Assembly (NCBI GenBank): GCA_022842995.1
Contig: JALHOM010000005.1
Location: forward strand, 6,503-70,502
Length of the DNA stretch: 64,000 bases
Source of the DNA: Candidatus Saccharimonadota bacterium
Lineage (GTDB): Bacteria > Patescibacteriota > Saccharimonadia > Saccharimonadales > 2-12-FULL-41-12
Reading direction: 5' to 3'
The translations under genes and the position numbers were made by a program. This document shows positions 1-64,000 of this stretch, piece by piece. The notes beneath the pieces are model-generated. The model saw only the letters and a program-made list of their open reading frames with translations. It did not search any database and was not told the DNA's origin. Each line of letters begins with the position of its first letter. Position 1 is the first letter of the stretch.

Positions 1-10
1 GCCATTGATT

Positions 11-478
11 ATGAAAAAGATATTTAGAAAATTTGCAGCCAAGATCTCTGTGTTGGTCGGTTCGGCGAATGCATTTTTGCTGGCCCTTTTGATCGTGATA
101 ATCTGGGCGACAACCGGTCCAGCTTTTGATTTTTCGGATACGTGGCAGCTAGTTATTAATACGAGCACGACGATTGTAACGTTTTTGATGGTTTTTTTAA
201 TTCAAAATACCCAGAATCGAGACGCAAAGGCCATGCAACTTAAGCTGGATGAGCTTATTCGATCTACTACCGCACGTAACGTTTTCGTAGATCTAGAAGA
301 AATGAGCGATGAAGAGTTGGCGCAACTAGATAAAGAATTTCAGGCAATCCACGAAAAACAGGCATCAACGAAAATCATGGTCAAGCTTCATCAGTCTATC
401 AAGCTGGAACACGAGCGGCGTCGTAAGGGCGTTTTATCACCAGCGTCCATAAATGAATTTTTGCATAAAAAGATTTAG
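11..478 (+). CDS. low-affinity iron permease family membrane protein (Fet4/PF04120-like)
   Basis: ORF 5..478. It has two hydrophobic helices and the FLIQNTQNRD...LKLDELI pattern typical of this family, followed by a charged tail. ATG at 11 is preferred over TTG at 5. Confidence 0.6.
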   Translation: MKKIFRKFAAKISVLVGSANAFLLALLIVIIWATTGPAFDFSDTWQLVINTSTTIVTFLMVFLIQNTQNRDAKAMQLKLDELIRSTTARNVFVDLEEMSDEELAQLDKEFQAIHEKQASTKIMVKLHQSIKLEHERRRKGVLSPASINEFLHKKI

Positions 479-780
479 AACCAGAGCCTCTTATAAGATA
501 AGTTAAAGAATATTCTTGACAAGCATAAGCGCTATGTGTAATTATGTGATGGTTTGAAAAGTTTAACCAAAAAATTACGTTAAACGACGAAAAGTTAACA
601 ATAAACATTATTTAAAAAAACTAAGTGAGGCGAAGCATTATTGCTTCCCACGCGCAAATTGAGACGTGCGCCTGGTAGATCCTTTTTGGAGTTTGGACAT
701 ATTATGCCGGTTAAAATCCGATACGTTTCGAGTTCGACGTCTATTGATGTTGAAGTGGTGCGACCTAAGTGGCTGGAGTA

Positions 781-1230
781 TCTTTCGTATTAGAAAATAG
801 GAATTAGATTAAAGTTGAAAGATTAAAGACTAAATATAAGAAGAGTTATGAGTCATGAGTTATGAGTTAAGATTCGCCTTCGGCGAAAGGGGCTCGTAGC
901 TAGCCGCTAGTAACTAGTATCTAGCAACTAATTTCTAGTTTCTCGTTGCTCTCCTTAATCTTTTGTCTTTAATCTTTAATCTAGTTCCTCATAACTCTAA
1001 ATTAGAAATTCGAAAATAGAAATTTGGAATTAGAGTAAAGGCTAAAGATACTTAAACAGCAGCTACTCTTGTCTCTTATCTCTTATCTCATGACTCTAGA
1101 TCAGAAATTTGAAATTTGAAATTAGAAATTCGCAGATATCAAATAAGCTATTGCTAACCACAACCGAATAAAACATACTCAGCGAGTTTCTAGTTTCTTT
1201 CGCTGTACAGCGAATTCTAGTTCCTAGTTT
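781..1230. repeat. dense array of short 'word' repeats in both orientations within a ~750-bp non-coding gap
   Basis: AGATTAAAG (x5 in both orientations), GAGTYATGAG/CTCATRACTC (x6), GAAATTWGAAAT/CTAGTTTC (x8), the hairpin TTCGCC-TTC-GGCGAA (873-887) and the palindrome TTCGCTGTACAGCGAA (1199-1214). Confidence 0.85.
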
Positions 1231-1884
1231 CTATTGCTGGGAGGATTTGGCGATTTCATCGTCGATGATTTTCTTGAATTCGTCGAGAGACTGAGGGTTT
1301 TTGTCGATTTTGCGGCCATTTATTATGAAGGTTGGGGTGGAATTAACGTTTGCGTCTTTGCCTGCCTTTAGGTCGGCGTTTATTGCTCCGGATACAGCTT
1401 CGCTTTGCATGTCGCTTTTTAGCTGGTCGACGTTTAGACCAAGCTGTGAGCCGTACGATACGAACTGCTCGGTTGGGTCGGAAGAGCTTTTCCAGGAGTC
1501 TTGCTGCTCAAATAATAAATCATGCATCTCAAAGAACTTGCCTTGCTTGCTGGCTGCTTCAGCGGCACGTGAGGCGATGTAGGCATTAGGATGTATCTGA
1601 ACTAACGGGAAGTGTCGGAATTGGAACTTGATCTGATCGCCGTAGTCAGCTTTGATCTGCTTAACGAGAGGGTGAAATAAAGCACAGGCCGGACATTGAA
1701 AATCTTCATACGCGACAATCGTGACATTTTTTTCACCTTTACCGACGACATGTTCTGTGGCGCTCGTAGCGCTCGAGTTTGACGATGAGTCTCCGTTGGA
1801 ATTCTTGTCTTTGCTGGTGAGCATTAAGATACCAAAAAGACCGAGGATAATAACGGCCAAGATAGCCAAAAATTGTTTATTCAT
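1231..1884 (-). CDS. DsbA-family thiol:disulfide oxidoreductase, membrane-anchored
   Basis: N-terminal TM/signal segment, thioredoxin-fold CPAC active site (FQCPACALFHP) and a DsbA-like helical insertion. Confidence 0.8.
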   Translation of the reverse strand: MNKQFLAILAVIILGLFGILMLTSKDKNSNGDSSSNSSATSATEHVVGKGEKNVTIVAYEDFQCPACALFHPLVKQIKADYGDQIKFQFRHFPLVQIHPNAYIASRAAEAASKQGKFFEMHDLLFEQQDSWKSSSDPTEQFVSYGSQLGLNVDQLKSDMQSEAVSGAINADLKAGKDANVNSTPTFIINGRKIDKNPQSLDEFKKIIDDEIAKSSQQ

Positions 1885-1953
1885 TGATTCTCCATAAACT
1901 CATTAATCTAAATGTATATCTATAATACCAAGAATTGCTGTACTATAAACAGT

Positions 1954-2943
1954 ATGATGACGCTTGCGCTTGCGTTAACTCTTATAATGATGGTTTTTAG
2001 GGCTGCTGCAGTCCAAATATCCAGACTGTCGCTACATGACCTAAAACGTCGTTCTTCATCTGGAGATACAGTTGCTCGGCGATTATTTTTAGTAGCGCGT
2101 TATCATGTTTTGGCGCCGGGTTATCTTAATGCCGTGGCAGTTGTGATTTTTGTGTTTTTGGCTGCTTACATTTCAGCTAATTCGCCATTGACCGCCTCCA
2201 TGCTTTGGATCGGGCTTATGATCGGCGCCTTTTATGGTGCTGCGCAGCTGGCGCGCTTCATGGTGCGACCGTTGGTTCTCGTGGCTCCACAGTATGCCTC
2301 GGTGATTATTTTTACCCGTAAATATCTCTCTCCTCTGAGGGCAGTCTGGCAACGTTACGCTGGATCGTCAGGTTCGGTAAAGGTTTATGGTCGAGAAGAT
2401 CTCGTAGATTTACTCCAGGCAGCGGGCAAGGCAAAAAACGGTGGACTTACCAAAAAAGAGGTCAAAATGTCTGTAGCCGCCTTGACGTTTAAAGATAAGC
2501 TGGTGCGAGATGTCATGACGCCACGGAAAGTGGTTAAATTCGTTGAAGTCGATCAGCAGGTCAGCACAGTATTGCTCAATGAGCTTCATGAAAGTGGCTT
2601 TTCGCGCTTTCCGGTCACGAGTGGAAACGTTGATGTTATTGTCGGCACACTTTATTTGAAAGATCTTGTAGAACAAAAACGCGAGGGCAAAGTCTCTACG
2701 CTTATGAGTCCGGATTATTTTGAAATAGCTCCCGATAAAAATTTGTTCGAGGCTCTCGGGTTGTTTCTTAAGCGACGTCATCATCTATTTGTCGTTCGGA
2801 ATGAATTTTCAGAAGTCGTTGGCGTAATAACCATCGAAGATGTGCTCGAGCAGCTGGTTGATGCTGAAATTATCGATGAATCAGACGTTCATGAAGATAT
2901 GCGTGAACTAGCTCTCGAAGCGGAACCAAGTATACGGAAATAG
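1954..2943 (+). CDS. CNNM/DUF21 transmembrane domain + CBS-pair protein (HlyC/CorC family transporter, lacks the CorC_HlyC C-terminal domain)
   Basis: Four N-terminal TM helices followed by a tandem CBS pair (VRDVMTPR...; VVGVITIEDVLEQL). A TATAAT at 1921-1926 favours the ATG at 1954 over the ORF start at 1912. Confidence 0.75.
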   Translation: MMTLALALTLIMMVFRAAAVQISRLSLHDLKRRSSSGDTVARRLFLVARYHVLAPGYLNAVAVVIFVFLAAYISANSPLTASMLWIGLMIGAFYGAAQLARFMVRPLVLVAPQYASVIIFTRKYLSPLRAVWQRYAGSSGSVKVYGREDLVDLLQAAGKAKNGGLTKKEVKMSVAALTFKDKLVRDVMTPRKVVKFVEVDQQVSTVLLNELHESGFSRFPVTSGNVDVIVGTLYLKDLVEQKREGKVSTLMSPDYFEIAPDKNLFEALGLFLKRRHHLFVVRNEFSEVVGVITIEDVLEQLVDAEIIDESDVHEDMRELALEAEPSIRK

Positions 2944-2955
2944 CCGGGCTCGTCG

Positions 2956-4785
2956 TTATTGTTTGATCTGTAGATTGAGTAGTTCTCTCGGGATGTCTAT
3001 TGTCCGGGTTGTGTTTACGCTGTCTCCCGGTAGGCCGATGCAGGTTGTTGCAATTTGCTGAGCAGTCCAGCCAGAAGCGATTGCTTTACTGAGTTCACGG
3101 AGGTTGGCGGTGTATCGATATTGTCCTGACCTGGTGAGTTGATAATAACGAGTCGAAGGCACAGTAGAGCTGTCGCATTGATAGGCCCGGGTTGATCCGA
3201 GAATTGTGCCACCTCCAAATTGATATCTCAGGAGGGTTGAGTGTGGGCTTCGTATTCGATTCAACATGGTGCTGCTACGAGTAATTCCAAAGCCCAGGGT
3301 GTCGCTGCGAGGAGAGATGGCGCTGAGTCCTGTTTTATTACTATTTTCAAATAACGCACCGATCAGTTCTTCCCAGGAAGCAGTTGGTTGCGAGGCTTTG
3401 GCAAGCCCGAGCAGGCCGCTAAAGTATGGAGTAGCAAATGATGTGCCGCTGACGGTAGCGTAGGCGCTCGAGAGGTTGGATGAGCTATAGGTTGGCGAAA
3501 CCATGGATTGTCCAGGAGCGAGAATGTCGAGATTGGCCCCGTAGCTACTAAACGTTGCAGGGGTTCCGCTTGGTGAAATGGCGCCGACCGCCAGTACCTC
3601 TGGGTAGTTGGCGGGGAAAGCTATGCAGTTACAGCCATCATTTCCGGCTGCGGCGACAACTATCGACCCGCGATCTAGAGCGTAAAGGATAGCCAGTCGC
3701 ATATAGGGGTCGTCCGCCGATGTGCCAAGACTGATACTGATAATATCTGCTCCCTGATCGGCGGCGTAACGCACAGCGTTAGATACAGTATAGGTGTCAC
3801 CGTAGCTGTCGTCGTTTAAGGCTTGCAATGGGAGAATTTTGGCGTACCAGTTGACGCCAGCTATGCCGACGCCATTATTGCCAGTAGCACCCAGTATTCC
3901 AGTAACGGTAGTACCGTGAGCTGTCCCGCTTCCCGTAGGATTGGTTTCTCCGGCTTGTGCACTGGCATCGAAGTTCGCGAAGTCCCAACCTCGCCAGTCG
4001 TCGATATAGCCGTTACCGTCATCGTCAATATTATTGCAGTTTTTGTTGAGCGGCAATCCGAGGCTGGTGCAGTTACGCTTGGAGGGGTTTTGGCGAGAAG
4101 TCGCTCCAGATTCGTTATCTACAATGCCGTCGTAGTTATCGTCAATATTATTGCAGCTTTGGTTTAGCGCAAGTCCCCGGTCGGTGCAGTTAAGGTCGTT
4201 TGCGCCTTCGCTTAACGCTATTCCGAGCTCTCCGTTATTCGTTGCCCAGCGGTTCGTGAATTCTTGGTGGTTTAGTGCAAAGCCGGTATCAATAACAGCG
4301 ATTTTTACTTGAGACGCAAAACTGGTTGCATCCCAGACGCTCGTCATGCCCATAGGGGTGACCCACCACTGATTGTAGAGCGGGTCGTTCGGTACCAAAA
4401 AAGTTTCATAAACTCGGTTTGGATAACTTTGCCCACTAGGGGTGATAATTTCTCGTGCACTGACGCTCATGCCGGCATAGGAAGTTGGTGGATTTTGAAG
4501 TATTTCTGGGTCGGAAGCTGCATTTTTATTGGCGAGTGTTGGTAACTTTGAATCAGCAGTGACCTCGTTTTTTACGGTAGCAGTAGGTATATTTTTAGTG
4601 GTCGATAAGACGCCAAGCGGATCTGATGTAGAGGGCAGGGGCAGGGGCAGGACTGATATTGCAACCGGCACAATACTTGGAGGGGTGGTTTCTGGGGTAG
4701 GCGCTGTTACATTTTGGAGCTGTAACAAGGTGGCTGCTACAACAAAGAGCGCGACAATGTGAGGAATATGGTGGATTTTTTTCAT
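2956..4785 (-). CDS. secreted subtilisin-like serine protease (peptidase S8)
   Basis: Signal peptide. Catalytic triad motifs are VKIAVIDTGF (Asp), TAHGTTVTG (His) and SGTSFATPYFSG (Ser). A duplicated Cys-flanked NCNNIDD-x-DG-x-D calcium-binding-like insert lies between the Asp and His. Confidence 0.85.
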   Translation of the reverse strand: MKKIHHIPHIVALFVVAATLLQLQNVTAPTPETTPPSIVPVAISVLPLPLPSTSDPLGVLSTTKNIPTATVKNEVTADSKLPTLANKNAASDPEILQNPPTSYAGMSVSAREIITPSGQSYPNRVYETFLVPNDPLYNQWWVTPMGMTSVWDATSFASQVKIAVIDTGFALNHQEFTNRWATNNGELGIALSEGANDLNCTDRGLALNQSCNNIDDNYDGIVDNESGATSRQNPSKRNCTSLGLPLNKNCNNIDDDGNGYIDDWRGWDFANFDASAQAGETNPTGSGTAHGTTVTGILGATGNNGVGIAGVNWYAKILPLQALNDDSYGDTYTVSNAVRYAADQGADIISISLGTSADDPYMRLAILYALDRGSIVVAAAGNDGCNCIAFPANYPEVLAVGAISPSGTPATFSSYGANLDILAPGQSMVSPTYSSSNLSSAYATVSGTSFATPYFSGLLGLAKASQPTASWEELIGALFENSNKTGLSAISPRSDTLGFGITRSSTMLNRIRSPHSTLLRYQFGGGTILGSTRAYQCDSSTVPSTRYYQLTRSGQYRYTANLRELSKAIASGWTAQQIATTCIGLPGDSVNTTRTIDIPRELLNLQIKQ

Positions 4786-4926
4786 TTTTGTTTTTAGATT
4801 TACTAAAGTTACAATACCAAATATTTAGAGAAATGTCAATATTATTGAAAGCGAAAGAGGTCTAACTGTGGTACAATGAATAGCAATTGCAAAAAACATT
4901 TTACGAGAGAGGAAGAGATTGTCGGC

Positions 4927-6231
4927 ATGCGAGTATTGAGCGACGAAGTGAGCAGTCACGTTGGTAAAAAAATTAGTATTTCTGGATGGGTGCATAAAAA
5001 GCGCTTACTTGGTGGCTTAACTTTCTTGAATATTCGTGATCGCCATGGCTTGATTCAGGTTGTTGTCCAGGATAAAAGCGAAGTCGAGAAACTTCGCGGT
5101 ATGCAGATCGGTACCGTGGTTGTTATCGAGGGAACTGTTAAGGAAGAACCCCGAGCACCAGGCGGTGCAGAGCTGCATGACCCGGTTGTGACCGTTGACG
5201 TGCCGGTTATTGACGAACCTTTGGTCGAGATTGACAAGCCCTTAAGTCATAAGTCAGAGCACCTCGATACCTTGTTTGAATATCGAGCTATTGGCCTTAG
5301 AAACCTTCAGGAAACCAAGATTTTTAAAATCCGTTCTCAGTTATTGAAATACATCCGCGAGTATCTGTATGCTCAAGATTTTGTAGAGATCAATACGCCA
5401 AAGATTGTCGCTGGTGCGGCCGAAGGTGGTGCAGAAGTCTTTAAGCTTGATTATTTTGGTCAAGAAGCAACTCTAGCCCAGAGTCCACAACTCTATAAAC
5501 AAATGATGGTGGGTGTTTTTGAACGAGTATTTGAGATCGCGCCGGCGTTTCGTGCCGAATTATCGGCTACAACCAGGCACGTATCTGAAGTTACGATGCT
5601 TGATGTAGAGATGGGATTTATTGATGGCCATGAAGACGTTCTTAAATTCCTTGAAAGCCTGCTTTACGAGGTGCTTACGCGTCTATACGCAGAAAATGAA
5701 CCCGAGCTTAAGTCTCTGAACGCTCCGGCATTGACACTGAAGTCAGAGTTTCCGCGCTACACGATGGCCGAAATCCATGAGCTATACCAGAAACACACTA
5801 AGATTGATGTGAGCAACGAGATCGATCTAACTCCAGACGAAGAGCGTTGGATTTGTGAGTATTCCAAGAAGCAGCATGGCTGTGAAGCAGTCTTCGCAAC
5901 GGGGCTACCAGCGAGCAAAATGAAGTTTTATCACATGAAAGGCGAAGGGGGCGTTGCTCTGTCGGCAGACCTGCTATTTAGAGGAATAGAGATTTCTACG
6001 GTGCCTCAGCGAGAGCATCGACTTGAGGTGTTGATCGAGCAGATGAAAGAAGCTGGCGTAGATCCTGAGAGTCAGGGTTTTGCTGCTTACGTGAGCGCTT
6101 TTCGGTATGGCCTGCCGAAACATGGTGGCTTTGGCTTCGGTATTGATCGTCTGACGGAAAAAGCAATTGGTCTCAACAACGTTAAAGAGGCTATACTCTT
6201 CCCACGTGATATCAACAGGCTTGCACCGTAG
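4927..6231 (+). CDS. aspS: aspartate--tRNA ligase, class IIb archaeal/eukaryal type
   Basis: OB-fold N-terminus; class II motifs FRAELSATTRHVSE and GGFGFGIDRL; C-terminal LFPRDINRLAP, as in archaeal-type AspRS. A GAGAGGAAGAG Shine-Dalgarno sequence precedes the ATG at 4927 (ORF opens at 4876). Confidence 0.8.
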   Translation: MRVLSDEVSSHVGKKISISGWVHKKRLLGGLTFLNIRDRHGLIQVVVQDKSEVEKLRGMQIGTVVVIEGTVKEEPRAPGGAELHDPVVTVDVPVIDEPLVEIDKPLSHKSEHLDTLFEYRAIGLRNLQETKIFKIRSQLLKYIREYLYAQDFVEINTPKIVAGAAEGGAEVFKLDYFGQEATLAQSPQLYKQMMVGVFERVFEIAPAFRAELSATTRHVSEVTMLDVEMGFIDGHEDVLKFLESLLYEVLTRLYAENEPELKSLNAPALTLKSEFPRYTMAEIHELYQKHTKIDVSNEIDLTPDEERWICEYSKKQHGCEAVFATGLPASKMKFYHMKGEGGVALSADLLFRGIEISTVPQREHRLEVLIEQMKEAGVDPESQGFAAYVSAFRYGLPKHGGFGFGIDRLTEKAIGLNNVKEAILFPRDINRLAP

Positions 6232-6332
6232 GGTATTCTTGGTAACCTAAACCCCTGTATTCGCGTAATTGTCTAGTTTTTTACACTTTTTGGCGCTACA
6301 CTAACGAGTAGTAGAGGTGCAAAAAGCGAGGG

Positions 6333-6941
6333 ATGGGTAAACAGCGAAAAGTCCGGCTTACGAAAACCACTAGTTTGTTGGCATTATTTGTTGTGGCCGC
6401 AGTGGTTAGCGTCATGGTTGGGGTTATCGTTAAATCAGATTCGAAAACATCGACGAACGAGAGTTCTGCCTCGCAGCAGGCCAAGAAGTTTGAGATAAAA
6501 AAGGCTTGTGACGTTGTGTCGCAAGCGAAGGCTGTCGAATTACTCGGCGGAACTGCGGTTCTTGGCGAGTTAGGCGATTCAGCTACCGCCTCTAGTGAGG
6601 ATATTGATCTTACCAAGTGTCGCTACTTGGATTCCGAGTCGTCAAGCACGTTTTCTGGCGATACTTCTGGCAAGGAATTGTCGATCGTCGTACGGAGCCC
6701 TAAGAACGGTAGTGGCTTATCGGCAAATCAAAAAGTGTTTGACGAAGCTTTTTTGCCGCTAAATAGTGAATTAGTCGATGGTGTCGGTGAAAAAAGTTTT
6801 TGGAATAAAGAATTCGGGCAACTGAACATTCTCGACGGTCAAGGGGTTTGGTATACCGTCGAGTTTGGGTCAAGAATCAGTGCGAATCGTGCGCTAGATG
6901 AGACTAAAAGGGCTGCAGTCGAATTGCTACCGAGGCAGTGA
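6333..6941 (+). CDS. hypothetical membrane-anchored/secreted protein
   Basis: Long ORF with an N-terminal basic region and a TM helix (LLALFVVAAVVSVMVGVIV). No recognisable domain. Confidence 0.5.
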   Translation: MGKQRKVRLTKTTSLLALFVVAAVVSVMVGVIVKSDSKTSTNESSASQQAKKFEIKKACDVVSQAKAVELLGGTAVLGELGDSATASSEDIDLTKCRYLDSESSSTFSGDTSGKELSIVVRSPKNGSGLSANQKVFDEAFLPLNSELVDGVGEKSFWNKEFGQLNILDGQGVWYTVEFGSRISANRALDETKRAAVELLPRQ

Positions 6942-7053
6942 CGTATATTTTATAGCAGAAAACAATCTGGTGTAGCTGCGTTCATGTATGGTATGCTTAT
7001 GGTTGAAAGTCAAATAAAATAAAAACAATAAAAATAAGTAATAAGTTTTTCTG

Positions 7054-9663
7054 ATGGCTAAGAAACCAAAAGATAACGATGACAGTGGCATAACCTACTT
7101 CGGTGAGGCTATTGATCCTGATATTCAGAAAAAAGTCGATGACTACATGGAGCTCGAAGATGAAGTCGCGGGCGAAGCCGATAGTATTCCTGACGAGCCT
7201 CAAGTTGATTTAGGTGGTGTTGGAGTACGTGATCCCGAGGTTGAGAGCGCCCCTCTTCTGCCAACGGACAAATTACCGGATGATCTAAAGGCCGACAAGT
7301 CAGGAGTCAAAAAGTCCACTAAAGTGGCGGTCCTGCATGCGGATGAATTAGTTAAAGAAGTCGAGGACGCTGGAGCGATAGAGACTGACGCCGGTGGAAT
7401 TCCCGGCGACACTCCAGGGCTGAACGATGAGGCGGAAATACAGCCCGCGGCCGAAGAGGCTGATTTGGCTGCGGCCGAAGAACTGGTTCAATCTCAGCCG
7501 GCTAAAAAGCCAAATTCAAAGAAGATTATGGTAGCTCATGATGAGGACCCTGAAGAGAATGTAGGCCCTGATGTTGAGCCAAGCGAAGAGCCTGCGATAG
7601 ATTCTGTGGACGCGCCGGTCAAAGCTGATGAAAATGTTGCTCAAGGCGAACTTGAGCCTCAGTCGAATAAGATAAATATTCGCGTCGACGAATCTGAAAA
7701 TTCGTCCGCTGATCGGGAGCCGACAGTCGACGATGACGCCGAGGCCTCCGATGTCGTACATCTGGCGGATGAAGAAATAGAGGCTCTGTCCGACGAGCAA
7801 GATGACGACGAAGAGTTTGATCAGAATGCAACTGTTGGTGAATACCTCGATGATTTAGAAGCGAATGACGAACCTAAGGCTCCCCTGCATCAGGCTCAAG
7901 ATCTGACCGACTTTGTTCCAAAGGAATCTTCCACTATTAATTCTTCTATTCCAATGGATGACGCAGTAACCTCGCAGGCGATTGCCGATATCATGGCTAC
8001 CGACTCCGATACGTTGCTTGGTATTGAAGACAAGAATAAGAAAGAAGCGCCACCGTTAGCGGTTGAACCAAAGAAGAAGAAAAGTAAGGCGAAACGACCG
8101 AATATCTTTAAGCTTCTTTTCACGAAGCCGCTCTATAGAAATAGTCTTATTGCGGCTATTTTATTGGGTATCGGAGCTGTCGCCGCAGTTCCGGTGTCGC
8201 GTTATTATATGCTTAATGCGGCCGGCGTACGCGTTTCTACAAGTCTTAAAGTTTTAGACGAAAAAACATCCCTGCCTCTGAAAAATGTTGAGGTTACTGT
8301 TGACGGAAAAAGTTCGAAAACCGATGGCGATGGCAATGTGTCATTGAGCGGCATTCGGCTTGGCAGGCAAGAGATCGTCGTTAAAAAGCCAGCTTTTGCC
8401 GAACTGAAGAAAACACATGTCTTAGGCTGGGGGAGTAACCCATTAGGTGATTACCGTATTGCTCCTACTGGCATTCAGTACAGCTTCAAGTTAATCGACT
8501 GGCTTTCTGAGAGACCAATAGCCGGCGGGGAAGTGTCTTATGGAGAAGCGGTGGCAAAGATCAGCGAAAAAGGTGAGGCGGTCTTGACGTTACCTGCAGC
8601 CGAAGAAACGACTATAACCGTTGATATTAAGGGTGATAATTATCGGATCGAGAAACAAGAGGTGAAAACCACAGCCAAAGACCAGATAGTGGTTAAGCTA
8701 GTTCCAAGTAAAAAACATGTCTTTGTATCAAAGCAGAGCGGTAAATACGATCTCTATAGCGTAGATGTTGACGGCAAAAACGAAGAAGTTTTGGTGAGTG
8801 GATCGGGTGTTGAAAAGCCAGATAGTCTGGGGATCGCACTTCATCCTAAGAAGAACATGGTTGCCTATACGGCGAGTCGTGAGAACACTAGAAATCAGGA
8901 CGGTTTTGTATTGACGACACTTTACATGGTTGACCTTGAGTCTAAGGAGATTAAGAAAGTTACGCAGTCGGAAAGAATTCAGATTATTGATTGGATAGGC
9001 GATAGGTTCGTTTATGTCAAAGTGGCCCAGGGTGCGTCCGAAGCGACGCCAGATAGGAACCGGTTGGTAAGTTATGACCTGGAATCTGGTCAGGAAAAAG
9101 AGCTGGCCAGCACTAATTACTTTAATGACGTTATTTCGGCCGGCGGAGCCCTGTATTACAGCCCGGCTCAATATCAAGTTACCGGCAGTGTTGGTTTGTA
9201 TAAAATCAATGCCGATGGCAGTAACAAAAAAACAATTTTCCAAAAAGAAGTATGGAATCTCTTTAGAACTAGCTTTGACAAATTAAGCCTGTCGGTTGGC
9301 CAAGATTGGTACGAACTTACTTTGGCTAACGATAGCCTGACAAAAGTCGGCGGAGCACCAAGCGTCCTTAAATCACGGGTCTATGTGCCAGACAGTGACG
9401 GCAAACGAAATCTTTGGATTGATGAAAGAGACGGCAAGACGGTTCTTATGAATTACCAAACTGCCACTAAATCTGAACAGCCACTGATCACACAATCGGG
9501 TATTCGAAATCCTGTTCGATGGCTTGATGATGGTCATATTATCTACCGCGTGTCTGATGGCCAGGAAACGGCGGACTACGTCTACTCTATAAATGGTAGC
9601 GATCCAAAGAAAATTAGAGACGTCACCAATACGGCTGGCATTGATCGCTGGTACTATTTTTAA
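7054..9663 (+). CDS. large hypothetical protein: acidic disordered N-terminus, one TM helix, carboxypeptidase-regulatory-like and TolB/PD40-like beta-propeller region
   Basis: 869-aa ORF. About 340 aa are D/E/P-rich low-complexity sequence, followed by a TM helix (SLIAAILLGIGAVAAVPV), then beta-rich repeats (GKYDLYSVDVDGKN, DGKRNLWIDERDGK) of TolB/PD40 style. Confidence 0.55.
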   Translation: MAKKPKDNDDSGITYFGEAIDPDIQKKVDDYMELEDEVAGEADSIPDEPQVDLGGVGVRDPEVESAPLLPTDKLPDDLKADKSGVKKSTKVAVLHADELVKEVEDAGAIETDAGGIPGDTPGLNDEAEIQPAAEEADLAAAEELVQSQPAKKPNSKKIMVAHDEDPEENVGPDVEPSEEPAIDSVDAPVKADENVAQGELEPQSNKINIRVDESENSSADREPTVDDDAEASDVVHLADEEIEALSDEQDDDEEFDQNATVGEYLDDLEANDEPKAPLHQAQDLTDFVPKESSTINSSIPMDDAVTSQAIADIMATDSDTLLGIEDKNKKEAPPLAVEPKKKKSKAKRPNIFKLLFTKPLYRNSLIAAILLGIGAVAAVPVSRYYMLNAAGVRVSTSLKVLDEKTSLPLKNVEVTVDGKSSKTDGDGNVSLSGIRLGRQEIVVKKPAFAELKKTHVLGWGSNPLGDYRIAPTGIQYSFKLIDWLSERPIAGGEVSYGEAVAKISEKGEAVLTLPAAEETTITVDIKGDNYRIEKQEVKTTAKDQIVVKLVPSKKHVFVSKQSGKYDLYSVDVDGKNEEVLVSGSGVEKPDSLGIALHPKKNMVAYTASRENTRNQDGFVLTTLYMVDLESKEIKKVTQSERIQIIDWIGDRFVYVKVAQGASEATPDRNRLVSYDLESGQEKELASTNYFNDVISAGGALYYSPAQYQVTGSVGLYKINADGSNKKTIFQKEVWNLFRTSFDKLSLSVGQDWYELTLANDSLTKVGGAPSVLKSRVYVPDSDGKRNLWIDERDGKTVLMNYQTATKSEQPLITQSGIRNPVRWLDDGHIIYRVSDGQETADYVYSINGSDPKKIRDVTNTAGIDRWYYF

Positions 9664-9693
9664 CCAGTATACGATCGGTATAATTCATTTATA

Positions 9694-10518
9694 GTGATAA
9701 AGCACGACACCGACACATTTATTCGTACGTTGTGGGATTTTTATTCTCGGCAAGCACGCAGTACGCTACCCTGGCGAGCGCCTGAGGCTACCGGGGAGTT
9801 CGATCCATACAAAATTGCCGTGTCCGAACTCATGCTCCAGCAAACCCAAGTAGAGCGGGTAATACCCTATTACGAGCGTTTCATCAAGGAGTATCTTCGG
9901 CTGGAATTGCTTGCCCAAGCTAATCTTGAGACAGTTCTCGCCATGTGGCATGGTCTTGGCTATAACCGCCGGGCAAAGTATCTGCGCGACATGTGCAAGA
10001 TAATTCAGAACGATTATGACGGTGTATTCCCTCTGGAAATGGACAGTTTAAGGTCCTTGCCAGGAATTGGTCATAACACAGCCGCTGCAATACGCGTGTA
10101 TTCCATTAATGCTCCAGAAATTTTTATCGAAACAAATATTCGTACGGTCTATATACACCATTTCTTTAAAGCGGCTAAAAAGGTTGACGATGACTCCATA
10201 AAGGACCTGCTTGTGAATACGCTCGATAGGTCAAATCCGCGCGAATTTTATTGGGCACTTATGGACTACGGGACGCATCTTAAGAAAATTCACCGGGGCG
10301 TTAATCAAAAAAGTACACAATATGTTAAACAGGCTCCTTTCGCGGGGTCTAAGCGTCAGTTACGAGCGCTTATTTTACGGCGGATTACCAAGGGGGAATT
10401 ATCTGTCCAGGAGTTGCAGAAGGAGCTTAAAGATACGCGTTTATTGGGAGTTCTCGATGATCTTGTTCGCGAAGGTTTACTCGTTAAAAGATTGGATAGT
10501 TATAGTATTGCAGACTAG
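9694..10518 (+). CDS. MutY/Nth-family HhH-GPD DNA glycosylase (MutY-like, no Cys cluster visible)
   Basis: LPWR...DPYKIAVSELMLQQTQVERVIPYYERF and the HhH motif LPGIGHNTAAAI. GTG start. Confidence 0.7.
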   Translation: MIKHDTDTFIRTLWDFYSRQARSTLPWRAPEATGEFDPYKIAVSELMLQQTQVERVIPYYERFIKEYLRLELLAQANLETVLAMWHGLGYNRRAKYLRDMCKIIQNDYDGVFPLEMDSLRSLPGIGHNTAAAIRVYSINAPEIFIETNIRTVYIHHFFKAAKKVDDDSIKDLLVNTLDRSNPREFYWALMDYGTHLKKIHRGVNQKSTQYVKQAPFAGSKRQLRALILRRITKGELSVQELQKELKDTRLLGVLDDLVREGLLVKRLDSYSIAD

Positions 10519-10597
10519 TGCCGGGATAGTTTGCGGGGGTTAGAAGTGGTGTTCATTTTGATATGATACAATTTAAGCTAAAGCGGATACGCAATTT

Positions 10598-11032
10598 ATG
10601 AAAGACGATGGAGTAAAACAGCCACCAAAAACCACTGAGCCGGTTATTGTTCAGGACGTTATCCCTGTCGCGCAAAATACTGTCGACTCTGGTGCGCCAG
10701 ACGCTACTTCTCCAAAGCCTGAGTCTACGCCTCCTGCCCTGATGGGCACAGATGAACCGGTCGCGGCCTCAAAAGATGAGGTAGTGAGTTCTCCTGTCCA
10801 AACGGACGAAGCGCATGAAGCATCTAAATCCCCGGCGCCTGAAGCCAATCACGATTCAGATGAAATAGTTCCGAATGCACCACAAAACTCGAATCCTTCT
10901 CCGGGGGTTAAGTCGACTCAGGACGCTCAGAAGCCTTCGAAAAGTGGCGGTGGAGCCATGTTTGCCATCGGAGTAGCAGTAGTTATATTCCTTGCTCTGG
11001 CCGGGCTGGCTGTTTATTCACAGATCAAATAA
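10598..11032 (+). CDS. hypothetical Pro/Ser/Ala-rich protein with C-terminal TM anchor
   Basis: 144-aa ORF of low complexity with a C-terminal helix (MFAIGVAVVIFLALAGLAVY). Confidence 0.45.
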   Translation: MKDDGVKQPPKTTEPVIVQDVIPVAQNTVDSGAPDATSPKPESTPPALMGTDEPVAASKDEVVSSPVQTDEAHEASKSPAPEANHDSDEIVPNAPQNSNPSPGVKSTQDAQKPSKSGGGAMFAIGVAVVIFLALAGLAVYSQIK

Positions 11033-11033
11033 G

Positions 11034-11963
11034 CTACTTTTTGCGTGAACTTGCGAGGCGCCTAGTCGATGTGACTTGAGGCGGAGTATCCTGGGTAAGA
11101 GTTACGTGCATATACGGGATTTTAATTTTTTCCTTGCGGAGCTCTTCGATCAAGAGCTTATAAAAGGCGCCCTTTACTTCCCAGGAATCATCAGATGTTG
11201 TTTTGCCGATTATTTTGACGCGTATGCCATTAGCGTCAAACCCGTCGACGCGGAGAAATTGTGGCGGTTCTTTGATTTTTTTCTTCATTTCAGGGTCGGC
11301 TGCTAACTTTAGTCCTGTTTTATTTATGACTGATTCGATCTGTTTAATATCGCTACCGGAATCAAATATAATATCCTCCTCTATACCTCCGTAGCTAGTG
11401 GTTTTATTGGCCGTCCAGCTGATGCTACCGTTGGGTACGTGAAATAATGTTCCGTCGAGACTCCTGATGACCGTCGTCCTGATGGTGATCGCCTCGACTT
11501 TTCCCGAGACCCCGTTGTCGAGGGCAATAACGTCGTCAACTCGGTACTGGTTCTCGATTATGATAAACAGGCCACTTGTGAGGTCTTTTATGAGACTTTG
11601 AGCGCCAAAACCAAGGGCTACGCCGATAATTCCCGCACTGGCAACCATGGGCGTTGTATTAAGCCCCAATTCGGCTACGATCATAATACCGGCTACGACA
11701 AAGATTGCGACACCAAGGACTGCTTTTATAAGACTCTCGAGTGTTTTTAAGCGTTTGATTCGGTCGGTTTTGGTTGGGTAAAGATCTGGCCGGACGGTTT
11801 TTTGTAAAACGCGCATTACTAGTTGGGTGCCAAATTTTTTACATAACCAAGCGATCGCAATAATGCCAAGTATCGGAAGGGCATGCTCGCTGGACCAATT
11901 ACCGATTGAGTCTACTGAGGCATTGTATATTTGCTCGATTTGTTTAAATAACTCTTCGTCCAC
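11034..11963 (-). CDS. mechanosensitive ion channel family protein (MscS-like)
   Basis: Three TM helices followed by the MscS beta-domain pattern (FIIIENQYRVDDVIALDNGVSGKVEAITIRTTVIRSLDGTLFHVPNG). Confidence 0.8.
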   Translation of the reverse strand: MDEELFKQIEQIYNASVDSIGNWSSEHALPILGIIAIAWLCKKFGTQLVMRVLQKTVRPDLYPTKTDRIKRLKTLESLIKAVLGVAIFVVAGIMIVAELGLNTTPMVASAGIIGVALGFGAQSLIKDLTSGLFIIIENQYRVDDVIALDNGVSGKVEAITIRTTVIRSLDGTLFHVPNGSISWTANKTTSYGGIEEDIIFDSGSDIKQIESVINKTGLKLAADPEMKKKIKEPPQFLRVDGFDANGIRVKIIGKTTSDDSWEVKGAFYKLLIEELRKEKIKIPYMHVTLTQDTPPQVTSTRRLASSRKK

Positions 11964-12046
11964 GCGTTCTGCTCGTTAGATTTGGTTTATACTATTTTAT
12001 AAGTATAGCAATAATCATAAGCGTAGCGCGCAAAATGGAGTGAAGA

Positions 12047-12397
12047 ATGAACTTGAATGACTATCAGGCCAGAGCAGTAAGTACCGATAGCTTTGGTGAC
12101 GTTGCCGGCCAAGTATCTGTTGCTGAAATGGCGTTTATGACTAAAGTACTCGGTCTGGTGGGCGAAAGCGGCGAGGTTGCCGAGAAATTTAAAAAAATTC
12201 TTCGCAATGATGGCGGCATTATGAATGAAGATCAGAGGCAGGAGCTTGCCAAAGAACTTGGTGATGTGTTGTGGTACATCGCCGTGCTCAGTAAATATCT
12301 TAATTTCGATCTCGAAGAAATCGGCGAACGGAATTTGAATAAGCTAATGGACCGTAAGGATAGGGGCGTCATCACCTCTAAAGGTGACAATCGATAA
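12047..12397 (+). CDS. MazG-like nucleotide pyrophosphohydrolase domain protein
   Basis: 116 aa with the EExGE-type motif (GLVGESGEVAEKFKK) and ELGDVLWY, typical of the MazG/all-alpha NTP-PPase fold. Confidence 0.75.
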   Translation: MNLNDYQARAVSTDSFGDVAGQVSVAEMAFMTKVLGLVGESGEVAEKFKKILRNDGGIMNEDQRQELAKELGDVLWYIAVLSKYLNFDLEEIGERNLNKLMDRKDRGVITSKGDNR

Positions 12398-12423
12398 GGA
12401 TTCTAGAGAATAGAGGAGTTGAC

Positions 12424-12972
12424 ATGGTACTTGGTATTCAAGAAGTTCAGCAGATCGTAAAAGGGCTTGCCAAGCGTGAGCTCGAAAATCCTGAAGGTGC
12501 TGGCGTAGATTTGCGTCTCGGCGAAGTTCATAAAATTGTCGGGGGCCAAGCTTATATAGAAGCCGACACCGACCAGAGTTTGGGTAAACGGGCAGGCTTC
12601 GACACGGCATGCATCATGAAGTATCGGGGTGACGGCGGTGAAGAGGATTACCTCACTATTGCCCCTGGTGAATTTTATTTAGTAAAAACTATCGAAACGG
12701 TAGATATACCACAAGATGTCATGGGCGACCTCAGGCCTCGTTCGACGATGTTTCGTGCTGGCTTGCATCTGCTGACGGGTATTGCCCCTCCAGGATACAA
12801 AGGCGAGATGATTTATGGCTTGCAAAACATCGGTGAATTTGATGTTAAGTTGCAGCTGGGTTCCCGAATTAGTGTGGCGGTATTTTACCGGTTGGAAGAG
12901 CCAGGAGTTTTATATCGTGGCCAAAATCAGCATGGTCGAATTACTGTATCAGGAGAAGAAACGCAGGTATAG
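12424..12972 (+). CDS. dCTP deaminase/dUTPase-superfamily protein (Dcd-like)
   Basis: 182 aa with GVDLRLG, a beta-rich trimeric dUTPase-like pattern and GYKGEMIYGLQN. Confidence 0.6.
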   Translation: MVLGIQEVQQIVKGLAKRELENPEGAGVDLRLGEVHKIVGGQAYIEADTDQSLGKRAGFDTACIMKYRGDGGEEDYLTIAPGEFYLVKTIETVDIPQDVMGDLRPRSTMFRAGLHLLTGIAPPGYKGEMIYGLQNIGEFDVKLQLGSRISVAVFYRLEEPGVLYRGQNQHGRITVSGEETQV

Positions 12973-12976
12973 CGCT

Positions 12977-14263
12977 TTAGTGCGACCCAAATTCCGCGCG
13001 CAGCCATTCATCCAATGATGCGCCACCACCACCTGACATACAGACGACCGTATCGCCATTTTTGATATGGCTTTCTATTTTTTTCTTGAGTTGGTCGTTG
13101 AGTTCGGCAGCTTGAGCAATGCCAGGGTTCGCCATATGGGTAATTAGCTCTTCGGGTGATAGCACTTTTTGCTGGGGGTCTTCTCTGGCGAGGTATGATG
13201 GCACCCAATAAAGTCTTTTTACACCATCAAACAGGTGTCGGTATTCATCCAGCACGTAATGTTGGCGCCGGTTCGTGAGTGGCTCGTAAACCACGACCAC
13301 ATTGTCAGAGACTTCCTTCGCCAGTTGCAAACAGCCAGCTATTTTGGGGATTGTATGGGCGTAATCGGTGTAGAGACCATCGGAAATCTTTTCAAAACGG
13401 CGGCTCAGGCCTGGAAAGGCCTCGATATGACTTTTCATAGATGAGATCTCGTTCCCCATGAGGGTCGAGGCAGCCAGCAGTACTTGATAGGCATTTCGGC
13501 GATTAACTTCACCAATATTACTTAACGCGTTAAGTAATTCGTTATTGTCTTGCAGAATCTTGTCATGCGGCTGAAGTTTGAAGTTATTGAAATCTAAATC
13601 ACTCTGCCAGACGAGGTTTTGTTGGCTTTGATCTAGGAATTGCTGGAATGCATCTTGGTAATCTTGGCGGGTTTTATAAATTTCGTGATGATCGTAGTCA
13701 ACACCCGTAATTAAGCTCAAATAAGGATGGAAATTCAGGAAATTGCGATCAAATTCGTCGCATTCGTAGATGAAGTATTCGGAAGACGGGTCGTATTGCC
13801 CCATGTCGCCGAAAGTGATTTTGGCACCGACGGAGTAACTAATGGGAATGTTGAGTTGCTTCATCAGCCAGATAAGCATGGCTGTGGTGGTGGTTTTGCC
13901 GTGGGTACCAGCAATGGCGATAAGTTTCAGATTTTTTTGATCAATGATCTCGGTAAGTAGCTCGTCGCGTTTACTGATCCGAATATTCATTTGCTTGGCC
14001 CAGGCTAGTTGCTCATGGTTGGGGTTTTCGAAGTCGACAGCAGAGGTATGGACGACCCAATCAATCTTTTCGGCCGCGTGTCTGGCCTCGATATCTGCTT
14101 TGTCGTTGCCAATGGTGATGTCGCTGACACCGTGTTTTTTCAAGTAGTCGATATACTGTGATCCGCGTTTATCGGAACCAGATACGCGGTAGCCAGCCTG
14201 ATGGGCGATGAGCGCCAGTGGCCCAATGGCTGTTCCGCCTATACCAACGAAGTAGATGTGCAT
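12977..14263 (-). CDS. Mur ligase family protein (MurC/Mpl-like UDP-N-acetylmuramate-amino acid/peptide ligase)
   Basis: N-terminal Rossmann motif IYFVGIGGTAIGPLALIAHQAGYRVSGSD and P-loop GTHGKTTTTAML. Confidence 0.8.
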   Translation of the reverse strand: MHIYFVGIGGTAIGPLALIAHQAGYRVSGSDKRGSQYIDYLKKHGVSDITIGNDKADIEARHAAEKIDWVVHTSAVDFENPNHEQLAWAKQMNIRISKRDELLTEIIDQKNLKLIAIAGTHGKTTTTAMLIWLMKQLNIPISYSVGAKITFGDMGQYDPSSEYFIYECDEFDRNFLNFHPYLSLITGVDYDHHEIYKTRQDYQDAFQQFLDQSQQNLVWQSDLDFNNFKLQPHDKILQDNNELLNALSNIGEVNRRNAYQVLLAASTLMGNEISSMKSHIEAFPGLSRRFEKISDGLYTDYAHTIPKIAGCLQLAKEVSDNVVVVYEPLTNRRQHYVLDEYRHLFDGVKRLYWVPSYLAREDPQQKVLSPEELITHMANPGIAQAAELNDQLKKKIESHIKNGDTVVCMSGGGGASLDEWLRAEFGSH

Positions 14264-14345
14264 GTAGTAAGTTTAAAGGTAAAAGATTAAAGATTAAAGG
14301 CTAAAGATAAAAGAGTCATGAGTCATGAGCTTTAAGCTATGAGGA
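14264..14345. repeat. second locus of the same word-repeat family, in a divergent promoter region
   Basis: AAAGATTAAAGATTAAAGGCTAAAGATAAAAGAGTCATGAGTCATGAGCTTTAAGCTATGAGGACTC lies between the Mur ligase and MFS genes. Confidence 0.8.
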
Positions 14346-14440
14346 CTCTGGCAGATGGCTTAGAAGCCTACTCCAAGGACGTTAAGAGAAAGGGGTGTGA
14401 TCGTGGTAAGATGTAAGGTAGAGACGTACCAAAAATAAAG

Positions 14441-15664
14441 ATGTTCAAAAAAGTATTATATGCCGCTCTTGGTGATCGGTATCGCTTTCGTCATATCACC
14501 TTTGACGAATTAGCCGAACTTTACACCTCAACCATGCTCAGAAGTATGGCTATGAGCATGTCTGGGATTTTTGTCCCTATTTTTTTGTTTGATCTTAATT
14601 ATCCTATTTGGCAGATAATGTTCTTTTACTGCATCGTCTTCCTCGCGAGCTTTTTATTTTCGTTTCCAGCGGCTAAATTAGTGGGCAATATTGGTCCGAA
14701 GCACAGTATGCTTATCAGTTATTTTGTCCAAATCGCGGTACTGTTTGGTCTGATACAGCTAGAGTCGTTACCAGAGCTCTTTTACCCGGTCGCTTTTGGC
14801 TTAGGCGTGGCGAATATTATTTTTTTCACCTCGTTTCATATCAATTTCTCCAAAGTAAAGCACCGCAGGAGTAGCGGCAATGAACTAGGGTGGGTCTATA
14901 TTATGGAGCGGGTGGGCGGTGTTTTAGGTCCTGTTTTGGGAGGGCTATTGGCCATGATCTTCGCACCTTCTTATACGTTTGCGGTCAGCATATCCCTGCT
15001 TTTATTTGCAGCCGTTCCTCTCCTATTGACCAAAGAAGTTATGAAGACGCATCAAAAACTAAATTTTGCTAAGCTACGCGCCAAAAACATCCGCAGCGAT
15101 ACGCAGGCATATTCGTTCTTTGCGATCGATGCTGCCGTTTCCATGACCATCTGGCCATTATTTGTTGGAGCGGTAATATTTAAGGATAATCCTTACTTTC
15201 TTTTCGGAACGATTATGTCGATATCCGTTGTCGTGTCGGTAGTTATTGCTCGAATGGTAGGTAAGGTGGTCGACAATCGTCAGGGCCGGCTCTTGATGCG
15301 GTTTAACTTGGTTGTGAATGCTCTTTTACATCTGTTTCGGCCGTTTAGCTTTGGTTACGCAAGTGCTCTGTCGATTAATATGGTCAATGATGGTGTCACG
15401 GCGGGTTATCGAATGCCCTTTTTGAAAGGGATGTATTCATCGGCCGATGATCACCCTGGTAGTCGAATAGTGTATATTGCCATTATGGAAGCTCATGCAA
15501 CGTTTGTCAGGATGGCCTTTTTCGGTCTGGCGGCACTGTTGGCGTATTCGATGACGACCTCTCGACTGTATTTTGGAATTTTATTTGCGGTTGGGGCTGT
15601 CGCTTCGCTGCTGGTGATGGTCGAGCGGTTTCCGGCTCTCAATAAACGAAGGAGGCAAGCATAA
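14441..15664 (+). CDS. MFS-type transporter
   Basis: 407 aa with about 12 predicted hydrophobic helices and a two-fold architecture. Confidence 0.65.
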   Translation: MFKKVLYAALGDRYRFRHITFDELAELYTSTMLRSMAMSMSGIFVPIFLFDLNYPIWQIMFFYCIVFLASFLFSFPAAKLVGNIGPKHSMLISYFVQIAVLFGLIQLESLPELFYPVAFGLGVANIIFFTSFHINFSKVKHRRSSGNELGWVYIMERVGGVLGPVLGGLLAMIFAPSYTFAVSISLLLFAAVPLLLTKEVMKTHQKLNFAKLRAKNIRSDTQAYSFFAIDAAVSMTIWPLFVGAVIFKDNPYFLFGTIMSISVVVSVVIARMVGKVVDNRQGRLLMRFNLVVNALLHLFRPFSFGYASALSINMVNDGVTAGYRMPFLKGMYSSADDHPGSRIVYIAIMEAHATFVRMAFFGLAALLAYSMTTSRLYFGILFAVGAVASLLVMVERFPALNKRRRQA

Positions 15665-16248
15665 TGGATGCACTATATAAGCTATCGAAACAGAAACTTA
15701 CTTACGTCTTTTTGGCTTCGATATTGTTGTTGACTATCGGGTTTTTAGCGGCGCGCAATAACTATGTTGTTATGACTGAACTGCGCCAGCAAGTAATTGT
15801 TGCTGACCAAGAAAATGGAGATGTTGAAGCCGCTCTCGCAAAACTACGAGGACACGTCTATTCACACATGAATACTGATTTAACCTCGGGCAGTAATCCG
15901 ATACACCCACCAATCCAGCTAAAGGGGCGGTATGACCGATTGATGGCCATGGAGCGTGAGCGCGTTAAGCAAGAAAATTCGGCTGTTCAGGCAAAGGGTG
16001 AGGCTATTTGCGGAAGTCGGTATCCGGCTAGCGGTTTTAACGCCTCGAGGGTTACCTGTATTCAAGATTATGTTTCACAGAATGCTGTTAAAGAAAGTGC
16101 CGTTGCCGAAGATCTTTATAAGTTTGATTTCATCAGTCCCTCTTGGACGCCTGATTTGGCAGGGATTTCACTACTAGCGGGCGCGCTTCTTTTTATTGGT
16201 GCTTTGCCGTTTGCCGCGATACGTTTATTGAGGCACTTTAGTATCTGA
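15664..16248 (+). CDS. hypothetical membrane protein (N- and C-terminal TM helices)
   Basis: The start overlaps the MFS stop (TAATG), and hydrophobic segments lie at both ends. Confidence 0.5.
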   Translation: MDALYKLSKQKLTYVFLASILLLTIGFLAARNNYVVMTELRQQVIVADQENGDVEAALAKLRGHVYSHMNTDLTSGSNPIHPPIQLKGRYDRLMAMERERVKQENSAVQAKGEAICGSRYPASGFNASRVTCIQDYVSQNAVKESAVAEDLYKFDFISPSWTPDLAGISLLAGALLFIGALPFAAIRLLRHFSI

Positions 16249-16285
16249 TTTCGAATAATGTTTATTAATATTCTTGATAGATATT

Positions 16286-16314
16286 AAAAACCCTGAGATG
16301 TTCTCAGGGTTTTT
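16286..16314. terminator. bidirectional Rho-independent terminator
   Basis: AAAAA-CCCTGAGA-TGT-TCTCAGGG-TTTTT. This is a perfect 8-bp GC-rich stem flanked by A and T runs, between convergent genes. Confidence 0.85.
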
Positions 16315-16333
16315 ATCAACTCGCTAAATCGAT

Positions 16334-17029
16334 CTAGCGGTTATTTGGGGTGTTATTGTTTTGGGTATTGGTATTACCAGTTGTAGTTGTATTAGTGTTG
16401 GTCGTTGGAGTCGTGGTTGTATTGCTTCCACTATTTGTTGCGTCAGAAGATTGATTGTTCTGAGCTTGATCTTCACACTTCTGGCCAGTTGGGAATTGCT
16501 GTCGGTATTGTTCGATAGCTTTTGCGACTTGACCGTCATTCTTTAGGTTTTCCCAGAAGACTACTTGTTCACGGTTAATAGTCATTTGATCCTCTGGGCC
16601 ATGAAGCTCACACCCGAGCTTAACAAGCGAAATGTCGTTAGAGTTGGATGTATTTGCATTTGGCTGAACTTGCTGATTAACGCGAAGATAATAAATATCT
16701 CTCATGTCAACAAACTTTGAGTTGAGTTCATTAACTTTACCAAAGTATACTTGTCCGCCATTAAGGAAGACTGCCTGAAACTTAGTCTTGTCAACGAGCT
16801 TGCCTTCGCCGGTATTGCCACCTTTGAACATGACCATCGAAAAGATAGCCAGAACAAATAAGGTAACAATGAGTAATAAGAAGCCCATATTGCCGGCTTT
16901 TCCTAGATTACTGCCTCCGCCAACTCCTTTAGAAAACCTGCCTTTTTTGCTGGCAGCTTGTGCGACTGCAGGGCTGGATGCCTGGTCGGTTGTTTGTGCG
17001 TTCCTGACGCCGCGATTCATAAATTCCAT
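16334..17029 (-). CDS. hypothetical membrane-anchored protein with Thr/Asn-rich C-terminal tail
   Basis: 231 aa with a TM helix (FLLLIVTLFVLAIFSMVMF) and the tail TTTTPTTNTNTTTTGNTNTQNNNTPNN. Confidence 0.5.
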   Translation of the reverse strand: MEFMNRGVRNAQTTDQASSPAVAQAASKKGRFSKGVGGGSNLGKAGNMGFLLLIVTLFVLAIFSMVMFKGGNTGEGKLVDKTKFQAVFLNGGQVYFGKVNELNSKFVDMRDIYYLRVNQQVQPNANTSNSNDISLVKLGCELHGPEDQMTINREQVVFWENLKNDGQVAKAIEQYRQQFPTGQKCEDQAQNNQSSDATNSGSNTTTTPTTNTNTTTTGNTNTQNNNTPNNR

Positions 17030-17237
17030 AATAGAGAATCCACCTTTGTTTAATGTCTACTTGGTCAAGTGTAATACATAACCGTGATTAAGTGCAACAC
17101 GCTTTGGGTTATCTTTTCGGGCAGCTTTCTCTGGGGAAAAACCTGTCGTGAAAAATCCCTTAGGGGTTGACAACTGAAAACGCTCGGGGTTATCGTAGGG
17201 GTACCATCAGTAATCTAACAGAGGGAGATATTTGAAC

Positions 17238-17435
17238 ATGGGATACAGCCATACTAATAGCAAAGGCGTCAAGTATTACTTAAACTCAAAGAACGTTGTT
17301 TTGCGCGGCGGCAAAGAACAGACGATCTACTACTTCTCGAAGGATGAGAGAAAAGATACTGCAACCGACCTTCCAAGTGGTATGTCAGTCAACGAGAACC
17401 CACGAAACGGCTTCTTGACTGTCAAGCGCGGCTAG
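17238..17435 (+). CDS. small hypothetical protein (65 aa)
   Basis: ATG preceded by an AGAGGGAGA Shine-Dalgarno sequence. Basic, with no recognisable domain. Confidence 0.45.
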   Translation: MGYSHTNSKGVKYYLNSKNVVLRGGKEQTIYYFSKDERKDTATDLPSGMSVNENPRNGFLTVKRG

Positions 17436-17609
17436 TACTTCTTGAATCAAAAAAGAAGATTCAGCTATAAAATTATCTAAGATATTTATATAAAGCACCC
17501 CCCGAGCAGGCGGAACAATGTCTTGAATTTGATAAGACGATGAATGCTCAGTGGTAAAAGGGGTGCTTTTTGCATTTTTTCGACCGGGGCTCTAAGCTAG
17601 AAACAAGAT

Positions 17610-18362
17610 ATGGATATCGTTGTTGCTCATAATTTGAAAAAGAAGTATGGCAAAAAATTTGCCGTTAATGATGTTAGTTTTACGGTAAAAAAAGGTGAGA
17701 TTTTTGGGATTATCGGACCCAATGGAGCCGGTAAAACAACGACTTTAGAAATGATTGAGGCCCTGCGTCCGATTGACGGTGGTTCGGCCATGATCTCTGG
17801 CATAGATGTTTCCGCTAAGCCGCGGGCTATCAAGCAGATTATCGGGGTTCAGCCCCAGACTCCAGCTTTTGAAGAAAAGTTGAAACTCAAGGAAGTGTTG
17901 GCTTTTTTTGCTTCGATTTACGGTGTTAAGGCTCAAACTACAGATCTACTTAAGAGTGTTGGGCTGGAGGATAGGGCCAACTCTTACCCCGAGCAACTGT
18001 CTGGCGGGCAAAGGCAACGATTTAGCATTGCGGCGGCGTTGGTGCACAAGCCAGAAGTGTTTTTCTTGGACGAGCCAACGACCGGCCTTGACCCGCAGGC
18101 GCGCCGCAACCTCTGGGATTTGATCGAATCCATCCGCGCGCGCGGCGTGACGGTGATTTTGACCACTCACTACCTTGATGAGGCGGAGCAGCTGTGTGAC
18201 CGCGTGGCAATCATGGACATGGGCAAAATTATCGCCCTTGATACGCCTGAAGCTCTGATTAAAGACTTACTTAAGCGCGGTTTCAAAAAGCGCCACCATG
18301 TCGAACAAGCTAATCTGGAAGACGTATTCATCGATTTAACGGGAAAGGCACTGCGGGACTAA
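17610..18362 (+). CDS. ABC transporter ATP-binding protein (ABC-2/DrrA-like exporter)
   Basis: Walker A GPNGAGKTT, signature LSGGQRQR, Walker B VFFLDEPTTGLD. Confidence 0.9.
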   Translation: MDIVVAHNLKKKYGKKFAVNDVSFTVKKGEIFGIIGPNGAGKTTTLEMIEALRPIDGGSAMISGIDVSAKPRAIKQIIGVQPQTPAFEEKLKLKEVLAFFASIYGVKAQTTDLLKSVGLEDRANSYPEQLSGGQRQRFSIAAALVHKPEVFFLDEPTTGLDPQARRNLWDLIESIRARGVTVILTTHYLDEAEQLCDRVAIMDMGKIIALDTPEALIKDLLKRGFKKRHHVEQANLEDVFIDLTGKALRD

Positions 18363-18365
18363 GTA

Positions 18366-19481
18366 ATGAAAGGTTTAATTCGGCAGCTCAGGCCAATTAT
18401 TACGTACGCAAGAATCGACGTTAAGAAGTTGTTTCGCGATAAAGTTGCGATCTTTTTCACCATTGTATTTCCTTTGATATTTTTGTTCGTTTTTGGCGGG
18501 CTTTTTGGTAATGACAGCAACGTATCTTTTAAGGTGGCGCTTCAAAATAATTCATCGAGCGATATTGCCAAGCAGGTAGAGCAGTCGGTGAGGAATAGTG
18601 CGTTATTTGAGGTAGATGCGTCGATTTCTTCGAAAGAACAGGCTACGGAGAAAATGAGTCAAGGTGTTTTGGACGCCTCTATAACCATTCCCGAAGGCTT
18701 TGGGGATGTTGATTCCAGCGGTTTGCCCGGCGGCACATTAGAAGTGTTTTTTGATCAGTCTAACGCTACCGGCGCACAGACCTTAGCGTCTGTACTGGAT
18801 GGTGTAATCCAAGAGCTGAACGCATCGGTTGTGCCGGTGAAACAGCCCTTTGGGGTTAGTGTCGAAGCATCTAGCGAAAAAGGACTGACGCAGTTTGACT
18901 ATACCTTTTCTGGCTTGCTTGGTTTTGCGATTTTGTCTCTGGGAATTTTTGGTCCTACGAGTGCTTATCCACGCTTAAAGCAGCGAGGTGTTCTCAGGCG
19001 TTACCGGACAACGCCGATTAAAGTTTGGCAGTATTTTTTGGCTAATGTTGTGTCGAATTCGGTATATGGACTTATTTCGGTTGGCGCGATGTTTGCGGCC
19101 GCAATGGTATTTTTTGACTTAAATGTTAAGGGCAATATCCTGGCGATCATTGCCTTTATTTTGCTCAGTACGATCGTACTATTCGGTATTGGACTGGCAG
19201 TGGGAGGTTGGGCCAAAAACGAAAATCAAGCAGCACCGCTTGCGAACTTGTTGGCATTTCCGATGATGTTTCTTTCTGGCTCTTTTTTCCCGCGATTTTT
19301 GATGCCCGACTGGCTGCAGAAAATATCTGATTTCTTGCCATTAACACCGGTCATCGATGGTGCGAGGCTTTTGGTAACAGAAGGCAAGACGCTGGTGGAT
19401 ATCGCACCGCAAATTGGTTTGCTGGCAGTCTGGGGAGTGATTGTCTATTTGATTGCGTTTAGAGTTTTCCGCTGGGAATAG
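18366..19481 (+). CDS. ABC-2 type transporter permease
   Basis: Lies immediately downstream of the ATPase. One N-terminal TM helix, a large extracytoplasmic loop and five C-terminal TM helices. Confidence 0.85.
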   Translation: MKGLIRQLRPIITYARIDVKKLFRDKVAIFFTIVFPLIFLFVFGGLFGNDSNVSFKVALQNNSSSDIAKQVEQSVRNSALFEVDASISSKEQATEKMSQGVLDASITIPEGFGDVDSSGLPGGTLEVFFDQSNATGAQTLASVLDGVIQELNASVVPVKQPFGVSVEASSEKGLTQFDYTFSGLLGFAILSLGIFGPTSAYPRLKQRGVLRRYRTTPIKVWQYFLANVVSNSVYGLISVGAMFAAAMVFFDLNVKGNILAIIAFILLSTIVLFGIGLAVGGWAKNENQAAPLANLLAFPMMFLSGSFFPRFLMPDWLQKISDFLPLTPVIDGARLLVTEGKTLVDIAPQIGLLAVWGVIVYLIAFRVFRWE

Positions 19482-19489
19482 AGCTAGCT

Positions 19490-21064
19490 TTATTTGGCGG
19501 CGGCAATTTTTGATAGTGGCCGGGATGACTTATCGCCGATCAGCCGTTTATAGGCTAATTCAGCGCTGATCAGGCACATAGGCATACCGATACCCGGCAC
19601 GGTCGTTGCTCCTACGTAGAGCAGGTTGGGAATTTTTGGATGCTGATTATTGGGCCTAAAAATGGCGGTTTGCTTGAGCGTATGGGCAAAGCCGAGCGCC
19701 GTGCCTTGGTATGAGTGATAGTCGCTTTCGAATTCTTTGGCCGTGTAGAGTTTTTTGTAAACAATCTTATTCTTAAACCCTGGCATGCGGAGTTGGCGTT
19801 CCATGGTATCGAGGATTTTCTCGGCATAGTCTTGGTAATCTTGTTCGCTAAATTTGAGCGTTGCTGGCAAGGGGACCAGTGCGAAGATATTCTCGTGGCC
19901 TTTCGGGGCGACCGAAGGGTCGGTTTTGTTGGGGTTACAGACGTAAAACGAAGGATCATCGGGTAGTGCCTTCGTGTCGAATATCGCTTTGAAATTTTTG
20001 TTCCAATCTTTTGAAAATACGAGGTTGTGATGCTCGAGTTCTGGATATTCACCTTCAATACCCAAGTACATCAACAAAGCACTGGGCGCCATTGTGCGCT
20101 TGCCCCATGATTTTGCACTAAACTCTCGGTGCCCACTGTCGAGTAGCTGTGTATCGGTAAAGTGTCGGTCGGCGTTACTGATGACAATGTCTGCTTTAAG
20201 TTCTTTGCCTCCCGCTATAACGCCGGTTGCCCGTCCCCCGCTTACCTCTATCGACGAGACAGGAGAACTAAGGTGAATCTTAACCCCACGGTCTTCACAT
20301 AATTTTGCCAGACTTTTTGTGAGCTCGTATATTCCGCCCATAGGGTAGAAAACGCCTTGCTTGAAGTCGACATGAGACATGATGTTGTAGAGTGCTGGGG
20401 TGTTTTTAGGGCTCGCCCCTAAGAAGACGACGTGGTAGAGCAGGATTTTTTGTAATTCTTTTGAAGTGAATTTCTTAGAAACGTATTTTTCTAAATTACT
20501 TAACACGTTAAGCTTTAGGCCTTCGGTCATCATTTGCGGTGTCATAAAGTCACGCACAGAGTCATAGTTTTTGTATAAAAAACGCTCCATGGCAATCTTG
20601 TATTGTTTTGATGAACTGTGGAGGTATTTTTCTAGTTTTTCGACCGCTTGAGGCTCGAGGGCTTCGAGAGTTGGCTTATCTTTAGTCAGGTTACCGTGGA
20701 TTTTAGTAAGGCCAATTAGGGTGTCCTTAAAAACGACCTGATAGCTCGGGTCAAGTCGGATAAGATCAAGATGATCGTTAATGTCTTCGCCAAGTAGCTT
20801 GAAATAATGTTCAAAGACGTCGGGCATGAGATACCAGCTCGGGCCAGTATCGAACCGGAAGGTATCTTTTTTTGGTTTAGCACTTATCGACTGTTCTCGC
20901 CAGATGCCGTTTTTATCTTTGCCGACCTCTATCATCCCTGCGCGGCCACCGATGTGGGCGTTTTTTTCGAAGATTTCAACGTCAAATCCGGCCTCTGCGA
21001 ATAGTGCAGCGCTCGATAGACCGCCGTAGCCTGATCCAATGATGATTACTTTACGCTTCGGCAT
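19490..21064 (-). CDS. crtI: phytoene desaturase family FAD-dependent oxidoreductase
   Basis: N-terminal dinucleotide fold VIIIGSGYGGLSSAALFAEAGFDVEIFEKNAHIGGRA. CrtI-like length (524 aa) and C-terminal GTxPGxG-like VGATTVPGIGMP. Confidence 0.8.
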   Translation of the reverse strand: MPKRKVIIIGSGYGGLSSAALFAEAGFDVEIFEKNAHIGGRAGMIEVGKDKNGIWREQSISAKPKKDTFRFDTGPSWYLMPDVFEHYFKLLGEDINDHLDLIRLDPSYQVVFKDTLIGLTKIHGNLTKDKPTLEALEPQAVEKLEKYLHSSSKQYKIAMERFLYKNYDSVRDFMTPQMMTEGLKLNVLSNLEKYVSKKFTSKELQKILLYHVVFLGASPKNTPALYNIMSHVDFKQGVFYPMGGIYELTKSLAKLCEDRGVKIHLSSPVSSIEVSGGRATGVIAGGKELKADIVISNADRHFTDTQLLDSGHREFSAKSWGKRTMAPSALLMYLGIEGEYPELEHHNLVFSKDWNKNFKAIFDTKALPDDPSFYVCNPNKTDPSVAPKGHENIFALVPLPATLKFSEQDYQDYAEKILDTMERQLRMPGFKNKIVYKKLYTAKEFESDYHSYQGTALGFAHTLKQTAIFRPNNQHPKIPNLLYVGATTVPGIGMPMCLISAELAYKRLIGDKSSRPLSKIAAAK

Positions 21065-21109
21065 TGCTCTCCTAGCGGGGTCTGTATTTATTAAATGTAA
21101 AACTTAACG

Positions 21110-21442
21110 TTGAGCTATATAATACCAGGGATGGACCAGCTGCTCTATGGGATAATCTTGGTATTTTCACTTCTCGGTCTTGGGTTTGCCGATTATAGGC
21201 ACAGGCTAGTCTTTTTTTATCAGCCAAAAACCGCGCTTCGGTTGTATTTATTATTCCTCGGATTTTTCTTGTTATGGGACGTTGCCGGGATCGTGAGCGG
21301 TGTCTTTGCCACTAATCCGGTGTATGTTAGTGGGGTGTACTTTTTTAGCCCAGATATGCCTCTTGAGGAGTTATTGTTTTTGAGTTTGTTTTTTTATAAT
21401 ACGGCTATCGCTTGGAGGCTTGTATGGCGACATATTTCTTAA
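21110..21442 (+). CDS. lycopene cyclase domain protein, small subunit 1 (CrtYc/CrtYe-type)
   Basis: About 100-aa three-TM protein, first of an overlapping pair beside crtI and a UbiA prenyltransferase. An alternative ATG lies at 21131. Confidence 0.7.
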   Translation: MSYIIPGMDQLLYGIILVFSLLGLGFADYRHRLVFFYQPKTALRLYLLFLGFFLLWDVAGIVSGVFATNPVYVSGVYFFSPDMPLEELLFLSLFFYNTAIAWRLVWRHIS

Positions 21443-21720
21443 TCGGCCTACCTTTTATTGCGGCAGTCCTTGTTGTTGATATTTGGATATTAAAAACTCG
21501 GGTCGTAAAAAAGCGCCAAACATGGATGGTGATGCTGGTTTTGATGATCATGACGGCAATCTTTGACCAATATCTAACCGGGCGGCCGATTGTTTTATAT
21601 GACGACTCACTGCGTAGTGGCATAACGATCGGCTATGCGCCAATTGAGGACTTCATGTACACCTTTGCCGCCGTCATTGGGCTTGGTTCGATCATGAAGA
21701 AGTTCGGCATGCTGGAATGA
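21424..21720 (+). CDS. lycopene cyclase domain protein, small subunit 2 (CrtYd/CrtYf-type)
   Basis: About 100-aa three-TM protein with PIEDFMYTF (the PxE(E/D) cyclase motif). It overlaps both neighbours. Confidence 0.7.
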   Translation: MATYFLIGLPFIAAVLVVDIWILKTRVVKKRQTWMVMLVLMIMTAIFDQYLTGRPIVLYDDSLRSGITIGYAPIEDFMYTFAAVIGLGSIMKKFGMLE

Positions 21721-22589
21721 AGCTCGATATTCGAAGACTGGCGATAGTTAGTCGACCGTTTTGGTGGGTCAATACTGGTGTACCGTTTCTGGCAGGAGCT
21801 TTGCTAGCCGATAATAATCTTAGCCCGGCTCATATTGTCGGGTTTATCTATTTCTTGGTCATCTATAACCTGCTTATGTATGGGGTGAATGACATTTACG
21901 ACTATGAGTCGGATATTAAAAATCCGCGGAAAAACGGCTCGATAGACGGCTCGGTTCTTGATAAAAAATTACATTCCAGGCTCTGGGTAATCATGCTGGC
22001 CCTCAATGTTACCTTTTTAGCCTATTTTGTCTGGATAGGCAGCGCGGTATCCTCGTTATTTTTGCTTGCCATGGTTTTCTTGGTGTTTGCTTATAGCGTT
22101 AAGGGGCTTCGCTTTAAAGAGCGACCAGTTCTTGATTCGCTGACCTCGGCTTTTCATTACGCGTCGCCGTTTTTGTTTGGACTTTTACTACTGGGTGAAA
22201 TTGGCGAGTGGTGGGGCGTATTTATCGGGTTTTATCTCTGGGTATGTGGGAATCATGCTTTTGGTGCCATCCAGGACATTGTGCCGGATAAAAAAGCCGG
22301 GATTTCGTCTATCGCCACCAAACTTGGCCCTCAGGCGACACTATTTTTTGTGATTAGCATGTATGTATTTGCTGCGGCAAGTTTTCCGGTAGTTTATGGA
22401 GCGGTTGGCTTGCTGGGCAGTATTGCCGTAGCGCCGTATCTTTTGTTTGCTCTGAAATGTCTGCCAGATAGAAATCGGAGTATTTCACCGCGTTTTCGCC
22501 GGTATTGGCGGTACTTTTTATATGCCAATTACGCCGTTGGGGCGCTTGGAACAATGACAGTTGCCCTGTATTTAGCTATAATTAGATAA
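21717..22589 (+). CDS. crtEb: UbiA-family prenyltransferase, lycopene elongase type
   Basis: SRPFWWVNTGVPF, YGVNDIYDYESDIKNPRK, LRFKERPVLDSLTS and GAIQDIVPDKKAGISSIAT closely follow the CrtEb/LyeJ pattern as I recall it from Corynebacterium CrtEb. ATGA overlap with the upstream gene. Confidence 0.8.
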   Translation: MKLDIRRLAIVSRPFWWVNTGVPFLAGALLADNNLSPAHIVGFIYFLVIYNLLMYGVNDIYDYESDIKNPRKNGSIDGSVLDKKLHSRLWVIMLALNVTFLAYFVWIGSAVSSLFLLAMVFLVFAYSVKGLRFKERPVLDSLTSAFHYASPFLFGLLLLGEIGEWWGVFIGFYLWVCGNHAFGAIQDIVPDKKAGISSIATKLGPQATLFFVISMYVFAAASFPVVYGAVGLLGSIAVAPYLLFALKCLPDRNRSISPRFRRYWRYFLYANYAVGALGTMTVALYLAIIR

Positions 22590-22594
22590 TATTC

Positions 22595-23563
22595 ATGAAA
22601 AATGTTCTTGTAAGTTTACCAAAGCCATTTATGGTTTTGGCGCCGATGGATGATGTCACCGAGACGGTTTTTCGCCGTGTCGTTCAGGCCTGCGCGCCAG
22701 CCGATTTGATGTTTACGGAGTTTGTTAATGTCGACGCGCTCTGTTCGGCTGGTCGGACGGCGGCTTTAAGACGCCTGAGATTTGAAACCGCCGAAAATCC
22801 CCTGATTGCTCAAATTTGGGGAAAAACTCCAGAAAATTTTTACACCGTAGCTAATGAGCTGGTAGATATGGGCTTTGACGGGGTTGATATAAATATGGGT
22901 TGCCCTGATAAATCGGTGGTAAAAAACGCCGCGGGAGGTGGCATGATTAAATATCCCGATCAAGCGCTAGAGGTAATACGTGCCACACGCGACGGTTTGG
23001 CTGGTCGGTTGCCGCTGAGCGTTAAGACGCGGATTGGCTTTAACGAATATGACGAAGCTTGGCTCGGGGCAATTTTGAATGAAAAACTTAACATGTTAAG
23101 TATTCATCTTCGAACAGTGAAAGAGATGTCTAAAGTTCCTGCACACTGGGAATGGGCTGGCCGCGTTCGCACTTTACGCGATGAGTTGTCCCCCGACACC
23201 TTACTGGTTGGTAACGGTGATGTGACGAGTTATGCAGAGGCGCAAAAACTAGCGCTGAAATACGGATATGATGGAGTGATGATCGGTCGTGGGGTGTTTT
23301 ATGACCCTTTTGTGTTTGCCAAAGAGTCACCATGGCCTACGCTGAGCGCCCGCGACAAAGTTCTGATTTTTAAAAAGCATGTTCGCCTGTTTCGGGAAAC
23401 GTGGCAAGACGGTGAGCGTCCAATCGCCCCGCTCAACAAATTCTGCAAGATCTATGTCAATGATTTTCCGAGCGCCAAAGATTATCGAGTTCGACTGATG
23501 TCATGCGGTTCAGCTATGGAACTCGAGACCACCATCGACCAGATACTAAAAGAGCTGGCTTAA
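22595..23563 (+). CDS. dus: tRNA-dihydrouridine synthase
   Basis: LAPMDDVTETVFRR, DINMGCP and a TIM-barrel FMN pattern. Confidence 0.85.
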   Translation: MKNVLVSLPKPFMVLAPMDDVTETVFRRVVQACAPADLMFTEFVNVDALCSAGRTAALRRLRFETAENPLIAQIWGKTPENFYTVANELVDMGFDGVDINMGCPDKSVVKNAAGGGMIKYPDQALEVIRATRDGLAGRLPLSVKTRIGFNEYDEAWLGAILNEKLNMLSIHLRTVKEMSKVPAHWEWAGRVRTLRDELSPDTLLVGNGDVTSYAEAQKLALKYGYDGVMIGRGVFYDPFVFAKESPWPTLSARDKVLIFKKHVRLFRETWQDGERPIAPLNKFCKIYVNDFPSAKDYRVRLMSCGSAMELETTIDQILKELA

Positions 23564-23607
23564 TTAAGTTTTTTGAAAGCTCGGTATCGATTTATTTCCG
23601 AGGTTTT

Positions 23608-23949
23608 TTAAGAGTACTTATTGCCCCAGGTGGCCATTTGTATGAGGATGGTCCGCAAGTCCGCACCTTTTTTGGTGAGGTTGTATTTGTAGCGCGGTGG
23701 ATGTTCGCAGTAGCATTTTTTCGAAATAATGCCTTGATCTTCGAGGCCACTGAGCCGAGCACTCAGTGTGCGAGGACTGATACCGGGCAGAGACGAGGCA
23801 AGTTCGCTGAAAGTTTTGGAGTCTTCGACCAGTTGCCCAAGAAGCAGTGGAGACCACTTGTCGCCAAGGATTGCCAGGGCCGCTTGAATACAGCCTGGTT
23901 TGGCTTCTACCTTAGGGCACATGGTTTTTGCGTCGGTTGATGTATTCAT
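23608..23949 (-). CDS. HxlR-family winged-helix transcriptional regulator
   Basis: CP-x-AALAILGDKWSPLLLGQL...SPRTLSARLSGLEDQGII. Divergent from an FMN reductase gene. ATG at 23949 is preferred over the ORF start at 23979. Confidence 0.8.
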   Translation of the reverse strand: MNTSTDAKTMCPKVEAKPGCIQAALAILGDKWSPLLLGQLVEDSKTFSELASSLPGISPRTLSARLSGLEDQGIISKKCYCEHPPRYKYNLTKKGADLRTILIQMATWGNKYS

Positions 23950-24055
23950 AGTTATTCCTATTTTATCACAAAAATGCAAGTCACTTTACATTTTATAGCA
24001 AGTAACTATATAATGTATATACACTAACCATGAAACAGATAAAGAAAGGGATATA

Positions 24056-24622
24056 ATGAGTTTAAGAATTGGAATTATTGTTGGTAGTACTCGTCCGGGA
24101 CGCGCTGGAAAAGACGTTGCCGAATGGTATCACGCTAAAGTTACAGAAACACCAGATGTGGAATATGAAATTGTCGATTTAGCAGAATTCGGATTGCCAC
24201 TTCTTGATGAGGCTATGCCGGCAGCCATGGGACAGTATCAGAACGAGCACACCAAGGCTTGGGCAGAGAAAATTGCTAGTTTTGACGGCTATGTATGGGT
24301 TACGCCGGAATACAATCACTCGGCACCTGCTAGTTTAACGAACGCCATATCATTTATTTTTAATGAATGGGGTCGAAAGCCGGTTGCTATGGTGAGCTAC
24401 GGCAGTATGGGTGGAGTCCGAGCTGCTGAACACCTGCGCGCTATCGCTGGCGAGTTAGAGATGGCCGACATCCGACTTCAGGTTGCAATCCGCAGCCCAT
24501 GGGCGATGAAAGACGAGAACGGCAATATCATTGAAGATCTTGTTTCTGGAAACCCCAACGATCAGATGCAGCAGTTAGTTTGGTGGGCACAGGCGCTCAA
24601 AACTGCCCGAGAAAACGCTTAA
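24056..24622 (+). CDS. NADPH-dependent FMN reductase family oxidoreductase
   Basis: IGIIVGSTRPGRAG and VTPEYNHSAPASL motifs of the flavodoxin-like FMN_red family. Confidence 0.8.
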   Translation: MSLRIGIIVGSTRPGRAGKDVAEWYHAKVTETPDVEYEIVDLAEFGLPLLDEAMPAAMGQYQNEHTKAWAEKIASFDGYVWVTPEYNHSAPASLTNAISFIFNEWGRKPVAMVSYGSMGGVRAAEHLRAIAGELEMADIRLQVAIRSPWAMKDENGNIIEDLVSGNPNDQMQQLVWWAQALKTARENA

Positions 24623-24624
24623 AT

Positions 24625-25629
24625 CTAGCTATAGTAAATCTTCATCAAGGCTCTGGCGACCGCATCGGCATCGTGACGAATAAGCGACCGTATGTGTGAT
24701 AGAGGGTCGTCAGGGCCAACGATCGTTTTTTTGTGAGATAAGAATTTTCCGCCAATCGGCTCGTAAGACGCTCCGATAAGATTTTGTAAATCAACTTCTA
24801 CGGGAAATTCTTCTTTTGCATAATATTGATCAAGGGTAGTTTGATCTGGTTGATCGGTGTTGTATAAAACTGCGTCTATGACGCCCGATCCAGCATATCT
24901 CTCGAGTTCCCTGACGTAATCACTCACCCCATAGCCTTTGGTTTCGTTAGGTTTGTTAACAAGGTTAGCGACGTAGACAACTTTTGCACTACTGTTTTGA
25001 AGGGCTTCGGGCACCCCGTCGACTAAAAGTAGCGGAATTAAAGACGTATAGAGACTGCCGGGAGCGATAACGATCATGTCGGCGCCCAGAATCTCGTCTT
25101 TTGCTTCTTTGTTGACGGTGGCTGGCTGTTCGTAGGACAGTTTTGGATTTTTGTCGGCTGAAATATCGGCCAGTTCTATCTGGTGCTCACCGTTAATGGT
25201 ATTGCCGTGTTGGTCGGTATAGACCAGGCGGCAATCGTCGAGCGTTATGGGCAGAACTCGGCCTTTGATACGCAGAACTTCGCCAGCCACCTTGATAGCT
25301 TCGGCAAAGTCATTGCTCTGCATTTCGATAGCGCTTAAAAATAGGTTGCCAAAGGTGTGTCCAGCCAGAGAACCATCTCCGGGAAAGCGGAAATTGAACA
25401 GTTCGCGTAGATGAGGTGAATCGCTCAGAGCCACCAGGCACTGTCGAATATCTCCGGGTGGCAGAACGCCGAGTTCATCGCGTAGTAGCCCCGTGGAGCC
25501 TCCGTCATCAGCCATACTGACGAGCGCGGTGATGTTTTGAACGTAATATTTTAAGGCTGATAAAACAGTAAAGCTACCGGTCCCGCCACCGATGACCACA
25601 AATTTAGGGGTTTTAAATGATGATTCCAT
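24625..25629 (-). CDS. YvcK/CofD-family protein (gluconeogenesis factor-like, UPF0052)
   Basis: VVIGGGTGSFTVLSALK, GGSTGLLRDELGVLPPGDIRQCL and IVIAPGSLYTSLIP. Confidence 0.8.
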   Translation of the reverse strand: MESSFKTPKFVVIGGGTGSFTVLSALKYYVQNITALVSMADDGGSTGLLRDELGVLPPGDIRQCLVALSDSPHLRELFNFRFPGDGSLAGHTFGNLFLSAIEMQSNDFAEAIKVAGEVLRIKGRVLPITLDDCRLVYTDQHGNTINGEHQIELADISADKNPKLSYEQPATVNKEAKDEILGADMIVIAPGSLYTSLIPLLLVDGVPEALQNSSAKVVYVANLVNKPNETKGYGVSDYVRELERYAGSGVIDAVLYNTDQPDQTTLDQYYAKEEFPVEVDLQNLIGASYEPIGGKFLSHKKTIVGPDDPLSHIRSLIRHDADAVARALMKIYYS

Positions 25630-25749
25630 AACATTTAATTGTACTCCTTCGTGTCAAGAGAAGGATGGATCTGAGTCACTTTGACGGTAGAAAACTTGAT
25701 TTTAGTGGTATAATATAGACTAATTATTAAAAAAGACACCGAAAAATCA

Positions 25750-27360
25750 ATGGATAAAGATCCTGCCGGGCAAAATGCCGATCCAAGACCTACAGATCCT
25801 CTACAGGCGGAGGATAAACCCTTTGGGTTTTTGAGACGCGCTGGAGTCATTTCTGGCATGGGATTGGCTGTGCTTGGGGCAGCGCCGAATTTGGTCGGAA
25901 CTGTTGGCGGTGAGGCTGGGAATGCGGTCGCTGAAGCCAGCGCTAACCCAGGTCAAGAGCATCGCGCAGGCGCCAAGCAGAACGTGGTCGTTACCGCTCC
26001 GAGTCTTAGGCAGGTTGCTGGTGAATACCCTGAGCTTTCAAAAGTTAGAAAAAACATCCGATCTTACAATGTTTTGCCCAAAAACAAGGAAAAGCGAATT
26101 GTTTTTGGCGGCGCGCTTGATCCTTCTCAAGTTAAAATCATCGGCGCACCCGCAAAAGAGGGCTACGTCGCAACAGATCAGGTGAATCGATATGCCGTTT
26201 TGTGGCAATACAAAATCGATCGAACCACAGGTAAAGAGGTAGCGATTTATAAGGCAGAAAAATTAGGTCAAAATAAGCTCAAGCTTAAAAAAGGCCAAAG
26301 ATTATTTGCCGTACGCGTATTAGAAGAGCCTGCCAAGACCGAAGCTCCAACAGGTTTGCCCGAAAACCCATCGGTAGTGTCGACTGAACCACTGCCACAA
26401 CCTCAGCCGAACCAAAATCCACCTACGCAGAATGAAATACACAATGAAACTCCAGCGCCTGAGCTTTCAAACGAGCAATTTGAAGCAAAAGAGACCCAAA
26501 AGTTCCTCGAAGAAAAAACGGTAAATCTGGAAGTAGTTAATGCCAGTGGAACGCGCCTTGGGGCCGATGCCGTCGCAACGTCCGCACATGTTTTTTATAT
26601 TCCGAAAACCGGACAGCAACAGGTTTTGGTAGAACGATATGTCGCAGACGGCAAGCACTACATGGTATTCATGCGTCCAGCGGTTGTAAGTGGCGGGACA
26701 AGTAGAGATAATTTTGAGACTTTAGGCGAAATTAAATCGGTTGCCCTGCCATTATCCGATGAAGATACGGCGTTTGTTTCCATGAATCCCGATAGGTCTG
26801 CTGTTGATATTGCCGAGGCTTATAATCGAGAAATTAAGGATAATTTGACTCAACTTCAACCGGGCGAAAAAGTCTATGCGGCTGGCTGGCCATTGAACAT
26901 TTCTGCCGGTCGAGGTACTGAGAATCTACAGCGGTGGCAAGGTGAAGTACTAGATAGGACGGCCGTAATAAGTATGGGTCCGTTGCCGAACACGCAGAGA
27001 CTATCGACGACGCTAGTTGCGTTTAAAAATAGTCAAGAGGGCTTTGCGCCAGAAGTTTGGTCTAGTGGTATGCAGCTATTTACGACTCGGGTTGAAGGCA
27101 CAGGCAGTAATCGGCGTCTAGTAACGAGAGAAATCGGAACCTATTCGGCTAAAATTGCCCTAAATCCAAGCTATAACCAAGAATTTGTAACCCGCTATGG
27201 CTTGAAACTAGACATTCTCAACAGTAACTCTACACTTGGTTTTGTTGCTCGCCCCGATGCAGCTGCTGGAAACGAAGGTCCGAGATACATGGAATATTTT
27301 GTCGTTGGGCTTGGTGATCTTCCGGCTGGTGCCACTCTTTTGACCACTCAACGACAGTAA
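25750..27360 (+). CDS. hypothetical secreted protein with possible trypsin-like (S1) C-terminal fold
   Basis: An RR-containing N-terminal region (FLRRAGVISGMGLAVLGAAP), a Pro/Gln linker, then TSAHVF...DTAFV...AAGWP...WSSGM spacing reminiscent of a His/Asp/Ser protease. The domain call is weak. Confidence 0.45.
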   Translation: MDKDPAGQNADPRPTDPLQAEDKPFGFLRRAGVISGMGLAVLGAAPNLVGTVGGEAGNAVAEASANPGQEHRAGAKQNVVVTAPSLRQVAGEYPELSKVRKNIRSYNVLPKNKEKRIVFGGALDPSQVKIIGAPAKEGYVATDQVNRYAVLWQYKIDRTTGKEVAIYKAEKLGQNKLKLKKGQRLFAVRVLEEPAKTEAPTGLPENPSVVSTEPLPQPQPNQNPPTQNEIHNETPAPELSNEQFEAKETQKFLEEKTVNLEVVNASGTRLGADAVATSAHVFYIPKTGQQQVLVERYVADGKHYMVFMRPAVVSGGTSRDNFETLGEIKSVALPLSDEDTAFVSMNPDRSAVDIAEAYNREIKDNLTQLQPGEKVYAAGWPLNISAGRGTENLQRWQGEVLDRTAVISMGPLPNTQRLSTTLVAFKNSQEGFAPEVWSSGMQLFTTRVEGTGSNRRLVTREIGTYSAKIALNPSYNQEFVTRYGLKLDILNSNSTLGFVARPDAAAGNEGPRYMEYFVVGLGDLPAGATLLTTQRQ

Positions 27361-27424
27361 AATTCGTTCGTTGACGTTATTTTAACTCAATAGTTTTTAC
27401 TGTGATTATTGAACTACGAATAAA

Positions 27425-27778
27425 TGGTGGGGGCGGCTGGACTTGAACCAGCGACCAATCGGTTATGCGTACCACTACAGCTTTCGCTGCCTTTTTCAAG
27501 TTTGCTGGTCTGGACTGTCTCTTCATCCGCTATGTATAACGGAGCCTGCCATTCAGTCTCTACACCTTCCCGTGTTTTTTACGCGACGGGCTTGGCTCGG
27601 GATTACCATATTAAAGGCTTCCCCGAATTTGACAGGATATACTTACTAGTTACCCGGTAAGCAGCCCTTTTTTATGCGACATGTCTAAGGCTGAAATCTG
27701 ATAATAAAATCAGTGCAGAATTTAGATTTAGTTACATGTAAATTGAGCCGACTGCTCTAACCACTGAGCTACGCCCCC
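27425..27778 (-). tRNA. tRNA(CAU), ileX/tRNA-Ile2-like (or elongator Met), interrupted by a group I intron in the anticodon loop
   Basis: Joined exons give the 76-nt sequence GGGGGCGTAGCTCAGTGGTTAGAGCAGTCGGCT|CATAACCGATTGGTCGCTGGTTCAAGTCCAGCCGCCCCCACCA. This is a full cloverleaf with a G1-C72 pair (not initiator-like), anticodon CAT and an encoded CCA. The D-loop and TTGGTCGCTGGTTCAAGTCCAGC match E. coli ileX as I remember it. Confidence 0.85.
27468..27745 (-). ncRNA. group I intron, subgroup IC3 (Azoarcus/Anabaena tRNA-intron type), 278 nt, no ORF
   Basis: The minus-sense sequence contains GTCAAATTCGGGGAAGCCT, TATGGTAATCCCGAGCCAAGC and GAAGGTGTAGAGACTGAATGGCAGG. These are near-identical to core strings of the Azoarcus tRNA-Ile intron as recalled. 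P3 CCTG/CAGG, P7 GACTG/CAGTC and a P9 CAGC-GAAA-GCTG hairpin are present. The 5' exon ends in U33 and the intron ends in G. Confidence 0.85.
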
Positions 27779-27842
27779 GTGTGGTTAACAGATAGAGTAT
27801 ACCAGAAAAAGAGCTCACAGTGGTATACTATATTTTGTAAAA

Positions 27843-28277
27843 ATGTTCAAAAATAAAGATCAGATCCTGGAAAAGTTTAAGCTACTGACCGATGTGCGAA
27901 ATCTCGGTTTAATTACATTTGGCGTGGTTGCGCTTTTGGTAACATGGAGTGGCGTTAAAGTAGTCCAGACCAATTATGAGCTCGATAAAAAAATTGCCAT
28001 TGCACGGCAAAAAAACGAAGTTTCGCGACTCGAAAACGAGAACCTGAAGTTAAAAAACAAATACTACGAGTCCAATCAGTACCTTGAATTAGCGGCTCGA
28101 CGACAGTTTGGTAAAGCTGCCGATGGTGAAAAACTGTACATCATCCCCGAGGAGGTTGCGCTACGTTACACGAAAGATCGTCCGGTTCAGCAAGGTCAGG
28201 CCGAACCTTTCGAGGAAAAGAAGAGTTCATTTCAGGCAAATCTTGATGCCTGGCATGAGTTTTTGTTTCGGAAATAA
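27843..28277 (+). CDS. septum formation initiator family protein (FtsB/DivIC-like)
   Basis: N-terminal TM helix followed by a coiled coil (QKNEVSRLENENLKLKNKYY...YLELAARRQFG), typical of DivIC/FtsB. Confidence 0.7.
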   Translation: MFKNKDQILEKFKLLTDVRNLGLITFGVVALLVTWSGVKVVQTNYELDKKIAIARQKNEVSRLENENLKLKNKYYESNQYLELAARRQFGKAADGEKLYIIPEEVALRYTKDRPVQQGQAEPFEEKKSSFQANLDAWHEFLFRK

Positions 28278-28385
28278 TCTCTTTAATCTAGGCTAGAAAC
28301 TACTGTAAATGTGCTTCACAGTGCATTTTAAGTTTGGGGCGGTATTGTTGTATCCAGACTGAACAATAAAACTCAGTCGGAAAGG

Positions 28386-28955
28386 ATGTGCATATTGAAA
28401 TATAGTAAACAAATGTTAACAGCGGCCGTTTTGTCGGCAGCGGTTGTTGGTGGAGGTGCTTTTGCTATCAACGCTTCAGCAGAGTCTAGCTCCAGTTCAG
28501 ACCGGGTCGACAGTTTGGCGAGTAAAATAGCCGAGAAGTTTAACGTCAATAAAGACGAGGTTAAACAAATTATCGATGCCGACCGTGAAGAGCATATGGC
28601 CGAGCGGCGCGCAGAAAGACAAACTCGTCTAGAAGAACGCTTGTCGACTGCCGTAACGAACGGCAAGATCACCGAAGAGCAGAAGACCAAGATTCTCGAG
28701 TACGTCAAAAGTCAGCAAACATTCTTTGATAGCTTGAAGGATATGACCGAAGACGAACGAAAGGCCGCAATGCAGAAGCACCGAGACGAAGTCAAGAAAT
28801 GGGCTTCAGATAACGGTATTGACGAGAAATATGTACTTATGGGCGGTGGTCCTGGCGGACATCGCGGTGGCCACGGTGGCCCACGTGGCGACATGAATAT
28901 GGACGACAATAATAATGATCAAACAACAGATTCAAAGGAGGATTCATCGACGTAA
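28386..28955 (+). CDS. hypothetical secreted helical protein with Gly/His-rich tail
   Basis: Signal peptide (LTAAVLSAAVVGGGAFAINASA), charged helical repeats and the tail GGGPGGHRGGHGGPRGD. The start is uncertain (ATG 28386, TTG 28398 or ATG 28413). Confidence 0.5.
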   Translation: MCILKYSKQMLTAAVLSAAVVGGGAFAINASAESSSSSDRVDSLASKIAEKFNVNKDEVKQIIDADREEHMAERRAERQTRLEERLSTAVTNGKITEEQKTKILEYVKSQQTFFDSLKDMTEDERKAAMQKHRDEVKKWASDNGIDEKYVLMGGGPGGHRGGHGGPRGDMNMDDNNNDQTTDSKEDSST

Positions 28956-29032
28956 AGATAGTAAAAAACTAACTGTCGCCCTGCCCCCTAAGGAGCGACA
29001 GTCATAAGTAGCCTCTAAACTATACCTTACTA

Positions 29033-29085
29033 CTATCCCGGTAAACTACCTATCGTTACTATAGCGATGGGGCAGACCGGGATAG
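29033..29085. terminator. long hairpin between convergent genes (putative bidirectional terminator)
   Basis: CTATCCCGGT...ACCGGGATAG forms a 10-bp stem enclosing an inner ATCG/CGAT stem, followed by TTTAATGTTT. Confidence 0.4.
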
Positions 29086-29186
29086 TTTAATGTTTGAAAA
29101 TAGCTCTATAGTCCAAAAAGCCGAGGGTTTATGGTAGTAATGTTAATCTGATTAGTGCTGTACGGGCAGGCACTTGTTAACAAGTT

Positions 29187-30197
29187 TTAGCGACGAGGCA
29201 GTTCGACGTAAAATGTCGTGCCATGGCCGAGTCGACTGCGTACTTCTATGTGGCCGCCGAGCGAATCGGTAATTTGTTTAGCGATCGCCAGCCCAAGACC
29301 ATAGCCGTCGCTTTCTTTGTCTTTACCGCGTGATTTATCTGATCTATAGAATCTATCAAAAATATGCGGCATGTCCTCAGCAGGGATCCCAGGTCCTTGA
29401 TCTATGACGCTGAACCTATAGGCGTGTCGTGAGGCCTTTGTCTCGAGGCGGATAGTTGATTTTGGCGGGCTATATTTGGCGGCATTATCTATTAAAATGA
29501 CCAAAACCTGCGTCAGGCTTTGAGGTTCGCTGCGGAATGAAAAATCGCTTACTTTTTTCTGGTCAATGGTAATCTTTTTGCGACTTATTTTGGGCTGGTT
29601 TTTGTCCAAGGCCTCGTCGATTATTTGGCGTGCCGAAATTTTTTCGAAGATACTTTCTACGTTTTCTTGGCGAGCCAGCTGTAAAAGCCCGGTAGTGAGT
29701 TGTTCTAATTTAACTATCTCTTCTAAGTTGGATTTCAGTGTTTGCCGGGCTTCTTTGAGGGTGAGATTGTTGTCGCGCAGGGCAACTTCAATCTCGCTTT
29801 TCATAACTGTTAGTGGGGTGCGAATTTCGTGCGAGGCATCGGACGCAAAGCGATCTTGGGCCTCAATAACCTCTTCGATAGGCCTTAAGGCTTGGTAGGC
29901 CAAAATATAGCTCAACAGGCCTCCAATGACCAATGTAATAAGGTTAAAGGCAATCAAGCGTTCCCGAAGGTTCTCGCGCGCTGCTTCGAGTTTTTCTGCT
30001 CGTAGTCTGTCGAAATCGTCCAAGAAGGAAAATCGAACTTCCCGGGGTATGGCGATATTACGCTGGCCACGCAGCTCGGTATCCGATATCCGATAAATTG
30101 CAAAGCTAAATCCAATACTCATTACCATGATGATAATGAGATACGTTCCTGCGAGCTTGAGGCGCGGGCCTTTAAGACGGGCGAGTACGGGACTCAT
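29187..30197 (-). CDS. sensor histidine kinase (HisKA + HATPase_c)
   Basis: Two TM helices, H-box SHEIRTPLT, N/G boxes IDNAAKYS, DQGPGIP and GYGLGLAIAK. ATGA overlap with the response regulator. Confidence 0.85.
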   Translation of the reverse strand: MSPVLARLKGPRLKLAGTYLIIIMVMSIGFSFAIYRISDTELRGQRNIAIPREVRFSFLDDFDRLRAEKLEAARENLRERLIAFNLITLVIGGLLSYILAYQALRPIEEVIEAQDRFASDASHEIRTPLTVMKSEIEVALRDNNLTLKEARQTLKSNLEEIVKLEQLTTGLLQLARQENVESIFEKISARQIIDEALDKNQPKISRKKITIDQKKVSDFSFRSEPQSLTQVLVILIDNAAKYSPPKSTIRLETKASRHAYRFSVIDQGPGIPAEDMPHIFDRFYRSDKSRGKDKESDGYGLGLAIAKQITDSLGGHIEVRSRLGHGTTFYVELPRR

Positions 30198-30862
30198 GGC
30201 TCTATCTTATACCCAAATCCTCTCACGGTGTGAAGAAGCGGCTTTTTAAATGGCTTGTCAACTTTTGTACGAAGATAGCCCATGTACACCTCGACATTGT
30301 TTGGTAAGATGTCTGATTCAAAATCCCAGACGTGCTCGATGATATTTTCTTTAGACAAAACTCGTCCTTCGTTCCGCATCAGGTATTCCAAAAGTGCAAA
30401 TTCTTTGTTAGAAAGCTGAATTGATTTATTCTGGCGTTCAACCGCAAAAGTGGTGGTGTTAAGGCTGAGGTCACCGACGGTCAGTATGTCTGATTGAGTT
30501 TCTTTTGGTCTACGCAGGAGGGCTCTAATGCGGGCCAATAATTCTTCGAAAGAGAACGGCTTAGGCAGGTAGTCATCGGCGCCGGCGTTGAGTCCCTCGA
30601 CGCGTTCTTTGATCTGAGATTTGGCAGTCAGCATGAGTACTGGAGTGTGGATTTTTTCGTCGCGCAGTTTACGGCAGATTTCGACACCGTCTAGTCCGGG
30701 CAGCATTCGATCAAGGATGATGAGGTCGTATGGCAGGGTTGATGCGGCGCCAAATCCGGATTCGCCGTCATACTCTACGTCTACCGCGAAACTTTCTTGG
30801 CTTAAGCCCCGTTTAATAGCGGCGGCAATTTTATAATCATCTTCGACGAGTAATAATCGCAT
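30194..30862 (-). CDS. OmpR-family response regulator
   Basis: MRLLLVEDD, ILDRMLPGLDG, LTAK and a winged-helix C-terminus (VRGFGYKI). ATG at 30862 is preferred to the extended ORF start at 30937. Confidence 0.9.
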   Translation of the reverse strand: MRLLLVEDDYKIAAAIKRGLSQESFAVDVEYDGESGFGAASTLPYDLIILDRMLPGLDGVEICRKLRDEKIHTPVLMLTAKSQIKERVEGLNAGADDYLPKPFSFEELLARIRALLRRPKETQSDILTVGDLSLNTTTFAVERQNKSIQLSNKEFALLEYLMRNEGRVLSKENIIEHVWDFESDILPNNVEVYMGYLRTKVDKPFKKPLLHTVRGFGYKIEP

Positions 30863-30937
30863 AGTAACTTCATTGTAGTATATCTTTACTGAGAGACGGC
30901 TGTGATAAGCCCGAGTATGGTATGGTAGATTCTGCAC

Positions 30938-31681
30938 ATGAAATACAAGCGCCGCCGATTATATGTATTATTATTTTTGATTCTTGCACTACTGGGTGGT
31001 TATGGGTTTGAAGCCGGCAAAAAATATCTCGATAACACCGATCAAAGCAGCGTATCTACCGTGCTTGGTGTTGCTGAAAATGGCGATGTATCGAATGTTG
31101 ATACTCGCAAGGCTGTCGATGTCCTGGAAGAGTTAGAAGTAAAGGGCCGTGCTCCAAAAACGGGCTATAAACGAGACCAATACGGCAGTGGCTGGGCCAA
31201 AGTTGGGCAGTGTGACGTCAGGAACTTCATCTTAAAAAGGGATTTGACAGAAGTGGTTGTAAAATCCGATCAAGATTGCACCGTGTTGAGCGGCAGGCTG
31301 GACGACCCCTATACCGCGAAATCGATTGAGTTTAAAAGAGGTCCAGATACTAGTGATGACGTACAGATTGACCACGTCGTAGCCCTTTCTGATTCGTGGC
31401 AAAAAGGCGCCCAAGGACTGTCGCCAGCCGAGCGGGAGGCTCTGGCAAATGACCCGTTAAATTTGTTGGCAGTGGAGGGCAAGGTAAATAGCGATAAAGG
31501 CGATGGTGACGCAGCCACCTGGCTACCGCCGAATAAATCTTACCGTTGCCGCTATGTGGCTCGACAGATTGCCGTTAAGCAAGAGTATCGGCTATGGGTG
31601 ACAGAGGCCGAAAAGACTGCCATGAAACGTGTGCTCAAGGATTGTCCAGATCAAGTCTTGCCTCTTGTTCGGGGTAATTAG
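30938..31681 (+). CDS. secreted/membrane-anchored HNH-type nuclease (DUF1524, GmrSD C-terminal-like domain)
   Basis: N-terminal TM helix. DVQIDHVVALSDSWQKGA...NLLAVEGKVNSDKGD matches the His-Me finger pattern of DUF1524. Confidence 0.7.
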   Translation: MKYKRRRLYVLLFLILALLGGYGFEAGKKYLDNTDQSSVSTVLGVAENGDVSNVDTRKAVDVLEELEVKGRAPKTGYKRDQYGSGWAKVGQCDVRNFILKRDLTEVVVKSDQDCTVLSGRLDDPYTAKSIEFKRGPDTSDDVQIDHVVALSDSWQKGAQGLSPAEREALANDPLNLLAVEGKVNSDKGDGDAATWLPPNKSYRCRYVARQIAVKQEYRLWVTEAEKTAMKRVLKDCPDQVLPLVRGN

Positions 31682-31776
31682 AAGCTCTAAAATAAATGAC
31701 GAAAATCTGAAATATTATGCCAAACAAAGCATGAGCAATTGCTCTTTGCGGACCTGTGGCGCTACAGTGTGGGCCC

Positions 31777-33261
31777 ATGAGGCGACGCGACGTTCATGTT
31801 CGGATTCATTATGCAGGATTAGTATTCTGTGTGTCTTTTCTTGTTGGGTTGGTCGTCGGGTTATTTTCTGGATTTGAAACACGCTTTAACGTGCTTTGGA
31901 TAATTGGTTCGGTGTTACTGCTTCCGTTGGTTGTGGCGCTACTACGGATGAAATTATTTTCGGTGGTGACTTTAGTAGTGGCCTCAGGGTTTATGATTGG
32001 GAATTTTCTTGGCGTTGGAGCTATCCAGGAGCGACAACAACTATCGACGCAGGCAGGGAAATCGATGGTTATTAGTGGACGAATTACCGACGACGTTCGT
32101 CAATCAGCCGAGGACGGAAAGTTGCAGTTTGCTCTCTCGGGGTTGTCGGTAGACGGGCGAGAATACGAGGGTAAAATTTGGGTGAATCTGGCATCTCAAG
32201 AACTAACTACCCTAAAAAGGGGTGATAGCGTAGAAGTAAAAGGCTTTGCTTTGCCAGGGTTTGGCGCCTACGGGCTTAGTCTCGGGAGGGCTGAAGTTAT
32301 GAGTCTCAGTCAAACGAGCAATCAAGATATAGGGCTGCAAGCGAGAGATACTTTTGCTGCGGCTACGGAAGGTAGCTTGCCCGAGCCAGAACGATCTTTG
32401 GGACTGGGCTATTTGTTAGGCATGAAGACAAATTTACCAGAGGACCTATCGAGCAATATTCAGATGCTCGGATTAACGCATATTGTGGTTGCGAGTGGTT
32501 ACAATCTGACGATTCTTGTTAACTTGGCACGCGGCTTGTTCCAAAAAATATCTAAATATCTAAGCTTCGCTACAGGACTTGGCATGGTCGGTTCCTTTAT
32601 CGCCATTACTGGCTTTAGCCCCTCTATGACTCGGGCTGGTTTGGTGGCGACACTTTCGCTTCTGGCGTGGTATTACGGGAGGAAATTTCACCCCATAAAA
32701 CTCTTGATTTATGCCGCTAGTATCACCCTGGCCTATAACCCTAGCTATTTGCTCGGTGATGTTGGTTGGTATTTATCTTTCACGGCTTTTGCGGGGATTT
32801 TGATCATCGCGCCGTTAATTACGAGGTATTTTTATCCTGATCCAGATAAAGTGTCGCTTATTCCCGAGACAGTTATTGCGACCTTTTCTGCCCAGCTGGC
32901 GACGTTGCCGATTATTTTGCATGTCTTCGGAAGTTTTTCGCTACTTTCGATAGTGGCCAATGTATTGATCGTGCCGATTATTCCATTTGCTATGTTGTCT
33001 GTTTTTGTGTCGGGATTAAGCGGTCTTTTATTGCCGTTTTTGGCGGGCATCATTTCGTTGCCGGCAGTTTGGATATTGAAATACTGTACGTTAGTTATAA
33101 ATTTTATTGCCAGCTTTGAGTTGAGTCCAGTTTCTTATAAGGCTGACTTATCGCACGTCATGACAATGTACGGAATCGGGTCCGTTTTAGTGCTCTGGCT
33201 GATGTTTAAAACCAAGCATCGTTTTGTAACGTATTCAAAGAAAGTAGAAGTAGGTTCATGA
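31777..33261 (+). CDS. comEC: ComEC/Rec2 family DNA internalisation channel protein (no metallo-beta-lactamase domain)
   Basis: Polytopic membrane protein with an OB-like insert and the competence-domain motif GLTHIVVASGYNLTIL. The ORF opens at GTG 31756; the first ATG is at 31777. Confidence 0.8.
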   Translation: MRRRDVHVRIHYAGLVFCVSFLVGLVVGLFSGFETRFNVLWIIGSVLLLPLVVALLRMKLFSVVTLVVASGFMIGNFLGVGAIQERQQLSTQAGKSMVISGRITDDVRQSAEDGKLQFALSGLSVDGREYEGKIWVNLASQELTTLKRGDSVEVKGFALPGFGAYGLSLGRAEVMSLSQTSNQDIGLQARDTFAAATEGSLPEPERSLGLGYLLGMKTNLPEDLSSNIQMLGLTHIVVASGYNLTILVNLARGLFQKISKYLSFATGLGMVGSFIAITGFSPSMTRAGLVATLSLLAWYYGRKFHPIKLLIYAASITLAYNPSYLLGDVGWYLSFTAFAGILIIAPLITRYFYPDPDKVSLIPETVIATFSAQLATLPIILHVFGSFSLLSIVANVLIVPIIPFAMLSVFVSGLSGLLLPFLAGIISLPAVWILKYCTLVINFIASFELSPVSYKADLSHVMTMYGIGSVLVLWLMFKTKHRFVTYSKKVEVGS

Positions 33262-35006
33262 ATAAGATTTTCGCCAACTATGAGTTAATGAAGACTGGTC
33301 TGTTCCGCGTCACGGCGCTAGTCTGCGCCGTAATTTATGCATTAATTTTTGGAGCTAGCACAGTTATGGCTATGCCGGTAATCTCTGGGTTGAAAACGGG
33401 TGATTCAGCGTCCGCTGCGCGGGAATATGTGTCGATTTATAATAATTCTTCGGAAGCGCAAGATGTTTCTGGCTGGTGCTTGGTTTATGCGTCGGCGAGT
33501 GACGCTACCAAGACAAATTTGGGCTGTTTAACCCCGCCCGCAAATAGCAAGTTAATGATTGAGCCGTGGAGTTCGGCGACATTTGCAACCAATGAATTTG
33601 TAACTTCGGTGTCTAGTTTTTCGCCTGATGTGGCGTTTAAGGCGGGCATAAGTGCGAGTGGTGGGCATTTGCGATTAGTCGATAGCACCAAAAATGAGGT
33701 CGACAAATTAGGTTGGGGTACGGCCGTTAGTCCAGAAGGGACTGCGATCACTGCTCCGGCGAGCGGTAAGATACTTCTCAGGAAATCGGCGAGCGACCCT
33801 CTTCGTTTGGTAGATACCAACAATAATACGAGCGATTTTATGGAAACGTTGCTTCAGGCTTTGCCGGCATCGGGACTGTATGAAGAGTTATTGCCTCAGG
33901 ACGTGTGCGGAAACATCGACGGCCTACAGATATCAATCCCTGATGATTATTTTGCACAGCCAGAGGGTGTTTGCCTGCAGGATATTTGCGATAACATCGA
34001 AGGACTCCAGGTAGGTGTACCGGCAGGATATGAATCACTTGACGGCGAAAACTGCCATGAAAAACCACCTGTTGTATACGAAAAAATTTTAATCACCGAG
34101 CTGAAGCCTAACGCTACTGGTGTCGACGACGGGCAAGAATTTATTGAACTACATAATCCCTCTAGTGTAGCGGTTAATCTGGAGGGTTATGTCTTGGCGC
34201 TTGGACCAACGTTTTTCAAGACATATACTTTGCCTTCACTGCAGATTGATCCGCTAGGTTATCTGGTTTTGAGCGATGCTCAGACGGGCATTATTTTACC
34301 TAACTCCAGTGCTTCAATGAGGCTTTCGGACCCAAATGGGGCGGTGGTTTCACAAACCGATGTTTACGATAGCCCTAAAGACGATGCCTCGTGGTCGCTG
34401 ATCGATAATTTGTGGACGTACTCAGAGGCCCTGTCGCCGGGTAGTGTTAATGTGGCTTCGACAGTCTCGGGTATAGGAGGTATTCCGGCAACTGGTAGTA
34501 CAGAAGACTGTGGTCCGGGCAAATTTAGGAATCCTGAAACAAATCGCTGCAAGACCATAGAAACAGAGGATGACCTCAAGGTTTGTGCTGCTAACCAAGA
34601 ACGGAACCCAGAGACCAATCGTTGTCGGAGCGTTTTGACTGAGTCTGGATTAGTTCCATGCAAAGAAGGGCAAGAGCGAAACCCCGAGACAAACCGCTGT
34701 CGTAGTGTATTATCTGCTACTTCTGTGCTTGCTCCATGCCCTGCTGGACAAGAAAGGAATCCTGAAACAAATCGCTGCCGAAAGTCAGGTCTTGATACGT
34801 CGTCTGGTCTAAGTGCCGTTCAGGATATCGAAAGTGGCGGTTCTGGGCAGGCAGGCGTGTCGATAGGTAAAGGTCTTGCTATGGTGGCGGCGATAGTTGC
34901 CTTGTGTCTCGGCTACCTTATGTATGAGTGGCGGATTGAAATCCGTCGACTGGTCCGGCATTCTTTCCGCCGAATAGTCATGAGAAAATCCGTTGGCACT
35001 TCCTAG
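33258..35006 (+). CDS. lamin-tail-domain (LTD) surface protein with four Cys-bracketed RNPETNRC repeats and a C-terminal TM anchor
   Basis: ATGA overlap with comEC. Two LTD-like segments (EYVSIYNNS...GWCL; EFIELHNPS...GYVL), 4x C-x3-(Q/K)(E/F)RNPETNRC(R/K), and a C-terminal helix (LAMVAAIVALCLGYLMY). Confidence 0.65.
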   Translation: MNKIFANYELMKTGLFRVTALVCAVIYALIFGASTVMAMPVISGLKTGDSASAAREYVSIYNNSSEAQDVSGWCLVYASASDATKTNLGCLTPPANSKLMIEPWSSATFATNEFVTSVSSFSPDVAFKAGISASGGHLRLVDSTKNEVDKLGWGTAVSPEGTAITAPASGKILLRKSASDPLRLVDTNNNTSDFMETLLQALPASGLYEELLPQDVCGNIDGLQISIPDDYFAQPEGVCLQDICDNIEGLQVGVPAGYESLDGENCHEKPPVVYEKILITELKPNATGVDDGQEFIELHNPSSVAVNLEGYVLALGPTFFKTYTLPSLQIDPLGYLVLSDAQTGIILPNSSASMRLSDPNGAVVSQTDVYDSPKDDASWSLIDNLWTYSEALSPGSVNVASTVSGIGGIPATGSTEDCGPGKFRNPETNRCKTIETEDDLKVCAANQERNPETNRCRSVLTESGLVPCKEGQERNPETNRCRSVLSATSVLAPCPAGQERNPETNRCRKSGLDTSSGLSAVQDIESGGSGQAGVSIGKGLAMVAAIVALCLGYLMYEWRIEIRRLVRHSFRRIVMRKSVGTS

Positions 35007-35054
35007 AGTACTTATTCGACAAGCTCATTAAATGAAGTCAGGAGCCTATTCGAA

Positions 35055-35231
35055 TTAGTGAAGAAGTCCTGATTTTTTGGCCTTAGAAAACACCTCACGC
35101 TTGAGCGAATCTTTGTTGGTTAGCGCTAGTTCGATCTCTGTCGATATATCTACGAGTGAATGTTTGAGGCGGTGTGTTTGTTTGTGTAGTTTATCGACGT
35201 GTAATACGTTTACGACGATGTCGCCTCTCAT
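35055..35231 (-). CDS. small hypothetical protein (58 aa, below the ORF-track cutoff)
   Basis: ATG at 35231 is preceded by an AAGGGAGGG Shine-Dalgarno sequence at 5-nt spacing. Translation: MRGDIVVNVLHVDKLHKQTHRLKHSLVDISTEIELALTNKDSLKREVFSKAKKSGLLH. Confidence 0.4.
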   Translation of the reverse strand: MRGDIVVNVLHVDKLHKQTHRLKHSLVDISTEIELALTNKDSLKREVFSKAKKSGLLH

Positions 35232-35276
35232 GGTTGCCCTCCCTTAAAAATAATGTAATTTGGTTAACTTCGAACG

Positions 35277-35429
35277 TCAGGTCTCGGATTTTTTTGGCAC
35301 ACTGTGTGATTTAAATAAGTTTTTTTCGTAGTTTCGATACAGCGAATCGTGGGTGGCTATGTGGCTGATTTCTTTGGAGCTGCTGCCGATACCTTGTTTA
35401 AGTAGTTGTTTTATATTGCTTTTACGCAT
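35277..35429 (-). CDS. small hypothetical protein (50 aa, below the ORF-track cutoff)
   Basis: ATG at 35429 is preceded by an AAGAGGAG Shine-Dalgarno sequence. Translation: MRKSNIKQLLKQGIGSSSKEISHIATHDSLYRNYEKNLFKSHSVPKKSET. Confidence 0.4.
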   Translation of the reverse strand: MRKSNIKQLLKQGIGSSSKEISHIATHDSLYRNYEKNLFKSHSVPKKSET

Positions 35430-35529
35430 TGATAACTCCTCTTAACTTACGTAGTATTGGTACTTACTACTATAGACATTAAGCTGAGAATTTAATGTGA
35501 GGTATCGTATGTTATTTGTGTGATAAAAA

Positions 35530-36018
35530 TCATTCAAATCTTAATACTTCGAACTGGTCATAGCCTCCATCATTGGGCCGCGAGAAATTAGCCATACGTA
35601 TTTCAGTAGGTTTTATAGAGTAAGCCACGTACCTGCCGGCATCGATCAGGGTTGAGATTGGTGGTATACCAGATTCAGAGTTATTCTCAACGATTTTGAT
35701 GAGCTCGCTAAAGATGGGGCTGGCTTCTTCGGTGTCGGTTATGTCAATTGCTTCACCTTCTACGGTGACGACTGTTTGGCTGTGGGCTTCAAAGACGACG
35801 AATGACACCTTGGGGTTGTGTTGAATATTTTGTGATTTAGTGGTGTCTTTTTTGGTCAGGAAACGGATTGTAAGATCCGTGCCAACCGTGTAATACATCA
35901 CTGATCCATACGGGGAATTGTCAGGCCCGACGGTCGATAACGTTCCGACAAAATTATTCATCAAAAAAGCCCGAACATTGTCAAAAGTTTCCGGTGAGTT
36001 GTGTAGTTTGGTGTCCAT
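35530..36018 (-). CDS. pyridoxamine 5'-phosphate oxidase family (FMN-binding split-barrel) protein
   Basis: The pattern VGTLSTVGPDNSPYGSVMYY...IRFLTKKDTTKSQNIQHNPKVSFVV is typical of PNPOx-like proteins. Confidence 0.75.
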   Translation of the reverse strand: MDTKLHNSPETFDNVRAFLMNNFVGTLSTVGPDNSPYGSVMYYTVGTDLTIRFLTKKDTTKSQNIQHNPKVSFVVFEAHSQTVVTVEGEAIDITDTEEASPIFSELIKIVENNSESGIPPISTLIDAGRYVAYSIKPTEIRMANFSRPNDGGYDQFEVLRFE

Positions 36019-36102
36019 AGCCCCTCCTTTTAGAGTTTATGCCTATGTGGAGAGTGTAGTCTAAGTATGCTGATTTTGGTGCGACATACGTCACACTGGA
36101 TA

Positions 36103-36966
36103 TTACCAGTCTATTTTGAATAAGCTTGGAATTGCTCGCTTGGCATAAGATTTTGCTAGCAATTTTAATTCTGATTTGATGCCGTTTATTGATTTTTTTA
36201 GATTAAGTTGGTTAGGGTCAAGAGATTTTTCAAATAGTGGATAACCAGGATCTCTTGGAAGGATAGGGTCATCGGAGGCAGTCAGATCATGGATTATATG
36301 AATTAATTGTAGTGCAACTGTTTTTCTGCGATCTTCGTTGGGATTTTGTTGGAACGTGTATGCTGCATCAGGGAACATTTCGTAATAAAGGTCTGCGACG
36401 AAAGCTTCGTTTTCCGGGTTGCTACCTTGAATGCTAACAGAAACCACTGAGTCCGGGTTGTCCGCTAGTTCGGTCAGCGTTTCGGAGTGAGACGAGGCAA
36501 TTTGTAGGTCGGGATTTATTAATCCGATACCATGAATCTTATCTGCATTTTGGCCGGCAATAGACAATGCCAAATTGCATGCTGTTGATCCAATAGCAAT
36601 GATACTTCGACTTCCAGAATCAGCCAGGAGATCTTTATTGATTTCTTGATCTGGCTTGACCAGTAAGTTCCCTATAAATTGAGCGAGTCTGCCCTTTGCT
36701 AACCGAGGTTTTCGCGAAATGTCCAGGGTGGTCACAGGGGCTTCATATAAGCCGGCGGCTATCGTTGATAATTCTTTTGTGATATTTGGGTCGTTGCTTT
36801 CAAGTATCAAGAGCAGGGGTGAGGTTATGCTGGTGGTGTTTGGGGGCAGCGTAGTTGTACTGTTTTTGAGGCCATCTACAATAAATGCTCCAAAATTTGG
36901 GCTGCCAGTTTCTAAGAGTCCTTCTTGGCCCGCTCCGGGGCTACGTAATAACATCGTTACATCCAC
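36103..36966 (-). CDS. hypothetical protein
   Basis: 287-aa ORF with no recognisable motif. Confidence 0.45.
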   Translation of the reverse strand: MDVTMLLRSPGAGQEGLLETGSPNFGAFIVDGLKNSTTTLPPNTTSITSPLLLILESNDPNITKELSTIAAGLYEAPVTTLDISRKPRLAKGRLAQFIGNLLVKPDQEINKDLLADSGSRSIIAIGSTACNLALSIAGQNADKIHGIGLINPDLQIASSHSETLTELADNPDSVVSVSIQGSNPENEAFVADLYYEMFPDAAYTFQQNPNEDRRKTVALQLIHIIHDLTASDDPILPRDPGYPLFEKSLDPNQLNLKKSINGIKSELKLLAKSYAKRAIPSLFKIDW

Positions 36967-37095
36967 ACTATTTAACCTATGTATAATATAACATTTTAGA
37001 TATTAATGCAATTTTTATGAATTCTCTTGTTGCAAAAATCCACAAAAATGCGACATATTTGCAAAAATCTTTTTATTTCACATAATATGTGTAGT

Positions 37096-37986
37096 ATGAC
37101 TAAACCTGATATCGCTCCTGGACAACTCGAAGATGCGGCAGGAATTTTTGGAGAAAAAATTGAAATCTCGCTCGGCGGTGCAGATAAGCATAGGCTTTAC
37201 AGGCCCGACAACTCTGATCTTCCAAGGCCATCATCAGGCGATTTTTTTGCAAAACTAGCAGTTCATCGTGGCTTATTGTCCGAAGCAGGTATGTCGCCCG
37301 AGATCAAAATAGGTGAGAGGTTTGCTCTTCAGGACCATGGTAATTTACGTGTTACTGTCGGGGTGCCAACTCGCGATAATAAGTTGATATATTTCCCTGG
37401 TGTGATTTTACCTGCTAGCCCAGGCGATGTGATGCGTCAGGGCGGCCTTTGCGTTGGTTTTTTGTCCTCAGCGGCAGACGTTCAGTTAAGCGCGACAGAT
37501 CTTAATGTGTTCTCGGCGTTGCAACAGGGTTTGCTTGACGATCTTTATCTCAAGCACACATCCAACGAACTTGATCACGGAAATGGCTCTGGTCACTCTG
37601 GAAATTCAGGGCTGAACGTAGCTGAGATATCTCACGCTTCAATGATTGCCGTTAGCGCAGGCGGGAGAAATATTCATCGGCAAGTTCACGACATGGCAGA
37701 TACCGGCTTTGCGCGAACATTTGCCAAAACAGGCAATCTTGATTTTAATTCCGGAGTGAATGGTGGTTCTCGTCAAGTCAGGAGTGAAGTTGTTCCTGTT
37801 GATAAAATTTATAGCCTGCATGTTTTTGAGAGCCAACAGCCCCCTGCGGGCCAGCGTAATTCATTTGACTTGCGGGGGCTAAGCTCTAGAGAGGTTTCGG
37901 TAGGCCTGGCCATGGTCAGCGCTTTGACTCGTGGCATAACTCCGGATATTGTTCAGAACACACAAGCTATGGCGGAAGGACATTGA
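37096..37986 (+). CDS. hypothetical protein
   Basis: ORF 37027..37986. The start is uncertain (TTG 37027; ATG 37048, 37087 or 37096). No recognisable domain. Confidence 0.45.
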   Translation: MTKPDIAPGQLEDAAGIFGEKIEISLGGADKHRLYRPDNSDLPRPSSGDFFAKLAVHRGLLSEAGMSPEIKIGERFALQDHGNLRVTVGVPTRDNKLIYFPGVILPASPGDVMRQGGLCVGFLSSAADVQLSATDLNVFSALQQGLLDDLYLKHTSNELDHGNGSGHSGNSGLNVAEISHASMIAVSAGGRNIHRQVHDMADTGFARTFAKTGNLDFNSGVNGGSRQVRSEVVPVDKIYSLHVFESQQPPAGQRNSFDLRGLSSREVSVGLAMVSALTRGITPDIVQNTQAMAEGH

Positions 37987-37988
37987 TC

Positions 37989-38396
37989 ATGAGCGGACAG
38001 TTCCAGGGCCATGTCGTCACGCCTGAAGTTTTCTTGCCCGCTGTCGAAGACGACTCATTCTTCTCTCTAGAAACAACGTTTGATGAGCTCGTTAAGGCTG
38101 CCGTGGATTCACCAGAAGACGAGGTTGTATTTGAACAGATCCAGTCCATTTTATCGGATGCTGCTTCACGTGAGAGAATTGATTTTGTCATGCGTAGTGC
38201 TATGCAGCTAGGGGCTATGGCTTGTCTTCATAACCATATGCAAGGACTTGCGTCGATGGCCGAAGGTTTGGTGTTCGACGGTCAAGGGCATGGCGGTGAG
38301 CGTGATGACGGGCATGGGCATGGACATTCTTCCAAAGATGAAGATGTCTGCCTAAGTGGTAAATGTGGCACTTGTAAATCCTGTAAGAAGAAATAA
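37989..38396 (+). CDS. hypothetical acidic protein with His-rich and Cys-rich basic C-terminus
   Basis: Starts directly after the upstream stop. The tail is GHGGERDDGHGHGHSSKDEDVCLSGKCGTCKSCKKK. Confidence 0.5.
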   Translation: MSGQFQGHVVTPEVFLPAVEDDSFFSLETTFDELVKAAVDSPEDEVVFEQIQSILSDAASRERIDFVMRSAMQLGAMACLHNHMQGLASMAEGLVFDGQGHGGERDDGHGHGHSSKDEDVCLSGKCGTCKSCKKK

Positions 38397-38406
38397 AGTA
38401 GCCAAA

Positions 38407-39660
38407 CTACGCGCGTTTTAGGAGGAGTTCGAAGTATTCGGTTCCGCCAAAAGGGATTTTTTGTTTGACTCGGCGCTTGCCTTCGAGGGTGTCGAGCGAA
38501 TGAATCATGAAGGTTCCATAGCGTTCGTTGACTTCATCGACGGCAGTGGTCAGCCATTCTTGGCGATTAACTTCGTCGAACAGGCTGTATTGGCTACGAG
38601 CTGAAGGCGTGAGCTGATAGCACGTGATTCCCATGCTAGTAACGTAGAGATGTTTTGGGCGTTGATTAAATAGGTAGAGGGCGCGTGAGTAGATATCTCG
38701 GTCGGTGTAAAAGCTCGACTTAAACATTTTGCGCTTGTACCAATAGTCGCCGGTTTGGAAAGTCGCCCAAACTAGTACGCCGCGGGCATCGAAGTTGTTG
38801 TAGCGAAGTTTCTTGCCGGTCGTTTCGCAGAGGTAGTGAAAGCGGGGTAGGATATCTGCATCGCTGTTGGTGCGTAGGTCAAGCACGAACTGTCTGCCCA
38901 CTTGACCTTTATTGGTTGGGTTGCCATCTACCTCGTGGCCACGCAGGCGGTTGTGCCAGTCTTCGCCGATTACGCTATGAAAAACAAACCGTTTCAGGTG
39001 GTCTGCCGAAGCTTCTAAAAACTGCATAGGTGTAAAAATGCCGGTTGCATTGAGGCGAGCTTCAAAGTGCTTTGCAATGCCGGTGAGATCGGTCAGCTCA
39101 ATACTCTTGTAGTAGTCGATAAGATTGCGGTGATCGATGGTGTCGAGACCGTCTGGCTTGTGCCAGCTGGCGGCCTGTTTGGCCAAAAAGCGGTTTGGGG
39201 CAATACCGACGTTAATACGCATCCAGCAACCGATTTCATCTCGTACGCGTTGTTTTATCTCGTATCCAATATCTTGCAAGGAGCGGTCTTTTAAGAGGTC
39301 GTCCATGCCGTGAAAATCAATCACGCCTTCATCGATAGACTTCATTTTCACGTTCGGCGAATAGTCCTGCATAATGGCGCAGATTTTTTGGTAGACATGG
39401 TGGTATTTGGGCGGGTCGGTTTCTAGAATGATAAAGTCTGGGCAAATGCTCTTAGCTTCATCGAGCCGCATGCCAACTTTGATCCCCAGGGCTTTGGCTT
39501 CGTACGAGGCTGCTATAACGCAACAATGTTTGGAGATGCGGTTGGTAACGCCCATTGGTCGACCGCGCAAGTGCGGATGAGCTTGTTGCTCGGTTGTGGC
39601 AAAGGCACTATTGAGGTCAATGAACATAATACGTGGTTTTTCGGTGTTAAGGCCGTACAT
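38407..39660 (-). CDS. Y-family DNA polymerase (DinB/UmuC-like translesion polymerase)
   Basis: IMFIDLNSAFATTEQ (catalytic Asp motif), SIDEGVIDF and a little-finger region. A GGAGG Shine-Dalgarno sequence lies 5 nt upstream of the ATG at 39660. Confidence 0.85.
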   Translation of the reverse strand: MYGLNTEKPRIMFIDLNSAFATTEQQAHPHLRGRPMGVTNRISKHCCVIAASYEAKALGIKVGMRLDEAKSICPDFIILETDPPKYHHVYQKICAIMQDYSPNVKMKSIDEGVIDFHGMDDLLKDRSLQDIGYEIKQRVRDEIGCWMRINVGIAPNRFLAKQAASWHKPDGLDTIDHRNLIDYYKSIELTDLTGIAKHFEARLNATGIFTPMQFLEASADHLKRFVFHSVIGEDWHNRLRGHEVDGNPTNKGQVGRQFVLDLRTNSDADILPRFHYLCETTGKKLRYNNFDARGVLVWATFQTGDYWYKRKMFKSSFYTDRDIYSRALYLFNQRPKHLYVTSMGITCYQLTPSARSQYSLFDEVNRQEWLTTAVDEVNERYGTFMIHSLDTLEGKRRVKQKIPFGGTEYFELLLKRA

Positions 39661-39744
39661 ACGTACCTCCAGCAATCAATCCCGCATATGTTTTGCGCAG
39701 GGTCTGACCCTGCGCAAAACAGGGGTAGGTGAGATGGTTTGGGT

Positions 39745-40020
39745 TCATAGGGATTTGCCGTCCAGTATGGCGGTTAGTGTCCAGGTGAGGCCTTCGGCGT
39801 CGAATTCGAGGCGATAATCATTGACGCCGTCGGACATATCGAAAACATGGATCATGCGCTTGCCCTTAGAGGTCGGGTGGCGCATGCCTAGCTCACTGAA
39901 GGTTATTTCTTGGTTTTTATAGCGCATTTTGTGTGGCAGGCAGATTTGGCTGACATCAAGGTTTTTTCGGAAGAGTGCCACCACTTCAACGCGCTCGTTT
40001 AGTGGGGTTATTGGGTCCAT
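39745..40020 (-). CDS. hypothetical 91-aa protein, first gene of the Y-family polymerase cassette
   Basis: Same strand, 85 nt upstream of the polymerase gene. No recognisable domain. Confidence 0.55.
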   Translation of the reverse strand: MDPITPLNERVEVVALFRKNLDVSQICLPHKMRYKNQEITFSELGMRHPTSKGKRMIHVFDMSDGVNDYRLEFDAEGLTWTLTAILDGKSL

Positions 40021-40046
40021 GGGATACTCCGTATGAGAAATTAGAA

Positions 40047-40072
40047 TTCGCTATACAGCGAAAGAAATTATA
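40047..40072 (-). promoter_or_regulatory. candidate -10 box (TATAAT, 40067-40072) followed by a 16-bp near-palindrome TTCGCTGTATAGCGAA (40047-40062): possible operator
   Basis: Read on the minus strand: TTTATAATTTCTTTCGCTGTATAGCGAATTC, then 26 nt to the ATG at 40020. A perfect version, TTCGCTGTACAGCGAA, recurs at 1199-1214. Confidence 0.3.
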
Positions 40073-40316
40073 AATTGGTCGTCGGTCTGTAATAGAGGCG
40101 AGAGATGTACAACAAAGGGGGGGTTAAGGGGTTTGCATATATAAAAAACAAACCAAAAAGAGATGAGGCTTATATAACTAAAATTATTACTAAAGATCAA
40201 ACAGGGGCCGGAGCATGTTTGTCTGGTGCTTGTATATAAAGCCTGAAGACGATGGAACTGGGCTGTATCCGCCCGGAACTCATGTCTCCATGACTATGTA
40301 TTAGTATACTCTGATT

Positions 40317-41438
40317 TTAGGCAGCGAGGCGAGAAGATTGGTTTTGGGTTACTTGAATGCGCCGGAGTATGCCGGGAGCGTTGCCGAGTCGGCTGCTGAT
40401 ATTGATAGGCAGAGGGGTGTCGGCATTGCGATAGGCGTCCGGCAGTACAGTAGCTAGCTCTAAAGTTCGCTGCGTTCCAATTGTTCTGGCACTTTGGATT
40501 AAGAAATTAGATGATCCATCTGGAGAAACGGTGGCCGCACTCGTCATGAGATCCATGCCGGTCATTTGCCGCAGGCTGTAGGCGAAGCTATCAATATCAG
40601 GGTAGGATCGATCATCGCCGGCTAGTCGTTTGACGCGGGCTTCTTCTACGAACAGCATAAAAAACCCAAGACCAACGGTGTTGAGTGGGTATTGGGTGTG
40701 GAGGAACTCGTGCGTTAGTTTTTCGGGGTGTTTACCATCTAGGATTGCTCGGGCAGTATCTATAGGAAAAACAGCAAGCGACATGTCGCCAAGCTTAATA
40801 GTCCAGGCTGACCCGCAAAAACCTTGGCCGCCAAAACGTGCCTGAAATTGCTCGGTATTTTTATTGAGTTGATCGGCATTTACTTCCGCCCCTGATTTAC
40901 TGCCCGGTTGGCTTAAAACGTTAAGTACTGTGATTCTGTAAGGCTGCTCAGCCACTGGCAAAGAGCTTTCAGGGAGTGTGTATTTTATGGCAGCAAGCTT
41001 GGCGTGTAGTTGCCGCGAAAGTTTGGGGTTTATGAAATCAAAGTGCGCTTCCTGAATTTCTTCTTCGGACAGCGTTAAGCTCGGTGAAATCTTATCCCGA
41101 TTAAACATGTAATACCTGTGGGCAACACCACCAAGCAGCAAGAGCATGTCGCTGGCTAGTAGTCTTTGTGCTATGGCCTCTTCTTGGTTGATGTGGCCTG
41201 ACGACCGGGCATTATTTGTTAAGATGATGCGCTCAGTAATTGCGAGCAGCAGAAATTGGGCTGCTGGATTTTCTAAAAATCCATAAGATCTAAAATGATT
41301 TTCTGTTTGTTGCTGGGCATCTTCAATAAGCTGGTTGCCGAGTCTGGCGAAAGCCGGCACGGACGTCGCTACGCCCGAAAGATCCGGAGTGGTGCTTAAG
41401 TTGGGCGTGGCAGTTCGCGCCTCTTTTACCTCGATCAT
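40317..41438 (-). CDS. hypothetical protein with HExxH motif (putative zincin-like metallopeptidase)
   Basis: 373 aa. The only recognisable feature is LTHEFLHTQY (HEFLH). Confidence 0.45.
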   Translation of the reverse strand: MIEVKEARTATPNLSTTPDLSGVATSVPAFARLGNQLIEDAQQQTENHFRSYGFLENPAAQFLLLAITERIILTNNARSSGHINQEEAIAQRLLASDMLLLLGGVAHRYYMFNRDKISPSLTLSEEEIQEAHFDFINPKLSRQLHAKLAAIKYTLPESSLPVAEQPYRITVLNVLSQPGSKSGAEVNADQLNKNTEQFQARFGGQGFCGSAWTIKLGDMSLAVFPIDTARAILDGKHPEKLTHEFLHTQYPLNTVGLGFFMLFVEEARVKRLAGDDRSYPDIDSFAYSLRQMTGMDLMTSAATVSPDGSSNFLIQSARTIGTQRTLELATVLPDAYRNADTPLPINISSRLGNAPGILRRIQVTQNQSSRLAA

Positions 41439-41574
41439 TTTTGTCTCTTTTTATCTTGATTTTAATTAGAGTATGATTATTTTAGTATATAGTTGCTTTA
41501 TTGTCAATACATTTTAAGAATAATTTAGAGAGGTGCTTAAATAACATGTGGATCGTACAGACTATAATAGATAT

Positions 41575-41838
41575 ATGAGTTATAAAGTCATAGACGTTAG
41601 AGAGCCAGGTGAGTATAAACTAGGGCATGTCGAGGGCGCTTTGAATATTCCTGTTGCTAAAATCAAGACGTCCAAAGAAATAAAGGCCCTCGCGAAGGAC
41701 CAAAAAATAATTGTCTATTGTGCTTCCGGCGGTCGATCGGCCATGGTCCATAAAACGTTAGTAGGCATGGGCTATGAAGAAGTAATCAACGGTACTAATA
41801 AATCTATGACCGAACGTTTTTTATACGAAAATCAATAG
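41575..41838 (+). CDS. single-domain rhodanese-like sulfurtransferase
   Basis: VIDVREPGEY...GHVEGALNIP...YCASGGRS active-site loop. ATG at 41575 is preferred to GTG at 41548. Confidence 0.75.
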   Translation: MSYKVIDVREPGEYKLGHVEGALNIPVAKIKTSKEIKALAKDQKIIVYCASGGRSAMVHKTLVGMGYEEVINGTNKSMTERFLYENQ

Positions 41839-41839
41839 T

Positions 41840-42472
41840 TTAAGCGACGGCTTTCAAGGCTAGCTGGCCGGTACGCGGTGCGTTTGTGGCTTTCATTGTC
41901 AATTTAGAAAGATCATCCAACGACTTAACTGCGTCAAAGTCGGCGCGCGTGCTGCCCGATACGTTCCTGTGAGTCATAAATGACAACAGAAGCGAGTGCG
42001 CTGAAGCGAGTGCGCTTGATAATGTATCAAGAATTTCTCCGGGGTTTGTTTGGATATGGGCATTATTGCGGAAAGATTTAGCAAGGTCGGTGGCCACAAC
42101 AAAGAACTGGCCGTCTAAACGTTCAGCTTCCTTAAATCCTTGGCGAATGTGACGGAGGCCTTTACATGCACTTTCTAAAAAATCGGACTCAAACTGCTCT
42201 GCGATTTGTTCGGGCGTAATCACAATGCGGGGATTTTGAGTATCGGTTTCTTGATTGCCTGCGAGTAATGCGATAACCGAAAAGCCCGCATAAAGTTCTT
42301 CACCAGTTTGAGTTCGCATATAGGGTTCGTTTGTTGGATCTAGTTTGTCCACCATCTCTGCTAATTGCAAATGTGGGCCAGAGGTTGTTTCGATAATTTC
42401 TGCCCGGACATGTTCAGGAATCTTAAATCCTTGGTGGGGTCTTAATTCCGCAAGTTGAGTTCGGGTAGACAT
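41840..42472 (-). CDS. hypothetical protein
   Basis: 210-aa ORF with no recognisable motif. Confidence 0.45.
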   Translation of the reverse strand: MSTRTQLAELRPHQGFKIPEHVRAEIIETTSGPHLQLAEMVDKLDPTNEPYMRTQTGEELYAGFSVIALLAGNQETDTQNPRIVITPEQIAEQFESDFLESACKGLRHIRQGFKEAERLDGQFFVVATDLAKSFRNNAHIQTNPGEILDTLSSALASAHSLLLSFMTHRNVSGSTRADFDAVKSLDDLSKLTMKATNAPRTGQLALKAVA

Positions 42473-42503
42473 ATCTTTATATTAGCATAAAAACGATGAA
42501 AAA

Positions 42504-43427
42504 TCAACTTCGGAGGAGTTTTTGGGCGGTGTCCCACATGCTGGCGTCGCCGTGTTTGACTTTGAGCCAGTACCACCATTCCAGGCCCCACAGGTCGACG
42601 GGGTACAGCTTGGATTTGAGGGCGTAAGCAACATTTTCTTCAAAGAGTTCGGCGTTCATGAACTGCATTTGTTCCTGAACTGGCGTGCTTAAAATGTCTT
42701 TTGGTAGCCATGGTTCGGCTTGAAGTTCGTGTATAAAAAACGGTGTCCGTTTAAAAAGTGCAATTAAATGAGCGCGGAATCTATAAAAAGCCGCCGGTCG
42801 CATAGAGTACGAATAATCACCAAATTTATTGAGTGTAATGCGGTAGAGCGAGGAGGCGAAAATATCTGGTGTTGGTTTGCGGAAAGGGAAGCCCCAAGAG
42901 TCAGACAGGGTCATGATGACTGGATGGTTTGGGTCGGTATTTTTGACGATCTCTAGTTCTTTTTTAAGCCGAGAATGAGAGAAATCTTGATCGACGCAGT
43001 AGCCAAATTTCTTGAGTAAAGCCTCGTTTTCAAGCTGCCACGATTCGAGTGCCGGGTGGTCTTTATATCTGGTAACGACGGTTTCGATGTATGCAAATAA
43101 TGCTTGATGCCACTCTTCTTTCGGTAGGTCAGCGGCCCAGTTAGGGATGTGGCATTCAGGCCAACGTGGTTGGCGTTTGCCAAGACACAGACTAACCTTG
43201 GCGCCATAAAAGTGGGCCATGTCCATCTGCCAGTCGAGTTCTTTGAAGTTGTAGGAATCGGGCTTGGGCTCATGAATATTCCAATAACTCATCAGTCGAA
43301 GCCTTTTAAAGCCCAGATCTCGAAGAGTAGCGCGGAGCAGGGTTTTCTTATTGAGGTCTAGCTCGCTACAACGATGAAGTGAAAAACTAACACCAAGTTT
43401 TTGACTATTGTTCACAAATGTAATCAT
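42504..43427 (-). CDS. glycoside hydrolase-like TIM-barrel protein (clan GH-A-like)
   Basis: RLRLMSYWNIHEPKPDSYNF and WQLENEA (an NE acid/base-like motif), as in GH5/GH42-type enzymes. No signal peptide. Confidence 0.5.
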   Translation of the reverse strand: MITFVNNSQKLGVSFSLHRCSELDLNKKTLLRATLRDLGFKRLRLMSYWNIHEPKPDSYNFKELDWQMDMAHFYGAKVSLCLGKRQPRWPECHIPNWAADLPKEEWHQALFAYIETVVTRYKDHPALESWQLENEALLKKFGYCVDQDFSHSRLKKELEIVKNTDPNHPVIMTLSDSWGFPFRKPTPDIFASSLYRITLNKFGDYSYSMRPAAFYRFRAHLIALFKRTPFFIHELQAEPWLPKDILSTPVQEQMQFMNAELFEENVAYALKSKLYPVDLWGLEWWYWLKVKHGDASMWDTAQKLLRS

Positions 43428-43531
43428 AACAGAAGTGCACTTACCCAGGTATTGTATTATTGTGTCCTCTGTCGCAATTTAAGCTATACTTTTTATAGTT
43501 ATGAATGAACTAAAAGGCTAGTCAGTAACTT

Positions 43532-44833
43532 GTGCGTTTAAGCGAACAATTACGCCATAAACTTACCTATTCGGTCATGATATTAATGACCTTGCCTTTT
43601 GTTGTCTTTGTTGCGCTTCCCAGCCAGTGGAATGCAAGTTCGACCACTTTGTATATTAGCTCGTTGGCCGGATTTGTAGGGGTGATACTTTTGATTTGGC
43701 AATTTGCATTAGGTACAAGAGCGGTTAATGCGTTGCTATACCGGGATTTATCGTGGCCACTTAAAGTGCATAAAATATTAGGAAAATGGGGAACGCTCGC
43801 TATATTTTTCCACCCTCTTCTAGTTGTGTACTCTTATGGTGAAGATTTGCTATATGTCTTTGTGCCTAGTTTTAAGACGGATTTTGAGGCGGCAGTTAGC
43901 TGGGGTCGCCTGGGATTCGCATTCTTAGTAGTCCTTTGGGTGAGTTCGGCATTGTTGCGGGGTAAAATTAAATTCCGACCATGGAAGTATCTGCATTATG
44001 TAGCTTATTTGGTTTTGCCATTGGTGCTTCTGCATGGATTTTACGCAAGTACTACCCTAGCCACGAACAATTTCTTGCTTGGATATTGGTACGCCCTAGC
44101 TCTTCTGTTTGTATGTATATTGGTCATGCGGTCTCTGCATATTGCCGGAATTGGCAAGCATCGTTTTAGTGTAGTAGAAAATTCGGCACTGAATGATGAA
44201 GTCCAGTTGCTGCGTCTAAGGACGAAGGCGAGTAAACTGAGGGTCCAAAAAGGGCAGTATGTTTATCTGCAGAACAGGCTGCTGAGCGAGGAGCATCCAT
44301 TTACTGTTCTTGCGATCGATAAATCAGGAACAGAGATATCGATAGCCTACAAAGTCGTAGGCTCATTCACCGCTAAATTACGTGCGACGGTAGTTCCAGG
44401 AGACGTCTTGATCGTAGATGGCCCATACGGGTTTTTTACAAGAGAGCTTGATGCGGGTTTGGCGTTAAAGCCGATTTTTATTGCTGGCGGGATTGGAATA
44501 ACTCCTTTCATGGCGCATCTTACGTCTGATTCGGCATCGGAAAATATTTTGTTTTATGCCAATCGGACGCCTCAGTCGACAGTATTTAACCAGCAATTAA
44601 GACAGGCGCTTGGTAAGGGACTTATCAATATCTACAGTCAAGATGTTGGGAAGCAGATAGGCGCTGAAAGCGGATATATTACGCCAGCGTTGATCAATAA
44701 GTATGTGCAAAAACCACAGGCGCACAGTTACTTCATATGTGGCCCGGAACAGATGATGGCAATGGTTACTGAAGACCTGTTGTCCATGGGTGTTCTTAGG
44801 CAGCAAATATTTACCGAGAAGTTTGGTTTCTAG
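43532..44833 (+). CDS. bacterial NOX-family NADPH oxidase / ferric reductase (ferric-reductase TM domain fused to an FNR-like FAD/NADPH domain)
   Basis: Six TM helices with bis-heme ligands H-x13-H (HKILGKWGTLAIFFH) and H-x12-H (HYVAYLVLPLVLLH). FAD motif HPFTV, NADPH motif GGIGITP and C-terminal CGP. Confidence 0.8.
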   Translation: MRLSEQLRHKLTYSVMILMTLPFVVFVALPSQWNASSTTLYISSLAGFVGVILLIWQFALGTRAVNALLYRDLSWPLKVHKILGKWGTLAIFFHPLLVVYSYGEDLLYVFVPSFKTDFEAAVSWGRLGFAFLVVLWVSSALLRGKIKFRPWKYLHYVAYLVLPLVLLHGFYASTTLATNNFLLGYWYALALLFVCILVMRSLHIAGIGKHRFSVVENSALNDEVQLLRLRTKASKLRVQKGQYVYLQNRLLSEEHPFTVLAIDKSGTEISIAYKVVGSFTAKLRATVVPGDVLIVDGPYGFFTRELDAGLALKPIFIAGGIGITPFMAHLTSDSASENILFYANRTPQSTVFNQQLRQALGKGLINIYSQDVGKQIGAESGYITPALINKYVQKPQAHSYFICGPEQMMAMVTEDLLSMGVLRQQIFTEKFGF

Positions 44834-44875
44834 GTGCGGCAATGAATAGACAGTGCAGCGAAGCTTGCATAGGCC

Positions 44876-45739
44876 TTAGCTACGGACAATGGCAAGGCAG
44901 ATAATGCCAAATACAGTGAAAATAATTCCGAACCACTGAATTTTCAAAAGCTTTTCTTTAAATAAAAAGTAGGCGATGACGACAAACAAGGCAGGCGAGC
45001 TGCCGGCGATAGGTGCAACGACGGCCGTTGGCCCGCTTGTGACGGCCAAGGTATACATGCTGCTACCGGTAACCGACAAAACGGCCGCGATTAAAATTAG
45101 CCATTTATTAGTAGGTGGTTTGAATATTTTTGTTTCGCCGCGAGCAATAGCAATAACAGAAAACAGTACGAGACCAACGACGTAGGCCAGATAGACGGGA
45201 AAGAACCAGCCCAAGGGCTCGACCACCGTTTCGATTAAGCCGTAGAATACTCCCCACAGTAGCAGGGCGGCAAAGGCGTATATGGCGCCACTTGTTCCCA
45301 GGTTTCGTATAAATAGACGCGGTTTGGTGTTGAGTGCTGAGAGAGTGGTAGCGGCGAGGATCAGTATGATGGCAAGTAATTCTGGCGTGTCGACGTCATT
45401 GCTAAATGCAAAAAGTCCTATCAACGTCGCAACCGCAGGATATGACCCGCCGATAACGCCGGTGACAGTGATACTGCCTTTTCGCATAGCAGTGATAAAG
45501 GCTAAAAACCCAAGATTTACACAAACAGCCAATAATGCCGAGAGGCCGATGTAACCGAGGTTGTCGGAAATATCAAAATCACTGACCAACAAAACTAATG
45601 GCATAAATAGGATTACACCAAAGATATTTGCCCATAGTGAAAAAGCGAGGGCAGATGTCTTGCGACTAATTATTCCGTTCAGGTTGTTGAGAATGGCAAA
45701 TGACAGGCTGGTAAGCAGGGCGGCAAGGAGATAGCTCAT
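44876..45739 (-). CDS. EamA/DMT-family transporter
   Basis: 287 aa with 10 predicted TM helices in a duplicated five-TM arrangement. Confidence 0.8.
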   Translation of the reverse strand: MSYLLAALLTSLSFAILNNLNGIISRKTSALAFSLWANIFGVILFMPLVLLVSDFDISDNLGYIGLSALLAVCVNLGFLAFITAMRKGSITVTGVIGGSYPAVATLIGLFAFSNDVDTPELLAIILILAATTLSALNTKPRLFIRNLGTSGAIYAFAALLLWGVFYGLIETVVEPLGWFFPVYLAYVVGLVLFSVIAIARGETKIFKPPTNKWLILIAAVLSVTGSSMYTLAVTSGPTAVVAPIAGSSPALFVVIAYFLFKEKLLKIQWFGIIFTVFGIICLAIVRS

Positions 45740-45903
45740 TCTTTGGGAGATTTACCTTCGATTTTTGATTTTGACCTTTTTACTATAAAGATAACTGTAG
45801 CGATTACCGTCAGTAAAAACCCTGCTACCGCGATGTAGAGTACCAGATGCGTGGAGTCATTAGTTGAGTGATCGTGACCTGGGTGGGCAAAATAAATACG
45901 CAT
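45736..45903 (-). CDS. small membrane protein (55 aa) with His-rich N-terminus, translationally coupled to the EamA gene
   Basis: MRIYFAHPGHDHSTNDSTHLVLYIAVAGFLLTVIATVIFIVKRSKSKIEGKSPKE. Its stop overlaps the EamA ATG (ATGA). Below the ORF-track cutoff. Confidence 0.45.
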   Translation of the reverse strand: MRIYFAHPGHDHSTNDSTHLVLYIAVAGFLLTVIATVIFIVKRSKSKIEGKSPKE

Positions 45904-45943
45904 AAGCCTTATTCTAACATTTCTTTAAAAGGCGTTTACTTAG

Positions 45944-46567
45944 TTAGGTGTCCAGAGATTGCCACAGGTGTAGGCTAGCAATAGTACGATATGGAGCCCA
46001 GTTTTCTGCTATGGCGACGAGATCTTTTGGCGGGGGAGTGGAGGATAGTTTGCGACTTAACATTATGGCGCGCTGCAAGCCAGCGTCAGCCGGGGCAAAG
46101 ATGTCTGGGCGTCCAAGGGTAAAGATCAGGAACATTTGGGCGGTCCAGACACCGATGCCTTTTACATTCGTTAGCTCGGTGACGACCTTGTCGTCGTCGA
46201 GGTTTTCGAGATGTTTATAAACCCCTGGGTCTTTCAAGAAATGTGCCGATAAATCATAGATGTAGCTGGCCTTTTGCCGTGATAAACCAACAGCTCTCAG
46301 TTCATCAATACTTAACACGTTAACTATTTTTGGATCGCATTTTGTTAGCGTCTCGAACCTCGAGAATATCGTTCGTGCTGCCGCAAGGGATACTTGCTGC
46401 GAGATAATACTGCTACACAGAGCGTAAAAATAATCAGATTCGGGCGTTGGAATTTTGAGTTTTTGAGAGGTAATTATAACCCGCAAATCTGGATCAACCT
46501 CTGATAAAAAACGCTCCCCTTCGGAAATAAGTTCTGCTGAATTAAAGATACTTGAGCGCTGAGTCAT
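45944..46567 (-). CDS. DNA-3-methyladenine glycosylase II-like HhH-GPD protein (AlkA-type)
   Basis: SIISQQVSLAAART, HhH motif VKGIGVWTAQMFLIF and catalytic Asp context FAPADAGLQRA. Confidence 0.75.
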   Translation of the reverse strand: MTQRSSIFNSAELISEGERFLSEVDPDLRVIITSQKLKIPTPESDYFYALCSSIISQQVSLAAARTIFSRFETLTKCDPKIVNVLSIDELRAVGLSRQKASYIYDLSAHFLKDPGVYKHLENLDDDKVVTELTNVKGIGVWTAQMFLIFTLGRPDIFAPADAGLQRAIMLSRKLSSTPPPKDLVAIAENWAPYRTIASLHLWQSLDT

Positions 46568-46713
46568 AGCGATACTATATCGTGAAATTCGGCAACCCCC
46601 ATAGCTTTAAATTGTAGTTTTGTAACAAACTATGGCTGGAGGTTGTCTGCATGCTACAATGCATGCTAACTCGCATGCAATGTAATGCCCCTCGGGGCAG
46701 GAGCTTCACAACT

Positions 46714-48201
46714 ATGAGCAAGATCAGTCCCCATAAACTGGCGTTTTTTAGTAGTAATCCATTTCTCGCGCTTACGTACGATGATGTTCGTCTACGGACA
46801 AAAGCCAACCCAGCCAGTCCGCTGCCTCATGTGATTGACACTTCTGGCAGATTTTCCCGTAATGTCCCTTTGAAGGTACCTTTCGTTTCCGCAGCTATGG
46901 ACACAGTGACGACATCGGCCATGGGAATCGCGATGGCGCGTTTTGGTGGCTTAGGTGTCATACACGCTGGGCTCGGTCCTGAAGATCAGCGCCGTGAAGT
47001 GCGTCGCGTCAAGCTGTATATGAACGGGGTTGTTGATAAGCCGATTGTTGTTCGGGATAGCGACCGTGTCGATCAGGTTTTGAAGATGTGTGACGAAAAT
47101 GCCTTCGAATTTAGGACATTTCCGGTGATTAACGCTTCGGGGAAGTTTGTTGGCTTAGTAACCCAGAATGATTTTGATTTTTGCCTCGACCTTGATAAAA
47201 CGATTGAAGAGATTATGACGCCGATAGAAAAGGCGATCACGCGCAACAAGCAATTGAGCCTTCAGGAAGCCCACGATATTATGGCCGAGCATAAGGTGAA
47301 AACGTTGCCGATTCTCGGTAAGGACGGGACTGTCAGCAAGCTGTTTTTGTTTTCGGACGCCAAGCGAATTATTGATAGCGCCACCAAAAGCAATGTAGAC
47401 GGGAATGGGCGGCTTTACACGGCGGCGGCTGTACCAACCGATGACGAGGCGGTCGAGCGGGTGCGTCTCATGAAGGACTATCTCGACGTCGCCGTGCTTG
47501 ATAGCGCCGACGGCGACTCTTTCTATGCTTTCGAGACGCTCAAGAAACTGAAGGCTGAATTCCCCAATCTTGATGTGGTTGTTGGCAATGTGTCTGAAGG
47601 CTCTTCGGCGTTGCTTTTGGCCGAAGCGGGGGCTGACGGAATTAAGATTGGTCAAGGGCCAGGCTCTATTTGTACAACGCGCATAGAAACGGGAATCGGT
47701 ATGCCGCAAGTAACCGCCGTTTGGGATAGCTTCTCGAAGTTGCAGGCAGGAAAATTTGATATACCGATCATTGCCGACGGCGGTATTCGAAATCATGGTG
47801 ATATTTCTATTGCTGTAGCCGTGGGTGCCGAGGCTATTATGATGGGCAGTATGTTGGCTGGCACTACCGAAGCGCCGGGCGAAGTTATGACCATGAATGA
47901 CGGCACAAGGGTTAAATCTTACCGAGGCATGGGCTCGGCCAGTGCGTTAGAAGAAAGTGCGGCTTCTAGGAAGCGTTATGGCGCTACCGGTGGCGGTAAG
48001 CCGCTGGCCGAAGGCGTGGAATCGCTAGTTCCATTTAAGGGTGACGTGGCCGACACGCTCGAAACCTGCATGAAGGCTTTGGTCAAAAGTATGCGCTACT
48101 GTAAGGCAGAAAACTTGCAGGCACACCGGCTCCATACAGAGTTAATTCAGATTTCTGGGCCGGGTTTGGCTGAGTCACACCCTCATATAACAACGAGGTA
48201 A
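46714..48201 (+). CDS. guaB: inosine-5'-monophosphate dehydrogenase
   Basis: Inserted CBS pair, catalytic loop GIKIGQGPGSICTTR, GIGMPQVTAV and GGIRNHGDI. A GGCAGGAG Shine-Dalgarno sequence precedes the ATG at 46714 (ORF opens at 46651). Confidence 0.9.
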   Translation: MSKISPHKLAFFSSNPFLALTYDDVRLRTKANPASPLPHVIDTSGRFSRNVPLKVPFVSAAMDTVTTSAMGIAMARFGGLGVIHAGLGPEDQRREVRRVKLYMNGVVDKPIVVRDSDRVDQVLKMCDENAFEFRTFPVINASGKFVGLVTQNDFDFCLDLDKTIEEIMTPIEKAITRNKQLSLQEAHDIMAEHKVKTLPILGKDGTVSKLFLFSDAKRIIDSATKSNVDGNGRLYTAAAVPTDDEAVERVRLMKDYLDVAVLDSADGDSFYAFETLKKLKAEFPNLDVVVGNVSEGSSALLLAEAGADGIKIGQGPGSICTTRIETGIGMPQVTAVWDSFSKLQAGKFDIPIIADGGIRNHGDISIAVAVGAEAIMMGSMLAGTTEAPGEVMTMNDGTRVKSYRGMGSASALEESAASRKRYGATGGGKPLAEGVESLVPFKGDVADTLETCMKALVKSMRYCKAENLQAHRLHTELIQISGPGLAESHPHITTR

Positions 48202-48274
48202 GCAACCGACGAACTAAATACCTGATTCATTAATAGCCAATATAAATCTGCTTGTCCGCAGATTCTAAGTCGAA

Positions 48275-49078
48275 TTAATTTTGGCCCTGGGCTTGTTCAG
48301 GAGACATGCTTGGCAGTAAGCAGCCGACAGGATTTTGAGCAGAGACGTCGTAGAGCTCAAGACCGGTTTTTTGTTCCCAGGCATTTTGCATAGATGTTAA
48401 TTCGGAAATGACTTTATCTTTTGCCGCAGACGATAGAAGAGGCGTTGGGCAGAGGTGTGTAGTTTTTCGATTTTCGTCCTTATTAACCTGGAACTCAAAT
48501 CGGAGTAGTCCGTTGTTTTGCTTGGCTGCTTCGCCAAGTTTGTCACCAGCTTTTACTTTGTCGCCTTGCTTGACCGTAATGTTCACTAGGTGGTCATAGC
48601 CAATGGTCCACTTGGAGCCTTCTTTTGGCTGCAAGAAAACTTCGTAATCGTTTGTATCGGCTTGTTGTCTCGTAAAGCCGATGAACCCATCAATAGCAGC
48701 AATTATAGGCGTACCCGGTTTTACCGAAGCAAATTCGAAGTTAGGGTTAAGCCTGTTGCCGGATAATTTATTGCCAAAGTTGTAGTACCCCTTTAGACCA
48801 CGTGAATTGAAATCTCGTGTAGCGTTGGTGTCGATAGCGATGGCGTCGGTGATCGAAGCAACGCCAAGATTTTGTAGTTCAATATCTTTTTCGTCGGCAC
48901 TTTCAGCTTGAGCTGGGTTTTGCGAAGAGTTTTGGTTGTTTTGACTGCCCGAGTTTTTGGTATCGGAATTTTGGGACATGACGTACCAGCCGGCTAGTCC
49001 AACTCCGGCGATTACTACAATAACGAGGATTATAGCCAAGTGACCAAAGCCACTCTGATCCAAAGATAAGCGTTTCAT
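48275..49078 (-). CDS. membrane-anchored M23/LytM-like (duplicated-hybrid-motif) domain protein
   Basis: TM anchor, Asn/Gln/Ser linker, then PGTPIIAAIDGFIG...YDHLVNITVKQGDKVKAGDKLG, resembling M23 peptidases. Metal ligands are not clearly complete. Confidence 0.5.
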   Translation of the reverse strand: MKRLSLDQSGFGHLAIILVIVVIAGVGLAGWYVMSQNSDTKNSGSQNNQNSSQNPAQAESADEKDIELQNLGVASITDAIAIDTNATRDFNSRGLKGYYNFGNKLSGNRLNPNFEFASVKPGTPIIAAIDGFIGFTRQQADTNDYEVFLQPKEGSKWTIGYDHLVNITVKQGDKVKAGDKLGEAAKQNNGLLRFEFQVNKDENRKTTHLCPTPLLSSAAKDKVISELTSMQNAWEQKTGLELYDVSAQNPVGCLLPSMSPEQAQGQN

Positions 49079-49122
49079 TACGCTTAACTGTATACCGATA
49101 ACTGAGTACTGGCAACAATTAA

Positions 49123-49917
49123 CTAGCGGGCGAATAGTTGGGTTGTGTAGACGTAGCCTTTGCAGCTGCCGCTTCCGGCCGTGACTACCCCGATGCCGGC
49201 GTAGGTGTAATCGCCGATCATATTGCCGTAGTGTCCTGGTGAGTTTTTGAGGGCCTCTAACACACCGTTGACGGTGCTGTGATATCCGACGTTCTCGGCA
49301 ATTCCACTAACGGTTACTGGTCCGATATTGACGCTTAAAAATTGCCCGAGACTTTGGTGATATATTCCGCAGCTTGCAGCCTGAGCTTGGGCATGGCTTA
49401 AGGCCCAGCCGTTCATGGTGGCGTTTGCAGACAGTGCTGGTTTACCGACGCCGGCTCGCACTGAATTTATAAATGCCAGAGAGGATGATGTTTCGCCGGG
49501 AGTGCTTATTGGTTTTGGCTCGGCAGGTGGCGGTGTGCTCGGGGCGGGAGCTGGTGTTGGCTGGGCGGCCGGTTTTGGTGCAGGTGTGGCTTGAGGGGTC
49601 GGCGGTGTGGCTTCGGCCGGCTTTGTTTCGGTTGCTGGGGCGGCCGGTGGTGAGGTTTGGGTTGAATCAGGGGTCGGCGTAGTCTTTTGGCTTGCAGCAA
49701 TACGAGCCGCTTGCTGTTCTTTGATCTGGGTTAATTTTTGACGTAACTCTATCTGGCTTTTGGTAAGACGCCTATCTATTTGGGTGCTTCGGACTTCAGA
49801 CGCCGTCATAATAAATCCAGCACAGAAAACGGCAATTAAACACAGGGCGGTCGTGTTTTTGTGTTTTACTAACAACCTTTTTGTTTTTTTGACTAGCTTT
49901 TTACGCTGTTTTTGCAT
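49123..49917 (-). CDS. membrane-anchored CAP/SCP/PR1-like domain protein with Pro-rich linker
   Basis: TM anchor, a PTPAP-type linker and a C-terminal CAP-like region (NSVRAGVGKPAL...GENVGY...SPGHYGNM). Confidence 0.6.
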   Translation of the reverse strand: MQKQRKKLVKKTKRLLVKHKNTTALCLIAVFCAGFIMTASEVRSTQIDRRLTKSQIELRQKLTQIKEQQAARIAASQKTTPTPDSTQTSPPAAPATETKPAEATPPTPQATPAPKPAAQPTPAPAPSTPPPAEPKPISTPGETSSSLAFINSVRAGVGKPALSANATMNGWALSHAQAQAASCGIYHQSLGQFLSVNIGPVTVSGIAENVGYHSTVNGVLEALKNSPGHYGNMIGDYTYAGIGVVTAGSGSCKGYVYTTQLFAR

Positions 49918-49980
49918 AATCGTAATATCTAGTATAGATAATGTGTTTGTAAAAGTCTAGGAAATGTTGCAAAGATTACT

Positions 49981-50655
49981 TTATAGCGTTGTGACTTCGA
50001 GTCGGGTCATAAAATTTGCTACTTGTTCGGCCATTTCTGGATCAATGGCCGTTTCTTTTTTTAAAAAGTCGGCTATTTCTTCTGTGCCGAGGTAGCAATA
50101 GAGATATGGAAAACCCCCTTGTGGCACAATAGGAAGTGATTTGTTCGGCCAGAATTGAACCGCTACGCTACCTAGTAATATAGCCGTTGAAGCGTGGGCA
50201 GTTACGGGCTGGTCTTCCGGTACGCTTAAGTCACCTTCTTCCACGGCGGTATAAATGCGACCATCGCGTAATTTGGTTTCAGGGTCATAGCCAGTAATCC
50301 AACGTGTTGTGTCGCCTTCATCAAAGGTTCCCAAAATCCCGTACAGTATAGAACTAGGGTTGGAGGTGAGGAGGATTGGCTTGCCGATATTAAAAAAATC
50401 TAGTCGTTCTGCGAGTCGCGCTCTTCTGGCGATAAAGCTATTTGGGTCTAGGTCTTCAGGGTACGAACCTCCCAGGTATATCTGCCAGGCTAGGGAATTG
50501 ACCGAAATTAATTTGCCTGCAGCATGTTGATCTATGAGAGTCCTAAACTCGCGGGCGTGCTCATGTCTGTGGCTGCCAGGAGTCAGTAGTTCATAGATAG
50601 CTTGGTTTACCTCTGGGATTGATACAGAAGGAATTATCTCTGGTTTAGCAGGCAT
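49981..50655 (-). CDS. hypothetical protein
   Basis: 224-aa ORF with no recognisable motif. Confidence 0.45.
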   Translation of the reverse strand: MPAKPEIIPSVSIPEVNQAIYELLTPGSHRHEHAREFRTLIDQHAAGKLISVNSLAWQIYLGGSYPEDLDPNSFIARRARLAERLDFFNIGKPILLTSNPSSILYGILGTFDEGDTTRWITGYDPETKLRDGRIYTAVEEGDLSVPEDQPVTAHASTAILLGSVAVQFWPNKSLPIVPQGGFPYLYCYLGTEEIADFLKKETAIDPEMAEQVANFMTRLEVTTL

Positions 50656-50731
50656 AAATTAATTAGAGCATTTTTTGCGATATTAGTCTACGCCTGAGGA
50701 GGATTTGGCTAGTCTGTAGCTTTGTAAGCAA

Positions 50732-51394
50732 TTAATTTAGCGCAAGGTTAACTGGGAATATTTTAACGCCACTGTTTTGGGCAGCTAGCTGTGCTACTCT
50801 ACGGGCGAGCGCAGGGTTTTGGCGTGATAGTTCGCCTGTTTCAAAGTAACTTCTTGTTTGACTGAAATTCAGTCGTTGATTATTTGTCCCCCTGTAAGCA
50901 CGCGATCTTAAAAGGGTCTTTACTCCATTACTGAATTTAAGATTTGAGTAGGCACTCACGTATACTGACCCGTAGTCGAATGCGACGACTCGCTCTTCCA
51001 TCCTGTCGTCGGGTGATTTGCTGTGTTCAAAACCGCAGTTGCCGAGAATGTTTATGATAGGCTTATAAACTGTGCTTTGAGGAGCCGTAGTTTCGTCGTT
51101 ATTAGTAAGCCGGACTGGGGCTAAGATATTACTCTGTACTGCTAGCCGAAATGAAGTATCTGGGTCGGACTGTGCGCGGGCGACCATTTTTGCGCATAGT
51201 TCTACTGCTTTTTGTTCGGCGATGTTGCTACTACCTTGACCGGGAGCAAGACCAATGTTCAGATCGCCATTAAGTATGGTAGCGATAGGAGGTACCGGAG
51301 TAGTTATGTCTTGCCCTACTGCTTCTCCTGTTACAGTTAGCAGTTTGGCGGTCGCACAGACGACAGCGGCGGTTTTTAGAATTCTTGATCTCAT
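50732..51394 (-). CDS. hypothetical secreted protein
   Basis: 220 aa with an N-terminal signal-like segment (MRSRILKTAAVVCATAKLLTVTG). Confidence 0.45.
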   Translation of the reverse strand: MRSRILKTAAVVCATAKLLTVTGEAVGQDITTPVPPIATILNGDLNIGLAPGQGSSNIAEQKAVELCAKMVARAQSDPDTSFRLAVQSNILAPVRLTNNDETTAPQSTVYKPIINILGNCGFEHSKSPDDRMEERVVAFDYGSVYVSAYSNLKFSNGVKTLLRSRAYRGTNNQRLNFSQTRSYFETGELSRQNPALARRVAQLAAQNSGVKIFPVNLALN

Positions 51395-51497
51395 AATAAT
51401 CTCTTAAAACCAATATTATACCACACTCGTCAATCGAATGGCATAGTAAATGTTATAATGATAAGCCGAATTTAGCACCGTTTAGGCATAAGAATCG

Positions 51498-52151
51498 ATG
51501 AGTGGCAGAGTTGCAAATATCGTAGATAAATCGGCAAGGTATATGGGTTTCGAAACGCCTCCCGGCAGGTTGCCTGATTCGCCTCGGGTATATGTGTCGG
51601 GGCAAGTTATTGCTCGGCGGGGGGAGCCTGCGATTGAGTACGATTCGTTGACTGAACTATTCAGGGCTTTTGGACATAACGATCCACGTAAAGTCACGAT
51701 GTTTCTCGTTGGTAGCACTCTGCTTAATAAAGTCGACTCGGTAGGCTTACCTTACTTTATGCCGAGTGGAATGGTTTTTCCTGTTATTCCTTCACTCAGA
51801 AATCTCATGATTATAAACGCTATCGCTCCTTTAAATCATGATAACCCTCAGCGCCATATCACTGATCGGATTGTGTATCAGGCTGCTAGAATGGGTCAGT
51901 CCCATAGTTCAATGCCTTTAATCGGACGTACTGCCCTGGAAAGTCTGGCTGGCCGAAGCTTTGTATCATGGTTTGGCGATACGGTTGGTGATAAGGCGCC
52001 GTATGTACCGAGTTTGTTGACTGTTTTGCTATTCCGAGCACTTTATGCGCACAGTGAGTACGGTCACCTCGATGCGCGAGAGGCTACAGAGAGTGGGGCG
52101 GTCGATCATCATTTAAATACGGTGCGTTTCCCTGTCTATGCAGGTAGCTAG
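51498..52151 (+). CDS. hypothetical protein
   Basis: 217-aa ORF with no recognisable motif. Confidence 0.45.
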   Translation: MSGRVANIVDKSARYMGFETPPGRLPDSPRVYVSGQVIARRGEPAIEYDSLTELFRAFGHNDPRKVTMFLVGSTLLNKVDSVGLPYFMPSGMVFPVIPSLRNLMIINAIAPLNHDNPQRHITDRIVYQAARMGQSHSSMPLIGRTALESLAGRSFVSWFGDTVGDKAPYVPSLLTVLLFRALYAHSEYGHLDAREATESGAVDHHLNTVRFPVYAGS

Positions 52152-52786
52152 TTCTGGATAATTTCAACTATCTCTTTAAGATTTGAAACGGCGTACGTCG
52201 CCGTTGATTCTAGGGGTGAATCTTTGAAGGTGATGCTTATGCCGCATATTTGAAACAGCTCGGCGTCATTGGCTCCATCGCCGACGCAGACAACTTGGTT
52301 CATGGGGATATTTAACTCATCGGCTATCTTTTGAGCCTGGGTGGCTTTGTAGGTTGAGTCGTTGTCGACAGTCTCTATTGACTTCAAGAAGTTATTTTCG
52401 TCGAATATAAAGCGGTTATTGCAGGCCCATGCTTTTATGCCGAGCTCCCCGGCTACTTTCTCGACCAGAATATCCATAGACCCAGATATCAGGGCAAGAT
52501 GATGGCCGGCTTGAAGTAGTGCGGCTACGGATTCTTGAGCACCAGGAAGGTAGGTGTAGCGTGAAAGTACTTTTTCTATCGAAGATCGACTACTGTCACC
52601 ACGTTTTTTATAGATGTTACATAAAATAGCCTGGCCCTCGGCGTCAGAAATCGTGCCTTCTTGGCCCCATTTCATGAGCATGTCGTCTTCTTCTGTAGAG
52701 ACACCCATTGCTTTGTTGAGTTCGAGCCAAGAGTTTTCTTGAATGAGGGTTTTGTTGAGGTCAAAAATGATAAGTTTTGGCTTCAT
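52148..52786 (-). CDS. HAD-superfamily hydrolase (subfamily IB, SerB-like)
   Basis: Motif I IIFDLNKTL (second Asp replaced by Asn), motif II ISGS, motif IV GDGANDAELF. ATG at 52786 is preferred to TTG at 52831. Confidence 0.7.
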   Translation of the reverse strand: MKPKLIIFDLNKTLIQENSWLELNKAMGVSTEEDDMLMKWGQEGTISDAEGQAILCNIYKKRGDSSRSSIEKVLSRYTYLPGAQESVAALLQAGHHLALISGSMDILVEKVAGELGIKAWACNNRFIFDENNFLKSIETVDNDSTYKATQAQKIADELNIPMNQVVCVGDGANDAELFQICGISITFKDSPLESTATYAVSNLKEIVEIIQN

Positions 52787-52808
52787 GGTTTTAAGTATAG
52801 CCTGGTGT

Positions 52809-53384
52809 TTAGGTGGTTGTCTCGTAGACAAGGTTTTCGTGAAGCTCGGCGTTTGTCAGTGTGTGTTTGCCTACTTTTTGCGGCACAAAAAGAGTGAGAT
52901 TTTGCAGGTAGCGTTCGTCAGTTTGGCTAGAAGGGATGTCTTTTAGGGATTTCTCGATTGCTTCTTTGATAGTTTTTTCAGAACAAATTACTTCTGTAAC
53001 CCCATTTTGTCTGGAGACGCTCGCACCAAAAGAGTGGACCGGATTGGTGTCTACGAGTTCGGTGTAGGTGAGGCTCAACACCCACTTTGTTGACGTGAAA
53101 TTGCCTGCTTTGTAATTGACTAGTATCCTGCGAAGTATCTCAAGGGATTCTTCGTCGTCTCTGTCTGTTCTATATTCTTCGTAAATGTCGAAGGCTAGAT
53201 CCTCGATACCGCCAAGCATTGGGTGTGTGCCGTCTTCGAACTGGTAGCTTTGGGCGCACACGTAAATAAGTTTGGCAGCTTCTTGTAAGCCGAGCCTATC
53301 TTCGTCGTATGCCCTTAATACTGTCTCTACATAATCAATAAAGTAGTGGTTTTTTACATATTGCTGGTTGACGGTTTGCATCAT
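52809..53384 (-). CDS. hypothetical protein
   Basis: 191 aa. ATGA-coupled to the upstream 108-aa ORF. Confidence 0.5.
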   Translation of the reverse strand: MMQTVNQQYVKNHYFIDYVETVLRAYDEDRLGLQEAAKLIYVCAQSYQFEDGTHPMLGGIEDLAFDIYEEYRTDRDDEESLEILRRILVNYKAGNFTSTKWVLSLTYTELVDTNPVHSFGASVSRQNGVTEVICSEKTIKEAIEKSLKDIPSSQTDERYLQNLTLFVPQKVGKHTLTNAELHENLVYETTT

Positions 53385-53707
53385 AATTTACCTTGCATAA
53401 ATTCAGTAATCTCTCGGCTGAGTAAATGGTCGGCTTCGTCGAGCTCTTTCCGGAAGTTCCCGTTTAACTCGCTATCCGTAAACGCTTGGGTACTGATAAA
53501 AATTCCTAGATGCGTGTTCGATATCTGGAAGCTGACATATTCTGATTTTTTATATTTATGAATGATATCCATCAGTCCGTTCGCGAGGCCCATAGATGCG
53601 TCTAGATCGGCAATGTTTTTATAGTAGAAAATCACTAGTGACTTAGAGCCGTCAGGGTGATCAACGGTTTTCCATATCGGAGTCTTTGATGTTAGTTTTT
53701 GGCTCAT
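53381..53707 (-). CDS. hypothetical protein
   Basis: 108 aa, first gene of a coupled pair. Confidence 0.5.
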   Translation of the reverse strand: MSQKLTSKTPIWKTVDHPDGSKSLVIFYYKNIADLDASMGLANGLMDIIHKYKKSEYVSFQISNTHLGIFISTQAFTDSELNGNFRKELDEADHLLSREITEFMQGKL

Positions 53708-53858
53708 ATTATTGATTATATACTTTGTTTCGATAGAAAAGTTCTATTAATTTGATGGTTTCCGTCTGCAAGTATCGTGCAAAATTATCTCGTTGAAATC
53801 TGAATTGATTGCCAAAGGAAGTCTGTTATGTCTAGTTTCATAGATCTGAAGCAGAATG

Positions 53859-54659
53859 CTAATTTGATTTCATTAAATGAATAAACTCACCTTCTGGATC
53901 GGAAGAATTCTCTTGGAAATAGTGCCAAAAAGCATTAAATTTCACCACAGTATCTATCCAGAAATCGATTTCTTTCTCGTCATTTGTCTCAAGGCCTTTT
54001 GAGATTATCTTTCTATCTTGACTTGTAGCTTTGTAGCTAGCATTAAGCAAAGCCGGGTTTTGTTTTTGGCTGGCTATAGATCCGGTTACTCTGGCGATTA
54101 GGTCAGTATAGGGTTTTCCGATGAGCAGATTTAGTAGACGAAATTCAAATTCAAAGACACGGGCTTCCTCGACCCAGAAAGAGTCTTTTGCATTGCGATC
54201 AATCTTTTTTTCAAGGTCAAACCAGGCATGTTTTCCTTCGTGAAGTAAAATTATCCCTTTTCCGGGATTTTGGAAACCGCTAAGGGGAAGGTAAATTGCT
54301 CGAGACCCTTCTTGGTATGTGGCTGTGGCTTTTAGATTCCCAATAGCAAAATCTTTGCGACGATCCTTATCAGGCAGTCTTGTGACATCTTTTTTAATAA
54401 TTGGAGTCAATACGGCGTAGTCTTCTGCTGGTCTGCTCGGTTTTTCTCGGAAAAAGCTTACCACGCCTCCTTCTGGTATTGGAGCGCCAACTATTGTTCT
54501 GGTGTTAAGAAAATCCCAGACCTCTAACGCTTCAGAATCCTGAGTAGTTTCAGCTATTTGTTTTGCTGCTAAAGCCCAAGATTTCGCTAATTCGTAGCGT
54601 TCCATCATGTCCAGTTCGGAAATGAGGTTTTCTGTATTGGATTTTTCAGGCTGCTGCAT
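53859..54659 (-). CDS. hypothetical protein with HExxH motif (putative metallopeptidase)
   Basis: 266 aa with IILLHEGKHAWFD (HEGKH). No signal peptide. Confidence 0.45.
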   Translation of the reverse strand: MQQPEKSNTENLISELDMMERYELAKSWALAAKQIAETTQDSEALEVWDFLNTRTIVGAPIPEGGVVSFFREKPSRPAEDYAVLTPIIKKDVTRLPDKDRRKDFAIGNLKATATYQEGSRAIYLPLSGFQNPGKGIILLHEGKHAWFDLEKKIDRNAKDSFWVEEARVFEFEFRLLNLLIGKPYTDLIARVTGSIASQKQNPALLNASYKATSQDRKIISKGLETNDEKEIDFWIDTVVKFNAFWHYFQENSSDPEGEFIHLMKSN

Positions 54660-54731
54660 AGCTAGATAGTACCACTCTTTAGACAGCGCTGTAGTGGATT
54701 TTCTGAATTGTTCTAAGAACCAGAAAGTTTA

Positions 54732-55229
54732 TCATTTAATCTTGAAGACTGTAAGGATGTCGCCCATCGAAGAGATGTAATTTTGGGGATTTTTCTTATA
54801 ATCTTCGATCAATGTTGGTATTTCTATCCATTTGATTTGCTCTACTTCGGATTCTTGATACGTAAAGTAATCGAGCGGTTCGTCAATCACGGCCGTAAAC
54901 CAGTGGGTAAAGTAGCGGTAAGGCCCGTTGATCATATGCTTCGGACCAACTTCAATACTGATGCCTGTTAACCCTAACTCTTCTTCGGCTTCGCGCTGAA
55001 TTGTTTGGAGGTAGGTGTCGTCGCCCTCTACCGTTCCACCCACGGCTTCACCCCACCTGCCGGGATCGAGCTTTTTATCAAACTTTCTTTGGGCGAGCAA
55101 GACCTCATTTTTGCTGTTGGTGATCCATAGGGATGCGCCTCGATATATGTCTTCGGCTGGGATAATTTCTGCGCGCTCTTTGTAATTAATGATCGCGTCA
55201 TTTAAATCGACGATGGGGACTTTTGTCAT
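54732..55229 (-). CDS. NUDIX hydrolase
   Basis: Nudix box GGTVEGDDTYLQTIQREAEEELGL. Confidence 0.8.
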   Translation of the reverse strand: MTKVPIVDLNDAIINYKERAEIIPAEDIYRGASLWITNSKNEVLLAQRKFDKKLDPGRWGEAVGGTVEGDDTYLQTIQREAEEELGLTGISIEVGPKHMINGPYRYFTHWFTAVIDEPLDYFTYQESEVEQIKWIEIPTLIEDYKKNPQNYISSMGDILTVFKIK

Positions 55230-55300
55230 GGTTTTATTCTAGCAAACACGAGAAACAATGGTTTCCAATGTTCGTGAATTGACAGATGTAGCTTCTAGTT

Positions 55301-55549
55301 TTATCTGACGCGGGTGACGAGCTTGACGTTTGCGAGGTAGGTGTCTGGGTCGAGGGCGGGGTTGCTGACAAGGTAGTTCATGTGTTTGTCGACAAACGGC
55401 ATGAGATTGTCGGCGTATAACAAGGAGTTCGCGCTGTATGTTGAGGCTGTATTGTAGGTCGGATCTTCTGTCATGAGCAAAAGCTCGTCTCGAACCTGGC
55501 GACCTTTATCGGAAGTGAGAAAATTGGTTCTGCTTTTTACGACGGGCAT
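55301..55549 (-). CDS. hypothetical protein (82 aa)
   Basis: ORF lying 3 nt downstream of a tiny Lys-rich ORF. No recognisable motif. Confidence 0.5.
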   Translation of the reverse strand: MPVVKSRTNFLTSDKGRQVRDELLLMTEDPTYNTASTYSANSLLYADNLMPFVDKHMNYLVSNPALDPDTYLANVKLVTRVR

Positions 55550-55552
55550 TTT

Positions 55553-55609
55553 TTAGGTCTTTGCTTTTTTAGGTTTTTTGACTTCTTTGCGTCCTCTGTC
55601 TTTTGACAT
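55553..55609 (-). CDS. possible 18-aa Lys-rich micro-ORF (MSKDRGRKEVKKPKKAKT)
   Basis: ATG at 55609 with a GAAAGGAA Shine-Dalgarno sequence 5 nt upstream. The stop lies 3 nt before the next ATG. Too short for statistical support. Confidence 0.25.
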   Translation of the reverse strand: MSKDRGRKEVKKPKKAKT

Positions 55610-55837
55610 GTGGTTCCTTTCGTCAACACTCCGATACGATCATAGTAGTTGTAATATCGTCTATATTACTAACTATACGCCTAAATTTGACAATTACCTA
55701 ATCGCATATTAGAAAATATTTTAATTTAAATCATAAGCCACTTTTTGGTCCAGCGTATTTTTGGTGTATTCGCTGACTTACGGTCGAGTGCTGATTGTAA
55801 GGCCAGCGTTCTGCCGAACGGCCGCCGTCTTTCTCTT

Positions 55838-56305
55838 TCAGGTGTATTTTATGACCGCGAATGCTAAAAAGATTAGACTGCCCAGAATCATAGCCCCCGC
55901 CAAACTGAAGGCAAAGATTTTTAAGAAGCGGCTCTTAGCTTGTCTGAGTTCGTATTGGTAACGAGAGTCAATGGCGGAAAAGGTGTCTGGATCTAGTTTT
56001 AGGAGTTGAGCTCTCGCTATGTCAGTCATGCGATTTTTGAGCGTCATTAGCTTTAATAGACCGTAAAGGGGAGCGCAGGTTACGCCGAGTGCGAGGGCGA
56101 GGCCGATAATCGACCCTTCGCGTCTGGTTTGTCCTGGTTCATAGCCAAAAGCAGAGAGTATGATCATCAGAATTAATGAAAGCACCCCTACGCCAATCCA
56201 GAAAAAGGATCGCTTGAGTGCGTTATTCCTTAATTTTCTACGCTCAGGAGGGCTGATATATTTCAGCGGATGCTTGTATCGCTCAAGAGGGAGAGGGGCA
56301 GTCAT
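55838..56305 (-). CDS. hypothetical membrane protein
   Basis: 155 aa with three or four hydrophobic helices. Confidence 0.5.
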   Translation of the reverse strand: MTAPLPLERYKHPLKYISPPERRKLRNNALKRSFFWIGVGVLSLILMIILSAFGYEPGQTRREGSIIGLALALGVTCAPLYGLLKLMTLKNRMTDIARAQLLKLDPDTFSAIDSRYQYELRQAKSRFLKIFAFSLAGAMILGSLIFLAFAVIKYT

Positions 56306-56415
56306 GATGTTACTATATCAAAAATCATTTTATCTGACTTGCTTGCTCGGAGATGATATACACTGACTTTACTTAAATCGATATCTCCAGTTTATTTAAC
56401 AAGGATTGTTCCAAA

Positions 56416-57258
56416 CTACATTTCTAAAAAGTTTCCAAAGCCTGATTTTTTGGTCAGGTGGATTTTTTTCAAGGTTTCTATATCTTCTGGCTCAAGAACT
56501 ATTTGCATCGAATCTTTGATCTGTTGCCAGTGTTCAAGGGAGCTGGCTTTTATGGTAAAGCATACCCCGTCATAGCTGTTGAGGTAGGCGAGGGCAATTT
56601 GATGAGGAGTAACCTTCAGTTTATTTGCAATTATTTTTAGGGCAGAAGAGATATCAGGATCTTCGTCGATATCGGCAAGAGTTCTATAGGCTTGGATGGG
56701 GATATTATTTTCTCTGCACATATCGTAAGTTCCGCTAGACAGAATCGAGCTGTCACTTAACGAGAAGCTGACTTGGTTGACGGTGATTGGGGTTTCCGAC
56801 GTTTCGAGTGCGACGTGAAGTGATTTAGGACCAAAATTACTGACGCCTACGTGTTTAATGACGCCTTCTTTGGCTAATTGATTGGTTGCTTTAAAAAAGT
56901 CTGTTAAATCAAAATCAGGATTTGGCGCGTGGCACAAGAAATAATCAACGTAGTCTAGTTTTAGTCTAGTGAGGCTGTCGTTGAAGCCGCTCATGACCTG
57001 ATCGTACTCTAGATGAATGCGGTTCTGTTTGGTTAAAATTCGATAGCTACTCCTCGGGTAGTTGGCGATAGCTTGGCCCACTAATTCTTCGCATCTTCCA
57101 TTGGCGTAATTTTGAGCAGTATCAATAAGGCCAACGCCGAAGTCGAGGGCAGTCTTTATGGCTCCGATATCTCGTTGGTCGTCATTGTTGGGGTCGGGGT
57201 CTTTGGTCCCACCCATCAGCCAAGTTCCAAGAGCGAGTTTTGGGAAGTCTGTTTGCAT
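56416..57258 (-). CDS. aldo/keto reductase
   Basis: LGTWLMGG, IDTAQNYANG, LDYVDYFLCHAP and VGVSNF motifs. Confidence 0.85.
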   Translation of the reverse strand: MQTDFPKLALGTWLMGGTKDPDPNNDDQRDIGAIKTALDFGVGLIDTAQNYANGRCEELVGQAIANYPRSSYRILTKQNRIHLEYDQVMSGFNDSLTRLKLDYVDYFLCHAPNPDFDLTDFFKATNQLAKEGVIKHVGVSNFGPKSLHVALETSETPITVNQVSFSLSDSSILSSGTYDMCRENNIPIQAYRTLADIDEDPDISSALKIIANKLKVTPHQIALAYLNSYDGVCFTIKASSLEHWQQIKDSMQIVLEPEDIETLKKIHLTKKSGFGNFLEM

Positions 57259-57399
57259 ATTCGACGTTTAGTATAGCAAATAGCAGATTTCTAGCGGTTG
57301 TTTCGTCCAAGAAAGCCAGTGTTGCACTGGTGTGGGATGGTTGTGCGGGGGAGCCGTTGAGGAGGAGTATGTTTATGGGATTCTGATAGCAGAAAGGTT

Positions 57400-58140
57400 T
57401 CAGGTCGTTGGTTTTTTGCCAATAAACAATCGTCGGTTGAGTCCTTCAGGGTCTATATATACTTCTAACCCGGCTTTAACGAATGCATCTGTTATTTCCT
57501 CATCTGTATACAGTGCTAATTCATGGACTTCTACAAAATGATCGACTGTATCGTTTCTGCCGACCATGTGATGCATGTTGAGTGTTGATATCTTGCCATC
57601 GTTTGTATGTGTGCCCATCCTTGACACCCAGATTCCGTCACCCGACCCAGACTCTAGTGAAATATATCCTGGGATCAAGTCTTCTACTCGTAGCCAAGGT
57701 TCAATTAAAACTAAGCCGCCTGGCTTGGTGTGGTTTGCCATTTTGGCCAGCGCAATATCCAAATTTTCTTTTGATTTTAAATAGCCAATTGAGCTGAAAA
57801 GACATAGAACCGTATCGTACTGTTTGCCAGTATTAAAATTGAGCATGTCTGCTTGAAAAATATTTATTTCTGGCAATCGCTGTTTTGCTGCGGCAACTTG
57901 TTCTGGCGAAAGGTCAAAACCTTCTACGGTAAACTCGTCTTCTAGGTACCCTAGGTAGGTTCCTGTGCCACATGCAACTTCAAGAATTTCATTTCCTCCC
58001 GACTCGCAATGATCTTCAATAATCTTTGTAATTTTTGCGGCCTCAGCAGCGTAGTTTTTATTTGCATATAAAAGATCGTAAATCTCCGCCGTCATATGGG
58101 AGTATGGGGGGTGTTCTTTGATGGGGACTGTTTCGCTCAT
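57400..58140 (-). CDS. class I SAM-dependent methyltransferase
   Basis: Motif I ILEVACGTGTY, post-I EGFDLS and motif II/III. Confidence 0.8.
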   Translation of the reverse strand: MSETVPIKEHPPYSHMTAEIYDLLYANKNYAAEAAKITKIIEDHCESGGNEILEVACGTGTYLGYLEDEFTVEGFDLSPEQVAAAKQRLPEINIFQADMLNFNTGKQYDTVLCLFSSIGYLKSKENLDIALAKMANHTKPGGLVLIEPWLRVEDLIPGYISLESGSGDGIWVSRMGTHTNDGKISTLNMHHMVGRNDTVDHFVEVHELALYTDEEITDAFVKAGLEVYIDPEGLNRRLFIGKKPTT

Positions 58141-58279
58141 AGGATTAGCATATCAAATATGAGTGAAACTATAGTTCTAAATAGTCTGCTTGTTTCCATC
58201 TACAGCTTGATTTAACTGGACAAAGCCGGCTCCAGAGATTTAAGTATCGGTTAAGTTTTGGTCTTGGTATAATGCGGCT

Positions 58280-58942
58280 ATGGCTGATAATAGTGACAAA
58301 TACCCGCTAGCGCTTGGACAATTGCCTGACTATATGGTGCCTTTTGACTCAGAACATGCATTGCCTAATTATGCAGAGCAGCTCCAGGCTACGTCAGTGC
58401 TTCGATCTGCAATTGAAGATAAAGTCTTAGAAACAATTCATCGATTAAGTCCTGCTTCTGAAAATGATGGCACATTTTCTAGAGTTGTTTTGGATAGCTT
58501 TGATTTTAATGGTGACCCAGTGGTTATTGAGATTGATTGTATCGACAATGTAACTCATCCTGAATTGCCACCATATTGTGTGCAGTTTTTTGAGGGTCCA
58601 AAACGCCTAGACGGTTCATATTTAAGATGTCATCATTACACCGTTCCATATATCTATAGCGACGAAGGGGTAACTAGGCGAGATGTTGATTTAGTAAAAT
58701 TTCCAGATCTAGAACAAACAAATATAAAGCCAAGAAAATACCCAATCCCCATTGCTGAAGCTGTAGGGATTATAATTGAGGGGTTTGAAGTCGCTCAGAG
58801 GGCTTTAGCAGAAGAAAAAAGGCTAGGGTTGAATGATCAGCCAATTGGTATTCTTGAGGCAAAAAATATCTCACTTATAATTTCTAGAAGTAAGCCTGAA
58901 TCCGCTAGTCGTATTCTTCGAAAGAAGAACTCTAAAAGCTGA
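58280..58942 (+). CDS. hypothetical protein
   Basis: 220-aa ORF with no recognisable motif. Confidence 0.45.
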   Translation: MADNSDKYPLALGQLPDYMVPFDSEHALPNYAEQLQATSVLRSAIEDKVLETIHRLSPASENDGTFSRVVLDSFDFNGDPVVIEIDCIDNVTHPELPPYCVQFFEGPKRLDGSYLRCHHYTVPYIYSDEGVTRRDVDLVKFPDLEQTNIKPRKYPIPIAEAVGIIIEGFEVAQRALAEEKRLGLNDQPIGILEAKNISLIISRSKPESASRILRKKNSKS

Positions 58943-58989
58943 TATGCGGCCCATTGTTCATGGGATTATGATAGCACTTTGATATGTAG

Positions 58990-59304
58990 CTAAGCCTTTT
59001 GCTTACTTTTATTCCGATACATAACAATGCCGACCAATACTGCCAATGGGGCGAGATTAAGCATCAATGCGATCACTTTTTGCAGAGGGGAATTGTAGTC
59101 GGAAGTTACAATAAACGGAAACCCTATATGTTTATTACCACCAGCTCCACAACTAGAGTTATCACTTACTCTTTCTAAAAAACTAATCGAGCCCGAGTAG
59201 CAAGTTTTGTCAAAATTCAAAGCCAGAGCAAGTCCTATAGCGGGCGCAATAAACTGTGCGAGTATATATACGACGGCAGTTGCCAGGAGTAACTTTTGCT
59301 TCAT
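58990..59304 (-). CDS. hypothetical small membrane protein
   Basis: 104 aa with N- and C-terminal hydrophobic helices. Confidence 0.45.
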   Translation of the reverse strand: MKQKLLLATAVVYILAQFIAPAIGLALALNFDKTCYSGSISFLERVSDNSSCGAGGNKHIGFPFIVTSDYNSPLQKVIALMLNLAPLAVLVGIVMYRNKSKQKA

Positions 59305-59481
59305 GGATTAATCATAGCAAATCTGGAAACCCGCTTAAGGAATTTAAGGTTCTGGGTTTCTATGGTTTGGTAATTCTGTCCTTATAAACTTCTTAGTTTC
59401 ATAAGATTTTGGTCGATTTCTTTTATGATGCGAGGGTACCGTTGCCTATCGTAGTGGTTTAGGATCCGTTAGTATAGTGAT

Positions 59482-60120
59482 ATGAACTTAAAGCTTGCCA
59501 AGAAAAAACAGGATGAGCTTCATGCTACGGCGTCGGAGTTGTTGTCTGAGAAGTCTGTCATCGAACTGCTCAGTAAGTACGGTGAACTTCGATTTGTGGG
59601 TAGCTATGCGGCGAAATTGATGGTCAAGCCTGACGTCGACATGGAAATCGTGAATCCGGATATATCGTCTGATGATGTTATTGAATTGACTCGTACTTTC
59701 TTTGCCATGAAAGATAATTATAGTGTTGAAATTGCCGACGGCACGGAATATATCCGTCGCCCCGGGCACCCGAGAGGCTATTTTCTTGGCGTAAATACTA
59801 TGTATCAGAATGTGAGGTGGCATATGGACATCTGGATCACGCGTGAGCCAATTGACACATCGGGTAGCGCCTATGTTTCTCTTCGTAAACAGGACTGGTA
59901 TTTGGACACAGACCCAGAATTACTCGATATAATTTTGCTCATTAAGCATCAATTGAATGAGGCTGGGGTCTACGTCAAATATGCATCGGCAAATGTCTAT
60001 GAGTCGGTGCTTGAGGGTGGGGTTAGGTCGATTGCAGATTTTTATAAATGGGCAGAAAACTATGATACCGAGGCTTTATTTCGGCGGGGTGGATCTGAGG
60101 GTACGCGGACGGCTGGGTAA
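59482..60120 (+). CDS. putative nucleotidyltransferase-fold protein
   Basis: FVGSYAAKLMVKPDVDMEI fits the hG[GS]-x9-13-Dh[DE]h minimal NTase motif. The rest is unassigned. Confidence 0.45.
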   Translation: MNLKLAKKKQDELHATASELLSEKSVIELLSKYGELRFVGSYAAKLMVKPDVDMEIVNPDISSDDVIELTRTFFAMKDNYSVEIADGTEYIRRPGHPRGYFLGVNTMYQNVRWHMDIWITREPIDTSGSAYVSLRKQDWYLDTDPELLDIILLIKHQLNEAGVYVKYASANVYESVLEGGVRSIADFYKWAENYDTEALFRRGGSEGTRTAG

Positions 60121-60133
60121 AATGGGGGCCTTT

Positions 60134-61360
60134 TTACTCAGCCTGAGCTTTTGCAGGTTGTGTTAACGAATATACGGCGGCGCTATGCGCACGTACAAGC
60201 ATCTGGCGAACCGCTTCGGCTGTCTCTTCGTCTGAAAGCATGGTGTTATTTAGTATTTGATCAGGTACTTTAAGACCTAGTACTTTAGTTATTAGTTCAG
60301 CTTTCCGTTGTAGTATTCGATCAATTGTTACCGTGTCGTTATCGGCGACGAGAGTGATGTTATCTGGATATTGGATAGGTTCTCGTTGGCTGTTATTTTT
60401 ATAGAACTCTAAGAATTGGTTCCATAGATCCTGTTCGGGCACTTCTGAAAGTTGGACAAGGGCGTCAAAATGAGATTTGAGTTTTTGGGCGCCCATGCCG
60501 CTGACGTGGTGTAACTCATATTTGTACTCGTGCTCGCCCATCCGGGACTCAGTTGCGTTAATCCATGACTCTAAGCTTGTTCCTGCAAGTCGCAGGGCAT
60601 TTTCTCTTATCCTGGCAATTCTATTGGATCTTTCTACTAAGACTTCTTCGCTTTCGGGTATGCGTAAGAACTCTACGTTTTCTTCACTTAACATTTGCGC
60701 GCCAAGGACTCTCGGGTCTTGATTTCTAATTTGGTAACGCTCGGACACAATTCTTTTAGCTAATTTCATTTTTGCGATATGATATTCTTTTTGAGCAAAA
60801 ATATCTTCAGAAAGCATTTGAGCAATAGCGAGTAGTTCTTCTACCGGTAATTCTTCGCCTGTTGGATCTTGATCGGTACGGTATGTATCTAGATCACTTA
60901 AAGCGGACCTGGCGTTTAATACGCGCTCAGTCGCGTCATTGGTCTGCTTGGTTATTTTTAGTCGTTCCTGGATCTCTTCCCCTTGAAGAAACTTTTGAGT
61001 CACTTCAGTCAGTAAGATAGATTCGGCAGAATTAGGGTTAGTATAAGGGCTTCCTTCAGCTTCGGCTGAGGCAACTATTCTGATTCCGTATACCATGTTA
61101 ATGGTTCGATTGACAGCTTCAGACTTTGAGAGTTCGTTAAGGCTAGACAATACTCCTGGTAAATCTTTGTTCCGTACTTTTTGAAGTGCCATTAAAATGA
61201 ATTGATCATCGACTTGATTTGGGTCCATCAAGCCTACGACCTCAAGGATATCTCGGGCAAAAGTATAATCGTCATCTGCGCCACTAGGTGCATCGAAGTC
61301 TGCACGGTAAGAGAGCGCAGTTGAGGCAGTATCGGGATTTAAACGCCATGTCTCGTTCAT
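60134..61360 (-). CDS. hypothetical helical protein
   Basis: 408-aa ORF with no recognisable motif. Confidence 0.5.
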   Translation of the reverse strand: MNETWRLNPDTASTALSYRADFDAPSGADDDYTFARDILEVVGLMDPNQVDDQFILMALQKVRNKDLPGVLSSLNELSKSEAVNRTINMVYGIRIVASAEAEGSPYTNPNSAESILLTEVTQKFLQGEEIQERLKITKQTNDATERVLNARSALSDLDTYRTDQDPTGEELPVEELLAIAQMLSEDIFAQKEYHIAKMKLAKRIVSERYQIRNQDPRVLGAQMLSEENVEFLRIPESEEVLVERSNRIARIRENALRLAGTSLESWINATESRMGEHEYKYELHHVSGMGAQKLKSHFDALVQLSEVPEQDLWNQFLEFYKNNSQREPIQYPDNITLVADNDTVTIDRILQRKAELITKVLGLKVPDQILNNTMLSDEETAEAVRQMLVRAHSAAVYSLTQPAKAQAE

Positions 61361-61477
61361 TAAATATTATTATACCATATTTCTCTACGTTAAAGAAATA
61401 TTTGTCAAATAGATTAATGAATGTGTCTTAGGGGAAATTGAGGGCAGGGAAATGCACGTTGTTCTTGGCCTGAAAGC

Positions 61478-61514
61478 GCCAGGGCAAACGCACGACTACA
61501 GCCATGCTTGGAAT
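61478..61514. repeat. partial copy (37 nt) of element X, copy X1
   Basis: GCCAGGGCAAACGCACGACTACAGCCATGCTTGGAAT matches 63320-63356 and 61691-61727 with a few substitutions. Confidence 0.85.
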
Positions 61515-61520
61515 GTATTG

Positions 61521-61659
61521 TAGTGGCCAGGACTCGCCCACGTTCCGCGGTCACTTTCAGCGACCCCGAGATTTCGTTCAATCAAGCACAGTTTGATGAA
61601 GAAAGTCTCCTTGCAATGAGCCCACTGGGCTTTTTCACCTGGGACCTTTTAGCGTCCTG
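61521..61659 (-). repeat. element Y copy A: degenerate tRNA-fMet 3' portion with a ~101-nt insert in the T-loop
   Basis: It shares GGCCAGGACTCG-CCCACGTTCCGCGG and AGCCCACTGGGCTTTTTCA-CCTGGGACCTTTTAGCGTCCTG with copies B and C. The middle of the insert is unrelated. Confidence 0.85.
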
Positions 61660-61690
61660 GAGCCGAGACATAAGCGCATGTTCAAAAAAA

Positions 61691-61727
61691 GCCAGGGCAA
61701 GCGCACGACTGCAACCATGCTCGGAAT
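61691..61727. repeat. partial copy (37 nt) of element X, copy X2
   Basis: GCCAGGGCAAGCGCACGACTGCAACCATGCTCGGAAT. It is followed at 61733-61762 by GGGGCCAGGAATATAGCTTCGCGCCGG, which combines a tRNA acceptor/T-stem fragment with the motif also present at 63803-63820. Confidence 0.85.
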
Positions 61728-62019
61728 GCATAGAAGGGGCCAGGAATATAGCTTCGCGCCGGCTCGTCTAGATTAATTTAAAAAGGTAGGACGAGTCGGG
61801 CTCTGCTTATAATTTGCACGATGCAAATTATCGAACCTTTTTGGCTCAAGCCCTAGACCCAAAATACCAAGAAAAAACAGCCACACGAGGTGACTGTCTT
61901 TTCTTGGTAGATTACGTGCAATCGAATTGAAACCTAATCTCAGCTTAGTTATTGAAGTGCCGGGCTATATGAATTTCATGAGTTTGAAAGAATTTGCTGT
62001 ATTGAGTGTTTTGCTATAA

Positions 62020-63096
62020 CTATTTGATTTTGAAACCGACTCTTATTTTACCTATGCCTTTTTCGGCGCTTACAGCATCATTAACAGTAATTGCGTCGGC
62101 TCGCGTAGGGGCATCAATCCCAAGGGTAGTTTCAATAGTGCTCCCAGCCGCAACGTCTGGTTGGAAGGGCTGGCCTGGCATGGGATAAATACCGCCTGCC
62201 TCTGAATATGTTCCTTGCTGCGAAGCGGAGCCTATATTCGACAGCCGAAACGGCTTATCCGTAGAATTTTCAATTCTTAATGTAGTTATTACAAATATTC
62301 CTACATACGCTTTTTCATTGCCGAGTGTCGGACTAAACTCTGTCTTTAATATGGTTACCTTAACCCCATCTACTTCTGCCGTAGAGCCGAGCGGAAGACG
62401 TTTGTCTTGTGTGGGCGTCGGTGAAATTGGCTCAGGTGAAATTATTTGTTGCGCATTATTGTGTGATAGTAAAGCAGAGATTCCACCAAATACTACGGTA
62501 GTCACAATGACAGTAATAATTAAGTATGTCTTCTTAAGCTTGACACTAAATTTCAATAGAAGCGTATAAATAACAAAGAAAAAGAGCAATGAGACAATTA
62601 GGAACACCGTATCCTTGACGAAGTGCATTAAAATTCCCGGTATCAAAAATAGCAAGTGAGCGATTATTATATTTCGTTTTTGCACCCAAGTCATGTTAAA
62701 TAGCCGCAATATTCCAAAGACCAGAAGCGGTGCTAGCGTTATGAAAAGTAGAGGTAAAATAAATAGTTCGAGCAGCAGCGAATCGAATATGCCAAATCGG
62801 TACACGAAGAACGAAGAGCCAAAAATTATTTTCAGTAAGGCAACAACCAAAGTACTGAAGATCGCCAACATATATAGATTTTGTGGTTTGAATGCCGTAA
62901 TCTCTTTTGATGCCCTATTGTCATTTTCAAATGGTTTAAATGATTCATGTATATGTTCTTCACTCCATCCATGATTGCGAAAATGATCTTGTAGTTGATT
63001 AATAGGATAGCCATGCCGCAGATGCTCTTTGATGTATTCATGGATACTATGTTTATTATCTAACATGTCACTGATTATAACAGCCAGGAACTTCAT
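62020..63096 (-). CDS. polytopic membrane protein with C-terminal extracellular beta-rich domain (DUF4352-like)
   Basis: ORF 62020..63267. Its first 57 codons are read from the tRNA-derived repeat, and the same 36 aa also head the spurious ORF 63311..63589. The real start is taken as ATG 63096 (MKFLAVIISD...). It has five or six TM helices, then GSTAEVDGVKVTILKTEF...FVITTLRIENSTDKPF. The gene looks AT-rich by eye. Confidence 0.55.
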   Translation of the reverse strand: MKFLAVIISDMLDNKHSIHEYIKEHLRHGYPINQLQDHFRNHGWSEEHIHESFKPFENDNRASKEITAFKPQNLYMLAIFSTLVVALLKIIFGSSFFVYRFGIFDSLLLELFILPLLFITLAPLLVFGILRLFNMTWVQKRNIIIAHLLFLIPGILMHFVKDTVFLIVSLLFFFVIYTLLLKFSVKLKKTYLIITVIVTTVVFGGISALLSHNNAQQIISPEPISPTPTQDKRLPLGSTAEVDGVKVTILKTEFSPTLGNEKAYVGIFVITTLRIENSTDKPFRLSNIGSASQQGTYSEAGGIYPMPGQPFQPDVAAGSTIETTLGIDAPTRADAITVNDAVSAEKGIGKIRVGFKIK

Positions 63097-63157
63097 CCTG
63101 TCGAATATGATTCGGACTAAAAAAGAATCACTTAGATAGCATCTATGTAATATCGAA

Positions 63158-63286
63158 ATGGTAGCGGGGCCAGGACTCGCCCACGTTCCGCGGGCCCGCC
63201 ACAACATCTTTGCAAAGCCAGTTTGCAAGAGTTGATGGCCTTGCAAAAGCCCACTGGGCTTTCTCACCTGGGACCTTTAGCGTCCT
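63158..63286 (-). repeat. element Y copy B: tRNA-fMet 3' portion (position ~44 to CCA) with an 87-nt insert in the T-loop
   Basis: Minus sense: CAGGACGCTAAAGGTCCCAGG-T-[GAGAAAGCCCAGTGGGCTTTTGCAAGG...GGCGGGCCCGCGGAACGTGGG]-CGAGTCCTGGCCCCGCTACCA. The flanks are identical to the genuine tRNA at 63670-63700. Confidence 0.9.
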
Positions 63287-63318
63287 GAAAATGGAATCTA
63301 GGGATATGATTTATAAAA

Positions 63319-63439
63319 AGGGCCAGGGCAAACGCACGGCTACAGCCATGCTCGGAATAAATTCCTGCGCGTGGCTTTGCCGACCGAACCGTGTGACCTT
63401 CGCCAGCAAGCTGGCGGGTCCCAGGTTCAAGCCCTGGCC
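63319..63439. repeat. element X (full copy): 121-nt hairpin-rich element closed by a perfect 10-bp stem GGGCCAGGGC/GCCCTGGCCC
   Basis: Positions 63416-63439 are an inverted, uninterrupted copy of the tRNA-fMet T-arm/acceptor junction (22 of 24 nt match 63677-63700). Internal hairpins are CGCCAG-CTTG-CTGGCG, GGAA-TTTA-TTCC and GCATGGC-TGTA-GCCGTGC (minus sense). Confidence 0.9.
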
Positions 63440-63441
63440 CA

Positions 63442-63472
63442 TAAAGAAAAAAATCCCAGCAAATGCTGAGAT
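63442..63472 (-). terminator. Rho-independent terminator downstream of Y copy C
   Basis: Minus sense: AATCTCAGC-ATTT-GCTGGGATT followed by TTTTTTTCTTT. Confidence 0.7.
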
Positions 63473-63479
63473 TCTTTTC

Positions 63480-63607
63480 TTGGTAGCGGGGCCAGGACTC
63501 GCCCACGTTCCGCGGGCCCGCCACAACATCTTTGCAAAGCCAGTTTGCAAGAGTTGATGGCCTTGCAAAAGCCCACTGGGCTTTCTCACCTGGGACCTTT
63601 AGCGTCC
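63480..63607 (-). repeat. element Y copy C (identical to copy B over ~127 nt; 322-bp period)
   Basis: By eye, 63480-63606 is identical to 63158-63284. The copies diverge beyond GCGTCC. Confidence 0.9.
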
Positions 63608-63633
63608 CAGCCTCGAGTCCGGCATCACCGACC

Positions 63634-63663
63634 AAGTAAAAGACCCCATCTTGCGATGAGGTC
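63634..63663 (-). terminator. Rho-independent terminator of tRNA-fMet
   Basis: Minus sense: GGACCTCATC-GCAA-GATGGGGTCT (GNRA loop, two G-U pairs) followed by TTTTACTT. It starts 6 nt after the CCA end. Confidence 0.65.
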
Positions 63664-63669
63664 CATTAC

Positions 63670-63744
63670 TTGGTAGCGGGGCCAGGACTCGAACCTGGGA
63701 CCTTGTGGTTATGAGCCACACGAGCTGCCACTGCTCTACCCCGC
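63670..63744 (-). tRNA. tRNA-fMet (initiator-like, anticodon CAU), CCA encoded
   Basis: CGCGGGGTAGAGCAGTGGCAGCTCGTGTGGCTCATAACCACAAGGTCCCAGGTTCGAGTCCTGGCCCCGCTACCA. The 5' CGCGGGG...GAGCAG resembles the E. coli initiator and positions 1:72 are unpaired (C:U). The anticodon stem has only two consecutive G-C pairs instead of three. Confidence 0.85.
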
Positions 63745-63762
63745 GATATATATTGTGTACTT

Positions 63763-63789
63763 GATTATAGCTGATTGGGCGATTACACA
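63763..63789 (-). promoter_or_regulatory. candidate sigma70-type promoter of tRNA-fMet
   Basis: Minus sense: TTGTGT (63784-63789), a 15-nt spacer, then TATAAT (63763-63768), 18 nt upstream of tRNA position 1. The spacer is short, so confidence is low. Confidence 0.3.
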
Positions 63790-63795
63790 ACCAGC

Positions 63796-63922
63796 ATTGT
63801 GGTTATATTGCTTCGCGCCGGGATCACTATTTCTATAAGGGAAGGTGACCTCGGGCTCGGCATATATTCTCCTTGATCAGTCGAATATGAGCCGCTCGCG
63901 AGCTGCCACTGCTCTACCCCGC
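63796..63922 (-). pseudogene. tRNA-fMet-derived fragment: positions 1-37 and 38-46 separated by a ~79-nt insert in the anticodon loop; T-arm and acceptor 3' strand missing
   Basis: Minus sense: CGCGGGGTAGAGCAGTGGCAGCTCG (identical to the tRNA for 26 nt, including the upstream ATATAT), then CGAGCGGCTCATA-[insert]-ATAACCACAA. The similarity then fades. Confidence 0.7.
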
Positions 63923-64000
63923 GATATATTAATTTTTTGTCAAAATGGAAAAGCTATTAATCAACTACGGTTAATTATAACAGATGAGGCGACGGTTTTA

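Follow-up and report, generated by a model that had tools for sequence, protein, structure and literature searches.

A module of four intact open reading frames, located at positions 19490-22589 of the 64-kb stretch of Candidatus Saccharimonadota DNA analysed here (the window), probably encodes the late half of a C50 cyclic carotenoid pathway that is native to a Saccharibacteria lineage, with the early genes preferably placed elsewhere in the genome; we assign this reading a probability of about 0.62. The crtI gene is on the minus strand, and cycA, cycB and crtEb are on the plus strand. A previous interpretation from the letters alone (the sequence-only reading) had described a C50-carotenoid-type module in the order crtI, crtYe, crtYf, crtEb. 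All four of its ORF positions are confirmed, and the module type and gene order are borne out by family models and by subunit matches, with the predicted products matching their families at levels far beyond chance. The features are as follows.

crtI, 19490..21064, minus strand: FAD-dependent phytoene desaturase family, 524 aa, transcribed away from cycA, cycB and crtEb
Divergent intergenic region between crtI and cycA, 21065..21130, no strand: presumed shared promoter region
cycA, 21131 (ATG; a TTG at 21110 is a less likely alternative)..21442, plus strand: CrtYe-like first cyclase subunit, 103 aa (110 aa from the TTG)
cycB, 21424 (ATG; a TTG at 21412 is the alternative)..21720, plus strand: CrtYf-like second cyclase subunit, 98 aa (102 aa from the TTG)
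crtEb, 21717..22589, plus strand: UbiA-family lycopene elongase, CrtEb type, 290 aa

The three plus-strand genes are coupled in an operon-like manner; cycA and cycB overlap by 19-31 nt, depending on the start codon, and the cycB stop and crtEb start codons overlap as ATGA. On an identical Logan contig cycB is also called as 98 aa. A TATAAT can be read at about 21118-21123, just 5' of the cycA ATG at 21131; as a consensus promoter scan of 21065..21130 reported no site there, we infer the promoter role of this region.

The crtEb product matches Pfam UbiA (4e-26) and passes the CrtEb-type model NF009608/PRK13105 (269 bits, cutoff 217), and it fails both LyeJ-type models (NF010119, 158 against a cutoff of 248; NF009516, 146 against a cutoff of 205); models for MenA, UbiA and MqnP score it at 44 bits or less. 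The calibration set for the elongase models comprised Kocuria, Aquiluna, L013 and L072, and with NF009608 the crtYe/Yf-linked elongases of Kocuria, Aquiluna and L013 reach 419, 376 and 318 bits respectively. Asp-rich motifs of the kind associated with prenyl diphosphate and Mg2+ (N58-D59..D62..D66 and D187..D191) are invariant across 35 homologues. All trees are neighbour-joining only, with weakly supported branching inside the CrtEb clade; they separate the CrtEb-type clade from the LyeJ-type clades at 96-98% bootstrap and unite the CrtEb proteins of group 1, L085 and L101 at 96%. Models and trees agree that the prenyltransferase is a predicted lycopene elongase rather than a MenA or UbiA enzyme, as had been proposed, and that it is not of the LyeJ type either.

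The two small genes upstream of crtEb have distinct relationships. CycA has a borderline match to the TIGR03462 lycopene-cyclase domain (39.6 bits, cutoff 39.4) and no Pfam match, and CycB scores 61.8 bits with TIGR03462 and 1.1e-10 with PF18916 (Lycopene_cyc). CycA is related to the first cyclase subunit of the Aquiluna crtB-crtI-crtYe-crtYf-crtEb cluster (40% aa identity, E 1.4e-21) and CycB to the second (35% aa identity, E 3.8e-15), and the cross-matches of CycA to subunit 2 and of CycB to subunit 1 are not significant (E above 2). A PLEEL motif is common to CycA and Aquiluna subunit 1 and a PIEDF motif to CycB and subunit 2 (conserved PxE(E/D)); the two proteins correspond one-to-one to actinobacterial CrtYe and CrtYf. 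As expected of a heterodimeric cyclase, they are encoded by two adjacent one-domain genes of ~100 aa immediately upstream of the elongase. Among loci sharing the chromosomal site of the module and carrying a CrtEb-type elongase, 11 of 12 have cycA upstream of crtEb, the exception being L008. Apart from L008 and L017 (the latter begins at crtEb, at a contig end), every CrtEb-type locus among the loci compared has the cyclase pair, and no LyeJ-type locus has it.

CrtI belongs to the CrtI family by its match to TIGR02734 (crtI_fam; 498 bits, cutoff 238), matches Pfam Amino_oxidase (1.5e-24), and has an N-terminal FAD-binding Rossmann motif (GxGxxG, here GSGYGG). The best equivalog is NF058655, 'CrtID bifunctional phytoene desaturase/3,4-desaturase', at 577 bits against a cutoff of 640, with comparison proteins from L085 and the group-2 locus L013 at 560 and 398 bits. 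Because every equivalog cutoff is missed, the exact substrate range is left as phytoene only or also 3,4-desaturation. CrtI is 51-64% identical to members of more than 120 Saccharibacteria/Patescibacteria protein clusters and 38-41% identical to actinobacterial CrtI. The Saccharibacteria/Patescibacteria CrtI clade that includes the window protein has 78% bootstrap support, or 97% with the Bacteroidota/CPR CrtI included; CrtI of the group-1 type joins the LyeJ-linked CrtI of Bacteroidota/CPR at 94-97%, and group-2 CrtI forms a separate clade at 100%. By these trees the window CrtI is allied to LyeJ-linked CrtI and not to the actinobacterial enzymes.

The site of the module is conserved in 15 Saccharibacteria/Patescibacteria genomes in which the proteins are only about 47-74% identical, with the order MS channel, MazG, Mur ligase, MFS, ABC-2 transporter, crtI | cycA, cycB, crtEb, Dus, HxlR, FMN reductase. 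Of the site-sharing genomes, 11 retain all four genes. At the same site L008 has crtI and crtEb without cyclases, L102 has crtI only, L103 has a LyeJ-type UbiA gene and a Caroten_synth (CruF-type) gene, and L104 has only crtI and a LyeJ-type UbiA gene. The constant partner at this site is crtI, and the elongase cassette varies between genomes. Since relatives have lost the cyclases (L008) or everything except crtI (L102), the pathway is not uniformly maintained. The module itself is a mosaic, with a CrtI of the lineage that pairs with LyeJ and CruF, and an elongase and cyclases of the CrtEb/CrtYef lineage.

By homology with the genetically characterised enzymes of Corynebacterium (Heider 2012, PMC3598387) and Kocuria rhizophila (bioRxiv 10.1101/2020.01.08.898668), CrtI would desaturate phytoene to lycopene, CrtEb would place a DMAPP-derived C5 unit on each lycopene end to give an acyclic C50 carotenoid such as flavuxanthin, and a CycA/CycB heterodimer would cyclise the ends, with a decaprenoxanthin-, sarcinaxanthin- or C.p.450-type pigment as the predicted product. 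The window has the same late enzyme types in the same order as the Corynebacterium glutamicum decaprenoxanthin cluster (crtE-cg0722-crtB-crtI-crtYe-crtYf-crtEb), with similar ~100-aa cyclase subunits, overlapping small genes and a UbiA-type elongase passing the CrtEb-type model, but it lacks crtE and crtB in cis, its crtI is inverted, divergent and of another lineage, and the organism is a Saccharibacterium with a genome of at most about 1 Mb, not an actinobacterium. Related C50 clusters are those of Kocuria, Arthrobacter arilaitensis, Micrococcus luteus (sarcinaxanthin, crtE2/crtYg/crtYh) and Dietzia (lbtABC).

The bacterioruberin pathway of haloarchaea and Arthrobacter (LyeJ, CrtD, CruF) also generates C50 carotenoids from lycopene with a UbiA-family elongase, and Patescibacteria homologues have been annotated as lyeJ, crtD and cruF (Haro-Moreno 2023, PMC9948471). 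Saccharibacteria counterparts are found in L103, L104, L105, L072 and L060, and the CrtI lineage of the window occurs with such genes; the best score of the window CrtI with the 'CrtID' model, and the LyeJ-type UbiA and Caroten_synth genes of L103 at the same site, would also fit a pathway of this kind in the window. It is nonetheless a most improbable account of this module and is contradicted by the present results, as the elongase fails the LyeJ models and falls in the CrtEb-type clade, no window protein matches PF04240 (Caroten_synth, present in L103 and L105), and the window has the cyclase pair that LyeJ-type loci lack. With a cyclase pair and no CruF-like gene, a cyclic product is predicted rather than an acyclic hydrated one. 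The comparison between genomes also suggests that some of what has been labelled 'bacterioruberin' genes in Patescibacteria belongs to cyclic-C50 (decaprenoxanthin-like) clusters.

The sequence-only reading had offered acquisition from an actinobacterial host lineage as one origin of the module. The gene order is that of actinobacterial clusters, Microbacteriaceae and Micrococcales have the closest named CrtEb homologues outside CPR (43-46% identity), and group-3 Saccharibacteria CrtEb groups with Actinobacteria at 72%, as might be expected of such a transfer. However, GC, GC3 and codon usage are native (GC z-scores within +-1.8; RSCU correlation of the module 0.56, compared to 0.68 +- 0.10 for randomly drawn sets of genes of about the same length), genomes that have diverged deeply share the conserved chromosomal site, about 100 CPR homologues of CrtEb are closer than any actinobacterial one, the link of the window CrtEb clade to Actinobacteria has only 39% bootstrap, and CrtI is of a separate, non-actinobacterial clade with its closest relatives within Saccharibacteria. 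Recent, simple acquisition of the whole module is therefore very unlikely, and an ancient transfer of a crtYe/Yf-crtEb cassette, from Actinobacteria to CPR or the reverse, is possible.

It is similarly hard to view the module as a decaying relic whose genes fell out of use after loss of the early pathway. The stepwise loss at the site, with no cyclases in L008, crtI and UbiA in L104 and only crtI in L102, is what decay would produce, but the four window ORFs are intact with conserved motifs, and the full set persists in 11 genomes despite the protein divergence noted above. Moreover, pN is well below pS in all of the module genes (pN/pS about 0.15-0.22, similar to the neighbouring dus and hxlR); against L088, pN and pS are 0.139 and 0.754 for cycA and 0.143 and 0.922 for cycB, and dN/dS for crtEb is about 0.08. 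The module is under purifying selection, and we give the relic explanation little credence. C50 carotenoids stiffen and protect membranes, and these ultra-small epibionts cannot make their own fatty acids and reportedly do not synthesise C5 isoprenoid units either; an intact, selected late pathway in such epibionts bears on how membranes are built and tuned.

The reported lack of crtB and crtE in the 64-kb window holds up with both profile HMMs and Pfam scans. Profile HMMs built from 26 CrtB and 20 CrtE sequences and run with --max gave a best E of 2.8 among all six-frame stop-to-stop ORFs of at least 50 aa in the 64 kb, and a Pfam scan of 63 ORFs, those taken to be genes among the 73 that are 110 aa or longer, found no SQS_PSY, polyprenyl_synt, UppS, MEP, MVA or IDI domain; a NUDIX protein at 54732-55229 scores 42 bits against an IDI cutoff of 127. 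There is thus no complete cluster, with crtE and crtB included, in the window, and crtB is absent from both flanks of the module in the window (19.5 kb upstream, 41.4 kb downstream). Of the 14 other genomes that share the site, 10 likewise have no crtB in the 7.5-10 kb to either side, and none is present in the flanks of L002, L003, L005 and L088, which are shorter on at least one side. Near the module in these 14 genomes there is no SQS_PSY or polyprenyl_synt match apart from one generic prenyl synthase in L104, at a distance of 8 kb.

Our preferred reading is that the genes for GGPP synthase and phytoene synthase probably lie in another part of the genome, an arrangement known from some corynebacteria; this placement is an assumption, because no crtB is found in the DNA flanking the module, either in the window or in its relatives. 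Alternatively, the lineage may have lost phytoene synthase, with phytoene, lycopene or partly desaturated carotenes entering with scavenged host lipids, for example from a carotenoid-producing actinobacterium that also supplies DMAPP; CrtEb/cyclase and LyeJ/CruF cassettes would then have been swapped at one site to remodel C40 carotenes of the host membrane into a C50 pigment of the epibiont's own. This we hold to be possible though distinctly less probable. The absence of crtB around the module in the window and the 14 other genomes, whichever elongase cassette is present, is consistent with it, as is the adjacency of crtE and crtB to crtI in every other CPR cluster examined, and the patchy erosion in L008, L102 and L104 would fit a variable external supply. 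Freshwater Saccharimonadia are reported to lack a C5 pathway and to encode isoprenoid steps from C10 to C20 only (PMC9166423). Saccharibacteria also have type-1 rhodopsins without a retinal pathway (Jaffe et al. 2022, PMC9296517), a precedent for isoprenoid-pigment function with actinobacterial hosts as the proposed source of the retinal; there the protein binds a cofactor, here the genes encode biosynthetic enzymes, and Pfam scans show no rhodopsin gene in the 64-kb window.

Against host supply, the 64-kb window covers no more than about 8% of the genome (about 0.8 Mb), unclustered crtB and crtI are documented in corynebacteria (Heider 2012, PMC3598387), and no uptake route or transporter for carotenes is known. 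Furthermore, L101, which has window-type CrtI and CrtEb and lies inside the CrtEb clade of the window (96%), has crtE and crtB beside its module, and the lineage therefore had its own early genes. A negative database search for CrtB carries no weight here, because CrtB of the L101 type (299 bits) falls below the floor of 330 for the matches listed. An ordinary split pathway is favoured, roughly two to one, over host-derived lycopene or phytoene. Were the substrates to come from the host, this would be the first epibiont to complete a pigment pathway on host-made hydrophobic intermediates. With six near-complete genomes of this lineage public, host supply is directly testable.

Complete crtE-crtB-crtI-cyclase-crtEb clusters are present in other Saccharibacteria, namely group 2 (for example L013/L086 and the Baikal-deep-G192 MAG, L020), group 3 (L024, L030 and L087) and L101, so that the phylum in general does not need host carotenoids. 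These clusters have the cycA-cycB-crtEb cassette in common with the window, but differ in having crtE and crtB next to crtI, in their chromosomal contexts and, for group 2, in the separate CrtI clade. The comparison adds two new details: that there are three C50 cluster architectures in Saccharibacteria, and that a single site with a constant CrtI may carry CrtEb with or without cyclases, a LyeJ type alone or together with CruF, or no cassette at all. L086 encodes its elongase as a fusion with a GT2 glycosyltransferase.

The four open reading frames of the module lie exactly where the sequence-only reading placed them, and their interpretation as a C50 carotenoid module is well supported; it rests on the families and motifs of the proteins, on the coupling of the genes and the selection acting on them, and on synteny and phylogeny. 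The genes are as follows.

19490-21064, minus strand: crtI, 524 aa, phytoene desaturase family (TIGR02734, 498 bits, cutoff 238)
Likely ATG start at 21131, plus strand: cycA, CrtYe-like (TIGR03462, 39.6 bits, barely over the cutoff of 39.4)
Likely ATG start at 21424, plus strand: cycB, CrtYf-like (PF18916, 1e-10; TIGR03462, 62 bits)
21717-22589, plus strand: crtEb, 290 aa, UbiA family

The best equivalog model for CrtI is NF058655 ('CrtID'), at 577 bits and under its cutoff of 640. The cycA and cycB genes overlap and encode proteins of ~100 aa each, and an ATGA overlap joins the cycB stop to the crtEb start. CycB is clearly a lycopene-cyclase-domain protein; CycA has no Pfam match and shares 40% identity (E 1e-21) with the first cyclase subunit of an Aquiluna crtB-crtI-crtYe-crtYf-crtEb cluster, as CycB does with the second (35% identity, E 4e-15). 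Neither has a significant cross-match to the opposite Aquiluna subunit, and the motifs PLEEL and PIEDF are common to the window cyclases and the Aquiluna subunits. Both Asp-rich motifs of CrtEb are invariant among 35 homologues. By analogy with characterised homologues (PMC3598387; bioRxiv 10.1101/2020.01.08.898668), CrtI would convert phytoene to lycopene, CrtEb would prenylate both lycopene ends with DMAPP to give an acyclic C50 carotenoid, and CycA and CycB would cyclise the C50 ends to yield a cyclic pigment.

A promoter scan of the crtI-cycA intergenic region found no consensus sigma-70 site. A near-consensus sigma-70-like promoter is present at 22554-22582 on the plus strand (ATGACA, 17-nt spacer, TATAAT; 11/12 matches), within the 3' end of crtEb and directly ahead of dus, whose start lies 5 bp past the crtEb stop; dus may thus have its own promoter besides read-through out of the carotenoid genes.

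The type of prenyltransferase was examined with three paralogous NCBIfam 'prenyltransferase' equivalogs calibrated on loci fetched from other genomes. PRK13105 recognises elongases encoded after a cyclase pair (419 for Kocuria, 376 for Aquiluna, 318 for Saccharibacteria locus L013), PRK13595 the actinobacterial elongases that precede a CrtD-like gene (416 for the second Kocuria copy), and PRK12875 the LyeJ-like type of CPR bacteria (L072, 231). The window CrtEb scores 269, 158 and 146 against the respective cutoffs of 217, 248 and 205 and passes PRK13105 only, while MenA, UbiA and MqnP models give at most 44 bits. In bootstrapped neighbour-joining trees, 98% and 96% of replicates set the CrtEb-type clade apart from the two LyeJ-type clades. 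Models and trees thus place the protein with the lycopene elongases, as had been proposed from the sequence, and specifically with the CrtEb type, the function of which is fixed by genetics in C. glutamicum (PMC3598387) and Kocuria rhizophila (bioRxiv 10.1101/2020.01.08.898668).

The sequence-only reading had raised acquisition from an actinobacterial host lineage as one origin of the module, and this is not supported. Its GC, GC3 and codon usage are indistinguishable from those of the window's other 57 genes, the site is conserved in diverged genomes, and its CrtI is only 38-41% identical to actinobacterial CrtI. The window has the gene content usual for Saccharibacteria (ComEC, a lamin-tail-domain protein, an S8 peptidase, a Mur ligase and DivIC, among others), and a genome scan finds CrtEb homologues in more than 30 Saccharibacteria and Patescibacteria species representatives. 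The neighbourhood recurs in 14 other genomes, with proteins just ~47-74% identical, in the order MS channel, MazG, Mur ligase, MFS, ABC-2 transporter, crtI, cycA, cycB, crtEb, Dus, HxlR and FMN reductase. Against the closest relative (L088, CrtEb identity 74%) the module genes have pN of 0.14-0.16; synonymous sites are saturated even in this comparison (pS 0.72-0.92), so that pN/pS is used with only two dN/dS values, that of crtEb being ~0.08. These levels of selection resemble those of the neighbouring dus and hxlR. From the composition, the conserved neighbourhood and the low pN, we therefore conclude that the module is old, vertically inherited and under purifying selection, and is no recent import.

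Three architectures of these genes occur in Saccharibacteria. Group 1, that of the window, has crtI, cycA, cycB and crtEb only; group 2 has crtI-crtE-crtB divergent from cycA-cycB-crtEb; and group 3, on a 755-kb contig, follows the actinobacterial order crtE-crtB-crtI-cycA-cycB-crtEb. A metagenome scan with the window CrtEb recovered 13 loci. One is of group 1 (L088), and another (L089) is a CrtEb fragment whose length does not allow it to be classified; of the remaining 11, eight carry a complete group-2 or group-3 cluster and three are likewise too short for a verdict. There are no intermediates among the 13. Patescibacteria C50 genes were earlier reported as lyeJ, crtD and cruF 'bacterioruberin' genes, with the Baikal-deep-G192 MAG as a carrier (PMC9948471). 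This MAG belongs to group 2: at ~5900-10810 of SICB01000004.1 (L020), crtB, crtE and crtI run divergently to a cyclase pair and an elongase of the CrtEb type, and the gene content predicts a cyclic C50 carotenoid as the product, not bacterioruberin. In another locus of the L013 type (L086, 4745-6760, minus strand) the elongase and a GT2 glycosyltransferase form one fused protein of 671 aa, in which the domains are UbiA and Glycos_transf_2; this group-2 fusion suggests that a single protein could give rise to a glycosylated C50 carotenoid.

The content of the chromosomal site varies among relatives.

L008, 8391-10852: crtI directly abutting crtEb, cyclase pair absent
L102 (1.19-Mb contig), 8979-11896: crtI only, between HIT/ABC genes and Dus
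L103 (JGI 804,390-bp contig), 8369-11629: LyeJ-type UbiA, Caroten_synth (PF04240, CruF-like) and window-clade crtI
L104 (1.05 Mb), 9022-11707: LyeJ-type UbiA and crtI
L085 (833 kb): operon order with a different CrtI; also a GT2 gene and a second, putatively degenerate UbiA-like gene

Parts of the module have been lost in L008, L102 and L104. In L103 the LyeJ-type UbiA and Caroten_synth genes stand in place of the cycA-cycB-crtEb cassette, a sign that tailoring genes of the cyclic-C50 and the bacterioruberin type have been exchanged as cassettes. In L085 the GT2 glycosyltransferase gene (5556-6689) is upstream of the module, and the 264-aa membrane protein encoded downstream (10908-11702), which has a weak match to the LyeJ-type model (64 bits), may be a degenerate second prenyltransferase.

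In the trees, window and group-2 CrtI group together in 0% of replicates, group 2 being monophyletic in 100%, and the window CrtI clade groups at 94-97% bootstrap with the CrtI that LyeJ-type clusters of Bacteroidota and CPR bacteria carry. A database-wide search gave at least 120 matches at 51-64% identity, and all of the named ones are Saccharibacteria or Patescibacteria. Because the tree mixes CrtI proteins of CrtEb-type loci with those of LyeJ-type loci and the content of the site varies, we conclude that the module is a mosaic in which CrtI is the constant partner and the elongase cassette changes. The kind of pathway is known and related genes have been noted in the phylum before; the interest lies in this mosaic make-up and in the early genes missing in cis.

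Unlike the actinobacterial C50 clusters, the window has no early genes beside the module. Reference CrtB and CrtE sequences were taken from actinobacterial clusters and verified with Pfam, and unfiltered searches of all six-frame window ORFs of at least 50 aa with profile HMMs from 26 CrtB and 20 CrtE sequences gave no match (best E-value 2.8). Pfam searches of every substantial window ORF found no SQS_PSY, polyprenyl synthase, UppS, MEP, MVA or IDI domains. The earlier observation that the window lacks crtB and crtE therefore holds, over 19.5 kb on the upstream and 41.4 kb on the downstream side of the module. In all 15 genomes (the window and 14 relatives) crtB is absent from the DNA read around the site; for 10 of the 14 relatives this DNA reaches 7.5-10 kb in both directions, and for L002, L003, L005 and L088 it is shorter. 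A CrtB profile from 15 Saccharibacteria sequences had at least 7,414 matches among 5.8 billion proteins, and the group-1 contigs (771,351, 832,861 and 817,656 bp) are not among the matches listed, all of which score at least 330 bits; the CrtB of L101, the relative that matters most here, falls outside that range at 299 bits, and this search therefore carries no weight on the absence of crtB.

Several candidates for early functions were rejected. A generic polyprenyl synthase 8 kb from the site in L104 is only 26-34% identical to every CrtE, and unannotated neighbours in L004 and L085, considered as hidden phytoene synthases, have no family matches or at most a weak UbiA-like one. The 165-aa NUDIX protein of the window (54732-55229, minus strand) scores 42 bits against an IDI cutoff of 127 and matches a generic Nudix hydrolase best. 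It has no counterpart of the Cys in the 'C-G-H-P' region of IDI, and is unlikely to be such an enzyme.

As to the source of substrate, we favour by about two to one that crtB is elsewhere in the genome rather than absent. In L101 (Candidatus Saccharibacteria, ~0.9 Mb contigs) crtE and crtB adjoin the module genes and CrtEb falls inside the window CrtEb clade (96%), and the window lineage therefore once had its own early genes. A lineage without crtB, with the module remodelling host-derived carotenoids, is the less probable alternative: Saccharimonadia reportedly have no C5 pathway (PMC9166423) and host-derived retinal has been proposed for Saccharibacteria rhodopsins (PMC9296517), but the same CrtI type has adjoining crtE and crtB in both L101 and L105, and crtB and crtI are documented to be unlinked in corynebacteria (PMC3598387). 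L105 (8089-13055; GCA_006844875.1, 632-kb contig) is a complete LyeJ-type cluster of crtE-crtB-crtI, UbiA and Caroten_synth; its CrtI is of the window clade, and the cluster is set among TrmB-family regulators.

Elsewhere in the window, a tRNA-Met(CAT) gene at 27425-27778 on the minus strand has an anticodon loop apparently split by a group I intron. Rfam RF00028 matches within it at 27487-27697 (68 bits), and ARAGORN needs long introns to be permitted before it predicts the tRNA, then with a 278-nt intron at position 34; the span also has a weak tmRNA-like match.

Follow-up and report, generated by a model that had tools for sequence, protein, structure and literature searches.

The split tRNA gene

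The analysed window, a stretch of 64,000 nt with a GC content of 45.5%, encodes ordinary bacterial proteins, AspRS, MurC, ComEC, DinB and IMP dehydrogenase among them, and beside a divIC-like open reading frame it holds a tRNA gene in two pieces:

27778..27746, minus strand: 5' exon of 33 nt, tRNA-Ile2(CAU) positions 1-33 (GGGGGCG...GUCGGCU), last nucleotide U33; located by exact sequence search and by ARAGORN on spliced and unspliced sequence
27745..27468, minus strand: intron of 278 nt (caauuu...gguacg), with C(+1) at 27745 and the omega-G at 27468
27467..27425, minus strand: 3' exon, tRNA positions 34-76, CAUAACCGAU...CCCCCACCA (CAUAACC...ACCA), first nucleotide the anticodon residue C34

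When joined, the exons yield a 76-mer that ARAGORN recognized as a standard cloverleaf, tRNA(CAU), and the CCA end is encoded in the gene as part of the 3' exon. In its intron mode the program placed a 278-nt intron at 33-34 ('cggct-Intron-cataa'), and in default mode it called no gene at 27425-27778. The two informative runs substantiate, with exact coordinates, the split cloverleaf with a 278-nt insert that a preliminary description of this locus had proposed. Such a split tRNA is invisible to standard tRNA finders, and the genome would thus seem to be devoid of tRNA-Ile2 and of AUA decoding. No sigma-70-like promoter was recognized upstream of the gene in a promoter scan, and no second tRNA-Ile2 was seen within the 64 kb.

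The intron and the 3' exon both begin with the dinucleotide CA, so that by sequence alone the junction could be placed at 33/34, 34/35 or 35/36, an ambiguity of 2 nt. Only the 33/34 junction combines U(-1) with an omega-G, the intron ending in G27468 directly before CAUAACC. Among the relatives described below, 39 of 127 introns start with a nucleotide other than C, and for these the CAU anticodon cannot be rebuilt at a shifted junction, because the 3' exon is CAUAA, as fixed by the search pattern, and the intron starts with T or A. U33 moreover lies opposite a conserved G of the internal guide; this and the compensatory variation in P1 place the 5' splice site immediately 3' of U33. The earlier proposal of an insertion after U33, as the sole junction with U(-1) and omega-G, is borne out by both ARAGORN and the P1 pairing.

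Internal guide and P1

The first helix of the intron is formed by the following two strands:

27745..27750, minus strand: 5' strand of P1, exon C29 G30 G31 C32 U33 and then intron C(+1), with 27746 and 27745 on either side of the 5' splice site
27662..27667, minus strand: internal guide GGGCUG, intron +79..+84

The resulting pairs are G27667-C(+1), the wobble G27666.U33, G27665-C32, C27664-G31, U27663.G30 and G27662-C29, a P1 of 6 bp in which the splice site carries the canonical U33.G pair. In the minimum free energy (MFE) fold of the 5' region, at -23.4 kcal/mol, this helix is combined with P2 and a long P1-extension hairpin.

Conservation of the guide was assessed in an alignment of the region upstream of P3 from which the exon was left out. 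This alignment replaced a selection of the guide by best exon pairing, which was circular and whose exon-swap control discriminated weakly, with a mean run of 3.89 versus 3.71. At the position of the GGGCUG of the window, 82 of 93 distinct relatives hold an element uGGG(C/U)(U/C). The guide G homologous to G27666 is invariant in the 82, and its neighbors covary with the exon: the nucleotide opposite exon N31 pairs in 81 cases (64 G-C, 14 A-U and 3 G-U) with a single mismatch, and the C29-G pair is formed in all seven hosts that have C29. The preliminary description had seen UUUCAGCC (27696-27689) as the only candidate guide, which would put the splice-site U opposite an A. Both assignments have to be withdrawn in favor of the conserved and covarying GGGCUG at 27667..27662, which provides U33.G.

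The CAGCC element inside UUUCAGCC is specific to the window and occurs in 0 of 24 Saccharibacteria-type relatives. Relative to the P1 fold, a forced pairing of CAGCCUU with AAGGGCUG raises the free energy by only 2.2 kcal/mol. In the Rfam search this hairpin was put into the P1 slot of the model, which is why the cmscan match begins 48 nt inside the intron. In the folding model, pairing of CAGCCUU with the guide (AAGGGCUG) might possibly lead to some misfolding. The order of folding matters here, because exon nucleotides 29-31 serve both P1 and the anticodon stem.

Intron class and ribozyme core

The Rfam model Intron_gpI (RF00028) matches 27697..27487 (-) over its full length (model 1-253) with 68 bits (E=4e-15), above the gathering score of 50, and the region thus scores as a group I intron. 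Together with the homology to introns labelled IC3 and the lack of an endonuclease ORF, this sustains the initial classification as an ORF-less intron of IC3 type. The subgroup is assigned by homology, with 175-192 nt alignable to the Ile2 33/34 introns that carry the label IC3 in Table S5 of a 2026 survey (PMC13011429). In line with a compact core, no P5abc-like extension is present and L2 and L9 are GUAA and GAAA tetraloops, features read directly from the sequence. The elements of the ribozyme are:

27642..27661, minus strand: P2 hairpin CUUAC-CGG-GUAA-CUA-GUAAG with a GNRA (GUAA) tetraloop; part of the MFE fold, each pair with 3-13 compensatory changes among 22 sequences
27487..27636, minus strand: catalytic core, from Rfam alignment, RNAalifold covariation and column-to-coordinate mapping
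27636-27631 / 27550-27545, minus strand: P3
27626-27621 / 27602-27597, minus strand: P4
27617-27616 / 27607-27606, minus strand: P5
27596-27585 / 27574-27564, minus strand: P6/P6a
27563-27555, minus strand: J6/7 and 5' strand of P7, GUAGAGACU
27543-27526, minus strand: P8, read directly from the sequence
27523-27512, minus strand: J8/7 and 3' strand of P7, AAGAGACAGUCC; the start of P9 lies within the catalytic core 27487..27636
27468..27508, minus strand: P9 domain with an ACCA.../...UGGU closing stem and the hairpins CUU-GAAA-AAG and GCAGC-GAAA-GCUGU (GAAA tetraloops)
to 27468, minus strand: 3' end of the intron after the P9 hairpins, UACG, ending in omega-G

Of 71 family columns conserved to at least 90%, the window intron keeps 70, and the lone deviating column adjoins an insertion of 1 nt in P9. 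With 22 diverse members, the RNAalifold consensus recovered the P2, P3, P4, P5, P6/P6a, P8 and P9 hairpins, with compensatory changes in 33 of 51 consensus pairs. P7 is invariant among the relatives and hence uninformative for covariation. The same consensus also paired GGGC of the guide with the P7 strand GUCC (columns 1-4/215-218), which we regard as an artefact of the omitted exon and of the P3/P7 pseudoknot. The ribozyme core is intact, and nothing points to decay.

Judged by these features, the intron is likely to splice; a literature search returned no experimental splicing of any Ile2 33/34 intron. By established group I chemistry, free guanosine would attack the bond between U33 and C(+1), omega-G would dock next, and ligation of the exons would produce the 76-nt tRNA. 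TilS would subsequently convert C34 to lysidine, resulting in a lysidine-AU anticodon.

Identity of the host tRNA

In the spliced tRNA, G1 and C72 are paired, and the anticodon stem consists of G27.U43, U28-A42, C29-G41, G30-C40 and G31-C39. The three consecutive G-C pairs (29-31/39-41) of initiators are absent, and the tRNA has a non-initiator body. The top E. coli match (5,426 genomes) is a tRNA-Ile adjoining mug, with 88% identity over 69 nt and 64/76 overall, and with the same D-arm, variable loop and T-arm. We take this gene to be ileX. The elongator-type tRNA(CAU) genes of Saccharibacteria share only 57-59 of 76 positions with the split tRNA, as compared with 64 for the E. coli tRNA-Ile. 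As a distinct elongator-type tRNA(CAU) (GCCGGCGUAGCUCAGUUGGUUAGAGCG...) and an initiator-type one are likewise present in Saccharibacteria loci, the split gene represents a third CAU species, tRNA-Ile2. The E. coli match and the non-initiator body support the original view of an ileX-like tRNA(CAU) as host. A tilS gene was not found among the 10 large ORFs scanned in the window.

The 3' exon opens with C34, the site of lysidine formation, and TilS would be able to act on this residue only after splicing. The preliminary description was thus correct in placing the splice junction directly beside the lysidine site, an unremarkable feature, as it recurs in dozens of Ile2-like genes from many phyla. 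Being so common, the arrangement is evidently tolerated.

Relatives and genomic setting

Relatives were retrieved with a pattern that joins the intron's 3' end to CATAA and that matched at least 120 species-representative genomes; the motif GAAAG..G.AGU.G...G/CAUAA (the slash marking the junction) is common to these genome loci. In all, more than 120 related loci come from genomes, a further 21 from metagenomes and 28 from viral contigs. ARAGORN in intron mode, applied to 120 of them, returned inconsistent boundaries and Leu, Ser or Met anticodons, and a custom exon finder was used in its place. With this tool, 104 of the at least 120 genome matches and the window were resolved into exons and intron. 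Since the finder requires T(-1) and the pattern a G before CATAA, the presence of U(-1) and omega-G in 127 of 127 introns is given by construction and provides no evidence.

The host genes fall into two groups, initiator tRNA-fMet and ileX-like tRNA, the latter in Burkholderiales, Acidobacteriota, Planctomycetota, Chloroflexota, Bacillota, Armatimonadota and Saccharibacteria. The closest genome relatives among the matches listed, L028, L119, L032 and L106, show 79-85% identity over the core, and these four as well as L006 are metagenome-assembled genomes (MAGs) of Candidatus Saccharibacteria. In 5/5 of these MAGs the split tRNA is adjoined by a homologue (42-53% amino-acid identity) of the divIC-like ORF at 27843-28277. 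From these nearest relatives and the one syntenic gene we conclude that the window is probably part of a Saccharibacteria chromosome and that its intron was probably inherited vertically beside the divIC-like gene. The Ile2 33/34 intron class is thereby seen to be established in Saccharibacteria at a syntenic position.

Comparison with known tRNA introns

The classical classes of bacterial tRNA introns are Leu.3Ug, Arg.5Ug, fMet.2Ug and Ile2.5Ug, to which 17 more were added by Williams (2020, bioRxiv 10.1101/2020.01.27.920355). In that scheme position 2 denotes 33/34 and position 5 denotes 36/37, the site of the Azoarcus intron, in agreement with the preliminary description, which had put that insertion after CAU. 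The tFind program also calls Ile2 33/34 introns (Williams 2020). In the 2026 survey (PMC13011429), position 33/34 is common in tRNA-fMet, and its Table S5 contains 'Ile2 (CAT) 33/34' introns of subgroup IC3 in Acidobacteriota and Bacillota_B, with 5' and 3' ends that closely match those of the window; the part of the survey's tables covered here lists no Ile2 33/34 intron for Patescibacteria. By its sequence, the locus is a member of this already catalogued class. The biological gain is therefore small: the class was known, and the window adds another copy without an ORF.

The Ile2 33/34 introns share with the window the host tRNA species, the insertion GGCU/...G/CAUAA, the guide (u)GGG(C/U)U(G), the P2-P9 core and the 3' end (GAAAG..GUAGUGGUA.G). 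The Bacillota_B example GCF_000018425.1 agrees with the window at 141 of 192 aligned positions. The window differs from the Ile2 33/34 introns in its host lineage, Saccharibacteria, and in the 33-nt filler that caps its P1 hairpin, the only peculiarity of the intron itself.

The cyanobacterial tRNA-fMet intron corresponds to fMet.2Ug (Biniszkiewicz et al. 1994), with the endonuclease I-Ssp6803I (Bonocora & Shub 2001). Position 33/34, the CUCAUAA anticodon loop and the ribozyme family are the same as in the window, and the fMet-hosted introns L018 and L073 align to it with scores of 189-194, interleaved with Ile2-hosted ones. The tRNA-fMet introns differ in that the host is an initiator, that full-length copies contain a sense PD-(D/E)XK gene (PF11645, E=3e-48) rather than an antisense HNH gene, and that the guide GGGCU(G), facing exon GGGCU, lacks the C29-G pair.

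Aligned locally with the window, Ile2- and fMet-hosted 33/34 introns scored 109-246, a Leu IC3 intron (an Acidobacteriota example) 126 and a Lys IC3 intron 119. Anabaena tRNA-Leu scored 67, the same value as a provisional version of the Azoarcus intron sequence. The cyanobacterial and plastid tRNA-Leu(UAA) intron (Leu.3Ug, IC3) has a very similar P9 and 3' end (GGCAG.AGCGAAAGCUG...) and likewise forms P1 on nucleotides of the anticodon stem and loop, but it resides in another tRNA at position 34/35. With the Azoarcus intron the window has in common the host tRNA species, the compact IC3 form, the GNRA loops L2 and L9 and the core motifs. The Azoarcus intron is, however, inserted after U36 (36/37), its guide GUG pairs with the anticodon CAU, and it lacks the long P1-extension hairpin. 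In the window, unlike the Azoarcus class, the 5' exon ends in GGCU followed by CAAUUU, and CAU starts the 3' exon.

The P1-extension hairpin and the homing endonuclease

The region between the two strands of P1 is organized as follows:

27668..27744, minus strand: P1-extension hairpin, intron +2..+78 (RNAfold)
27737-27731 / 27680-27674, minus strand: P1-extension stem a, intron +9..15 with +66..72
27726-27722 / 27688-27684, minus strand: P1-extension stem b, UCUAA/UUAGA
27689..27721, minus strand: apical filler, 33 nt, A/T-rich, intron +25..+57, with a CUGAU/AUCAG hairpin and UUUCAGCC (27696-27689)

The same two-stem hairpin folds in all the short relatives, L106, L006, L153, L158, L163, L165 and L169, and the stems differ by compensating changes: stem a is AUGU.AC/GU.GCAU in the window versus UUUGGC/GCCAAA in relatives, and stem b is UCUAA/UUAGA versus GUCUAG/CUAGAU.

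Most Saccharibacteria-type relatives contain an antisense HNH homing-endonuclease gene in the loop of the P1 hairpin. Full-length relatives have a P1 loop of constant size, 405-407 nt in three genome relatives (introns of 599-613 nt) and in 13 metagenome relatives. In the three genome relatives checked, the loop contains an ORF antisense to the tRNA, 137 aa in length in L028, that matches HNH-endonuclease families of PHROG (E=1e-19); Pfam did not recognize the HNH ORF of the relatives. All seven long Ile2 introns encode the antisense HNH protein, and 19 of 23 long fMet introns the sense PF11645 enzyme. ORF-less forms are nevertheless the majority of the family, with 97 of 127 introns shorter than 420 nt. 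The P1 loops of the short forms measure 44, 49, 55, 59, 71, 75, 78 (the window) and 121 nt. Independent losses of the endonuclease gene by deletion would leave just such a pattern, a single long form next to many different short ones.

In the window the 33-nt filler occupies the exact site of the antisense HNH gene of the relatives. No endonuclease-like ORF is present in the intron or elsewhere in the window, and a tblastn search for HNH or PD-(D/E)XK homologues gave no match better than E=0.25 anywhere in it. An exact 28-mer from the filler was absent from the metagenome contigs. A gap-tolerant alignment of the P1 loop with full-length relatives yielded fragmentary matches in mid-loop, and the homology that we propose from this alignment is limited to the flanks. 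The filler is probably the deletion scar of the HNH gene, with the flanks as the only parts that align convincingly. One might also picture the filler, through pairing of its CAGCCUU with AAGGGCUG, as a conformational gate that tunes the maturation of the sole AUA-decoding tRNA in a reduced-genome epibiont, the fold that sequesters the guide lying about 2 kcal/mol above the splicing-competent one. We regard such a function as highly improbable.

Interpretation and alternatives

We are largely confident that the locus is a single-copy-type tRNA-Ile2(CAU) gene, probably of a Candidatus Saccharibacteria, that is split at U33/C34 by an IC3-type group I intron, 278 nt long and without an ORF, vertically inherited and deprived of its HNH gene. 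The intron belongs to the Ile2 branch of a widespread family at position 33/34 of tRNA-fMet and tRNA-Ile2, in which full-length members of the branch have the antisense HNH gene in the P1 loop and the copy in the window would have lost it. The preliminary description had instead suggested an intron of the Azoarcus lineage that moved from 36/37 to 33/34, with the unusual guide UUUCAGCC and a U-A splice-site pair. The IC3 core motifs GUCAAAUUCGG, CCGAGCCAAGC and GAAGGUGUAGAGACU and the host tRNA species are indeed shared, and cmscan did force the CAGCCUU hairpin into its P1 slot. The shared strings are however no mark of Azoarcus, as the motifs are conserved to at least 90% in the whole 33/34 family and recur in tRNA-Leu, -Lys and -Arg IC3 introns, and the window is nearer to the 33/34 introns (109-246) than to the provisional Azoarcus sequence (67), at what is a classical site. 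The proposed guide is opposed by the canonical GGGCUG, whose U.G is conserved and whose neighbors covary, by the lack of CAGCC in all 24 close relatives, and by the true 5' splice site, which lies 48 nt upstream of the one implied by the P1 of cmscan. We consider this origin extremely unlikely; neither the shifted site nor the non-wobble splice-site pair is real.

The assignment of the host as tRNA-Ile2 has to be weighed against an elongator tRNA-Met, for which the lysidine issue would not arise. ARAGORN calls every CAU tRNA Met, and the acceptor stem with G4-C69/G5-C68 differs from the determinants of E. coli TilS, which are C4-G69/C5-G68. Against this stand the top E. coli homologue, the tRNA-Ile adjoining mug with its identical D-arm, variable loop and T-arm, the agreement of G27.U43, C29-G41, U12-A23 and A73 with E. 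coli tRNA-Ile2, the clearly different elongator-type tRNA(CAU) and initiator in the Saccharibacteria loci, and the classification of homologous hosts as Ile2 in the tables of PMC13011429, so that an elongator is very unlikely. Slightly less remote, albeit still improbable, is a decaying copy that does not splice, in which the ribozyme became inactive or trapped by a hairpin sequestering the internal guide after loss of the endonuclease, leaving a tRNA pseudogene. The endonuclease gene is gone, the 7-bp pairing with the guide is peculiar to the window and differs from the P1 fold by no more than 2.2 kcal/mol, the upstream scan showed no promoter-like site, and one conserved column deviates. Yet the cloverleaf is perfect with an encoded CCA end, 70 of the 71 conserved core positions are kept, P1, its extension and P2 are all in the MFE fold, and the stems of the extension are maintained by compensatory changes. 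ORF-less forms, at 97 of 127, are moreover the rule in the family, and no second tRNA-Ile2 was seen in the 64 kb. The genomes of the Saccharibacteria group are small, which we likewise count against decay.

For the family as a whole, the relatives of the split tRNA-Ile2 gene illustrate a homing cycle, in which an endonuclease form of constant length exists beside many independently shortened ones. The Ile2 branch appears to be a separate mobile lineage that is driven by the antisense HNH endonuclease, and phages with split tRNA-Ile2 genes of their own may carry it from one phylum to another. The antisense HNH reading frame ends within the complement of the tRNA 5' exon.

Host tRNA and endonuclease family

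In the group I introns that interrupt tRNA(CAU) genes between U33 and C34 (the 33/34 site), the endonuclease family is strictly tied to the host tRNA inside one ribozyme family. The comparison took in all 30 introns of at least 420 nt among the matches listed for the related split-tRNA loci L001-L149. A PD-(D/E)XK enzyme (PF11645) encoded in the sense orientation is found in 19 of the 23 long introns hosted by tRNA-fMet, and an antisense HNH enzyme in all seven of the long introns hosted by Ile2-like tRNAs, both counts again among the matches listed. The ribozymes of the two host classes interleave by similarity.

The HNH reading frame runs antisense to the tRNA in the full-length Ile2 33/34 introns (L028, L032, L119, L077, L099, L134 and L147), and the one in L028, a Candidatus Saccharibacteria locus, is placed as follows.

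L028 1823-2236, + strand: HNH endonuclease ORF, antisense to the tRNA

Its final 14 codons and the stop (…LAKLLIEPTALTAELPPLAP*) run along the strand complementary to the 5' exon of the tRNA, and this strand of the exon therefore codes for part of the endonuclease. The text of the 2026 survey (PMC13011429) is silent on HNH genes in introns of the Ile2 33/34 class.

Split tRNA genes on viral contigs

The intron pattern was also matched on 28 IMG/VR viral contigs (L122-L149, for example L147, L126 and L137), where 22 matches resolve to split tRNA(CAU) genes, most of them Ile2-like. Some of these genes sit on contigs of 190-360 kb, and some sit within tRNA arrays (L147 has 10 other tRNAs) and show atypical acceptor stems. 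Given the array setting and these stems, some of the split tRNA genes on viral contigs look phage-encoded. According to a 2014 review (PMC3984707), all phage group I introns known by then were in protein genes.

The initiator-type tRNA

Three G-C pairs in the anticodon stem are typical of bacterial initiator tRNAs. A gene of initiator type lies in the window.

63671-63745, - strand: initiator-type tRNA(CAU), intron-less, C1/A72 mismatch

As its anticodon stem contains U29-A41, it keeps just two of the three pairs. An initiator-type tRNA with the same features is present at the Saccharibacteria locus L006, and in other Saccharibacteria (L013, L054, L088 and L112) the fMet gene carries the 33/34 intron.

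Neighborhood of the split tRNA and other genes

27796-27804 and 27821-27829: perfect 9-nt inverted repeat, AGTATACCA-N16-TGGTATACT, read from the sequence
27424-27660, + strand: two mechanical ORFs (78 aa and 68 aa) on the strand opposite the ribozyme core and 3' exon
25750-27360, + strand: 536-aa ORF
7054-9663, + strand: 869-aa ORF
33258-35006, + strand: 582-aa ORF
62020-63267, - strand: 415-aa ORF
19490-21064, - strand: 524-aa ORF, phytoene desaturase model matches (CrtI family, E=2.5e-149; CrtID, E=2.8e-173)

The divIC-like ORF starts at 27843 and is divergent from the tRNA, whose 5' end is at 27778; the inverted repeat is within the 64-nt spacer that separates the two and might serve as an operator or form a hairpin. 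The two short antisense ORFs, with similar spurious ORFs at the equivalent place in L028, might be mis-annotated as proteins by gene callers. A distance of 65 nt separates the end of the 536-aa ORF from the tRNA gene's 3' end. This ORF was not found in the exact-sequence gene index; like the other large ORFs, of 869, 582 and 415 aa, it has no match in Pfam or NCBIfam. The 524-aa ORF places a carotenoid-pathway enzyme on what is apparently a reduced-genome Saccharibacteria chromosome.

Follow-up and report, generated by a model that had tools for sequence, protein, structure and literature searches.

Results

Partial tRNA-fMet copies carrying folded inserts

The locus raised the question of why an initiator tRNA gene should be surrounded by structured, non-coding repeats that contain pieces of tRNA. 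We analyzed it within the 64-kb stretch of DNA to which it belongs (hereafter, the window). Read in tRNA sense, it contains the following features, all on the minus strand:

63887-63923 (-), 5' copy of tRNA-fMet, from position 1 to anticodon CAT; repeat at spacing 178
63805-63886 (-), 82-nt insert that interrupts the anticodon loop of this 5' copy after CAT; fold z = -1.8
63671-63745 (-), intact initiator-type tRNA-Met(CAT), T-loop GGTTCGAGTCC; ARAGORN and Rfam tRNA, 62.2 bits
63641-63664 (-), terminator hairpin of tRNA-fMet, centre of a 47-nt imperfect palindrome
63604-63636 (-), decayed tRNA 3' part (acceptor and T-arm) in inverted orientation, just before Y-C; 74% complementary
63481-63607 (-), Y-C; covariance model R1, 114.7 bits at 63488-63598
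63441-63480 (-), terminator-like hairpin after Y-C, TCTCAGCATTTGCTGGGA plus a T run; found by eye, 78% similar to the tRNA trailer
63320-63440 (-), X, 121 nt; fold -70.3 kcal/mol, z = -5.1
63159-63285 (-), Y-B, identical to Y-C; R1, 114.7 bits at 63166-63276
62020-63096 (-), cargo gene; 358-aa product with several hydrophobic stretches
61865-61912 (-), remnant of the tRNA 3' end (CTACCAAG) within a 20-bp terminator-like hairpin
61745-61862 (-), inverted T-arm piece (GGGTCTAGGGCTTGAGCC) and then the Z unit
61686-61744 (-), partial X, a copy of the X 3' part with G.U-type changes; 83% similar
61523-61662 (-), Y-A, a diverged Y; R1, 84.3 bits at 61523-61647
61473-61522 (-), partial X (3' part) abutting Y-A

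A single tRNA-Met(CAT) was called at the locus by both ARAGORN and Rfam; the preliminary description had correctly taken this gene to be intact but had placed it one base off, at 63744-63670. The 5' copy, 178 nt upstream, is identical to the intact gene in its first 26 nt and repeats 5 nt upstream of them, while its anticodon-stem strand (GCGAGCGG) is unlike that of the intact gene. This identity and the 82-nt insert after CAT support the earlier view of a 5' fragment interrupted in the anticodon loop. The insert is followed by AACCACAA and an inverted TTGTG, and its right end, CCGGCGCGAAGCAATAT, resembles that of the Z insert. In a relative (L035) the upstream flank is syntenic with the window, yet the 5' fragment is missing.

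Y-C is composed of tRNA positions 44-54 (AAGGTCCCAGGT), the Y insert, which forms a four-way junction with arms P1, P2-P3 and P4, and tRNA sequence from position 56/57 to CCA. Y-B matches it with 100% identity over 127 nt at a spacing of 322, the exact repeat that had been described, and ends in CCA, with the cargo gene directly after it. As also claimed earlier, Y-A keeps only the ends of the element: its 5' block (97% of 31 nt) and 3' block (26/26 nt) are shared with the other Y units and its middle is different. Its P2-P3 has another sequence, with a variant hairpin GGTCGCTGAAAGTGACC fused to a truncated canonical one, and its 3' flank is cut after GAGTCCTGGCC. Each conserved string occurs three times in the window, against zero expected in shuffles, and word and covariance-model searches revealed no further Y copies elsewhere in the 64 kb.

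Three parts make up X: an intact T-arm in inverted orientation, the hairpin CGCCAGCTTGCTGGCG, and a T-arm copy in direct orientation in which GGTTCGG is followed by a different insert. The 3' part of X is present three times in the window, and an X homologue in locus L026 shows compensatory changes. What had been called a rearranged X turned out to be a different T-loop insert, Z, followed by partial X. The Z unit is laid out as GGTTCGA, TAATTTGC...GCGAAGCTATAT and then TCCTGGCCCC, the insert itself lying at about 61745-61829; L001 and L009 carry Z-type inserts starting with GGTTCGA followed by TAAT, and in L001 the insert also has the ending GCGAAGTAATAT. X and Z are further insert types at the same T-loop region as Y.

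A CCA end and a terminator of its own, ascribed earlier to each module, are both present in Y-C; Y-B has the CCA only, Y-A has lost it, and X has neither. The terminator-like hairpins after tRNA-fMet and after the CTACCAAG remnant were recovered by a hairpin search, and the repeat comparison of the window confirmed that direct and inverted tRNA pieces coexist. Every partial tRNA copy bears an internal insert, unlike a simple 3'-end att duplication. The repeats had been regarded as derived from tRNA fragments, which is true of their flanks, copies of the tRNA next door, but not of the Y insert, which is a separate conserved structured element. The locus may well be an array of spare, partial tRNA-fMet gene copies, with a folded non-coding module in one loop, usually the T-loop.

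The Y insert beside tRNA genes in two phyla

The Y insert is a conserved family found beside tRNA genes in two unrelated bacterial phyla. When relatives were searched by exact-word scans, the insert (~95 nt in the window; 55-95 nt across the family) was found in Saccharibacteria, in keeping with the Patescibacteria suggested earlier, and also in Burkholderiales, which belong to another phylum. A 20- or 21-nt Y word also matched 25 metagenome contigs, and there were five chance matches, all within coding DNA. Since the word search recovers only copies with the canonical hairpin, the identity of a 27-mer across phyla is partly an ascertainment effect; variants were seen, among them one on the chromids of Cupriavidus metallidurans CH34 (NC_007974.2, about 1,180,827-1,180,967) and of Cupriavidus EM10. 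Apart from the chromids, the family was absent from phage, viral and plasmid collections; there was no match in phages, viral contigs or E. coli, and none in the literature within what was searchable. The Rfam search of the window and of the Y family yielded no family besides the tRNA itself, and together with ARAGORN it upheld the earlier statement that neither tmRNA nor a group I or II intron matches.

Y always lies on the tRNA-sense strand, and all model matches below about 0.01 are on the same strand as the nearest tRNA. Its host tRNAs are Leu-CAG, Asp-GTC, fMet, Pro, Trp and Val, and its 3' side is always joined to the neighbouring tRNA's own 3' end, from the T-loop onward. At 17 loci the module is followed by 20 nt that match, with 0-1 mismatch, the 3' end of a tRNA lying 100-190 nt upstream (2.2 kb in one of them, L009). 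At L043 the T-loop of tRNA-Pro(CGG) is TTCAAGTCC and the junction reads CAAGTCC; it follows its own tRNA, and the flank is therefore local tRNA sequence and not part of the module. The same is seen on the left, where the variable-loop bases are identical to the local tRNA (12/12) in the window, L007 and L035. At the Burkholderiales loci the trailer and terminator after Y match the tRNA of their own genome and differ between genomes, which is concerted evolution.

This joint could also be taken to mean that Y is a guide RNA, its scaffold ending exactly at the start of a stretch of about 20 nt that is identical to the tRNA gene, as in the TnpB omega-RNA or the Cas12k homing guide, with the tRNA's TTC as an adjacent motif that is missing in the element's copy. 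The likeness lies in a structured scaffold whose 3' sequence is identical to DNA beside a tRNA-linked insertion site: scaffold, hairpin and target-identical sequence follow from a fixed point, the match is preceded by GGTTC in the tRNA versus GTGGGC in the element, and cargo is inserted downstream of the tRNA. We nevertheless consider this improbable, as the match often continues for 26-57 nt into trailer and terminator, a better fit to duplication, and the would-be guide is paired in cis to an antisense copy. Unlike in those systems, no effector gene (TnpB, IscB or Cas12) was seen near the copies among the families listed, and Rfam gave no omega-RNA match.

Structure and covariation of Y

In Saccharibacteria, Y replaces about one T-loop nucleotide (GGT/Y/C-GAGTCC) and forms a four-way junction, in which the tRNA's own T-stem closes P1, P2-P3 and P4. 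In Burkholderiales it forms a three-way junction (T-helix, hp2, hp3), upstream of which lies another hairpin, hp1. The last hairpin, GCCCGC-loop-GUGGGC with its invariant G.U, is common to the two forms, and in both an antisense copy of the neighbouring tRNA 3' end precedes the module and the sense 3' end follows it, so that the tRNA-derived tail can be held in duplex. The left junction is not the same in the two types: it follows T54 in Saccharibacteria but an inverted or direct TCGAA in Burkholderiales. This difference counts against the explanation we favor below.

In the alignment of the four-way-junction form (A3), 92.5% of cells were paired, against 32-46% in slid controls, and 24/35 pairs had changed on both sides. 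For the hp1-hp3 form (A1) the corresponding figures were 86.7% and 22/38 pairs with double changes that keep pairing; hp1, hp2 and hp3 were 98%, 97% and 100% paired, respectively, with a compensatory change in Cupriavidus alongside the invariant G.U. In both alignments the observed covariation score was reached by 0/500 shuffles, G.U exceeded A.C (36 vs 4 in A1; 25 vs 11 in A3), and the two covariance models each detect the other's type. Covariation is thus strong, and the inserts are not the random decayed att scars, lacking covariation, that the preliminary description had held against itself. The module is probably an RNA, although folded single-strand DNA sites such as attC and REP also show covariation with G.T tolerance, and hence the pattern in Y does not prove one.

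An RNA of this kind might be a non-mobile host ncRNA: a tRNA-like acceptor/T minihelix ending in CCA, with a recognition domain in place of the T-loop, retained beside the tRNA it derives from and kept uniform with it through gene conversion; the arrays in Saccharibacteria would be duplications. We regard this as unlikely. It agrees with the tRNA-Leu type, 7 loci of which have both ACCA and an acceptor paired over all 7 bp (GCCCAGA/TCTGGGC), and which, in several genera of Burkholderiales, is found without cargo between tRNA-Leu and the same host gene; with the internal T-helix strand, which varies with tRNA identity (GAGGAC for Leu, GGGAC or GGGC for Asp) so that pairing is kept; and with the tRNA-Asp arrays, which have no terminator in between. 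However, the acceptor 5' strand is missing from most copies in Saccharibacteria and beside tRNA-Asp (pairing in helix 1 of A1 is 47.5%), the same module at six or more tRNA identities requires repeated placement, truncated and chimeric copies are common, and a canonical word carried by 11 of about 185,000 species representatives would be odd for an ancient housekeeping RNA. That an acceptor-like 5' strand occurs in some Burkholderiales copies only also counts against our favored explanation. Some copies, with acceptor-like stem, T-stem and CCA end on the tRNA-sense strand, recall the tRNA-like domain of tmRNA and YrlA, and processing is probably tRNA-like (PMC4201824 for YrlA). Unlike tmRNA and YrlA, which keep their T-loop, Y has it replaced by the module; it has no tag reading frame, ARAGORN called no tmRNA, Rfam matched neither family, and most copies are without the acceptor strand.

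Cargo cassettes and the question of a recombinase

The AT-rich membrane-protein gene noted earlier at 63096-62020 was confirmed as an ORF and sits in a kilobase of 39.7% GC. Its product had no Pfam match; the C-terminal part matches phrog_806. The gene forms a cargo cassette with a CTACCA duplication at its borders, an arrangement shared with related loci. It stands between ...CTACCA on one side and CTACCAAG on the other, and a parallel insertion in L034 is bracketed by CTGCCA. The genes between units include RT+HEPN, GNAT/ASCH and one for a membrane protein. L042 (tRNA-Trp, term1-Y-3' copy, term2) and L034 (tRNA-Trp, term2-RT+HEPN-CTGCCA, term1-Y) have their modules in permuted order. In Saccharibacteria, Y units together with analogous X and Z inserts delimit small, integrase-free cargo cassettes, with modules bounded by tRNA 3' copies. 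The absence of a recombinase, remarked on earlier, was borne out in the window for the 9 ORFs closest to the array; around 11 Saccharibacteria loci, 52 ORFs showed no recurrent one in the best 25 of 70 Pfam families, a survey that a single unlinked integrase could escape.

Ordinary decayed attL/attR scars, left from island arms after internal deletion, would account for some of these features. T-loops and anticodon loops are classical integrase targets, as for Ms6 in tRNA-Ala T-loops (PMC1762012), and partial-tRNA arrays mark serial integrations in tycheposon islands (10.1101/2020.12.28.424599). Like such elements, the Y units lie at a tRNA gene with a T-loop junction (anticodon loop in the window's 5' fragment), carry direct repeats of the tRNA 3' end in serial arrays, and enclose small variable cargo, including defence-type genes. 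They differ in having tRNA sequence on both sides of the insert and no duplicated core, and in that the insert is structured, 55-95 nt long and conserved across phyla, with no nearby integrase among the families listed and no occurrence in the phage and viral collections searched. The pairing-preserving double changes would be unexpected in deletion leftovers, the tRNA-Leu copies occur without any island, and integrase fragments near the units were not seen among the families listed. We therefore disfavor this reading as very improbable.

Alternatively, Y could be a folded single-strand DNA recombination site and the units attachment sites of small cassettes, which is unlikely in our estimation. 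The palindrome of antisense and sense tRNA 3' ends would fold with the Y hairpins in one DNA strand and be acted on by an unlinked tyrosine recombinase or HUH type, as on attC, CTX-phage attP and REP/IS200-IS605 ends, with the whole array acting as an integron-like platform that has a tRNA gene as its anchor. Y resembles attC and CTX-phage attP(+) in its conserved ends and variable yet paired middle, its strand specificity, G.T tolerance and bounding of promoterless cassettes, and its inverted plus direct copies, which can fold into a mimic of a double-stranded target. The integrase-free cargo, the permuted modules, the occupation of one loop region by X, Y and Z, and the discrete hairpin "alleles" (GCCCGC/GUGGGC and GGUCGC/GUGACC in both phyla, fused in Y-A) also speak for it. 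On the other hand, about 40 loci have no linked recombinase gene, IntI and Xer included, among the families listed; Y has no R/L box consensus and is anchored on tRNA genes; its multi-helix (four-way) junction, whose bases are conserved, differs from the simple hairpins seen in attC, REP and IS200 ends; the Burkholderiales copies beside tRNA-Leu are stable; and mobile-element collections, chromids excepted, are without it.

Proposed origin of the arrays

We provisionally favor an explanation in which Y is a structured module at one T-loop position of spare tRNA copies, duplicated and shuffled via its tRNA-derived flanks. The module would have been placed several independent times at this position of redundant copies; only pseudo-copies carry it, because insertion into a sole functional tRNA copy would be lethal. 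A single crossover between a tRNA-derived flank and the live tRNA could then give two arrangements: (i) to the right of Y, the downstream one (tRNA, terminator, Y, 3' copy) and (ii) to the left of the insert, the upstream one (5' copy with insert, promoter, tRNA). The latter is found with Y in L040 and L043, where a full 5' tRNA copy holds Y in its T-loop and immediately follows an upstream region of tRNA type. The 5' fragment in the window resembles this arrangement, except that its insert is a different one and occupies the anticodon loop. The same recombination may have produced the tandem duplication of Y-B and Y-C, the permutation of modules and the capture of small cargo genes. As no otherwise identical filled-versus-empty pair was caught among the loci compared, the mobility of Y is deduced from distribution only.

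The module would be transcribed into RNA, either together with the tRNA or by read-through, and it is its fold that selection would preserve. Against this, the terminator between tRNA and Y in the tRNA-Leu type leaves no room for a promoter, so that expression there would depend on read-through. The many truncated copies, as expected of selfish or decaying DNA, likewise count against our explanation. Like MITEs, REPINs and IS200/IS605-derived PATEs, Y is short, non-coding, hairpin-rich and multicopy, would need a factor in trans and persists in "safe" sites. Unlike them, it has neither terminal inverted repeats of its own nor a target duplication, and it is extremely target-specific, confined to one tRNA-loop position and located only beside the parent tRNA instead of being dispersed.

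Organization of the tRNA-fMet array

The array was read on the minus strand, in the sense of tRNA-fMet. Besides the intact tRNA gene it contains partial tRNA copies carrying three types of insert, namely Y (a folded insert of about 95 nt in the T-loop; copies Y-A, Y-B and Y-C), X (a folding unit of 121 nt) and Z (another T-loop insert), in the following order:

63887-63923, minus: second copy of the tRNA 5' part, 178 nt upstream of the intact tRNA
63671-63745, minus: intact tRNA-Met(CAT), with the C1 mismatch typical of initiators and the T-loop GGTTCGAGTCC
downstream of the intact tRNA, minus-strand reading: tRNA terminator, followed by a decayed copy of the tRNA 3' part in inverted orientation
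63481-63607, minus: Y-C, followed by a terminator-like hairpin
63320-63440, minus: X, between the terminator-like hairpin and Y-B
63159-63285, minus: Y-B, followed by the 358-aa ORF
62020-63096, minus: 358-aa ORF with several hydrophobic segments
61865-61912, after the 358-aa ORF: tRNA remnant CTACCAAG within a 20-bp hairpin
about 61745-61829: insert-bearing T-arm copy Z, preceded by an inverted T-arm piece and followed by a partial X
61523-61662, minus: Y-A, followed by another partial X (end of the array)

With the Rfam tRNA model (RF00005), only 63674-63745(-) scored above the gathering threshold (62.2 bits, complete cloverleaf), while Y, X and the 5' fragment gave no tRNA match in the Rfam scan even at E <= 10 and are therefore fragments, not tRNA genes. 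The 5' fragment is identical to the intact tRNA in its first 26 nt and in 5 nt upstream; after the anticodon CAT it is interrupted by 82 nt, and the tRNA sequence resumes with AACCACAA. Y-B and Y-C have the same sequence over 127 nt and repeat with a period of 322 nt, as the preliminary description had reported, and the two conserved strings that it had pointed out were each found in three copies in the window and in none of the shuffles. Its statement that every module keeps a CCA end and its own terminator holds only in part, as Y-B has no terminator and Y-A has no CCA end, and what had been taken for a rearranged X turned out to be another insert with a partial X behind it. The fold of X was more stable than those of shuffled controls (z = -5.1). 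Joining of the 5' fragment and Y into a split tRNA was also considered and rejected, with just four possible anticodon-stem pairs and no supporting relatives.

Relatives of the Y insert in two distant phyla

A species-level scan (one genome per species) with an exact 20-nt word from the 3' block of Y yielded 13 loci, and a metagenome scan with an exact 21-nt word yielded 30 further ones, although such exact-word scans under-sample variants and overstate sequence identity between phyla. Five matches (L005, L010, L014, L023 and L029 in the set of L-numbered loci) lay inside coding DNA and were dismissed as chance. The others fell into two groups. In contigs of the Saccharibacteria type, the word terminates an insert of about 95 nt in a partial tRNA copy, with tRNA-fMet, tRNA-Pro(TGG), tRNA-Trp or a tRNA-Val paralogue nearby as the host tRNA. 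In Burkholderiales contigs, including Lautropia, Zeimonas and metagenome-assembled genomes of Burkholderiaceae and Oxalobacteraceae, it terminates an element of about 100 nt that lies 5-40 nt past tRNA-Leu(CAG) or tRNA-Asp(GTC). A BLAST search of plasmids added copies on two chromids, one from Cupriavidus metallidurans CH34 and one from Cupriavidus sp. EM10, in which the last hairpin is altered by paired substitutions; the gene table of the collection has no features at either site. The CH34 copy is at about 1,180,827-1,180,967 of NC_007974.2, directly past tRNA-Leu(CAG). A match on a Neorhizobium plasmid was a tRNA-Leu 3' end alone and not a copy of Y. Nothing resembling Y or the Burkholderiales element was found in the phage collection, in viral contigs or in all complete Escherichia coli genomes, and the literature, searched by sequence word, T-loop core and topic, gave no description of the element.

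Fold and covariation

Twelve distinct copies of the Saccharibacteria type were aligned. They fold into a four-way junction closed by the tRNA T-stem, with arms P1, P2-P2b-P3 and P4 and with junction strands GAGA, YGCAAGG and CGG. Standard pairs were present in 92.5% of the cells, and when partners were slid by 1-3 columns as a control, pairing fell to 32-46%. The Burkholderiales alignment (21 copies, nearly gap-free) gave an upstream hairpin, hp1 (loop CUGC), and a helix of an internal strand with the tRNA-derived GAGUCCNC that encloses hairpins hp2 (UGCA-like loop) and hp3. Here 86.7% of the cells were paired, rising to 92.1% when the acceptor helix was left out; hp1, hp2 and hp3 were 97-100% paired, with double-sided changes in 7/9, 6/8 and 2/6 pairs, respectively, and with an invariant G.U pair in hp3. 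Both sides had changed in 24 of 35 pairs of the Saccharibacteria type, compensatory changes were found in 22 of 38 pairs of the Burkholderiales type, and neither covariation score was reached by any of 500 shuffles, these counts being drawn from related sequences in alignments partly selected by the common hairpin. G.U pairs outnumbered A.C mismatches in both alignments (36 versus 4 in the Burkholderiales type, 25 versus 11 in the Saccharibacteria type). As the copies also keep one orientation relative to the tRNA, this indicates a selected fold on the tRNA-sense strand. Y is thus a conserved, structured and strand-specific family.

The sequences of P1 in the Saccharibacteria type and hp2 in the Burkholderiales type are similar (GGATTGCC...GGCAATCC), and each covariance model detects the other type: R1, built from Saccharibacteria-type Y, gave 30-44 bits on Burkholderiales copies, and R2, built from the Burkholderiales type, gave 20-33 bits on Saccharibacteria copies. 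Therefore, the two are taken as one family, of which the Saccharibacteria form has an extra arm. The window copies scored 114.7, 114.7 and 84.3 bits with R1 and were also detected by R2 (25.7 bits, E = 0.003). They carry the last hairpin typical of the family, NNNCGC-loop-GUGNNN with its G.U pair, followed by the C/GAGUCC of the T-loop, and they lie on the tRNA-sense strand adjoining the parent tRNA; the 64-kb window holds no Y copy outside the array.

The stem of the last hairpin also has a second allele, GGUCGC/GUGACC, which was seen in one Saccharibacteria-type copy and in Cupriavidus; sites of this stem are L043 1263-1373 (-), L044 3030-3136 and window 61545-61575. In Y-A, a hairpin of this type is joined to a truncated canonical hairpin, as if the two had recombined at the hairpin. 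Two readings of the hairpin loop were discarded: a boxB/nut-like, loop-specific recognition fails because the loop varies (GGAAC, AGGAU, GCAUG, CGGAG, UGAAA), and kissing of the loop GGAAC with the T-loop GUUC is contradicted by the Cupriavidus loop variant.

The fold is probably used as RNA. This conclusion is based on the following observations: (i) the internal strand of the Burkholderiales T-helix varies in sequence with the identity of the tRNA such that pairing is kept, (ii) several copies lie within tRNA operons or directly behind tRNA upstream regions, and (iii) the junction strands are conserved. A guide RNA and a purely host-beneficial tRNA-like RNA are less likely. In the main rival reading, Y folds as single-strand DNA and serves as a site for an unlinked recombinase, which would agree with conserved ends around a variable middle, with two discrete hairpin alleles that are both present in both phyla, and with the chimeric hairpin of Y-A.

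Junctions with the host tRNA

Directly after the element, 17 loci have 20 nt that match the 3' end of the adjacent tRNA, starting in the T-loop, with no more than one mismatch; in Burkholderiales the identity often continues across the trailer and terminator (57 nt in L004, 26 nt in L006). On the left of the insert in the Saccharibacteria type, the variable-loop bases are those of the local tRNA (window, AAGGTCCCAGGT; L007, GAGGTCGGGGGT); as they agree with it although they have no role in pairing, the flanks are tRNA copies by descent. A second copy in L043, found by the covariance model only, lies in a copy of tRNA-Pro(CGG) with the T-loop TTCAAGTCC, and its right junction reads CAAGTCC instead of CGAGTCC. 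Thus GAGTCC, seemingly part of a conserved 27-mer, is tRNA sequence. The Y module proper stops at the last hairpin, the closing C of which is T-loop position 56, and it replaces roughly one T-loop nucleotide. Y therefore occupies a fixed T-loop position in partial copies of the neighbouring tRNA.

In both types, the 3' part of the tRNA is also present in antisense upstream of Y, which would allow the tail derived from the tRNA to pair in a long duplex. The Burkholderiales arm, GCCCAGA-[hp1]-GAGGACTCGAA, is the reverse complement of TTCGAGTCCTC-T-TCTGGGC, and the Saccharibacteria arm is a full inverted acceptor and T-arm ahead of a short hairpin. Five Burkholderiales loci (L031, L039, L015, L012 and L008) have an extra GC-rich hairpin, e.g. 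GGCGTGCAACGCACGCC, directly past GAGTCC and ahead of the 3' acceptor strand in the tail derived from tRNA-Leu.

Comparison with known elements

Rfam 15 gave no matching family over the element at gathering score in the window and 13 loci, and no credible match at E <= 1 in four loci or at E <= 10 in window 61000-64000; the latter scan, which covers the region 61400-64000 proposed in the preliminary description, returned no family explaining X or Y. Otherwise, the Rfam scans yielded tRNAs and chance microRNA or leader matches far below gathering scores. No tmRNA was called by ARAGORN in the window or by Rfam at E <= 10 in 61000-64000, and no group I or II intron was matched there, though the Rfam scan of the window does detect a group I intron at 27487-27697; the earlier failure to match the array to a tmRNA or an intron is thereby borne out. 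Removal of Y leaves GGT-CGAGTCC, with the T-loop one base short, and every Y-bearing copy lacks one tRNA half. Hammerhead and other small ribozymes were rejected, their core motifs being missing and Rfam giving no match.

Y also differs from known mobile elements. A MITE has terminal inverted repeats of its own and a target-site duplication, whereas the border repeats of Y are the tRNA T-stem and vary with the host tRNA, and its junctions (GGT/.../CGAGTCC) show no duplication. An integron attC site is a single imperfect hairpin with R''/L''-L'/R' boxes (RYYYAAC...GTTRRRY), whereas Y has no such boxes and forms a three- or four-way junction; IntI was absent from the families listed around the Saccharibacteria loci (8-12 kb each). 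IS200/IS605 elements have similar subterminal hairpins at both ends, whereas the first and last hairpins of Y are unrelated in sequence; no IS200/IS605 end or TnpB omega-RNA was matched by Rfam, and no large ORF adjoins the accessible copies. Plain att scars are a less likely explanation as well. An attL/attR scar is an uninterrupted tRNA 3' copy starting at the crossover core, whereas in the Y copies an insert of 55-95 nt is flanked on either side by tRNA sequence, with no repeated core, and a leftover scar would be under no selection on pairing, whereas the pairs of Y are compensated to the extent given by the counts 24/35 and 22/38.

X and Z inserts

X is built like a Saccharibacteria Y unit, with an inverted T-arm first, then a hairpin and finally a direct copy of the T-arm, but after GGTTCGG its insert differs from that of Y. 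Its homologue in the Saccharibacteria contig L026 keeps the hairpins by paired changes (GGAAT/ATTCC versus GAAGC/GCTTC) and terminates in a tRNA 3' end with CCA, beside a third insert type. Z inserts start with TAAT after GGTTCGA in the window, L001 and L009, and their right end before the T-stem 3' strand is GCGAAGNNATAT (window and L001), which is also the right end of the anticodon-loop insert in the 5' fragment of the window.

Arrangements, recombination and cargo

The commonest arrangement (downstream type) consists of an intact tRNA, a terminator, the antisense arm, a partial sense copy with Y up to CCA, and a terminator. In the upstream type (L040 and the second L043 copy), a full 5' tRNA copy carries Y in the T-loop, and between it and the intact tRNA lie, in this order, a few T-stem bases, an inverted piece of the T-arm and a -10-like box. 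The 5' fragment of the window follows the upstream pattern, but with its insert in the anticodon loop, and its upstream flank is conserved in the close relative L035, where a plain tRNA stands.

A single crossover between a live tRNA gene and a pseudo-tRNA with the module in its T-loop could produce either arrangement, the downstream type when it falls to the right of the module and the upstream type when it falls to the left. The same crossover logic would explain the exact duplication of Y-B and Y-C, the L041 array, the trailers and terminators that are identical within a genome and diverged between genomes, and the permuted module order in the sister contigs L042 and L034. In the L041 array (60-805, minus), the order is tRNA-Asp, Y, tRNA-Asp, Y, Y, Y, the period is about 150 nt, and three of the Y copies have the last-hairpin loop AGGAU, not GGAAC.

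The order in L042 is tRNA-Trp / terminator-1, Y, 3' copy / terminator-2, and that in L034 is tRNA-Trp / terminator-2, UG13-type reverse transcriptase and HEPN protein, CTGCCA / terminator-1, Y. The L034 cargo (2343-4914) encodes a 604-aa reverse transcriptase (PADLOC RT_UG13a, 1e-68) and a Cthe_2314-like HEPN protein, and L042, in which the modules are ordered differently, lacks both genes. L009 has ASCH and GNAT-ASCH genes at the corresponding place, and the membrane-protein gene of the window is bracketed by CTACCA, as the L034 cargo is by CTGCCA. Thus, tRNA-derived repeats delimit small integrase-free cargo modules, and Y is tied to cassette-like cargo in Saccharibacteria. The C-terminal 160 aa of the window membrane protein match phrog_806 (function unknown; E = 1.6e-7), and the kilobase around its gene (62020-63096) has a GC content of 39.7% versus about 45% in the flanking parts of the window.

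The nine ORFs closest to the array (54.7-63.1 kb) include a methyltransferase, an aldo-keto reductase, a NUDIX protein and unknowns, and none has an integrase, recombinase or transposase domain, in agreement with the preliminary description. The 408-aa neighbour (60134-61360) was considered as a hidden integrase and rejected; it has no Pfam, PHROG or PADLOC match and is acidic and probably helical. Around the element in 11 Saccharibacteria loci, 52 ORFs at distances of up to 4.5 kb showed no recurring families beyond housekeeping neighbours, with no recombinase among the best 25 of 70 families. A recombinase is thus absent from the ORFs adjoining the window array, and none recurs at the related loci among the families listed.

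Possible origin of the Y family

These findings led us to propose that the module was placed repeatedly at one T-loop position of spare tRNA copies, as six or more host tRNA identities would require, and that homologous crossover with the parent gene then built and reshuffled the arrays. Somewhat more doubtful than probable, in our judgement, is the further proposal that Y and, by analogy, X and Z form a new class, either (i) a small structured RNA domain confined to the loops of tRNA pseudo-copies, homed to one T-loop position by an unlinked factor, with flanks making tRNA genes platforms for recombination on which cassettes are put together and reshuffled in the absence of an integrase, or (ii) a new tRNA-mimic RNA with a protein partner conserved in Saccharibacteria and Burkholderiales. 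If this reading holds, tRNA genes carry a previously unnoticed passenger: a conserved folded module sits in the T-loops of spare copies, and it does so in two phyla that are only distantly related, one of them with very small genomes that contain few mobile elements. The reading would introduce a family of structured RNA (or folded DNA) that lacks curated relatives, and it would account for the gathering of small defence and membrane-protein cassettes beside tRNA genes without an integrase. The copy beside tRNA-Leu(CAG) in C. metallidurans CH34 would then provide a concrete culturable system. For annotation, Y units resemble tRNA fragments and terminators and are at present unannotated.

Other observations in the window

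A 24-nt inverted repeat, 83% complementary, links 62991-63014 at the start of the cargo gene with 63945-63968 upstream of the 5' tRNA fragment. An 11-mer, TCATATTCGAC, common to the regions of 63886 and 63110 was dismissed as being at chance level for 2.5 kb. ARAGORN made no call at 27440-27775 (-), where a separate tRNA with the anticodon CAT (exons GGGGGCGTAGCTCAGTGGTTAGAGCAGTCGGCTCA and TAACCGATTGGTCGCTGGTTCAAGTCCAGCCGCCCCCACCA) is split in the anticodon loop by a group I intron (Rfam, 68 bits, 27487-27697).
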